IMG/VR virus record: IMGVR_UViG_3300032295_001045
Coordinates: 1-34,397 of that record
From: a virus
Length of the DNA stretch: 34,397 bases
Reading direction: 5' to 3' (one strand)
Below the pieces are notes generated by a model. That model did not search any database. It saw only the letters and a program-made list of their open reading frames with translations, and was not told the origin of the DNA. Shown one piece after another: positions 1 to 34,397 of the stretch; within the stretch, counting starts at the first letter, position 1; each line of letters begins with the position of its first letter. The position numbers and the translations under genes are program-made.

Positions 1-7980: not shown

Positions 7981-10200
7981 TTAATCCGTTTCTATTTCAA
8001 TGACGCCAATCGCTCGACCATCCTGCCCACGCTCCACAATTTTACGCTTCGGCTTGTTCATTTTAGTGACCGCATCAGCCAACATTGCTACAGCTTGCGC
8101 CATGTTGTTTTGTTGGTCGCTCAATATGTTAGCGGCCTGGTCTGCCATCATTTTTACTTCGTCGCCAACTTTTTGTAAATGATTTTCGCCCTCGATTTGT
8201 ACTGATACCGCTGGCTTTTCTGCCGCTTGCGCGGTCATTTGTGCAATTGTGATTTTAGTTTCAGCGTCAATCCTGGCTTTCATTTCTGCGCGTTCTGTTT
8301 CAGCCTGCTGGCGCATGATTTCGAGATTCTGGGCTTGTCCTGCTTTGAATTGCTCAATCTGCAAACTTGCTTGCAGCTTGGCTTGCTCGATTTGCCCTTG
8401 AGTTTGTAGTTTGGCCTGCTCAATCTGCGCTTTAGTCTGCTCAACTTGCGTCATGGCCTGCATTTTCATTTGCTCCGGGTCTGGCTGCGGTTCTGCGGGT
8501 GGCTTAGGTTCGTTTAGTTTTGCCAGCGCAGAATCAAAAGCGGCTTCCATCGACCGCCCACCCTTAAATGCCCGAACGCCGAACATGAGCATCTCACCCA
8601 TCAGCGGGGCAAGCTCCGGCACCTGTTGAGCAACCGGCAATACCCGCTCCATGAACGTGCCTACTGACGTTAGAAACTCCAAACGGTTCTGCTTTTCCGT
8701 GGCTTCGTCCATTTCGACTAGAGAATCTGCCGCGACTTCAATTCTGAAGCCCCTGGACGGTTCACTCTTGAGTAGCATTATTGCCTGTTCAGCGTATTGG
8801 GCATCCTGAGTGCCGCCGATACCTGACATTTCGTACAGTGTTTGTGGCGAGTAAAAGTCGCACATAATCTGTGCTTTTGTTCGCAGAATCTCAGAGGAAA
8901 ACAAGGCTACCTCTGTTTGTAGTCGCCTCAATCTCAGACTTGCGTACTGGCTCTTGATCTGTTGCGCGGTAGCAGTTTCCGAGGCCATCGAAGCGCCTCG
9001 GATGATGTCTGACAGGCCGGTGATTTCATATACGACCTGCTTGGCTTGCTCTCTGGCGTTGTAGCATTGTGCTAATGCTTGTAATACAGACTCCAGCGGC
9101 AGGAAGTCAACAACACCCTTTAGACCGCCTTTTTCTGCGAATGCCGCCCAAGTATCGACTGGGATTAATGTATTGTTGACACCTTCAGACAACATCCTTT
9201 GTACGCTTGGCTGGTTTGCGTCATACACTCCAACGACCTTAACAGCTTCGACTAGCATACCGATACGGTTTGTCAGCATGTCGATTTCTTCGGCTTGGTC
9301 TTGGTATAGCGAAAAATCAGCAACCGGCACCAACGTGTCAGTGGTTTGCGTCGCAAACAAAGGCTTAGGACATGGCCAGAAGTTATCCAAGCCTAAAGGG
9401 TCGTCTTTAATGTCTAGCGTCTTAGAATGGCCTTGAGCCACCCAATACACCATTTTCGACGTTTTGCACCAGATTTCCCAGACTTCAGCCTTTTTCATGT
9501 CGTCCAGGTTTTCACTTTCGACACCATTCTTTTGTAATTCGTCGAGGCCAATAGGCTCATGGACTAACGGTACTTGCTTGAAGTCTTCACCGAACCGCTT
9601 AATACCCTCCGCTCGGCTCATGTACACCCGGCGAGCAACCCACGTCACTTCGTCCCAGCTTCGCGCCGGTGAGTATCGAAAGTCTTTCCAGAACACATAA
9701 TCGACGGGCGTGCATTCATATTTGTAAGCCATCGGCGTTATTTGCGCCTCGCCGCCCTCAATTCCTGGCGCGGCATCCGTTGGCATTGCCTGTTCTTTTT
9801 CCTCAAAACGCACCCAGGTTACGCCCCTGCCAGGCAGCAGTCGGTCAGTTATTGCCAGCCTGATCGAGCTGTCAAAGTCGCCATAATGGTCAATCTCGTA
9901 TTGTAAACAGCGCTCAAGAATCACTGAAGCGGTACGTCCAACCGGGTCGGAGTCTTTCCAGCGCCTGGCCACCTCTGCCCGTGGCGTTTTGCTGTACAGC
10001 GCTGGAATCATGGTCTGGATATTCGACCACAATATATTAAAGCGCTTCCCGCTAGTAGCCCAGCCGGCGCGGTCGTCTCGATATCTTTTAACTATCTTAT
10101 CGCCGCGCTCGATAAATTTTTCATCTTCGCGCTTGGCAAGTTTTAGCTCTGCATTCCACTTTTGTGCAGCGTCAACCGGGTTAATTGAAAGTGCATTCAA
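7981..10200 (-). CDS. Portal protein
   Basis: 739-aa ORF directly after the terminase genes. Has a long Gln/Ala/Glu coiled-coil C-terminal region like barrel-bearing portals. TTG start in a TTGA overlap with the upstream gene, with GGTGGAG upstream. Confidence 0.8.
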   Translation of the reverse strand: MNALSINPVDAAQKWNAELKLAKREDEKFIERGDKIVKRYRDDRAGWATSGKRFNILWSNIQTMIPALYSKTPRAEVARRWKDSDPVGRTASVILERCLQYEIDHYGDFDSSIRLAITDRLLPGRGVTWVRFEEKEQAMPTDAAPGIEGGEAQITPMAYKYECTPVDYVFWKDFRYSPARSWDEVTWVARRVYMSRAEGIKRFGEDFKQVPLVHEPIGLDELQKNGVESENLDDMKKAEVWEIWCKTSKMVYWVAQGHSKTLDIKDDPLGLDNFWPCPKPLFATQTTDTLVPVADFSLYQDQAEEIDMLTNRIGMLVEAVKVVGVYDANQPSVQRMLSEGVNNTLIPVDTWAAFAEKGGLKGVVDFLPLESVLQALAQCYNAREQAKQVVYEITGLSDIIRGASMASETATAQQIKSQYASLRLRRLQTEVALFSSEILRTKAQIMCDFYSPQTLYEMSGIGGTQDAQYAEQAIMLLKSEPSRGFRIEVAADSLVEMDEATEKQNRLEFLTSVGTFMERVLPVAQQVPELAPLMGEMLMFGVRAFKGGRSMEAAFDSALAKLNEPKPPAEPQPDPEQMKMQAMTQVEQTKAQIEQAKLQTQGQIEQAKLQASLQIEQFKAGQAQNLEIMRQQAETERAEMKARIDAETKITIAQMTAQAAEKPAVSVQIEGENHLQKVGDEVKMMADQAANILSDQQNNMAQAVAMLADAVTKMNKPKRKIVERGQDGRAIGVIEIETD

Positions 10201-10538
10201 GGTACTATCTCCACCCTAACCGCGCCGTTTGCTACCATCGGCGTGCCGTTTGAATATGTTTCTATTGCCCCGGTAGATACGCATAAAGCGCCATTATTAG
10301 CACGGGGGAGGCCATTAGACCAGACTACATCTACCGCAAGTCCAGCAGTGGCGTCAAAGTATCGAATCTGACCGGCGTCAGTCATCAAAAGCCCGTTGGC
10401 ATATTCGTCGCCACCAGTCGCAATTGCCCGGTTCAGGTCGCCGTTAGCCAAAATCCCGTTGATAAAAGCGTCCGCAGGCTGTACGGCACCAGTTCCAAGC
10501 CTTACGGTTTCGTTTGTGGATACAATAAAAACGCTCAT
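10197..10538 (-). CDS. Hypothetical protein between terminase and portal
   Basis: 113 aa counted from the ATG that overlaps the TerL stop (TAATG). The longer track ORF starting at 10574 has no better start signal. Confidence 0.55.
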   Translation of the reverse strand: MSVFIVSTNETVRLGTGAVQPADAFINGILANGDLNRAIATGGDEYANGLLMTDAGQIRYFDATAGLAVDVVWSNGLPRANNGALCVSTGAIETYSNGTPMVANGAVRVEIVP

Positions 10539-11890
10539 TAGTACCTTTCTGTTCGTCGCGGTGTTTCGCGCCATAACTCATCCAGCGGCACGGTTATTAT
10601 CCCATTATTTCCGGCTTTTATGTGAAAAATCGGCTCTTTTTCAGGGTTTTTCGGCTTGTTTTCCTTCCAACTTAAAGCAAGCATACGGAAAGCGTCGGCG
10701 CAGTGGCTCGATGAATCATGCCTCGGCTTCTCTCGAAATACCTTTTTATCTTCGTCATATTCACGCTGATACTGTTTAAGTATTTCTACCGCATCGCCGC
10801 AATTTTCCCGATCAAACCACACGCGAGGCATCATGAATCGAACCGCTTGAATGCCATCTTGAACACTAAGACTAGGCACAATTGCAAGCTTTCCAGCGCC
10901 GCCGAGTAACGGAATCAGTTGCTCAATGATCGACCTGCCGCCACTTGCCAACGTCTTTGCTCTTGCGTCATGGGGCAGCCAGTGTTTTTCGTATCGGTAG
11001 CCTCTGGTATTTACCGCCTTTGCATAATCTTCAATAGAAAGCCCGGAAGCTGCGTAATAGTCTATGCAGTGTATTTCGGTATGCGTGACTTGATAAAACC
11101 ATATTGCCGTATCGTCGTGATAACCCAAGTCCCAGGCTGTATAAACCGGGATATTCGGGTCATATTCAACAGTCGTAACGCGCCCAGCCTGTTCGCACTG
11201 CCGAAGCTCTTTGCCGTAGTACGCACCAAGAATTGCCGCCTCGAATGAGCATTCAAACTCTTGCTCGTATTGATCCTCAGTCATTCCGTGCTTGGCGTCG
11301 GATAGCTCACTGGCAGGCAATATGCCCGACAGACTAGCTTTTACGCTTGCCGCATACCAAGAATCCGAGGCTTGTGCGGTGCGCCATATTTCGTAGAATC
11401 CATTGTGACCTTTGGGGGTTCCGATGAATACCGCCCAGCCTTCCCGGTCAGCCAATAAGGGTCGAATAATCTCACCCCATACCCTAGGGCGCATATCTGC
11501 ATACTCATCCAGTATTACGCCGTCCAGGTACAGTCCGCGCAATGAATCCGGGTTATCTGCGCCGAAAAGTCTAATCCTGGCTCCGTTCAGCAGTTCTACC
11601 CACAATTCCGAAGCGTTGGCGTTTACCCTGACCGGCTCAGAAAACTTAAGCAGGTAATCCCAGGCAATGCTTTTTGCTTGTCGGTAAAACGGGGCAATGT
11701 AGGCATAACGTCCTTCTGCTTTACCGTCTAAAAATGCCCGGCGTATCAGGTCGTTGATACACGCCACCGTTTTTCCGGCTCGCCGGTGTGCTACCAGACA
11801 CGCCCAGCGCTCAGTGCGTTTGTGGAATTTCCTGAAAGCATCCCGTGGTGAATAGGGGATGATTATTTCACGGGCTAGTCCTGCGCCCAT
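10538..11890 (-). CDS. terL: Terminase large subunit
   Basis: 450 aa. Walker A-like AHRRAGKT, Walker B-like GVILDEYAD, and a C-terminal nuclease-type WDLGYHDDTAIWF segment. Confidence 0.9.
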   Translation of the reverse strand: MGAGLAREIIIPYSPRDAFRKFHKRTERWACLVAHRRAGKTVACINDLIRRAFLDGKAEGRYAYIAPFYRQAKSIAWDYLLKFSEPVRVNANASELWVELLNGARIRLFGADNPDSLRGLYLDGVILDEYADMRPRVWGEIIRPLLADREGWAVFIGTPKGHNGFYEIWRTAQASDSWYAASVKASLSGILPASELSDAKHGMTEDQYEQEFECSFEAAILGAYYGKELRQCEQAGRVTTVEYDPNIPVYTAWDLGYHDDTAIWFYQVTHTEIHCIDYYAASGLSIEDYAKAVNTRGYRYEKHWLPHDARAKTLASGGRSIIEQLIPLLGGAGKLAIVPSLSVQDGIQAVRFMMPRVWFDRENCGDAVEILKQYQREYDEDKKVFREKPRHDSSSHCADAFRMLALSWKENKPKNPEKEPIFHIKAGNNGIITVPLDELWRETPRRTERY

Positions 11891-12189
11891 TTAATCACTT
11901 TTTGTAGCGGCTGTTTTTCGTCTCCGACCATCTCGGTTCTGGCCAGCTTCGGCACTGCGTATTCTGCCAGCTTGCATAGCAAATCTAGCGCTTTTTCAGG
12001 TGCCGGGTCTTTTCCGTGTGACCCCGTGGCGACTTGATTAAGCCATTCCTGGACGTTCTGGCTGTTTTCGTCTAGCAGTCTACGTACTGTCTCTTTGAAG
12101 TCAGCAGTAAGCTTGTTTTGGCTTCCCTTACGCCTTCCTGCGTTAGCTCTATGCCCACCTCGGCCAGATTTTGATATTTTTTCACTCAT
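11875..12189 (-). CDS. Terminase small subunit-like protein
   Basis: 104-aa basic ORF (GRGGHRANAGRRKGSQNK) overlapping the terL start. First gene after the predicted late promoter. Confidence 0.5.
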   Translation of the reverse strand: MSEKISKSGRGGHRANAGRRKGSQNKLTADFKETVRRLLDENSQNVQEWLNQVATGSHGKDPAPEKALDLLCKLAEYAVPKLARTEMVGDEKQPLQKVIKWAQD

Positions 12190-12195
12190 GCTCTT

Positions 12196-12223
12196 ATTCT
12201 ACACAATCGCAAAAATAGTGCAA
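12196..12223 (-). promoter_or_regulatory. Sigma70-type late promoter TTGCAC-N16-(TGTG)TAGAAT; predicted +1 on the A of the TerS-like ATG
   Basis: Minus strand reads TTGCACtatttttgcgattgtgTAGAATaagagcATG. Located in the only sizeable gap between the early and late arms. Confidence 0.5.
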
Positions 12224-12245
12224 TAGTATGAAAAATAACGCTTTT

Positions 12246-12437
12246 TTACTGTTTTTGCATTTCTTTGTATTTACGCTTGTTTGAATTTATCCAGTAATCA
12301 ATTGCGTCCTTTTGCTCTTGCGTTTTCGCTAACTCGTCTTGTTGGAATCTACACCTCATTATCCACGCTGAATTGTAAAACTCAACCGAAAAATTTATGT
12401 TTTCAGTGTAGTAGCCTTTTGGGTTCGTTCTTTCCAT
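12246..12437 (-). CDS. Hypothetical early protein
   Basis: 63-aa ORF with AGGAAAG upstream. AT-rich. Overlaps the upstream ORF by 43 nt. Confidence 0.45.
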   Translation of the reverse strand: MERTNPKGYYTENINFSVEFYNSAWIMRCRFQQDELAKTQEQKDAIDYWINSNKRKYKEMQKQ

Positions 12438-12664
12438 AGTCTTTCCTGAGTTTCTAGCTCTAGTCTTTCTTTAGCTTTCCAGATCAAAGCAACTCTGAGA
12501 TAACGACATATTGACTCCGCTTTTTCTGCTGCGCGTTCTGCTTCTTTCAAAGAATCATAATCTTTTTTTTCAAGCATTTCTGCCCATTGCTTGCCAAAAT
12601 TGTGTCTTTCAGCGGCAATTTGCACGTCTTCCATTAAATTCCATATGTTTTCAAAGTTATTCAT
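12395..12664 (-). CDS. Hypothetical early protein
   Basis: 89-aa charged helical ORF. The start overlaps the upstream stop (ATGAATAA). Confidence 0.55.
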   Translation of the reverse strand: MNNFENIWNLMEDVQIAAERHNFGKQWAEMLEKKDYDSLKEAERAAEKAESICRYLRVALIWKAKERLELETQERLWKERTQKATTLKT

Positions 12665-12878
12665 TGCTCATTGCTCTTATTGCGTCTGCCATTTCCTTAC
12701 CAATTCCGGCAGCTATGTATGATTCACACTTTTTTGCGCATTTTTCACGCTCTGCTGTGGCTCCTGCTGCGTAGACAAGGGCGGCGAAGCGCATAGTTTC
12801 TTCTTCAAATGTTTCTATATTAGCCTCATCTGCCATGCGTATTATGTCTGCCATGCGGAGTATATTGTCTCGTGTCAT
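12657..12878 (-). CDS. Hypothetical early protein
   Basis: 73-aa ORF with an ATGA overlap with the upstream gene. Confidence 0.6.
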   Translation of the reverse strand: MTRDNILRMADIIRMADEANIETFEEETMRFAALVYAAGATAEREKCAKKCESYIAAGIGKEMADAIRAMSNE

Positions 12879-13081
12879 TTATTCCCCCTTGCTTTCAACA
12901 TAGCATCGGCAACGATGTAGCAGTCTTCAGCAAGAATTTCTGAAAGTGTCGGGTTTTTATATGTGTTGCCTGATGTTCTTGCTTCTTCCAATCTATTAGT
13001 AATGACTGCTGACATAGCTTTCGCTGCAAAATAGTCGCGCAGGGTCATGCCGTGTGAGTTTTCTTCAACGTAAAGTTTCAT
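12875..13081 (-). CDS. Hypothetical early protein (MTLRDYFAAKAM motif)
   Basis: 68 aa counted from the ATG at 13081, which is preceded by AAGGAGAAAAACAC. The track start at 13123 lacks a ribosome-binding site. Confidence 0.6.
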   Translation of the reverse strand: MKLYVEENSHGMTLRDYFAAKAMSAVITNRLEEARTSGNTYKNPTLSEILAEDCYIVADAMLKARGNK

Positions 13082-13094
13082 GTGTTTTTCTCCT

Positions 13095-13385
13095 TCATTT
13101 CGGTTTATTGGCGAGGTCAGCACTCAATAGCCTGTCCGCTTCAATCGCCGCCAGTTCCAGGGTTGCATAATTGCCGTAAAAGCAATTCCCCATTTGGAGC
13201 CAATAGCGCTTTGTCTCGTCACCGAACGAAATTATAATATTCATCTTGTCGTGCCGGCGCAGCCAAGTGCCAAAGAACTTCCCGTGAATATCACCGGACT
13301 GCTGATGCCCATCTAGCTCGTGCTTGCCGTAATCCCAAAATTCAACATCGCGCCCAACCGGACGCGGGTTCCGTTCCTTGCTCAT
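13095..13385 (-). CDS. Hypothetical early protein
   Basis: 96-aa ORF preceded by the same AAGGAGAAAAACAC element. Confidence 0.6.
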   Translation of the reverse strand: MSKERNPRPVGRDVEFWDYGKHELDGHQQSGDIHGKFFGTWLRRHDKMNIIISFGDETKRYWLQMGNCFYGNYATLELAAIEADRLLSADLANKPK

Positions 13386-13409
13386 GTGTTTTTCTCCTTT
13401 AGTGTGTGA

Positions 13410-13667
13410 CTAATACCATTTATCATCTTCATCTGCCGGCTTTGATACTGGTGTTTTCCAATATGGTTCTTTTTTCTCGGTCGGCGATCCTTTGGGACGT
13501 GTTTTGCCCGTGTAACACACTTGTTTATCATCTGCTGTAATTACGCGCCCTTCACGTGCCAGCCATACATGCTTTATTTGTGTCCGAGCCTCACCGTCCC
13601 ACAAGTGCCACACATATGCATCTTGCGGCATTTGTTTTAGTGATTCAATAAGCTCTTTTACTTGCAT
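13410..13667 (-). CDS. Hypothetical early protein
   Basis: 85-aa ORF preceded by the same AAGGAGAAAAACAC element. Confidence 0.6.
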   Translation of the reverse strand: MQVKELIESLKQMPQDAYVWHLWDGEARTQIKHVWLAREGRVITADDKQVCYTGKTRPKGSPTEKKEPYWKTPVSKPADEDDKWY

Positions 13668-14155
13668 GTGTTTTTCTCCTTTAATTTAGCTTCGATGGTT
13701 TTGTAAACTTCCCTGCGAGTAGAAACAGCACCGTCCATTACGCTGTCCCATGTCGTTTGAATCTCCTCGTCTGTCAGTCCTTGCCATTCGCGCTGTTGTG
13801 GGGAGGTGTAAAGCGGAACAATCTCAGCAATACCGTTCTGTACCCAAGGATCGGCGCGTAACTTCTCAATCTTGCTTTCAAACGTTGACCATCCCGTAGG
13901 CGCAATTTCATCACTGATTGACTTGCTACTTAGTGTACGAAGTACATACGCCACCGGGTCTTGCTCTGGCGTTAATGCGGCCTCTATCTCTTGCTGCACG
14001 TCAGTAAAACGCTGCAGTGGCTCTGGCTGCGCCAGCCTCTCGCCTAGTGCGGCGATGGCTTCGCTGTGTCCATCCAAGTCTTTGTTTGAGTTTGAATATG
14101 GATGTGCTTTTATCAGCGCCTCCAGCGCTTGCTGCATCAGTTTACGGTCAGTCAT
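13658..14155 (-). CDS. Hypothetical early protein
   Basis: 165 aa counted from the ATG at 14155 (ATGA overlap with the upstream 27-aa ORF). The track start at 14161 is a GTG. Confidence 0.6.
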   Translation of the reverse strand: MTDRKLMQQALEALIKAHPYSNSNKDLDGHSEAIAALGERLAQPEPLQRFTDVQQEIEAALTPEQDPVAYVLRTLSSKSISDEIAPTGWSTFESKIEKLRADPWVQNGIAEIVPLYTSPQQREWQGLTDEEIQTTWDSVMDGAVSTRREVYKTIEAKLKEKNTCK

Positions 14156-14235
14156 ACCCACCCCGCAGCACTTACAAACTCATCCCACGTCATGTCTATT
14201 ACTTTGTCTTCTAAAATGATTATGGTCATTTTCAT
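14152..14235 (-). CDS. Possible 27-aa ORF
   Basis: AGGAGA upstream; MKMTIIILEDKVIDMTWDEFVSAAGWV. Ends in an ATGA overlap with the next gene. Below the track size cutoff. Confidence 0.35.
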   Translation of the reverse strand: MKMTIIILEDKVIDMTWDEFVSAAGWV

Positions 14236-14296
14236 TCTCCTGTAGGGGCTTGCGCCACTGTTTTTATTATTAAAAAACTTTATTGCTGGGTTGCAA

Positions 14297-14527
14297 TTAT
14301 TTGAAATGATTGATGTTCCAATCGTTATCCCACCATTCGAGTAAGTCAGGCAACGCTGATATAGAACAGTTCACGCCGTCACCCTCTTGTACACATTTGA
14401 AAATGTTGTCTCCCAGACCGATTAAAGAAAACCTGTCTCCGAACAATTCTTGCGCGACTGTTTTGGCTTCATCTAGCTCAGAATCTGCGTCAAAAATAAA
14501 ACTGTTGTTTTTTACAGTGATGCTCAT
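14297..14527 (-). CDS. Hypothetical early protein
   Basis: 76-aa acidic ORF with AGGAGA upstream. First gene after promoter 14576-14603. Confidence 0.6.
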   Translation of the reverse strand: MSITVKNNSFIFDADSELDEAKTVAQELFGDRFSLIGLGDNIFKCVQEGDGVNCSISALPDLLEWWDNDWNINHFK

Positions 14528-14575
14528 TTTTCATTCTCCTGGTGTTAATTAGCTTTATTGCTAACCATGCAGAGA

Positions 14576-14603
14576 ATTATACACACTTAAACAGACTATG
14601 CAA
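14576..14603 (-). promoter_or_regulatory. Sigma70-type promoter TTGCAT-N16-(TGTG)TATAAT
   Basis: Minus strand reads TTGCATagtctgtttaagtgtgTATAAT, nearly identical to the 23918-23945 promoter. The -35 element overlaps the resolvase stop codon. Confidence 0.6.
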
Positions 14604-15027
14604 GCCTTTTTATCCCACCATGTGAGAAAACACACATTGCCGCATCGCGCTCGTGTTGGTTGCTTTTTTTCTGCCAGCCCGTCAGCTTGTTAAAAGTCTC
14701 AGCGTCCAGCTTGCGCCCTTTGTGCTTCGGGCTTATTCCGTGAGCGCTGATCTTCATTTCTTCACATATGGCGCATATTAAATTGCATATAGCGTCAACC
14801 TGCCCGACATTCCGGGCTATCTTCATGCGTGCAGCTTGGCTAGTGCCCCGGCTCCAGACTGGCGAAGTCAAGCGCGAATCCTCAAATATCACGCTTGTAA
14901 CGGAAAGGCTAGGAAGCAGCGTTATTAGCTGAATCGGCGTCCAGGTGGTTAGCTTTGTGAGCTTTCCGTCCTCAAATATAGCTACTCCCGTATTTGTACC
15001 GGGGTCAAGTCCGATTAGCATACTCAT
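14596..15027 (-). CDS. RuvC-like Holliday junction resolvase
   Basis: 143 aa. N-terminal IGLDPGTNTGVAIF, an internal FEDS acidic site and C-terminal NQHERDAAM fit the RuvC/RNase H-fold catalytic pattern. Confidence 0.75.
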   Translation of the reverse strand: MSMLIGLDPGTNTGVAIFEDGKLTKLTTWTPIQLITLLPSLSVTSVIFEDSRLTSPVWSRGTSQAARMKIARNVGQVDAICNLICAICEEMKISAHGISPKHKGRKLDAETFNKLTGWQKKSNQHERDAAMCVFSHGGIKRLA

Positions 15028-15166
15028 TTATCAGCTTAGTCACGCCAGCGGAAAAGTTCCCGCCGCCGATCTTTTTCGCTTTTTCATGCGCTTTTTTTGA
15101 AATGTAGATATTCACGCGCTTTGCGTCTTCAATTGTTTTTGGCTTGCCGATTTTTTTAGTGTCCAT
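15005..15166 (-). CDS. Ribbon-helix-helix (CopG/Arc-like) DNA-binding protein
   Basis: 53-aa ORF below the track cutoff. KRVNIYISKKAHEKAKKIGGGNFSAGVTKLINEY fits a strand-helix-helix layout. The ATG lies 6 nt after a TAGAAT -10 element. Confidence 0.55.
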   Translation of the reverse strand: MDTKKIGKPKTIEDAKRVNIYISKKAHEKAKKIGGGNFSAGVTKLINEYANRT

Positions 15167-15172
15167 AATCTC

Positions 15173-15200
15173 ATTCTACACACTTACGCGGCAGGTTCAA
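15173..15200 (-). promoter_or_regulatory. Sigma70-type promoter TTGAAC-N16-(TGTG)TAGAAT; predicted +1 on the A of the RHH ATG
   Basis: Minus strand reads TTGAACctgccgcgtaagtgtgTAGAATgagattATG. Same geometry as the late promoter. Confidence 0.5.
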
Positions 15201-15268
15201 GCCTTTTGTCCCAATCACACTCAAAAGAAAATGGAAGCCTGCCGAATATCTGCATTAGCTCGCGCTCC

Positions 15269-15490
15269 TTAGGGCTTAACGCGCAGCCTTTCGACATCTC
15301 TAAGCCAGCCCGATGACTTCGCACAGGCAAGAATGCTGGTTTTGACGCGTTCGGCAATGTCGCGCCCAAGTCGGGCTTCAATGTCTCGCAAGTAGTCCGC
15401 GACTTTATCTCTTTCCCCATCATGAAAATTCTCGACGGCGCAGCAGAAACGCTCAAAAGTCTCGGAGCGCTCATTCGTTTGCTGCCTCAT
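15269..15490 (-). CDS. Hypothetical early protein (frame choice uncertain)
   Basis: 73 aa counted from an internal ATG. Charged helical sequence (ERSETFERF...DYLRDIEARLGRDIAERV). It competes with the overlapping frame 15184-15474. Confidence 0.4.
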   Translation of the reverse strand: MRQQTNERSETFERFCCAVENFHDGERDKVADYLRDIEARLGRDIAERVKTSILACAKSSGWLRDVERLRVKP

Positions 15491-15641
15491 AGGTTTCTGC
15501 GATGTATTCAATTATTTTTTGCGACGCAATAATATTTTGAGACAAGAAAGCAAGCGCCATCTGTCTGTTTTTCATAATAAGCTCTGGCAGTTTGCGCCCG
15601 GCTTCTTGTATTTTTAGTACATCTTCACTGTAGTCTTTCAT
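15471..15641 (-). CDS. Hypothetical 56-aa early protein
   Basis: Below the track cutoff. AAGGAA upstream; MKDYSEDVLKIQEAGRKLPELIMKNRQMALAF...; fills an otherwise empty 135-nt gap. Confidence 0.5.
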   Translation of the reverse strand: MKDYSEDVLKIQEAGRKLPELIMKNRQMALAFLSQNIIASQKIIEYIAETYEAANE

Positions 15642-15645
15642 TAAC

Positions 15646-15933
15646 TTATTCCTTTGCAGCGTTTTTGTTTGCCATCGAAATTAAACATTGTGCGCGAATA
15701 TCTGCCAACAAGTTTGCTGTTATTCCATGCCTATCCATAACTTCAAACGCCGAGCGCATCATGCTTTCAAACAATTCAATATCGCTTTGTCTCGCAACGA
15801 CCGGGTGACGATAGCGGTTGAGATACCCGCAGTGTTGGCAACGGGTTTCTGTTGTTGCCATTTCCATTTCTGCCATTTCTTGCAACGTTTCGCCAAGCCA
15901 CTTGCTCATAGGTTTATCGTTATAAGTGTTCAT
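15646..15933 (-). CDS. Hypothetical early protein
   Basis: 95-aa ORF with AAAGGAGCGAG upstream. Contains a CQHCG motif. Confidence 0.6.
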   Translation of the reverse strand: MNTYNDKPMSKWLGETLQEMAEMEMATTETRCQHCGYLNRYRHPVVARQSDIELFESMMRSAFEVMDRHGITANLLADIRAQCLISMANKNAAKE

Positions 15934-15947
15934 AATTTTCTCGCTCC

Positions 15948-16014
15948 TTTTTCCTTTTCACATAACACTACGTTCCTGCGGATTCGCTACGCTCACCGCT
16001 GAACTTATCCGTTA
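15948..16014 (-). repeat. Intergenic element, copy B (related to 16346-16407)
   Basis: Minus strand reads CTAACGGatAAGTTCAGCGG...GGAACG...GTTAtGTGAAAAGGAAAAA. It starts at a gene stop codon and ends in the next ribosome-binding site. Confidence 0.7.
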
Positions 16015-16239
16015 GTCGCCAAAGCACCCGGGCTTGCCGCACCACAGCCGTTCAATTACCGGCTTGATGCCGCCGCTCCAATCTTGTTCGCCTGCGACGG
16101 TCACGGCCTTGTATGCCAACACCGCGCCGCCGACCCAGATGCACAGGATTAGCACGAGCACGCCGCCAATAAACCACGTCACAAAACGTTGCATGCGATT
16201 GAATCGCTTGTCGAAGTCGCTGTTCCAGCTTTTCATCAT
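16012..16239 (-). CDS. Small membrane protein (75 aa)
   Basis: ATGATG start preceded by GAAGGAAAA. One long hydrophobic span, FVTWFIGGVLVLILCIWVGGAVLAY. The track version from the TTG at 16320 was rejected. Confidence 0.6.
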   Translation of the reverse strand: MMKSWNSDFDKRFNRMQRFVTWFIGGVLVLILCIWVGGAVLAYKAVTVAGEQDWSGGIKPVIERLWCGKPGCFGD

Positions 16240-16255
16240 TTTTCCTTCAATAACT

Positions 16256-16345
16256 TTAAGCTTTGTAATAATCCAAAAGTAACCCAATAACGCAAACAAG
16301 AACAAGTAAAATCCAAGCAACGCCTTCAGCAGAAATTTTCATCAT
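16256..16345 (-). CDS. Possible 29-aa membrane peptide
   Basis: MMKISAEGVAWILLVLVCVIGLLLDYYKA. Preceded by AAAGGAAAAATGATGAAA, almost the same start region as the gene at 16239. Confidence 0.4.
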   Translation of the reverse strand: MMKISAEGVAWILLVLVCVIGLLLDYYKA

Positions 16346-16407
16346 TTTTCCTTTTCACCTAACCCATCGTTCCATCAAATGCTTCGCCCCGCTGAACTTT
16401 GCCGTTA
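16346..16407 (-). repeat. Intergenic element, copy A (related to 15948-16014)
   Basis: Minus strand reads CTAACGGcaAAGTTCAGCGG...GGAACG...GTTAgGTGAAAAGGAAAAA. The ends are conserved and the centre has diverged. Confidence 0.7.
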
Positions 16408-16554
16408 GGCCCGCCCACCCGTGCCTGCAAAAGTTGCAAGCGTGTTGGCTGCGATCATGAAAGCCCACCATGCGCCAGAGAATGATTCAAGGCCAACAGC
16501 TCTAGCCATCACGGCTACCGACAGGCCGATGATTAAGGGACGTGCATATTTCAT
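16405..16554 (-). CDS. Small membrane protein (49 aa)
   Basis: Below the track cutoff; translated by hand as MKYARPLIIGLSVAVMARAVGLESFSGAWWAFMIAANTLATFAGTGGRA. GGAGG lies 7 nt upstream. Confidence 0.5.
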   Translation of the reverse strand: MKYARPLIIGLSVAVMARAVGLESFSGAWWAFMIAANTLATFAGTGGRA

Positions 16555-16555
16555 C

Positions 16556-16624
16556 TCATTCCTCCAGCAGTTGGCCTAACTGGTCGCTGAACCGGACCTT
16601 TGCCGGCGTACTTTCTTCGGTCAT
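16556..16624 (-). CDS. Possible 22-aa acidic peptide ORF
   Basis: MTEESTPAKVRFSDQLGQLLEE with GGAGG upstream. The stop is coupled to the next start (TGAGATG). The start region lies in the loop of the 11-bp inverted repeat. Confidence 0.3.
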   Translation of the reverse strand: MTEESTPAKVRFSDQLGQLLEE

Positions 16625-16647
16625 TTCACCTCCGTTGCCGGCAAAGG
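16597..16647 (-). repeat. Perfect 11-bp inverted repeat CCTTTGCCGGC / GCCGGCAAAGG with a 29-nt spacer
   Basis: Arms at 16597-16607 and 16637-16647. The spacer contains the GGAGG and ATG of the 22-aa ORF. No U-run follows. Confidence 0.85.
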
Positions 16648-16686
16648 CAGGTTAGCTTGGTCGTTAGAGTTTTGGCATGTTGAAAT

Positions 16687-16869
16687 TTATTTCAGAACAC
16701 TTGGCATCTCCAACCATAGCCAAAATACTATGGGCGCTGTCGCCAATGGCATTAGCCGCAGCCATATGGGGAAGTCAGACCGCAATCCAAGCAGAAAAAG
16801 AGCTATCGCCACAATCAGTAACAGTGCTTTTAACGCTATAAGTAGTGGTAATCCTTGCGCTTCTAGCAT
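16687..16869 (-). CDS. Small membrane protein (60 aa, two hydrophobic spans)
   Basis: Counted from the ATG at 16869, with GGAGG about 10 nt upstream. Reads MLEAQGLPLLIALKALLLIVAIALFLLG...IVFWLWLEM. Confidence 0.6.
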   Translation of the reverse strand: MLEAQGLPLLIALKALLLIVAIALFLLGLRSDFPIWLRLMPLATAPIVFWLWLEMPSVLK

Positions 16870-17081
16870 GGGCTTTCTACCTCCTTCCATCTTTCCGTTC
16901 CGTTAGATTTTTCATCGACCACAGGGGGCATTACTGATGTCTTACCATCAAGATAATCATCAAGATCAGACAGCAATGGCGCTTGCAGCTTTAACCGTTT
17001 GCATCGTTCAAACACTTGACGAATCAAATCCAGCCTTTCGCCAGCCGGTAGTTGTTGTTTAATTTTTCCATAAGTTTGCAT
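16863..17081 (-). CDS. Hypothetical protein, paralog B of a tandem pair
   Basis: 72 aa with AAGGAG upstream. Shares KIKQq...eRLDlIrQVfeRCkRLKl with the upstream gene. Confidence 0.6.
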   Translation of the reverse strand: MQTYGKIKQQLPAGERLDLIRQVFERCKRLKLQAPLLSDLDDYLDGKTSVMPPVVDEKSNGTERWKEVESPC

Positions 17082-17093
17082 TTTTCCTACTCC

Positions 17094-17291
17094 TTATCCG
17101 TTATTCGGAGCTTTCAAAATACCTAGCTTCCGAAGGTCTTGAATTAACTCTACGTCCTCCTTTTTGGCGTTTTCCATATTTTCACTTTCATTAAGTATCT
17201 TTAACCGTTCGCACCGTTTAAGCACTTGATTAATATAATCTAGCCGTTTTTTTGATATTTGCTTTTGTTTAATTTTTTCCATGTTTTTCAT
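17094..17291 (-). CDS. Hypothetical protein, paralog A of a tandem pair
   Basis: 65 aa with a TAATG overlap upstream. Shares KIKQKQISKKRLDYINQVLKRCERLKI with the downstream gene. AT-rich. Confidence 0.6.
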   Translation of the reverse strand: MKNMEKIKQKQISKKRLDYINQVLKRCERLKILNESENMENAKKEDVELIQDLRKLGILKAPNNG

Positions 17292-17503
17292 TAGCTTTCA
17301 TTTTTTTGAAAGGGCGGTTTTTGTGTCGGCACTTTCCCCAGCAGGAACAGGCTTCCAAGTCGGCGGTACTCAGCCATGCGATCACTGTCAGTAACTTCAC
17401 CATGTACCGGACAAGCCAATACCTCTCCGTCCCAATACAGCGCGTTGGCAACTCCGCGCTGATTGCAGTCTGGGCAGGCTTCAAAAGTAGTGCTATATCC
17501 CAT
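17291..17503 (-). CDS. Hypothetical zinc-ribbon-like protein
   Basis: 70 aa counted from the ATG at 17503. Has CPDC...CPVH cysteine/histidine pairs. The track start at 17545 is a GTG inside the upstream gene. Confidence 0.5.
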   Translation of the reverse strand: MGYSTTFEACPDCNQRGVANALYWDGEVLACPVHGEVTDSDRMAEYRRLGSLFLLGKVPTQKPPFQKNES

Positions 17504-17528
17504 TTTTACCTTTGATTTTAGTTTGTCG

Positions 17529-17723
17529 TCATTGAACAAGACCACGCAATTGAGTTAATGTCTGCAAAGCTTGCTGCATTGTTACTATCTCAATCGTCGC
17601 ATTTTCATCAGTTAATCGCCCTTGCTCAATCAGCGCAGGAAATACTTTTTTTCTGCGCTTAACTTCTTTGGCAAGACACTTTATTTGCTGGTCAATTGTG
17701 ATTGTCATTTTTGCCATGTTCAT
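17529..17723 (-). CDS. Hypothetical early protein
   Basis: 64 aa counted from the ATG at 17723, in an ATGA overlap with the upstream stop. Helical and basic. Confidence 0.55.
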   Translation of the reverse strand: MNMAKMTITIDQQIKCLAKEVKRRKKVFPALIEQGRLTDENATIEIVTMQQALQTLTQLRGLVQ

Positions 17724-18052
17724 TTCCTGTCTCTTGAATAAAACGCTTCCGTTAACTCTTCTCGCAATGTTTTTTGTGGAACTTTTTGCCTCAAAAGCTT
17801 TTCTATCAATATGGTGCGCAATCGACAAGCCATTTCATGCCGTTTTTTTTCTTCTTCTAGTTGCGGCAATCCTAGTGCATATAACCAGTTTGATAATTCA
17901 TTGTCTAATTCCATAAGATCAAGTTTTGCACTAGCTAATACTCGTCTTTCTTCTAACTCCGCTAAAACTTTGCGATTATTAAAATGAATAAATAGAAGGG
18001 CAATCAATAAAATAAATAACGCGATCAATGATATTGCTTTATAAATATCCAT
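17720..18052 (-). CDS. Membrane-anchored coiled-coil protein
   Basis: 110 aa counted from the ATG at 18052, with GGAGAG 4 nt upstream. N-terminal hydrophobic span AISLIALFILLIALLFIHF followed by a charged helix. AT-rich. Confidence 0.6.
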   Translation of the reverse strand: MDIYKAISLIALFILLIALLFIHFNNRKVLAELEERRVLASAKLDLMELDNELSNWLYALGLPQLEEEKKRHEMACRLRTILIEKLLRQKVPQKTLREELTEAFYSRDRK

Positions 18053-18198
18053 GTTTCTCTCCATTCATTTTTAGGCGGGGCTTATCACCCCGCGATGCCC
18101 GTAGCCCTATTCGTCAATAGGGTTCACCTGTAAATTCAGGCTATACATTTTCAGGCCTTTCGGCTCCTGTGCCGGACTATTCAGTTACACGCTTGTTT

Positions 18199-18381
18199 TT
18201 AATCTTCCTTGCCAAATAAAGCTTTTATTGCCCATGTCCATTTTCCTGTTTCCAGTTTTGATAAAACAAACATGGTTAAAAGCGCGGCACAAGTTGCGTA
18301 TAAAATACCTATTTCTAGCATGTCATTAACTATAAAAAATGCCCATGTTAGCCAATAAACAATCGGAATAGCTAAAAACAT
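18199..18381 (-). CDS. Small membrane protein (60 aa, two spans)
   Basis: Counted from the ATG at 18381, with AGAGGG upstream. Reads MFLAIPIVYWLTWAFFIV...ILYATCAALLTMFVL. The track start at 18414 is a TTG. Confidence 0.6.
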   Translation of the reverse strand: MFLAIPIVYWLTWAFFIVNDMLEIGILYATCAALLTMFVLSKLETGKWTWAIKALFGKED

Positions 18382-18479
18382 AATTACCCTCTTTTGATTG
18401 TCAGGCCGCACCAACAGCCCGCGCCACTACCGCCCAAGCGTTTCTCCTGTGCGCCGTGTCGGGAGCGGTTAACCTGGCG

Positions 18480-18839
18480 TTAGACATCAGAACAGCCGTA
18501 GCAGTATTTGTGTTCTACGCCTTCAGTAATGCGCCAATCATCCGGCTCGCTCCACTTAATCGCGTCCTTCTCAATTTGGCAGCGCGTGATGCCGCCGCAC
18601 TCGTGCAGGTAAACCAACACGAAGTTGTCGGGCGCCCGACGCTCGTCTGTCCAGTCGATTGCGCGCTGAATGTCGGTGTGAAGTTCCTTCCACCGGTCGT
18701 AGGTCTTGTCCTCTCGCACAGAGTGCAGCGGGCCGATTCCATCCTCTGTGAACCAGATCGCGCCAGCGTACTTGTCCAGAAACCACTGCGGCCACTGAAT
18801 GGCGTAGTGTTGCGTCGTAAACGTCGAGCGGAATCCCAT
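18480..18839 (-). CDS. Hypothetical protein in a GC-rich island
   Basis: 119 aa counted from the ATG at 18839, with AAGGAGAG upstream. First gene after promoter 18863-18891. Three long shadow ORFs overlap it in the track. Confidence 0.6.
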   Translation of the reverse strand: MGFRSTFTTQHYAIQWPQWFLDKYAGAIWFTEDGIGPLHSVREDKTYDRWKELHTDIQRAIDWTDERRAPDNFVLVYLHECGGITRCQIEKDAIKWSEPDDWRITEGVEHKYCYGCSDV

Positions 18840-18862
18840 GCTTCTCTCCTTAATTAAAAACA

Positions 18863-18891
18863 ACTATACACACAAAACAATCACAAATCAA
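18863..18891 (-). promoter_or_regulatory. Sigma70-type promoter TTGATT-N17-(TGTG)TATAGT
   Basis: Minus strand reads TTGATTtgtgattgttttgtgtgTATAGT, followed by 16 nt, then AAGGAGAG and the ATG. Confidence 0.5.
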
Positions 18892-19594
18892 TATACTCGC
18901 GTACTTTTTTTTCAGCCTGTTTTTTCCGCGCATCAAACTCTGCGCGTTCAGCTTCGCCTTTTTCATGCCAGGCAGGTTTTGGTAACTTTAGTATCGAAAG
19001 CAGGTCTTTAAGTTTTTTCCGCACACCCTCCGGCATTTTTTGTTCAAGCAATGGCACGTTGTTTTCCAGCAACGGAACATCACGTCCTATCTGTCGAGCG
19101 TGTTCTATCGCTTGCGTTCTTTTTTTTGCGTCAAAGCCAAGCGACACATTCCAGACTACCTTCTCGCCGCGTTCTTTAGATTCGCGCACAATCCGGTTAT
19201 AAGCGTCTTTGAATGCCATTCTCGCTCCCACTTCGTCGCCCATCGCCAGCACAGGCTTACAAATCCCCCAGGCTTGCGCCATGTCTTGCGTCCAAACCAC
19301 GGTTTCAAACTCATCTTGCGCTTTCAGTGCGGTCGCCCACGCTTCGTCAGCGTCCGGGCGCGGGTCTTGTCGTGCGTCTATCTTTGCGATCAGGTCAGCC
19401 GGGGCGGGAAAAAATCGGCCTCGGTCAGAATCACGTAAATGCGCCTCTAAAGCGCTTCTAATGTCTTCGATGCTATACCGAGCCATGACACGGAAAAACA
19501 TCGCAATCTGAGCCGATTTAGGCGGGTTCTTGCCCATCAGTTCTGCTGTACTGACCAGCAATGCTTCAAAGTCGTCAAAATCAGCTTTAAACAT
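18881..19594 (-). CDS. Replication protein, lambda P-like / helicase-loader-like
   Basis: 237 aa counted from the ATG at 19594, overlapping the initiator stop. The segment FFRVMARYSIEDIRSALEAHL...RFFPAPADLIAKI recalls the P/G39P-type pattern from memory. Sits directly after the initiator gene. Confidence 0.4.
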   Translation of the reverse strand: MFKADFDDFEALLVSTAELMGKNPPKSAQIAMFFRVMARYSIEDIRSALEAHLRDSDRGRFFPAPADLIAKIDARQDPRPDADEAWATALKAQDEFETVVWTQDMAQAWGICKPVLAMGDEVGARMAFKDAYNRIVRESKERGEKVVWNVSLGFDAKKRTQAIEHARQIGRDVPLLENNVPLLEQKMPEGVRKKLKDLLSILKLPKPAWHEKGEAERAEFDARKKQAEKKVREYIDL

Positions 19595-20294
19595 CAATCA
19601 CCTCGTCCAAAAATCCAAGCATGCGTTTTGCTTCCAGGTTTCGTGTTTTTGCGTCGTTTTTGTCAACCATTGGTACGTTTTTGTCAACCCATTCCGCTTT
19701 GAATCCAACCCATCCCCGCTCGCAACAGGTTTGCAATGCGCGTTCAAGCGAATACCCGGCTTTGTCAGCTTCGCGTTTGATTCCAGCAAGCGCGGTTTCC
19801 GTGACCGGCGCTTTTTTGGCTTTTCTCAGTGCAATAAAATCATGCGCTATTTTTTCGCTAACCTCGGCCAGCAAATTATCGGGCGTTATATTGACGGTTC
19901 CCTTACGGTTCTTTGACGGTTCTATGACGGTTAGGGTGCACGTGGTGCGGGGGTGGGGTGCATATTCTGCGGGGGTGGGGTGCATTTCCTGCGGGGGTGT
20001 GGTGCATTTGGTGCGGGAGTGCATTTCCTGCGGGGGTGCATATTCTGCGGGGGTTAGTAAATACTTAGTCGATCTCCCGGTGCTCATTTCGCGTGTCAGT
20101 GCGCCGTTTTTTTCTAGCCACAAAACAGCATTTTGAACAGCCCTTTCTGACGCGCAAACCCTTTCGCAAATAGTAGCTATCGACGGCCAGCAGGTGCCGT
20201 GATCGTTAGAATTATCAGCCAGGGATATATATACAGATTTTGCCAGCAGCGGCATTTGAAGCGGCCAGACCAAGGCCATGATCTTTGTACTCAT
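19587..20294 (-). CDS. Replication initiator (lambda O-like; N-terminal winged-helix domain) with the origin inside the gene
   Basis: 235 aa counted from the ATG at 20294, with GAGGA upstream. N-terminus LAKSVYISLADNSNDHGTCWPSIATICERVCASERAVQNAVLWLEKNGAL. The iteron array maps to a low-complexity linker. Confidence 0.7.
   Translation of the reverse strand: MSTKIMALVWPLQMPLLAKSVYISLADNSNDHGTCWPSIATICERVCASERAVQNAVLWLEKNGALTREMSTGRSTKYLLTPAEYAPPQEMHSRTKCTTPPQEMHPTPAEYAPHPRTTCTLTVIEPSKNRKGTVNITPDNLLAEVSEKIAHDFIALRKAKKAPVTETALAGIKREADKAGYSLERALQTCCERGWVGFKAEWVDKNVPMVDKNDAKTRNLEAKRMLGFLDEVIDV
19894..19932. repeat. Four ACGGTT motifs phased at exactly 11 bp
   Basis: ACGGTT at 19894, 19905, 19916 and 19927, directly abutting the iteron array. 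Confidence 0.9.
19937..20053. repeat. Six 17-bp iterons TGCAYNTNNTGCGGGRG (candidate replication origin)
   Basis: Units start at 19937, 19959, 19981, 20003, 20020 and 20037, giving spacings of 22, 22, 22, 17 and 17 bp. Units 2 and 6 are identical, as are units 3 and 5. Confidence 0.9.
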
Positions 20295-20355
20295 ACTGTC
20301 CTCATTAGTGACCAGCCCAAGGTGAGAATTACCGGGTCGGCGCACTTTTTAAGTG

Positions 20356-20403
20356 AAAAACGGCATCTTGAGCCAGTCGCTAATGAAGACAGCTTTGATG
20401 CCG
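20356..20403 (-). terminator. Long hairpin plus U5 between the wHTH gene and the initiator gene (terminator or attenuator candidate)
   Basis: Minus-strand RNA reads CGGCAUC-(29 nt, partly self-pairing)-GAUGCCG followed by UUUUU. Confidence 0.4.
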
Positions 20404-20427
20404 ACCTTTTTTACGCTTCTCACGGCG

Positions 20428-20733
20428 TTATCTAATTTTATTTGAATTTCTCAAAAACGCAAGCCCTGTTTTTGTTATTGCCCACACTCTAGCGTTCCTG
20501 CCGGTTTTAGTCTGTCTGACTTGAGTAGTCAAACGAACATAACGCGGAATTTCAGGTAATCTTCTGCAAATCTGATACTTGTCGAGACAGCAATTCTTTG
20601 CTATTTCGTCAGCCGTTCCGTCTTTCATTTCAGACAAAGCTAACAGAATAGCGCGGTAATGTATCGTTGTTACTGAGCCTATTTTTTTTGCGGCGTCTTT
20701 GCTTGTTTGCGGGTCATTCTTTCTTGCTCTCAT
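20428..20733 (-). CDS. Winged helix-turn-helix DNA-binding protein
   Basis: 101 aa. IHYRAILLALSEMKDGTADEIAKNC...RRLPEI...GRNARVWAITKTG fits a MarR-like wHTH layout. Confidence 0.6.
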   Translation of the reverse strand: MRARKNDPQTSKDAAKKIGSVTTIHYRAILLALSEMKDGTADEIAKNCCLDKYQICRRLPEIPRYVRLTTQVRQTKTGRNARVWAITKTGLAFLRNSNKIR

Positions 20734-20902
20734 CTTCGTCTCCTATGAAAAAATCACACTTTTTGTCGGGAATTAAAAATGCCTCAAAGTCAGAATACAC
20801 TTGATGCCCGACGGGTCGCCCAGGCGATGTAAACCTCAAGCATTTTTCTTTTTGCGCGCACTTTTTTGCTGAACACCTGGCATATTCGTATGAAAGTGTC
20901 AT
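20714..20902 (-). CDS. Hypothetical Cys-rich small protein
   Basis: 62-aa ORF with an ATGA overlap upstream. Contains C-x4-C-x5-C near the N-terminus. Confidence 0.55.
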   Translation of the reverse strand: MTLSYEYARCSAKKCAQKEKCLRFTSPGRPVGHQVYSDFEAFLIPDKKCDFFIGDEDESKKE

Positions 20903-21207
20903 ATCTCACCTTTGCATGGCCATGTTTGTTTGAGTATAAAAGTCACAATTTGCGAAGCGGGAAAATGCCTGATTTCGGGATTTTCTTTCACAAACTTAAT
21001 CACAATATCTTGCGCTTGTCCGTAGGTCACATTAGGGTTTGGGCATTGAATCGTGCCGCGTGTCATGTCTGCAACAGCGCTTATATAACCAAGACCATAC
21101 ACCCTGACGCCCGGCTCTTTGTTTTCGAGTAACGCAAGAAGCTCATTGCCGGTTATTGCGTGCGCTGATGACGAAACAAAAAACAATGCTACAATTAACT
21201 TTTTCAT
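20899..21207 (-). CDS. Secreted protein resembling Rap1a/Tai-family T6SS immunity proteins
   Basis: 102 aa. Signal peptide MKKLIVALFFVSSSAHA, then TGNELL...GYISAVADM...CPNPNVTYGQAQDIVIKFVKENPEIRHFPASQIV...WPC. Confidence 0.5.
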   Translation of the reverse strand: MKKLIVALFFVSSSAHAITGNELLALLENKEPGVRVYGLGYISAVADMTRGTIQCPNPNVTYGQAQDIVIKFVKENPEIRHFPASQIVTFILKQTWPCKGEI

Positions 21208-21386
21208 GCCATTTCCTTAATTGAAGTAAGTAACAATCGAATCCCCGCCGTTGAATCCAGCGGCCTTTTTCCTGTTTCACGTGAAAACTTTCTGCCGTTT
21301 TGGTCAACCCAAAGTCGTCCGTTGATTCTCAGTTTCACGTTTACTTTTTCGTCTAGCTTCTGCAAAATCCCCTCATGCGTGTACAT
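21204..21386 (-). CDS. Hypothetical early protein
   Basis: 60-aa ORF with overlaps on both sides. I checked the frame codon by codon. Confidence 0.55.
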   Translation of the reverse strand: MYTHEGILQKLDEKVNVKLRINGRLWVDQNGRKFSRETGKRPLDSTAGIRLLLTSIKEMA

Positions 21387-21663
21387 TTATCACTCCTCTC
21401 TCAAAAAGTTGTCCGATGGTCTTTCTATGCGCTTCCTCCCATATTTCTATGCGCTCTGTTTTGCTTAAAATGCTGCCCTGGTCTATGTCAGCGTGACACC
21501 GAAAACATAATGCCGCCACCCTGTAATCGTGCGCTTTAATTCCCCGCCCTTTTCCATCTCGAAGCTGGTTAGAGTGTGCAGCCACTACCGTTCCATCCTC
21601 TGCGCCGCAGTGCTGGCAAGGCAACTCACGGCAAGCTTCAAGTATTTTTTTGTTCCTGTACAT
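21373..21663 (-). CDS. DUF1364 / YbcO-like putative nuclease
   Basis: 96 aa counted from the ATG at 21663. C-x2-C...TVVAAHSN...GIKAHDY...ALCFRCHADID and the C-terminal GVINV match the E. coli YbcO pattern as I recall it. Confidence 0.6.
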   Translation of the reverse strand: MYRNKKILEACRELPCQHCGAEDGTVVAAHSNQLRDGKGRGIKAHDYRVAALCFRCHADIDQGSILSKTERIEIWEEAHRKTIGQLFERGVINVHA

Positions 21664-22024
21664 TCTCTGCTTTCCACGCTTTAACGTATTCAATCAACTC
21701 TGACATTTCAGCTTTGGTCATTGTGCTGGTTCGCTTGTAAAGCACGTCCATACCCAGACCGTCAAGCGCTTGCACATAGATTGCACCCTGTCCCGTCGCC
21801 CGAAGCCATGCGCTGGTCATCAGGCGTTTCCATTGGTCAACGTCCAGCGTCATTCCACACCATTGCTTAGTTTGAGCAAGTTCATGCAATTCAGCGTGTA
21901 AAAGTGCGTTTTGCTCCAGGTTTCGCGTCGGTTCTGTGATCTTGACCACCCAGCCATCAGGCGCTTGCCTAACGGCGTTAACAGCGTTTTCACGCGCAGC
22001 GGTATGTACTAGCCTGAATATCAC
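21638..22024 (-). CDS. ninB: NinB/Orf-like recombination mediator
   Basis: 128 aa with a GTG start in a GTGA overlap with erf. PTRNLEQNALLHAELHELA...WCG...DQWKRLM fits the NinB pattern. Sits directly after the annealase gene. Confidence 0.6.
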   Translation of the reverse strand: MIFRLVHTAARENAVNAVRQAPDGWVVKITEPTRNLEQNALLHAELHELAQTKQWCGMTLDVDQWKRLMTSAWLRATGQGAIYVQALDGLGMDVLYKRTSTMTKAEMSELIEYVKAWKAENVQEQKNT

Positions 22025-22713
22025 GGCACAATCTCAGTTGCTAAAGTCTTGGCTTGACCGATTTTTTTAATTGCAGACCGCTTTTGACTGTTTACTTTTG
22101 ACCATAACGCCGCTTGCTGGTCGGTGTCTAGCTCGGCCTTGGCTCTGGTGTATGCTTCAAAAGCGCCCTGATCGTCAGCGCCTTCTATTTCCATCGCAAA
22201 ATCAAGAATCAGGGCGCGTTCCTGTTCGCCGCATTTTTCCAGGTAATCCTGTCCGGCAGTGTTAGCAGGTATTTGCATCGGTTTTTTAGGCTTGCTGGCA
22301 GCGTTACCGTCATCATCCTCTGGCGCAATTCCGCACACTGCCATCAACGAATAACGCCGGGCGTAAGTAAGCGCCGAGCCGTAACCTTGCGGGTCTAGCT
22401 TGCTGGCAGGCACGCGCAAAATGCCGCCGCTAATTTGTTCGCCGGATTCGTGCATCAATATGGTTTCCACCGCCACGCCGGTTTCGCATTCGTGCGTTTT
22501 TTGCAACAACGCAAAGCCATTTTTGTGCAGACTGTCGATAACCGCTTCAACACAGGCCGACAAGTCAGCATAACGCGACTTAAAATGCGGGTTAGTGCTG
22601 GTTTTCAATGCTGCGCCAAATCCTGCCTGGGCGCGCACAAATGCAAATGCTGCCTTTTGTTCCATACATTGCTCCTGTTTTTGAACTGTTTCGTAAAATT
22701 GTTGCTGTGTCAT
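22021..22713 (-). CDS. erf: ERF-family single-strand annealing protein
   Basis: 230 aa. NPHFKSRYADLSACVEAV...GYGSALTYARRYSLMAVCGIAPEDDDGN is the ERF signature. AAGGAGG upstream. Confidence 0.85.
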   Translation of the reverse strand: MTQQQFYETVQKQEQCMEQKAAFAFVRAQAGFGAALKTSTNPHFKSRYADLSACVEAVIDSLHKNGFALLQKTHECETGVAVETILMHESGEQISGGILRVPASKLDPQGYGSALTYARRYSLMAVCGIAPEDDDGNAASKPKKPMQIPANTAGQDYLEKCGEQERALILDFAMEIEGADDQGAFEAYTRAKAELDTDQQAALWSKVNSQKRSAIKKIGQAKTLATEIVP

Positions 22714-22730
22714 GTTTTCCTCCTTTTATT

Positions 22731-22759
22731 ATTATACACACAAATAAGTTAATCAACAA
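22731..22759 (-). promoter_or_regulatory. Sigma70-type promoter TTGTTG-N17-(TGTG)TATAAT upstream of erf
   Basis: Minus strand reads TTGTTGattaacttatttgtgtgTATAATaataaaaggaggaaaacATG. Confidence 0.5.
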
Positions 22760-22982
22760 GCTTTTTTAATTGTTTTTTTCGTGTCAGTTCCCATCGACAT
22801 ATTGTTAATTGCGTATTGATTACGCTTTTGCGTTTTTCGAGATATTTGATAGTTTCCTCCAGCGCTTCTATTTCTGCCGCGTCGTCATCTTGACAAAAAA
22901 AAGAAAGCCCGTTTCTCCATGCGTTTTTGAAAAAATCAACAGGGAAATACAACTTAAAAAAGTCTTTAACCGTTCCGCTCAT
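22749..22982 (-). CDS. Hypothetical early protein
   Basis: 77-aa ORF with an ATGA overlap with the upstream small ORF. Confidence 0.55.
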   Translation of the reverse strand: MSGTVKDFFKLYFPVDFFKNAWRNGLSFFCQDDDAAEIEALEETIKYLEKRKSVINTQLTICRWELTRKKQLKKLVD

Positions 22983-23110
22983 AATGCCTCCAGAAAAGCA
23001 AAAATTGCTTGTACATCTTCATACGTTAAACCGAAAACCACAATCATTAGTAACCCAAAAACCAGCGCACCGATTGCCCAGGTTAAAAATTCCGCTTCAA
23101 ATTTACCCAT
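22979..23110 (-). CDS. Possible 43-aa membrane protein
   Basis: Below the track cutoff. MGKFEAEFLTWAIGALVFGLLMIVVFGLTYEDVQAIFAFLEAL; overlaps both neighbouring genes. Confidence 0.45.
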   Translation of the reverse strand: MGKFEAEFLTWAIGALVFGLLMIVVFGLTYEDVQAIFAFLEAL

Positions 23111-23474
23111 TTTTGTTCCTTTCAATCTCAGCCGCAGCCCGGACAATCACTCGGCGGGTGGCTGCGTAGGGGTCTGCCTTTGACGTAATGCCGCACACTG
23201 CCATTAATGAAGGGGCGTAGGGGGTATGCCTTTTTGATTCTGCGGCGCCAACTTCAACATGCCCGAGGCGCTCCGCAAACACAATTAAATCCCGGTAGTT
23301 CACGTCAATGTGCAACTTCACCGACAGCCGAAAGGCGTCACCGTTATTTTCGAGCGGATTCCACCACCCGCTGTATCCAGCGTCAAGAATCTGAAACCCA
23401 GAATAGTCGCTGAACTGGATAGTCTCGTACCCTGCCGCTTTCGCAGCGAGTTCTAGCATTTCTCTGTCAGTCAT
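23103..23474 (-). CDS. Conserved phage early protein (LELAAKAAGY...WWNPLENNGDAFRL family)
   Basis: 123-aa ORF. The motif is one I recognise from many phage early regions. Function unknown. Confidence 0.55.
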   Translation of the reverse strand: MTDREMLELAAKAAGYETIQFSDYSGFQILDAGYSGWWNPLENNGDAFRLSVKLHIDVNYRDLIVFAERLGHVEVGAAESKRHTPYAPSLMAVCGITSKADPYAATRRVIVRAAAEIERNKNG

Positions 23475-23656
23475 TTATTCACTCCTTGGTCATTTTTACG
23501 CTCCAATTTTTCAATTTCCTCTGACAAGCAATCTGTCAAATACTTTCTGTTTGGGTCAGCCGACAATATCCTGTTAGCAATTTCTCCGATAGTCATTTCG
23601 CCATACCCGGCAATATTGACAATTTCGTTGCGGAAATGAATCACTTTGTTTAACAT
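23471..23656 (-). CDS. Hypothetical early protein
   Basis: 61-aa ORF overlapping both neighbouring genes. Confidence 0.55.
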   Translation of the reverse strand: MLNKVIHFRNEIVNIAGYGEMTIGEIANRILSADPNRKYLTDCLSEEIEKLERKNDQGVNK

Positions 23657-23892
23657 AAACGCTCCATAAAGTTAATTACTTCATTGTTGATACGGCTTTC
23701 TTCTTTAACAGTCAATTTTTTTTCAAGCCAGTTTGCTTTGTAACCTTTACGGTCACAAATAACCCAATTCATGCGGCCGCACAATGTGCCTTCGTCATCG
23801 TCGCCCATGTCATACTCAATCACGGCTGCAATGCAAGGAATACCGTTTACCGTAGTATGTATGTCAGCTATGCTGTCTTGAGTAGGTTTCAT
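23650..23892 (-). CDS. Hypothetical protein, first early gene
   Basis: 80 aa counted from the ATG at 23892, with AGGAGA upstream. The track start at 23928 would lie inside the promoter. Confidence 0.6.
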   Translation of the reverse strand: MKPTQDSIADIHTTVNGIPCIAAVIEYDMGDDDEGTLCGRMNWVICDRKGYKANWLEKKLTVKEESRINNEVINFMERLC

Positions 23893-23917
23893 ATTTAATC
23901 TCCTGTGAATGATTAGT

Positions 23918-23945
23918 ATTATACACACTCACAAAGACTATGCAA
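23918..23945 (-). promoter_or_regulatory. Early promoter TTGCAT-N16-(TGTG)TATAAT
   Basis: Minus strand reads TTGCATagtctttgtgagtgtgTATAAT. It sits immediately downstream of the strong terminator and 25 nt upstream of the first early ATG. Confidence 0.65.
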
Positions 23946-23960
23946 GCACTTTTTTGTGGT

Positions 23961-23987
23961 AAAAAAAAGCCCGGCACTAGGCCGGGC
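23961..23987 (-). terminator. Strong Rho-independent terminator closing the late/lysis operon
   Basis: Minus-strand RNA reads GCCCGGC-cuagu-GCCGGGC followed by U8. Confidence 0.85.
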
Positions 23988-24029
23988 GAATTGCTGGACA
24001 GGCCAGCCAGGAGATGAAACAACGTCAGT

Positions 24030-24566
24030 TTACTTGCTTTGCCCTCTACTGACAAACCAGTAACCGAGTACAGCCGAAGCTTGCCCGGTAAGCCACGCAA
24101 AGGCCTGCATTGCAGCGTCATATCTTTGGTCAATGCTCAAGGTTTCCCATCCCGCGCCTAGTCTCTCGACTAACAGCCAGTTCAGGTATAGCGCCATGCC
24201 TACCAATAACAGCGTCAGGCTAGGGCGTATCATGCGCCGGAAAGCGTCCGTGAGTATTAGCAACCATGCCCAACCACCCGCGCTTTTAACCGTCTCAGCG
24301 TCCAGGTTATCGGCTGCATGCGCTTGTCCGATAGCCGTCATTCTTGCCGATTCTATGCTTCCCTCGGCTTCTGCGACTGCTACCTGCAACCTGCCCTCGG
24401 CCTCGATTTTAGCTAGTTCCCTGTCTTCTTTCCTAAGTTCTAGCTCATGAGCTTGGTCAAGTTTTTTGATCTCAATGTCGGCTTTTTTGTTCAGGAAAGC
24501 GAATATGCCACCAATCAGACTGCCTACCGTGCTCGACCCTAAAATAGCTAAAATTGCGCTTAACAT
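24030..24566 (-). CDS. Holin-like membrane protein (N-terminal span, coiled coil, two C-terminal spans)
   Basis: 178 aa with GGAGG upstream. Hydrophobic segments AILAILGSSTVGSLIGGIFAF, WAWLLILTDAF and LTLLLVGMALYLNWLL. Last gene of the lysis block. Confidence 0.5.
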   Translation of the reverse strand: MLSAILAILGSSTVGSLIGGIFAFLNKKADIEIKKLDQAHELELRKEDRELAKIEAEGRLQVAVAEAEGSIESARMTAIGQAHAADNLDAETVKSAGGWAWLLILTDAFRRMIRPSLTLLLVGMALYLNWLLVERLGAGWETLSIDQRYDAAMQAFAWLTGQASAVLGYWFVSRGQSK

Positions 24567-24985
24567 ATCACCTCCAGTGTAAAGTTTTTCCCGTTTGCCC
24601 AGTCCATCAGTTTTCTAAGTGCAGGCCGTGAAACAAGTCCGGCTCTCTGCATGCGTCCGTCCGGTATCTTGATTGCGCCTAGTCTCTCGCACGGGGCTAT
24701 GCAGCCGTGTAATTGCGTGACCCATCCCTTATTCACATCCCCCGCCAAATTCGACGCATGAATCAAGATATGGTCTCTGCCCGGTACATTTCTCACCCCG
24801 TAAACTCGCCCGAATCGTGGGCTATTGACCAAGGCGCATTCATATGTACCCACCGGAATGCAGCTTACCCGCCTTTGATTGTCTCGCCACGGCAACTCAA
24901 CCGTGTGCAATGTGTTGCCGCCAAACAACAAACGTCCGAACGTGCCTTGCTCTGTACTCTGTCCACGTTTGAGCGTGACTATCAT
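24560..24985 (-). CDS. DUF5675-like protein with a YkuD-like His...His-Gly-Cys motif; candidate endolysin
   Basis: 141 aa counted from the ATG at 24985 (ATGA overlap). GTFGRL...ELPWRDNQRRVSCIPVGTY...SPRFG...VPGRDHILIHASN...LHGCIA. Confidence 0.5.
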   Translation of the reverse strand: MIVTLKRGQSTEQGTFGRLLFGGNTLHTVELPWRDNQRRVSCIPVGTYECALVNSPRFGRVYGVRNVPGRDHILIHASNLAGDVNKGWVTQLHGCIAPCERLGAIKIPDGRMQRAGLVSRPALRKLMDWANGKNFTLEVIC

Positions 24986-25140
24986 CTGTCGATGCAAGAA
25001 GCCACTAGCTTGTATTCTTTGGGCATGTCTTTTAAGAGCTTTGCTTTGGCTAGTTCGCAGGTTTGTTGTGAGCCGTGAACAGTCACTACGGGTTGTGTCA
25101 TAACATTAGCGACAATAAAAAAGCTAATCAAATAGGTCAT
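24982..25140 (-). CDS. Possible small secreted protein (52 aa)
   Basis: Below the track cutoff, with ATGA overlaps at both ends. Hydrophobic N-terminus MTYLISFFIVANVM. No lipobox. Confidence 0.4.
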   Translation of the reverse strand: MTYLISFFIVANVMTQPVVTVHGSQQTCELAKAKLLKDMPKEYKLVASCIDR

Positions 25141-25406
25141 TTTTCCACCTTACCCAATCTTTGCTCAATTTGCACAATTTTAGCGTCAGTGATCTGGTCT
25201 TTAACTTTCAGTTCCATAAGTTCTTTTGACATGGCCTGTTGAGTTTGCATGACTTCTTTCCCCAATCTAACAGCGCTTTCTAGTTGGGTTTTAAGGTCAG
25301 CCGCTTGCCATCCCGCATAAAACAGAGAAGAAGCCACCACCCCAAACCCGCCTATTAGCCAAGTCACCGGAACCTCGTACCTTACCGTTAATCTTTGCTG
25401 TTCCAT
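25137..25406 (-). CDS. Membrane-anchored coiled-coil protein (i-spanin-like topology)
   Basis: 89 aa. One span, WLIGGFGVVASSLFYAGW, followed by a long charged helix. Confidence 0.4.
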   Translation of the reverse strand: MEQQRLTVRYEVPVTWLIGGFGVVASSLFYAGWQAADLKTQLESAVRLGKEVMQTQQAMSKELMELKVKDQITDAKIVQIEQRLGKVEK

Positions 25407-25840
25407 AAGTCCCTTTTCCCACCCAAAGCGTATTCTAAATCAGCAGGACTAGGCACTTCTTTGAAAGTGTAACGCCAGCCGTTTGCATTCAAATCATCTG
25501 CAACCATTTCAGAACAAATCACGCCCCCGGCATTACGGGTACTTTTTCCGAAAAGATGGTAAATAGGGCGCAGTCCGAATAATAGGTAATCAATTATTCC
25601 GTATCTAGCTTCGTCAGTGTCGAGTTTGTGGTCAAGGTATTCAGCCGTAATAGACACGGGTGCTTCGATTAAAACGGTTTTTTTATTGTTGTAAATAGAC
25701 CACAATCTACGGCGTCGGATTAGGTGCATGTCCCAAAATTTCACGCCGTCAGTGAAACCTACGTGATAACAGCTTGACCCGGTGAATATCTTGGTCAGTG
25801 TGCTGCTTGGCTTTTTGCCGTAGATAAAAGCGATCTTCAT
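25388..25840 (-). CDS. Permuted papain-like (YiiX / peptidase C92-type) amidase or peptidase
   Basis: 150 aa. SSCYHVGF (His) precedes GVICSEMVADDL (Cys). This is the same order as E. coli YiiX (YSHTGM ... YCSEVVW) as I recall that sequence. Confidence 0.5.
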   Translation of the reverse strand: MKIAFIYGKKPSSTLTKIFTGSSCYHVGFTDGVKFWDMHLIRRRRLWSIYNNKKTVLIEAPVSITAEYLDHKLDTDEARYGIIDYLLFGLRPIYHLFGKSTRNAGGVICSEMVADDLNANGWRYTFKEVPSPADLEYALGGKRDLWNSKD

Positions 25841-26241
25841 TATTCACCGTACATTGAAGGCCAACCGCCACTAAAGTCGTAATTTTCCGGGTCTGCGCTT
25901 GCTTCCATAGCTGCTTTGTGCGCTCTTGCTGCGTCAAATATAGCCCGGTCACTTTGTAATGCAGCCGCCAAAATCTGTTGCGCTAAAGCCCACGTCATTT
26001 CAATAGATGACCCGTCCATTGTGCTCCACATAATACCTGGAGGTATCGAGCCGTTTATTTCGTTAAGGCCGAGTTGCTGATTACGGCTTATTAGGTCAGA
26101 GTGGAACCATTTACCGCCAGCCTGATACCCGCCAGTTAATGTGCGCCTTTCACGCTCGGCTTTAATGGCTTCCCACTTTGCTGTTTTAATTTCGGCAAGT
26201 GGCGGCTGGTTGAGAGTTTTGTCTATTTTTACAATGCTCAT
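25840..26241 (-). CDS. DUF4376-like tail-fiber-associated protein
   Basis: 133 aa counted from the ATG at 26241, with GGAGG upstream and an ATGA overlap. KWEAIKAERERR...GGKWFHSD fits the DUF4376 pattern from memory. Confidence 0.45.
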   Translation of the reverse strand: MSIVKIDKTLNQPPLAEIKTAKWEAIKAERERRTLTGGYQAGGKWFHSDLISRNQQLGLNEINGSIPPGIMWSTMDGSSIEMTWALAQQILAAALQSDRAIFDAARAHKAAMEASADPENYDFSGGWPSMYGE

Positions 26242-26492
26242 TGTGTAACCTCCGGAAACGTATCCCAAGCCGCGCCAAATCCGTCCGTCAAATCTTCGTC
26301 GTCGCATGTCCAAAAAGCGCGGTCTGTGCGGTCTGTAGGAACATCAGCAGCGTCAATTATTTTGAACGGTTTTCCTTCCGGCACGTCTTTGAGCGCAATG
26401 GCTTCAATACCGTATAAATTCAGGGCTTCCTCAGTTGGACGCACCACAGCTAAAACGCCATTATCTTTCTTGTAGATGATTACTTGGGGCAT
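26238..26492 (-). CDS. Hypothetical protein downstream of the tail fiber gene
   Basis: 84-aa ORF. MPQVIIYKKDNGVLAVVRPT...ALKDVPEGKPFKIID. Confidence 0.55.
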   Translation of the reverse strand: MPQVIIYKKDNGVLAVVRPTEEALNLYGIEAIALKDVPEGKPFKIIDAADVPTDRTDRAFWTCDDEDLTDGFGAAWDTFPEVTQ

Positions 26493-26501
26493 GTTTGTCC
26501 T

Positions 26502-27848
26502 TTAGCGGAAGATGGAAACACAAATAAACGAAGTATCGACTTGGGTGGTCAATGAATCATACACTCGGACTGTCACATTCGCAGTGTTAAAAACTCGGAC
26601 ATCGCCAAGACTGAAAAAATTATCAGATTTGACAACTGAATAATTTGCATCGGGCATTGCAGTGGCAAAGTTTACAGTGTAATCGCCCGTGCCATTGTCG
26701 GTAATACTTGAAACATTCCCACTGGCGCGGATAGCGACGGTTCCGGTGCCGTTAAAGTTTACCCACGCCCGACAAGCATACATCGGCGCTGCGCCGGGGG
26801 CTGCAAATGCGGTCTGTAACGCTCCATTGCCGCCATATCCTTGAATCAAACTCGGTGCTGTCGCCCACGTTCCTGCCGTGGCTTGCGTCGAGCGTACAAT
26901 TCCAAGAACCCTGTAAGCTACGTTGGTTCGTGCGGTAGTGGAGTAAATAACGGTTGCGCTATCTGCCGCCCCCGCCCCACCCTCGGCGGTCGTTGTTATC
27001 AAATTAGCTTCATCAAGCCGAGTACCACCCGCAAGGTTTACCGCAGCAAGTTCAATCGTTCCAGCGTTGTTAATTGCCAGCACTGCAATGTCAGACTGTA
27101 CCGCGTTCGTAGTTCCAAGCGTAGAACCTGACGAAATGACTAAATTCGCAGGAGTTCCGGTAACAGTCGTTACTGTTCCAGAGCCTAGTGTTGTGCTTCT
27201 AAAGTCTAGGTTTAGAGATGATGCAGAAATGGTCAGCGCATTACCAGAAACAGAAGCCGAAATAGGCTGTATTTTTGATGCAGGTAGTACAGGTAGTAAT
27301 GCAGTACCGTCAGCTTTTTGATACCCTAACACCCGCCACCCATTCGCAGGTGTTCCGTTCGGTACTACAATTGCACTATCACCCGCCGCAGTGGTTATGT
27401 TTGCCCCACCGGGTAGTATCAAAGTAGTCGCGTTGTGGGTTAGGGTCAGAATTCCGTCAAATCTAAGGTAACGTGGCCCGTTGTAGTTCGTTCCGAAACT
27501 TGTAATTGTCGTGGTTCCGGTAATGTTGAGTAATACCGTATTTTGTGCGCCAATGTCCGTAGTAGCGGCACTGGCCAGGTTAGCAGGCTGCCCCTGACTG
27601 AAAAGCTGTTCCCACCGTAGCGAATCACCCGTCGCAGACCCCGCCGCAAGTCCGGTTATTTTGTTGTTGCCAGCGTTCAGGTTCCCCGTTATTGGCGTTT
27701 GACCGTCTGCACTCAAAGACTGGGTAAGCGCAGAAGCTACGTCATTGATTAGGTTTTGCCAGTCTACCGCAGTAGCAGAAACACCGTTAGTTGCCGGGTT
27801 CCAGCTATTTGTGAGTAGGGTATAGGTTCCACTACCGTTACGTGCCAT
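26502..27848 (-). CDS. Tail fiber protein
   Basis: 448 aa. N-terminal GNLNAGNNKITGLAAGSATGDSLRWEQL is the common fiber shaft-adaptor motif. The rest is Thr/Gly/Ala/Asn-rich. Confidence 0.8.
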   Translation of the reverse strand: MARNGSGTYTLLTNSWNPATNGVSATAVDWQNLINDVASALTQSLSADGQTPITGNLNAGNNKITGLAAGSATGDSLRWEQLFSQGQPANLASAATTDIGAQNTVLLNITGTTTITSFGTNYNGPRYLRFDGILTLTHNATTLILPGGANITTAAGDSAIVVPNGTPANGWRVLGYQKADGTALLPVLPASKIQPISASVSGNALTISASSLNLDFRSTTLGSGTVTTVTGTPANLVISSGSTLGTTNAVQSDIAVLAINNAGTIELAAVNLAGGTRLDEANLITTTAEGGAGAADSATVIYSTTARTNVAYRVLGIVRSTQATAGTWATAPSLIQGYGGNGALQTAFAAPGAAPMYACRAWVNFNGTGTVAIRASGNVSSITDNGTGDYTVNFATAMPDANYSVVKSDNFFSLGDVRVFNTANVTVRVYDSLTTQVDTSFICVSIFR

Positions 27849-27951
27849 CTTGCTTTCCTTTACAATACGCCTATGGATTTTATTGACTTTTTAATCATCA
27901 AGCTCATTTTCTTTGCCATTTGCGCTTTCATATATCAGTTTTGGCGTTCAT

Positions 27952-29697
27952 TTACTGGGCGGCAATAACGGGTGCGCTTAATTGCCCGGCGCGTAAAAGG
28001 TCAATTAGTAATTGATTCGGCGCGCCGCTTCCGGGTCTCATTACAGCATTTGCCAGTCGTGGGTTTCTCAATAATTCCTGTATCCCAACTGCAGTAGTTG
28101 CTCCAGCCGCAAGTCCGGGAAGCCCAGCCATAGCTGAACCACCTAAAGCGCCCAATTGCAGCAATGCCCTCATTGACCCACCAGTTTGTGGCGTTCTATC
28201 TACTAAAACCCTAGAGCCAAGTTTAGATAATTCGGCAAGCGGCACATTTCTTAAGTCGCCATAAGACCTATTTACTGCTTGCGGTAACAATGCCGCCGGT
28301 ATGTCGCCAGCTTCTCTGCCAGCAATGCCTAATTCTGCATTTCTGATTAAAGGTTCAACCGTTTTGAATGCTTTGTATTGGCTTCTGTTTAGGGTAAGCG
28401 CTGCCGCATCTTCTGGCTTTACTGAATCATTAAAAGTGTCAATAATAGACTTTCTCAGCTTAGTAAATTCATCAGAAAGCGCCGGGAAAGATTCTGCCCT
28501 ACGTCTCAAATAAGATTGAAATTTATTAGCAACATCACCGGGAATAATTGAATTTCCGCTTGCGTCGGGCACTATTTTTGAATACAAATCATCTATTTCA
28601 CGCAAAACCGCGCCAGCTTCGTTTTTTGGCAATTTTTGAGCTTGTTTTTTTACGTTTTCAATTGTTTGAAGCATGTTTGGGGCAACAACTAAATTATTGT
28701 TGTTCCAAATCTCGTCAAATTTATTGCCTAATGTTTTTTTGGCATCGTCTATAACATCTAAGGTAAGTTTAGGCGCATTTGCTCCAAATGTTTGTCCAAC
28801 AGCCCTATTAAATGCTTCCTGTTTTGCTTCTTGCGCGGTTGCTGCCATGCCGCCAGTGATGGGCGTGTCTTTTAATATAGACCTACCAGCTTGCACCATA
28901 CGGCTTTCTGCCAAATCACCCAAACCTACTGGTATGTTGTATTTTTGTGCTAACTGTGCAAGTTCAACATTCTTCGGGCGCATTTTTTGCCCCAAATAAG
29001 AACCCGCTGCCCCTGTTGCCCTACTAACTAACGGAATAGCGGCACTAACAGCCCCCGCCGTTCCCGCATCTTCTGGGTTAATCATTCCCCCCGCCAGTGC
29101 GCCAGTTGTTCCTGCCGCTCCTGCTCTCAAAGCTAAATCAGCGGCTTTTGCTCCAGTGGTAACAGGGGCGGCACCAGTCGTCATGCCTGACGTTCTTAAT
29201 GCGTTTATTAGAGCGGGAGCGCGTGAAGCCACACCGGGTATCATTCCAAGACCTTTGGCAAGCGCACTACCAGCGCCAGCGGTTCCCGCCATCTGGGTAA
29301 GTATTTTTGCAGCCTGAAAATCTGCCGATTCCGGGTCTGCGCCCATTGATTGCAAACCTTGTTCTATTGCTTGTCTGCGTTCAGGGTTTCCAATAGATTG
29401 AGTATTACCTGCCAGCAAATCATAAGGGGTTAGCAATGTAGCGCCAATTGAGCCAGCACCTTCAACAGCGCCAGCAGCACGGTTTAATTTTTTCACTACA
29501 GAACGTCGAGCATAATCAGCAACACCTTTGCCTAGTCTTTGTAATAGGCTGGGTTCTTGTGGTGTTTGTGGAGCTTGTGGAGCTTGTGGCGTTTGATTCC
29601 TTGCGGCTTTATAAGCAGCAGCAACAGTTTCAAACTCAGGCGTACCTTGTTTGTCCTGATTTTCGACTATCCACTGAGCGTATTTTTCTGCGCTCAT
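27952..29697 (-). CDS. Internal virion / ejection-like protein C (581 aa)
   Basis: Ala/Gly-rich with a PQ repeat near the N-terminus. Occupies the gp16-equivalent slot before the fiber gene. ATGA overlap upstream. Confidence 0.45.
   Translation of the reverse strand: MSAEKYAQWIVENQDKQGTPEFETVAAAYKAARNQTPQAPQAPQTPQEPSLLQRLGKGVADYARRSVVKKLNRAAGAVEGAGSIGATLLTPYDLLAGNTQSIGNPERRQAIEQGLQSMGADPESADFQAAKILTQMAGTAGAGSALAKGLGMIPGVASRAPALINALRTSGMTTGAAPVTTGAKAADLALRAGAAGTTGALAGGMINPEDAGTAGAVSAAIPLVSRATGAAGSYLGQKMRPKNVELAQLAQKYNIPVGLGDLAESRMVQAGRSILKDTPITGGMAATAQEAKQEAFNRAVGQTFGANAPKLTLDVIDDAKKTLGNKFDEIWNNNNLVVAPNMLQTIENVKKQAQKLPKNEAGAVLREIDDLYSKIVPDASGNSIIPGDVANKFQSYLRRRAESFPALSDEFTKLRKSIIDTFNDSVKPEDAAALTLNRSQYKAFKTVEPLIRNAELGIAGREAGDIPAALLPQAVNRSYGDLRNVPLAELSKLGSRVLVDRTPQTGGSMRALLQLGALGGSAMAGLPGLAAGATTAVGIQELLRNPRLANAVMRPGSGAPNQLLIDLLRAGQLSAPVIAAQ
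29554..29589. repeat. Four tandem 9-bp units NNYTTGTGG encoding QTPQAPQAPQTPQ
   Basis: ttcttgtgg tgtttgtgg agcttgtgg agcttgtgg, read directly from the sequence. Confidence 0.85.
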
Positions 29698-30974
29698 TTT
29701 TTGCCTCTGTTTAAAATTGCATCAGCAGCATTAAATAATTCGTTTGGTGGTGTAGTTTGGGCTGGCTGTATAGTTTGAACGCCTTGAGCATTTTTTGCCC
29801 TTGCCACGCCCTGTCGAATAACAGATTGAAATTCTCTTGCAGCTTTAGTGAATTCAGCTTCACTACCTGCCGCATCCATCCTAGCAATTGCGTCAGTTGC
29901 TTTTTTCCCTTCAATTTCTGTAATTGCGCCGCCACCCTTGAGTGATTCAAACGCTTGCAAAAATTGTTGCCCTTTGAGTTGGTCAAGCCTAACATCAAAA
30001 TCTTTTGCTGAAGTCCCTGGTATTTTTTGAATGCCTAACATACGGCTTGCGCCTACGGCTTGTTTCATGCCAGGCGCTTTCAAAAGATCATCAACCAAAC
30101 GTATTGTTTCTTCGCCTTGTGCAATAGCTTTTGGCGCGTCTAATCTTGCTTCTGTGCGAAGTTTTGCCTCAGTAGTTGCGCCAGTTTTAGAGCCAGCCAA
30201 AGAACCTTGCAAAGCAGGGTCATATTGTGCGCCAATTATGGGCTGACCACTTGACCCGACTACGGGTTCTACTCGACCAGTCCTAGCATTAAACGCCATT
30301 ACCCCTTGAGCCGTTTGAACTGGTTGAAAGTAAGGCTGTGAACTAGTCCCAATACTTGAACGAATATTAGCCATTTGCTCTTGAAATTCTCTTTGAGCTT
30401 GCGCCATTTGTTCCCGGCTTGCATTTTGTTCGCGCATTGCTTCCAGCCGCATTTGATGTTGCATTTGCAATCGCTCAATAAATTGCTGGTTTTGCAATTC
30501 AGCTTGCTGTCTTTGAAAATCTCTTTGCGCCTGTTTTTCTTCTCTTTGGGCTTGCAATTCTGGAATGCGTGTTATTCCCTGCATTCCCATTTGACGTAAA
30601 CTAGGGTCTGGTGCTTGCATTAGTGCTTGATAGGCTGCGGGTATGTTTTGCGGTTGGGCGGGTTGAGGTGGCCCTGCAACATCAGGCGGCAATACTTCCG
30701 CTGGCCTGTCCTGCATGTTTTCATTAAACCCACGCAAGGCATCAGCTACAGCTTGCTGTCGTGTAGTTTGTAGCTGTCTTAGCTCATCTTCTGCCATTTG
30801 TTGCCCACGCATACCGCCGAGCGAACGAAGGCCAGCGGCTAGATATTCAAGCGGGTTAGGGGCAACGTATATATTCCCCACCATGCGGCCTTGCGGGGCT
30901 TGGTATTGCGCTTGCTGGCCGTAGCGTAATGCTCTTTCACGCGCTAGTTGTAACTGTTGTTCGTAGTCTGTCAT
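29694..30974 (-). CDS. Internal virion / ejection-like protein B (426 aa)
   Basis: Gln/Ala/Arg-rich coiled-coil protein with a TAATG overlap upstream. The call rests on position. Confidence 0.45.
   Translation of the reverse strand: MTDYEQQLQLARERALRYGQQAQYQAPQGRMVGNIYVAPNPLEYLAAGLRSLGGMRGQQMAEDELRQLQTTRQQAVADALRGFNENMQDRPAEVLPPDVAGPPQPAQPQNIPAAYQALMQAPDPSLRQMGMQGITRIPELQAQREEKQAQRDFQRQQAELQNQQFIERLQMQHQMRLEAMREQNASREQMAQAQREFQEQMANIRSSIGTSSQPYFQPVQTAQGVMAFNARTGRVEPVVGSSGQPIIGAQYDPALQGSLAGSKTGATTEAKLRTEARLDAPKAIAQGEETIRLVDDLLKAPGMKQAVGASRMLGIQKIPGTSAKDFDVRLDQLKGQQFLQAFESLKGGGAITEIEGKKATDAIARMDAAGSEAEFTKAAREFQSVIRQGVARAKNAQGVQTIQPAQTTPPNELFNAADAILNRGKK

Positions 30975-34397: not shown

Follow-up and report, generated by a model that had tools for sequence, protein, structure and literature searches.

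A putative replication origin of lambda-like build within the HTH_36 initiator gene of an uncultured phage, with iterons that covary with the recognition helix and a conserved array of boxes

The window, the whole 34,397-bp stretch of DNA analysed here, is the complete IMG/VR virus record IMGVR_UViG_3300032295_001045, which carries direct terminal repeats and comes from an uncultured phage. Its GC content is 48% and all the long open reading frames of the 34.4-kb genome lie on the minus strand. When cultured phages were searched for near-identical DNA, no phage was matched. The gene of interest, on the minus strand at 19587–20294, encodes a replication initiator of 235 amino acids that is made up, as judged from Pfam, PHROG and an AlphaFold2 model, of an HTH_36 winged helix, a disordered linker, a three-helix bundle and a terminal helix. 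The start codon, an ATG at 20294 with GAGGA ahead of it, corresponds to the MST... start common to all relatives; the open reading frame as listed spans 19587–20345. The stop codon is overlapped by the ATG at 19594 of the downstream gene (18881–19594, minus strand). This gene, taken from the list of open reading frames, is a putative helicase loader in the position of lambda P and matches PHROG 6028, for which the function is unknown. Upstream of the initiator, at 20428–20733 on the minus strand, lies a gene for a wHTH-like protein of 101 amino acids, assigned through its match to PHROG 1123. In relatives the downstream position is occupied by a homologue of the window's gene, by a DnaC/IstB-like ATPase or by a DnaB-type helicase, and a homologue of the wHTH protein is found upstream of the initiator in a few only, such as L045.

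The initiator matches the Pfam family HTH_36 (PF13730) with 39 bits against a cut-off of 25, and PHROG 391 and 678, both annotated 'replication initiation O-like', with E values of 4e-26 and 4e-24. Homologues with E ≤ 1e-5 number 538. The AlphaFold2 model, calculated with an alignment of 36 sequences as input, has a mean pLDDT of 80; the winged helix over residues 1–83 is confident, residues 84–140 form a coil of low confidence that is predicted to be disordered, and a bundle of three helices follows over residues 147–193 (19716–19856, minus strand), reaching a pLDDT of 89.5 when it is modelled alone. This bundle may be a domain that recruits a partner protein. It is also present in initiators of the DUF1376/YdaU type, and the N- and C-terminal halves of the initiator are clearly shuffled within the family. 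The iterons and boxes described below encode residues 81–135, which is to say the linker, and the original prediction that the repeats lie within the linker of an O-like initiator agrees with both the PHROG matches and the disorder modelled over residues 84–140.

Homology to the O and P proteins of lambda was rejected. Comparison of the initiator with lambda O by BLASTP gave E = 1.5, with no detectable sequence similarity, a Pfam scan at E ≤ 0.01 gave no match to Phage_rep_O (PF04492), and the downstream protein showed no significant similarity to lambda P by BLASTP, leaving the downstream gene loader-like by position only. The likeness to lambda is therefore one of architecture and not of family. 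A fold search with the whole initiator returned generic winged-helix regulators only. A DnaT-like C-terminal domain, a lead that came from the work on DopC (PMC5509034) and from 'primosomal protein I' annotations, was likewise rejected, as residues 141–204 gave no link to DnaT. Pfam gave no match of any kind at E ≤ 10, a profile search of PDB sequences turned up no DnaT, and Foldseek with the model of the C-terminal domain gave nothing at E < 3, so that the bundle matched nothing significantly in sequence or structure, each of these being a weak test for a bundle of 60 residues.

Six iterons of 17 bp, the likely sites of initiator dimers, occupy positions 19937–20053. Exact matches to TGCAYNTNNTGCGGGRG start on the plus strand at 19937, 19959, 19981, 20003, 20020 and 20037, and there are none elsewhere in the 34.4 kb. 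With two mismatches allowed, the pattern is matched 8 times where 0.77 matches are expected, a count that was reached in none of 100 shuffles. Repeat finders give a spacing of 22, 22, 22, 17 and 17 bp on the plus strand, or 17, 17, 22, 22 and 22 bp in the direction of the gene. The unit starting at 19959 is identical to that at 20037, and the unit at 19981 to that at 20020. The starts, the spacing and the two identical pairs had all been predicted, and the exact matches confirm them. On the gene strand the iteron reads C[C/T]CCCGCA-N5-TGCA, with a dyad at its core, GCA-N5-TGC.

Beside the iterons lies a second set of repeats, four boxes on the minus strand between 19892 and 19933 (19892–19900, 19903–19911, 19914–19922 and 19925–19933), which are supported by the statistics of the window and by conservation in the family. 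On the plus strand they are marked by the hexamer ACGGTT at 19894, 19905, 19916 and 19927, in exact steps of 11 bp. In the direction of the gene the boxes read TAACCGTCA, GAACCGTCA, GAACCGTAA and GAACCGTCA, all in one orientation and with an 11-bp period, and the array begins 3 bp past the last iteron. In none of 200 Markov-simulated genomes did a hexamer occur four times with a period of 10–12 bp, so that the predicted array of ACGGTT boxes at exact 11-bp intervals stands and chance is excluded as its source. The 9-mer KAACCRTMA has six matches in the genome, four of which are the box cluster. The boxes are translated as TV, EPS, NR and TV. Their GC content in the window is 48% and the stability of the duplex is average, with −1.387 kcal per step against a genome mean of −1.403. 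No other cluster of repeats of the iteron kind is present in the 34.4-kb genome.

The AT-rich patch that had been proposed as a further part of the origin is present at 20055–20070, as TTAGTAAATACTTAGT, but comparison with relatives speaks against the role. The patch codes for STKYLL, a strand in the conserved wing (STKYLLT) of the winged helix, and in most close relatives it reads as the GC-richer TACACGCTA; it is thus probably not an origin element. As an unwinding element it was rejected, being not conserved and lying on the N-domain side of the iterons, opposite to the side of lambda's AT-rich region.

The relation between the iterons and the initiator was followed in 26 related loci from viral contigs, 13 of which, with 72–89% identity over the N-terminal domain of the initiator, are referred to as close relatives. 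Among close relatives of 74–89% identity, most full-length loci carry six iterons spaced by 17, 17, 22, 22 and 22 bp; L011 and L013 carry three. The unit across the close relatives is C[C/T]CCCG[C/A]A-N5-T[G/T]CA, and it comes in two types, GCA-N5-TGC and, in four loci (L002, L004, L005 and L008), GAA-N5-TTC. Half-sites of the two types are never mixed within one iteron of a close relative, and the array of L008 is composed of one unit of the GCA type and five of the GAA type. Such agreement between the two half-sites is characteristic of a symmetric site for a dimer.

The predicted recognition helix of the initiator, assigned from the AlphaFold2 model and the covariation described here, comprises codons 50–62 (SERAVQNAVLWLE; 20109–20147, minus strand). 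Perfect covariation with the type of iteron across the 14 close relatives compared is confined, within the first 80 residues, to positions 50 and 55. E50 with N55, the pair found in the window, goes with the GCA type, and D50 with K55 goes with the GAA type. This split between E/N and D/K is found on two different protein backbones.

Further pairings emerge when a distant set of 80 prophage loci from reference genomes, with 29–60% identity, is considered. The helix SERAVQNA is found with iterons of the form CCCCCGCA-N5-TGC in 12 loci. Helices of the form SDRA[V/I]QK go with CCCCCGAAC-N3-GTTC in Caldimonas, Noviherbaspirillum and Undibacterium, in which the protein is 29–38% identical to that of the window, and the D/K helix is found with CGAAC..GTTC in the distant loci L053, L069 and L070. 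In other distant relatives Q54R helices are paired with CCCCGGCA-N5-TGCC (CGGCA..TGCC), Q54H helices with CCGCAG..CTGCGG and G[K/R]TAVI helices with GTCCG-N5-CGGAC. On a tree of the N-domain that was calculated with the helix masked, and to which the GAAC iteron types were assigned from the comparisons of close and distant loci, the pairing of D/K with GAAC appears at no fewer than four separate positions.

As the helix and the iterons are encoded only about 100 bp apart, a single recombination tract can move both and part of the covariation could be due to linkage. Linkage may still account for pairs of close relatives, but with the pairing recurring in deeply divergent lineages functional coupling is the only economical reading. 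Comparison of relatives, which shows the covariation of helix and iteron, therefore gives strong support to the initiator being the protein that binds the iterons, and by the same comparison the specificity for the iteron would reside in its N-terminal domain.

The boxes behave differently from the iterons. In all the close relatives they are nearly invariant, whatever the type of iteron, and vary at synonymous third positions only. In the wider family, nearly all members have boxes after the last iteron, irrespective of host and of neighbouring genes. The consensus from 132 boxes at 42 loci is [G/T]AACC[G/A]T[C/A]A, and in 31 of the 42 loci the iterons are immediately followed by three or more strict boxes that fit into 46 nt. 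The A at +8, which was not required by the search, is present in 131 of the 132. Neighbouring boxes are most often 11 bp apart, spacings of 10, 11 and 12 bp being seen 22, 44 and 13 times, and the array is held at a fixed 3–4 bp from the last iteron. Sequence-unrelated iterons are followed by boxes in prophages of Xanthomonadales, Burkholderiales and Pseudomonas and in an alphaproteobacterial MAG. After the boxes come C-terminal domains of at least three types.

This conservation lies at the level of the DNA, since the boxes use all three reading frames (48, 43 and 41 boxes in frames 0, 1 and 2) and only the 'EP' encoded by one box, the one near-invariant peptide in the protein alignment, is kept as peptide. 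A peptide motif is ruled out by the same usage of frames. Diversity at third codon positions is 0.098 in the boxes, a value that comes from only 16 box codons, compared with 0.227 in the N-domain and 0.252 in the C-domain. It might be supposed that the repeats have no function as DNA and are by-products, either of coding for a linker rich in Pro, Thr and His or of a conserved module boundary at which the N- and C-terminal halves recombine more readily. The region does encode a disordered linker and the two halves are shuffled in the family. However, none of the three periods (11, 17 and 22 bp) corresponds to a whole number of codons, which identifies the repeats as repeats of DNA and not of protein; the boxes are spread almost equally over the frames with only the 'EP' of one box retained; synonymous sites within them are constrained; and the two half-sites of an iteron change alike, in step with the recognition helix. 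An origin of the repeats as mere by-products is, in light of this, highly improbable. On the comparative evidence the boxes are a family-wide, frame-independent element of the DNA that stands in place of the A+T-rich region of lambda.

Over the family the 48-bp box region is poorer in GC (0.455) than the loci (0.596) or the iterons (0.668), and coincides with the family-average minimum of nearest-neighbour duplex stability, although the low stability of the region in high-GC relatives may simply follow from its conserved sequence. Variants of the box are also found. Boxes of the form GAACCAGTCA, spaced by 18 and 12 bp, characterise a gammaproteobacterial subfamily (Shewanella, Photorhabdus, Serratia, Marinomonas and some Pseudomonas) and were confirmed in E. 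coli phage mEp460. Boxes of the form GAACCATCA are present on contigs binned to Bacteroidota and Rhodothermales, the binning of prophage contigs into MAGs being uncertain. The subtype of the box tracks the subfamily of the initiator and not the host, as is seen in the Pseudomonas prophages L055 and L106, which differ.

The identity of the protein that would read the boxes was considered from the same comparisons. The boxes were rejected as DnaA boxes, as only 4 of their 9 positions agree with the consensus TTATCCACA; a search up to 2 kb from the origin gave no DnaA box with one mismatch or fewer. In the Ferrovum relative L068, two perfect DnaA boxes, TGTGGATAA, flank the box array. Sites for the upstream wHTH protein or for the loader were rejected too, as the neighbouring genes are not conserved among the relatives that have boxes; the suggestion that the wHTH protein may read them is unlikely to hold, its gene being missing upstream of most box-bearing relatives.

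More generally, the boxes could be double-stranded sites for a separate sequence-specific protein, from the host or the phage (the upstream wHTH protein, for example), which would bend the origin, or organise it, from a position on one face of the helix beside the initiator complex, with no part in unwinding or loading. The geometry fits such a protein. A conserved core of 9–10 bp leaves spacers of just 1–2 bp, the mean spacing is near one helical turn, all the boxes have one orientation and the gap from the last iteron is fixed at 3–4 bp. By analogy the arrangement recalls the arrays of low-affinity DnaA sites in oriC (Rozgaja 2011, as cited in PMC10797057). Against this, relatives with boxes differ in both the upstream wHTH gene and the downstream partner genes. 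Boxes are retained in prophages from alpha-, beta- and gammaproteobacterial hosts as well as on the contigs binned to Bacteroidota and Rhodothermales, L055 and L106 show their subtype to follow the initiator and not the host, and the match to the DnaA box is poor, with none near the origin. A separate protein of this kind therefore seems unlikely, if less so than the other alternatives weighed here.

In its layout the locus closely resembles ori-lambda, as found also in lambdoid and Stx phages. In both, the origin lies within the initiator gene, in the linker between an N-terminal DNA-binding domain and a C-terminal partner-binding domain; there are several iterons, each with internal dyad symmetry; the order of the elements is N-domain coding sequence, iterons, second element and C-domain coding sequence; the next gene overlaps the stop of the initiator; and N-terminal specificity matches the type of iteron. 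The components themselves differ. The initiator of the window belongs to HTH_36 where that of lambda is Phage_rep_O, there are six C-rich iterons of 17 bp compared with lambda's four of 18 bp, and in place of the purine-rich A+T tract of lambda there are four conserved GAACCGTCA boxes in 11-bp steps with about 48% GC. The lambda-style, gene-embedded origin with iterons bound by the initiator, as originally predicted, thus has strong comparative support from the covariation of half-sites with the helix and from the order of the elements.

An array of iterons within the transcription unit of the initiator itself might instead serve mainly for autoregulation, copy control or incompatibility, through titration or handcuffing of the initiator or as a roadblock to transcription, with replication starting elsewhere. 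Plasmid iterons are known to do both jobs (PMC10797057). In the 34.4 kb of the window, however, there is no second cluster of such repeats, the layout mirrors that of ori-lambda element by element, and the same gene family is found on records of about 40 kb in a plasmid collection, which are taken to be phage-plasmids. We regard a mainly regulatory array as improbable.

The second repeat family had been said to fall outside the lambda paradigm. It is real, but to call it foreign was too strong, since the unwinding elements of RK2, oriC and V. cholerae ori2 are known to contain repeats, as has been reported for lambda too (reviewed in PMC10797057). RK2 oriV has four such repeats, each a 13-mer, oriC has 13-mers as well, and in V. 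cholerae ori2 the repeat is (G/A)ATCA; each repeat matters both by its sequence and by its position, and the initiator binds one of the strands (PMC10797057). Like them, the boxes of the window form a short run of direct repeats, all pointing the same way, next to the sites of the initiator. The known repeats are, however, A+T- and T-rich and differ between replicons, whereas the boxes have about 45–48% GC, lie in coding DNA and are nearly constant in sequence over a whole family of initiators with many iteron specificities. In the window itself they depart from the A+T- and T-rich composition of the DUE repeats of iteron replicons, with 48% GC and a stability equal to the genome mean.

Initiators of the same HTH_36 family are present in cultured phages, among them Stenotrophomonas phage CUB19, Pseudomonas phage Itty13, E. 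coli phage mEp460, Shigella phage SfV and Salmonella phage ST64B. These share 27–50% protein identity with the window, and the sequences and numbers of their iterons differ from it. In CUB19, Itty13 and mEp460 iterons followed by GAACC boxes lie inside the gene as they do in the window; for SfV and ST64B the likeness is known from protein homology alone. In CUB19 the iterons are followed by four copies of AACCGT or AACCAT spaced by 10, 10 and 12 bp, and in Itty13 by GAACCGT, GAACCGC, GAACCTA and GAACCGA spaced by 11, 12 and 12 bp.

A further relative is the DopC/DopE pair, a domesticated lambda-like HTH_36 protein and a P-like protein (Brezellec et al. 2017, PMC5509034). DopC shares with the window initiator the HTH_36 N-terminal domain, a small helical C-terminal domain and a loader-like gene that follows. 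It was reported to be without iterons, and its C-terminus was assigned to DnaT_C by HHpred (PMC5509034). The window initiator differs in both respects, having iterons and giving negative results in the searches for DnaT.

Taken together, it is probable that the locus is a phage origin of theta-type replication with the build of ori-lambda, served by an initiator of the HTH_36 family and with the boxes as a proposed site of opening or loading. In such an origin, dimers of the N-terminal winged helix of the initiator would bind the six dyad iterons (CCCCCGCA-N5-TGCA), with the recognition helix 50–62 in contact with the iterons and residues 50 and 55 reading the GCA/TGC half-sites. A complex like the O-some would then form over the 117 bp of iterons, which are part of the DNA that encodes the initiator's own linker. 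The four GAACCGTCA boxes, lying 3 bp downstream and one helical turn apart from each other, would be the site at which the duplex opens and the helicase is delivered. A conserved component would recognise their sequence, the simplest candidate being the initiator in a second mode of binding, much as Rep proteins and RctB recognise the repeats of their unwinding elements. The C-terminal three-helix bundle would recruit the helicase loader that is encoded by the overlapping downstream gene.

For the boxes, a role in unwinding or helicase loading is favoured because they hold the position of the A+T-rich region of lambda and because there is precedent for repeats within unwinding elements. That they are such an element, read by a conserved component, we judge to be about as likely as not. 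A bolder and more tentative proposal is that the array is a sequence-specific origin module, GAACC(N)GTCA, not described before and shared by hundreds of phages and prophages with HTH_36 initiators across bacterial classes. It would replace a generic A+T-rich unwinding element, its reader would be either a universal component of the replisome or the initiator, through a surface that is conserved, and it might function in single-stranded form, within a loop-back complex that includes the protein on the iterons. If this were true, the box array would be a constant 'engine', and the iterons with the recognition helix a freely evolving 'address'. No account of this origin or of the boxes emerged from a search of the literature that covered HTH_36/PF13730, the box sequence and iterons within O-like genes of prophages. 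The phage records examined have no origin or repeat features annotated, and one paper on Stx phages makes no mention of iterons.

The findings provide a candidate origin, and a candidate assignment of initiator sites, both well supported by comparison, for a large family of initiators that are usually annotated only as 'helix-turn-helix domain protein'. From the comparison of relatives a provisional recognition rule can be proposed, in which E50/N55 would specify CGCA..TGC, D50/K55 would specify CGAAC..GTTC and Q54R would specify CGGCA..TGCC, and which could be used to predict how specific replication is, and which elements are incompatible, where prophages and phage-plasmids reside in the same cell. 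The 9-bp box array, constant while its surroundings change, offers a natural case in which to study the opening of DNA by a winged-helix protein and the handover of the helicase, and phage mEp460 in E. coli K-12 is a workable system for an origin with such an array. A Pro-rich linker whose coding DNA has dyad iterons and then GAACC boxes is, in addition, a usable marker for phage origins in metagenomes.

On the plus strand of the window, which is the template strand of the iterons, successive runs of four to five G residues (GCGGGGGTGGGG and onwards) are visible through the iteron array at 19937-20053, and in most iteron types of the initiator family the dyads are flanked by C-runs. These G/C-runs could form a G-quadruplex or make contact with the protein's wing. 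The origin of a Ferrovum myxofaciens prophage (locus L068, 2501-3100) contains a pair of perfect DnaA boxes (TGTGGATAA), one positioned amid the iterons and the other just past the GAACC boxes. Some members of the initiator family may recruit the host DnaA.

The initiators of L020-L027, a set of loci from viral contigs, have an N-terminal domain of the DUF1376/YdaU type and have in common with the window initiator the three-helix C-terminal bundle, at about 60% identity. Their own repeat arrays sit upstream of this bundle, beginning with approximately three copies of AACCCAGTCGG at 11-bp spacing, followed by five copies of CTAACCA (or AACCGAT) at 7-bp spacing and finally the palindrome GCGCACAAGTGCGC. 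A relationship between these short AACC-containing repeats and the boxes is possible.

Within the C-terminal tail of the window initiator, two copies of the direct repeat CGTTTTTGTCAACC (19655-19668 and 19676-19689, spaced by 21 bp) give an in-frame duplication, VDKNVPMVDKN, which is seen only in the window and in the related viral loci L002, L003 and L004. Elsewhere in the window a tandem 9-bp repeat, CTTGTGGAG (29556-29589, 3.8 copies), lies in frame within the ORF at 27952-29697.

In the stretch 19587-19597 the initiator and the downstream gene overlap, the downstream ATG at 19594 falling inside the initiator's final codons (GTGATTGATGTTTAA), an arrangement that implies translational coupling of the pair, as at the lambda O-P junction. 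In the plasmid collection, initiator homologues H71-H82 are found on records of 38-57 kb from Arsenophonus nasoniae and Pseudomonas aeruginosa, which, judged by record size, are taken to be putative phage-plasmids. If so, this replicon type can keep a prophage extrachromosomal.

Follow-up and report, generated by a model that had tools for sequence, protein, structure and literature searches.

A solitary Rap1a-family gene in an apparently virulent freshwater phage: a candidate orphan immunity gene against type VI secretion amidases

[quoted passage not shown] A gene resembling them is found in the viral record IMGVR_UViG_3300032295_001045, and the question that it raises is what use a phage may have for such an exported protein. 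In this work, we analyzed the whole 34,397-nt stretch of that record (hereafter the window). The carrier is apparently an uncultured, podovirus-like and virulent freshwater phage; profile searches, including those against Pfam and PHROGs, found no integrase or repressor in it. The original prediction, made from the sequence by eye, had proposed that the protein is expressed early and resembles the Rap1a/Tai proteins, and that it could shield the infected cell from the T6SS of neighboring bacteria or, more speculatively, restrain until lysis a cysteine wall enzyme that the phage itself encodes.

Gene structure and genomic context

The coding sequence of the Rap1a/Tai4a-family protein (20899..21207, minus strand; TGA stop at 20899-20901) was taken from the list of open reading frames (ORFs) and their translations. 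It encodes 102 aa, MKKLIVALFFVSSSAHAITGNELL...KQTWPCKGEI, and the strings quoted in the original prediction are identical to this translation. A Shine-Dalgarno-like AAGGA, read from the sequence, is located 6 nt 5' of the ATG (21214..21218, minus strand). The stop codon of an upstream 60-aa ORF (21204..21386, minus strand; phrog_1226, unknown function) overlaps the start codon of the Rap1a-like gene in an ATGA, and the start codon of a downstream 62-aa ORF (20714..20902, minus strand) overlaps its stop codon in the same way. The upstream overlap indicates that the 60-aa ORF and the Rap1a-like gene belong to the same operon, and translational coupling between them is likely. The AAGGA motif, the ATGA overlaps on both sides, the occurrence on other contigs and in many relatives, and the low dN/dS together establish that this is a real gene rather than a chance ORF. 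The 60-aa ORF is syntenic across all close relatives; its conservation does not extend to other phage lineages. We also considered a conserved two-gene module with an ORF of about 60 aa overlapping the start codon, which was rejected because the small proteins in this position are unrelated across three phage lineages.

The Rap1a-like gene is located inside an Erf-NinB-HNH-...-replication block that follows a strong terminator. This terminator-like hairpin (23969..23987, minus strand; a pattern match only) has 7 G-C pairs followed by T8 and lies 3' of a holin-like gene; it closes the late/lysis block and delimits, on the upstream side, the block to which the Rap1a-like gene belongs. Judged by this position, the gene would be expressed early. 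No gene of the Tae4 family was found beside it, either in the window (Pfam and PHROGs) or in the phage contexts sampled, and the gene is thus a solitary orphan. This status argues against a cognate immunity gene but not against membership in the Rap1a family. For the protein and its neighbors, no match to the defense components of PADLOC was found.

Family membership, predicted fold and export signal

Four lines of evidence, namely a Pfam profile, PDB sequence matches, the predicted fold and a cysteine pair, identify the 102-aa protein as a member of the Rap1a family. The match to Pfam PF18602 (Rap1a) has E = 2e-15 and covers profile positions 1-90 of 90; its score of 57.5 bits is twice the gathering score of 27.7. 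This profile search had been put forward with the original prediction as a check that could refute it, and the assignment to an exported protein of the Rap1a/Tai type is borne out by all of these results. In a phmmer search of PDB sequences, Rap1a and Tai4 were the only matches. The protein also matches phrog_3870 (E = 1.4e-12), which PHROGs lists as "unknown function," and has no match in NCBIfam.

The AlphaFold2 model of the single chain (mean pLDDT 90.9) shows an all-alpha protein in which helices are predicted for residues 20-27, 32-49, 62-75, and 84-95. In a Foldseek search against the PDB, the top seven matches were all entries of Rap1a (3ZFI and 4BI8) or of the Agrobacterium tumefaciens Tai4 (AtTai4; 6IJE and 6IJF), with probability 1.00, TM scores of 0.68-0.85, and rmsd from 1.3 Å. 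The eighth match had only E = 0.74, such that no further neighbor was significant. The Rap1a fold is distinct from that of Rap2a and EcTai4 (PMC3852654), and none of the proteins with the latter, main Tai4 fold (Rap2a, Rap1b, Rap2b, EcTai4, and StTai4) was found among the 50 PDB matches listed. An assignment to the main Tai4 fold family, with its protruding inhibitory loop, was therefore rejected, only Rap1a-fold entries being significant in Foldseek.

Rap1a itself is the best structural match to the phage model (TM 0.83-0.85, rmsd 1.3-2.0 Å). The two proteins belong to the same Pfam family, are Sec-exported, about 100 aa in length and all-alpha, and have their disulfide positions in common, but they are only about 20% identical. 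Rap1a forms a stable homodimer through its helix alpha2, and within a T6SS cluster its gene adjoins that of the effector; the phage gene, in contrast, stands alone in an early operon. AtTai4 shares the fold predicted for the phage protein (probability 1.00, TM about 0.7, 23-26% identity) and likewise has a C-terminal "FPC" and a Cys in the loop. The inhibition by AtTai4 has been shown structurally; its gene, located on the chromosome, has a Tae4 effector as its partner, whereas the phage gene is an orphan.

The N-terminus was described in the original prediction as a textbook Sec signal, and we agree with this description. Residues 1-17, MKKLIVALFFVSSSAHA (21157..21207, minus strand), consist of an n-region (MKK), an h-region (LIVALFFV) with a 9-residue Kyte-Doolittle mean of up to 3.0, and a c-region (SSSAHA) that has Ala at both -3 and -1. 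Cleavage by SPase I is predicted after AHA (AHA|I), and there is no lipobox Cys in the signal peptide. These assignments were made by rule (hydropathy and the AXA pattern) rather than by SignalP. The signal is kept across the clade, in which M1, K3, A15, and A17 are each at least 90% conserved (69 relatives). The mature part predicted to reside in the periplasm comprises 85 aa (residues 18-102; 20902..21156, minus strand), with a predicted mass of 9.4 kDa and a predicted pI of 6.8, which is near neutral. [quoted passage not shown]

The phmmer alignment to 3ZFI and 4BI8 places Cys55 (codon at 21043..21045, minus strand), in the alpha2-alpha3 loop, at Rap1a Cys78, and Cys98 (codon at 20914..20916, minus strand), in the C-terminal WPC motif, at Rap1a Cys122. 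Among the 69 relatives, C55 is conserved in 100% and C98 in 97%, and exactly two Cys are present in the mature domain in 66 of the 69 proteins of the clade. The original prediction had remarked that the first two Cys of the family pattern are missing. Only two Cys are indeed present here, but this is no departure from the family because Rap1a, too, contains just one disulfide (Cys78-Cys122), which is essential for folding (PMC3852654). The four-Cys variant described in that prediction does occur elsewhere in the family (e.g., L032).

The residues of Rap1a that contact Ssp1 are mostly not conserved in the phage protein; for example, Thr61 occupies the position of Rap1a Gln84, a residue in contact with the catalytic His of Ssp1. 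The sequence does not by itself reveal the target specificity. By contrast, a surface-loop motif, C-x5-T-x-G-Q-x2-D, is strongly conserved throughout the phage-borne clade. The motif may have a structural role alone, for instance as a helix N-cap beside the disulfide.

Distribution among phages and divergence

The family is very large. An exhaustive search found 4403 cluster representatives (50%-identity clusters), and a word-indexed search found 117 relatives at E <= 1e-3, all but two of which contain PF18602; four other metagenomic contigs encode an identical protein. When relatives of the phage were retrieved through its replication protein, and thus independently of the Rap1a-like protein, the gene was present in the same slot in 11 of 11 close relatives and in 0 of 17 distant ones. 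These counts show that the gene is fixed in this phage group, to which UFOVP835_28 (CAB4166321.1, UniRef100_A0A6J5PA87), with a type-E allele, also belongs. A megablast comparison of this region with 50,697 phage records gave no match. Scans of species-representative genomes gave one distant match to a MAG with the mature domain and nothing confirmed with signal-peptide patterns; the hints to the host point only toward Comamonadaceae.

Solitary homologs were also found in the early or replication modules of several unrelated lineages, including DSL-LC04, L028, L033, L034, and L036. The N4-like phage Bp4 has a marginal solitary homolog, for which orf70, a gene of the early/middle region, is the sole candidate; the gp63-like ORF of the Bp4 lysis cassette, whose identification as the Rap1a-domain protein would have spoken for a role in lysis, was considered and rejected. 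In the temperate Cronobacter phage ENT47670, a Rap1a-family gene (ORF 34292-34618) is present as an antisense moron that is missing from the public annotation. Its host species has been reported to contain an Ssp1-Rap1a pair and orphan Rap1a genes (PMC3852654). The phage proteins with a Rap1a domain in databases (DSL-LC04 WJZ48091, labeled "Tai4"; UFOVP835_28; A0A6J5LJN0; A0A6J7W580; and X2KQV6 of Bp4) share family, size, signal peptide and Cys pair with the window protein. They are also solitary and located in early regions but are 34-45% identical to it, and their labels are only automatic or from depositors. [quoted passage not shown] A search of the available literature on phage-borne Tai4a/Rap1a found no specific or functional study. 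T6SS-related cargo on phages is likewise known from the phiRSY1-like phages of Ralstonia (PMC11481896), but those are temperate phages with complete vgrG-toxin-immunity modules, whereas here a lone gene is carried by an apparently virulent phage.

Naturally diverged alleles of the gene (types A to E), with 42-100% identity, occur in phages whose backbones are otherwise nearly the same. The identity of the Rap1a-like protein falls to 42-47% in cases in which that of the flanking genes is 57-98%, and its dN between allele types (0.32-0.51) is the highest of the block, making it the fastest-diverging gene there. The gene is under purifying selection, with pairwise dN/dS of 0.05-0.27 overall and 0.05-0.18 within allele types. 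For positive selection, dN/dS was below 1 in all comparisons, with dS saturated between allele types. The neighboring early genes partly share the high divergence (the 60-aa ORF is at 57%), and mosaic recombination alone could be behind much of it. Fast divergence has been reported for orphan immunity genes (PMC12247911), and an "arms race" between Tae4 and Tai4 has been envisaged, which the fast divergence of the Rap1a-like gene would fit (PMC3852654).

Candidate functions of the phage protein

The explanation that we favor, with about an even chance of being correct, is that of an orphan periplasmic immunity protein, encoded in an early operon and directed against incoming amidases of the Tae4/Ssp1 type. 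Synthesis of the protein would begin soon after infection, alongside expression of the recombination and replication genes; the protein would then be exported and oxidized in the periplasm to a disulfide-stabilized, all-helical form that probably dimerizes as Rap1a does. Its ligands would be papain-like peptidoglycan amidases of the Tae4/Ssp1 type that neighboring bacteria inject as effectors with their T6SS. By sterically plugging the active site of these enzymes, it would allow the wall of the infected cell to survive until the phage's own programmed lysis. Early expression, dimerization, inhibition and the nature of the target are all inferences. The target is presumably external to the phage because the allele types vary independently of the wall enzymes that the phage itself encodes. 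Given that no integrase or repressor was found, the protection would matter only during the latent period. Bacterial orphan Rap1a genes provide a parallel; they are solitary and without an adjacent effector as well, and those such as ESA_03939 of Cronobacter sakazakii have been read as a defense against non-self Tae4 effectors (PMC3852654). The bacterial orphans are chromosomal and near T6SS loci, whereas the gene examined here is phage-carried and co-transcribed with replication genes.

The other proposal of the original prediction, that the Rap1a-like protein holds a lysis enzyme of the phage inactive until lysis, is disfavored, and we consider it very improbable. The same genome does encode two cysteine-type candidates: a 150-aa protein (25388-25840) with a predicted papain-like C92/YiiX fold (best match 3KW0, probability 0.9) and a DUF5675 protein (24560-24997) with an H-x16-HGC motif of the YkuD kind; the known targets of Rap1a are papain-like (CHAP/NlpC-P60) amidases (PMC3852654). 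However, neither enzyme has a signal peptide, so contact with an inhibitor in the periplasm would have to await the action of the holin, and to inhibit the enzymes at that stage would work against lysis. The Tae4-like nature of the 150-aa enzyme was also rejected, as Pfam and PDB sequence searches were empty and the fold is a permuted C92/YiiX, with no Tae4/Ssp1 structure among its fold matches even at E <= 10. No co-variation of the Rap1a-like allele with the two wall enzymes was found. In one relative (L020), identities are 97% for the DUF5675 protein and 91% for the C92-like enzyme but only 45% for the Rap1a-like protein; in another (L005), the Rap1a-like protein is 94% identical, and a different protein takes the place of the 150-aa enzyme, of which no homolog was detectable. 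Moreover, DSL-LC04 and ENT47670 have Rap1a-like genes but neither of the two enzymes. A target on incoming virions is an unlikely but better candidate than the phage's own lysis enzymes. In such superinfection exclusion, the early periplasmic protein would inhibit a wall-degrading enzyme on the virions of the same phage or of competitors and block genome entry. The model for this is Spackle (gp61.3) of the virulent phage T4, which is a small, helical, Sec-exported early inhibitor of a peptidoglycan hydrolase (PMC7677548). The presence of Rap1a-like genes in early/replication modules of several apparently virulent phages, together with the ejection-type virion proteins and a PHROG-labeled "amidase" of the window phage, would agree with it. 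The likeness to Spackle is in logic only, as no fold or sequence relation was detectable among the PDB matches listed. Spackle targets the phage's own tail lysozyme, and a self-excluding inhibitor should track its target, but the allele type here does not track the candidate wall enzymes of the phage. The 507-aa "amidase" was rejected as a virion hydrolase target for want of Pfam or PDB support. The phages concerned have no wall hydrolase in common either, the annotated endolysins being M15A (DSL-LC04), GH108 (Bp4), and lambdoid (ENT47670), and the antisense moron of the temperate ENT47670 fits lysogenic conversion better.

The Rap1a fold may also have been reused for a different periplasmic job, which we regard as unlikely. 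The protein could, for instance, modulate an NlpC/P60-type wall endopeptidase of the host, or some other envelope protein, and thereby remodel the infected cell, or it could neutralize a non-T6SS toxin from a bacteriocin or contact-dependent system. The size of the family, its common orphan members and the contact residues that differ from those of Rap1a are compatible with reuse, and the conserved C-x5-T-x-G-Q-x2-D loop could reflect a conserved non-effector target. On the other hand, this loop may have the purely structural role mentioned above, every characterized member of the fold family (Rap1a and AtTai4) is an immunity protein against the Tae4 family, and the data point to no specific alternative partner. 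A further, speculative idea, which we rate as improbable, is that virulent phages have repeatedly recruited the Rap1a fold as an early periplasmic "wall guard" which, in place of T6SS effectors, inhibits papain-like wall-degrading enzymes of competing phages or tailocins and so brings about a Spackle-like superinfection exclusion; if so, one protein family would link bacterial T6SS immunity with phage-phage exclusion.

Among cultured phages, the unannotated moron of ENT47670 and, marginally, orf70 of the coliphage Bp4 provide tractable cases. If the favored reading of an orphan immunity protein against T6SS amidases is correct, the gene would be part of a three-way interaction among phage, host, and competitor bacteria, of which we found no study. 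It would also mean that apparently virulent phages invest in guarding the host cell from the T6SS of its neighbors during the latent period.

The Rap1a-like gene and the family of its product

The Rap1a-like gene occupies positions 20899-21207 on the minus strand (102 residues), and its translation is exactly the string quoted in the original prediction. A ribosome-binding site (AAGGA) lies 6 nt 5' of the ATG. At both ends the gene shares an ATGA with a neighbour (its start codon with the stop codon of a 60-aa ORF, and its stop codon with the start codon of a 62-aa ORF), such that it is embedded in an operon. It is not a chance ORF, since an identical protein is found on four other metagenomic contigs, relatives are numerous (117 in a profile search and 4403 cluster representatives in an exhaustive search), and dN/dS against close alleles is low (0.05-0.18). 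The Sec signal noted previously has its full anatomy in the sequence. The predicted peptide consists of an n-region (MKK), a hydrophobic core (LIVALFFV), and a c-region (SSSAHA) with Ala at -3 and -1 and no lipobox, so that cleavage by SPase I before Ile18 would give a mature protein of 85 residues (9.4 kDa).

The assignment to the Rap1a/Tai family is correct: in the HMM check, the Pfam Rap1a model PF18602 matched over the whole profile at twice the gathering score (E = 2e-15, 57.5 bits). In PHROGs, the protein belongs to phrog_3870, an entry of 'unknown function'. Searching the PDB directly by sequence gave weak matches (E = 0.1-0.5), all of them to Rap1a (3ZFI and 4BI8) or A. tumefaciens Tai4 (AtTai4; 6IJE and 6IJF). 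The AlphaFold2 prediction, for which 69 relatives were used, is all-helical and confident (mean pLDDT 90.9). When compared with the PDB using Foldseek, its best seven matches were all Rap1a or AtTai4 (probability 1.00, TM 0.68-0.85, rmsd from 1.3 A), and the eighth had E = 0.74.

Rap1a is the founder of the 'Tai4a' fold family, which is separate from the main Tai4 family; it is a five-helix dimer with one disulfide (Cys78-Cys122) required for folding, and the dimer plugs the active site of the amidase Ssp1 in a heterotetrameric complex (PMC3852654). The only two cysteines of the window protein, C55 and C98, align exactly with Cys78 and Cys122 of Rap1a. Among the 69 relatives, C55 is conserved in 100% and C98 in 97%, and 66 have exactly two cysteines in the mature domain. 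The earlier remark that the first two cysteines are missing thus describes a four-cysteine variant of some members (e.g., locus L032) rather than a departure from Rap1a. In contrast, the effector-contact residues of Rap1a are mostly not kept (Gln84 corresponds to Thr61 and Glu90 to Asp67), as would be expected for a protein of different specificity. Four proteins from the representative search (P0118, P0119, P0124, and P0259; 233-245 aa) have two matched stretches each and appear to be single polypeptides with a tandem-duplicated Rap1a domain.

Genome context and candidate wall enzymes of the phage

The window is a small, nearly complete phage genome in which every substantial ORF lies on the minus strand, and it is identical to a 33.5-kb ENA scaffold over the genes compared. 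In transcription order, virion and ejection proteins and a tail fibre come first and a lysis-like block follows. The third group comprises Erf, NinB, an HNH protein, the 60-aa ORF, the Rap1a-like gene, the 62-aa ORF, a winged-helix protein, and two replication proteins; then come many small ORFs, followed by terminase, portal, and major head protein. Neither an integrase nor a repressor came to light in the window ORFs that were tested. The Rap1a-like gene was described as early-expressed, which can reasonably be inferred from its position. Sequence similarity gives weak hints of the host: the nearest cultured terminases (44% identity) belong to Rhodoferax phage P26218 and HTVC010P-type pelagiphages, and a 1-Mb Polaromonas contig carries a 68%-identical homologue of the 150-aa protein of the lysis-like block. 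The virion/ejection module also includes a GNAT-family acetyltransferase (32044-32505, minus strand; Pfam Acetyltransf_1, E = 2e-12). A 507-aa protein with ejection-type virion proteins as neighbours (32515-34038, minus strand) matches the phrog_5107 'amidase' family (E = 4e-118) and has no Pfam domain or PDB sequence match; this label may be unreliable or else may mark a virion-borne wall hydrolase.

The lysis-like cassette (23969-25840, minus strand) encodes, in this order, a 150-aa C92/YiiX-like candidate cysteine peptidase, an 89-aa protein (N-terminal TM segment and coiled coil; possibly spanin-like), a 52-aa protein, a DUF5675 protein, and a 178-aa GTA-type holin-like protein with three TM segments, and is closed by a strong terminator-like hairpin (23987-23969). 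The 150-aa protein (25388-25840, minus strand) had no match in Pfam or PDB sequence searches. The only structures that its model (pLDDT 79.8) resembles are 3KW0 and 2IF6, two C92/YiiX proteins of the permuted papain-like kind (probability 0.4-0.9), and no Tae4 or Ssp1 structure was among its fold matches even at E <= 10. The DUF5675 protein (24560-24997, minus strand; Pfam 80.9 bits) belongs to a family that Pfam and PHROGs both list as 'unknown function'. Its LIH-x16-HGC-I stretch closely resembles the catalytic motif of L,D-transpeptidases/YkuD, HXX14-17[S/T]HGCh (10.1101/2020.02.18.954545), which also defines the T6SS effector family Tae5/Tlde1. Because its gene overlaps the holin-like gene, it may be the endolysin. 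The first slot of the cassette is mosaic: some relatives have the 150-aa protein there and others a Pfam C92 protein (143-146 aa), and locus L010 has both.

Distribution and divergence among phages

Relatives of the window were retrieved through the replication protein located ~1.5 kb away, a first set having been fetched through the Rap1a-like protein itself. A Rap1a-family gene lies between the 60-aa and 62-aa ORFs in all 11 close relatives (at least 88% identity, with a contig covering the slot), and none was found within 6 kb in the 17 distant relatives (30-50% identity). The gene is therefore fixed in this phage group. It is also the most divergent gene of its neighbourhood. Between the window and the second major allele group, identities are 42-47% for the Rap1a-like protein, 55-58% for the 60-aa ORF, 61-70% for the winged-helix protein, 71-77% for the 62-aa ORF, 71-76% for NinB, 79-88% for HNH, 88-98% for the holin-like protein, 90-95% for the replication protein, and 85-97% for DUF5675. 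Its between-type dN (0.32-0.51) is the highest in the block. However, no dN/dS value is above 1 and dS between types is saturated, so these values show a hotspot of divergence, which allele replacement may have produced, and fall short of proven positive selection.

The 60-aa ORF (21204-21386, minus strand; phrog_1226), directly upstream, ranks second in divergence within the block. Its type switches with the Rap1a-like allele (57% identity where the Rap1a-like protein has 42-47%, and 87% where it has 60%), which suggests that the two genes are exchanged as a unit within this group; in other phage lineages, the ORFs upstream of Rap1a-like genes are unrelated to it. In loci of the second major allele type (L045, L046, L047, L051, L052, L018, and L025), the Rap1a-like gene and the 62-aa ORF, which overlap in the window, are separated by ~260-330 additional bases, leaving room for a further small gene.

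Solitary homologues also occur outside this group, in several unrelated lineages of phages, where they usually lie within early or replication modules. These include locus L028, DSL-LC04 (labelled 'Tai4' by its depositors), and loci L033, L034, and L036, where the gene adjoins DNA polymerase A, SNF2 helicase, PD-(D/E)XK, AAA_24/DUF669, or primase-helicase genes. In the N4-like virulent Escherichia phage Bp4 (KJ135004.2), orf70 (62806-63135 of the record, 109 aa, early/middle region) has a Sec signal and two cysteines positioned as in Rap1a; it matches the clade HMM marginally (E = 6e-4), has no Pfam match at E <= 0.01, and is probably UniProt X2KQV6, labelled a Rap1a-domain protein. The temperate lambdoid Cronobacter phage ENT47670 (NC_019927.1) has an unannotated ORF (34292-34618, record minus strand, 108 aa) that matches the Pfam Rap1a model over its full length (60.9 bits). 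This ORF sits antisense among head genes, between head-morphogenesis and DUF2213 genes, which is a classic moron arrangement, and looks like a moron missed in the public record. No Tae4-family neighbour of a Rap1a-like gene was seen in any sampled phage context. In C. sakazakii, the host species of ENT47670, an Ssp1-Rap1a pair is reported to occur together with orphan Rap1a-type genes, and the orphans were framed as part of an arms race (PMC3852654).

Possible roles of the Rap1a-like protein

The second idea of the original prediction, that the protein restrains the cysteine wall enzymes of the phage itself, appears very improbable. Neither the 150-aa enzyme nor DUF5675 has a signal peptide, and both are missing from ENT47670 and from DSL-LC04, which has an M15A peptidase as its annotated endolysin. 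Moreover, the Rap1a-like allele type is uncoupled from both enzymes: compared with the window, L020 has 97% identity in DUF5675 and 91% in the 150-aa enzyme but only 45% in the Rap1a-like protein, whereas L005 and L006 have 94% identity in the Rap1a-like protein but carry a Pfam C92 protein at the position of the 150-aa enzyme, of which no homologue was detected. A superinfection-exclusion factor would follow a logic analogous to that of T4 Spackle (PMC7677548), yet no Spackle structure is among the listed PDB fold matches of the protein and no phage hydrolase is common to the carriers of the gene, such that we regard this role as rather unlikely. That the Rap1a fold has been repurposed for another periplasmic partner is slightly easier to envisage, but still improbable.

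The best-supported reading, to which we give about an even chance, is an orphan Tai4a-type immunity protein against incoming Tae4/Ssp1-type amidases. The analysis establishes the gene with its export signal, family, fold, and cysteine pair, the selection on it, its fixation and solitary state, and its independence from the enzymes of the phage itself; the time of expression, dimerisation, inhibition, and the identity of the target are inferred. Prophage-borne T6SS toxin/immunity clusters are known (PMC11481896), and our literature searches yielded no paper about phages with solitary Rap1a/Tai4a genes. The presence of the family in phages was already known from depositor labels and from UniProt/UniRef, where proteins of this clade are named 'Rap1a immunity protein domain-containing protein' (e.g., UFOVP835_28, which clusters at 90% with the allele of loci L010-L014 of this phage group); further phage proteins so labelled are found in BFVD. 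Our analysis adds a comparative pattern: the gene is fixed in the group, forms a divergence hotspot, recurs across lineages, and varies independently of the lysins of the phage. As for the biological role, the orphan immunity protein would be exported early in infection, become oxidised and probably dimeric, and neutralise peptidoglycan amidases arriving from neighbouring bacteria, by which the infected cell would survive until programmed lysis.
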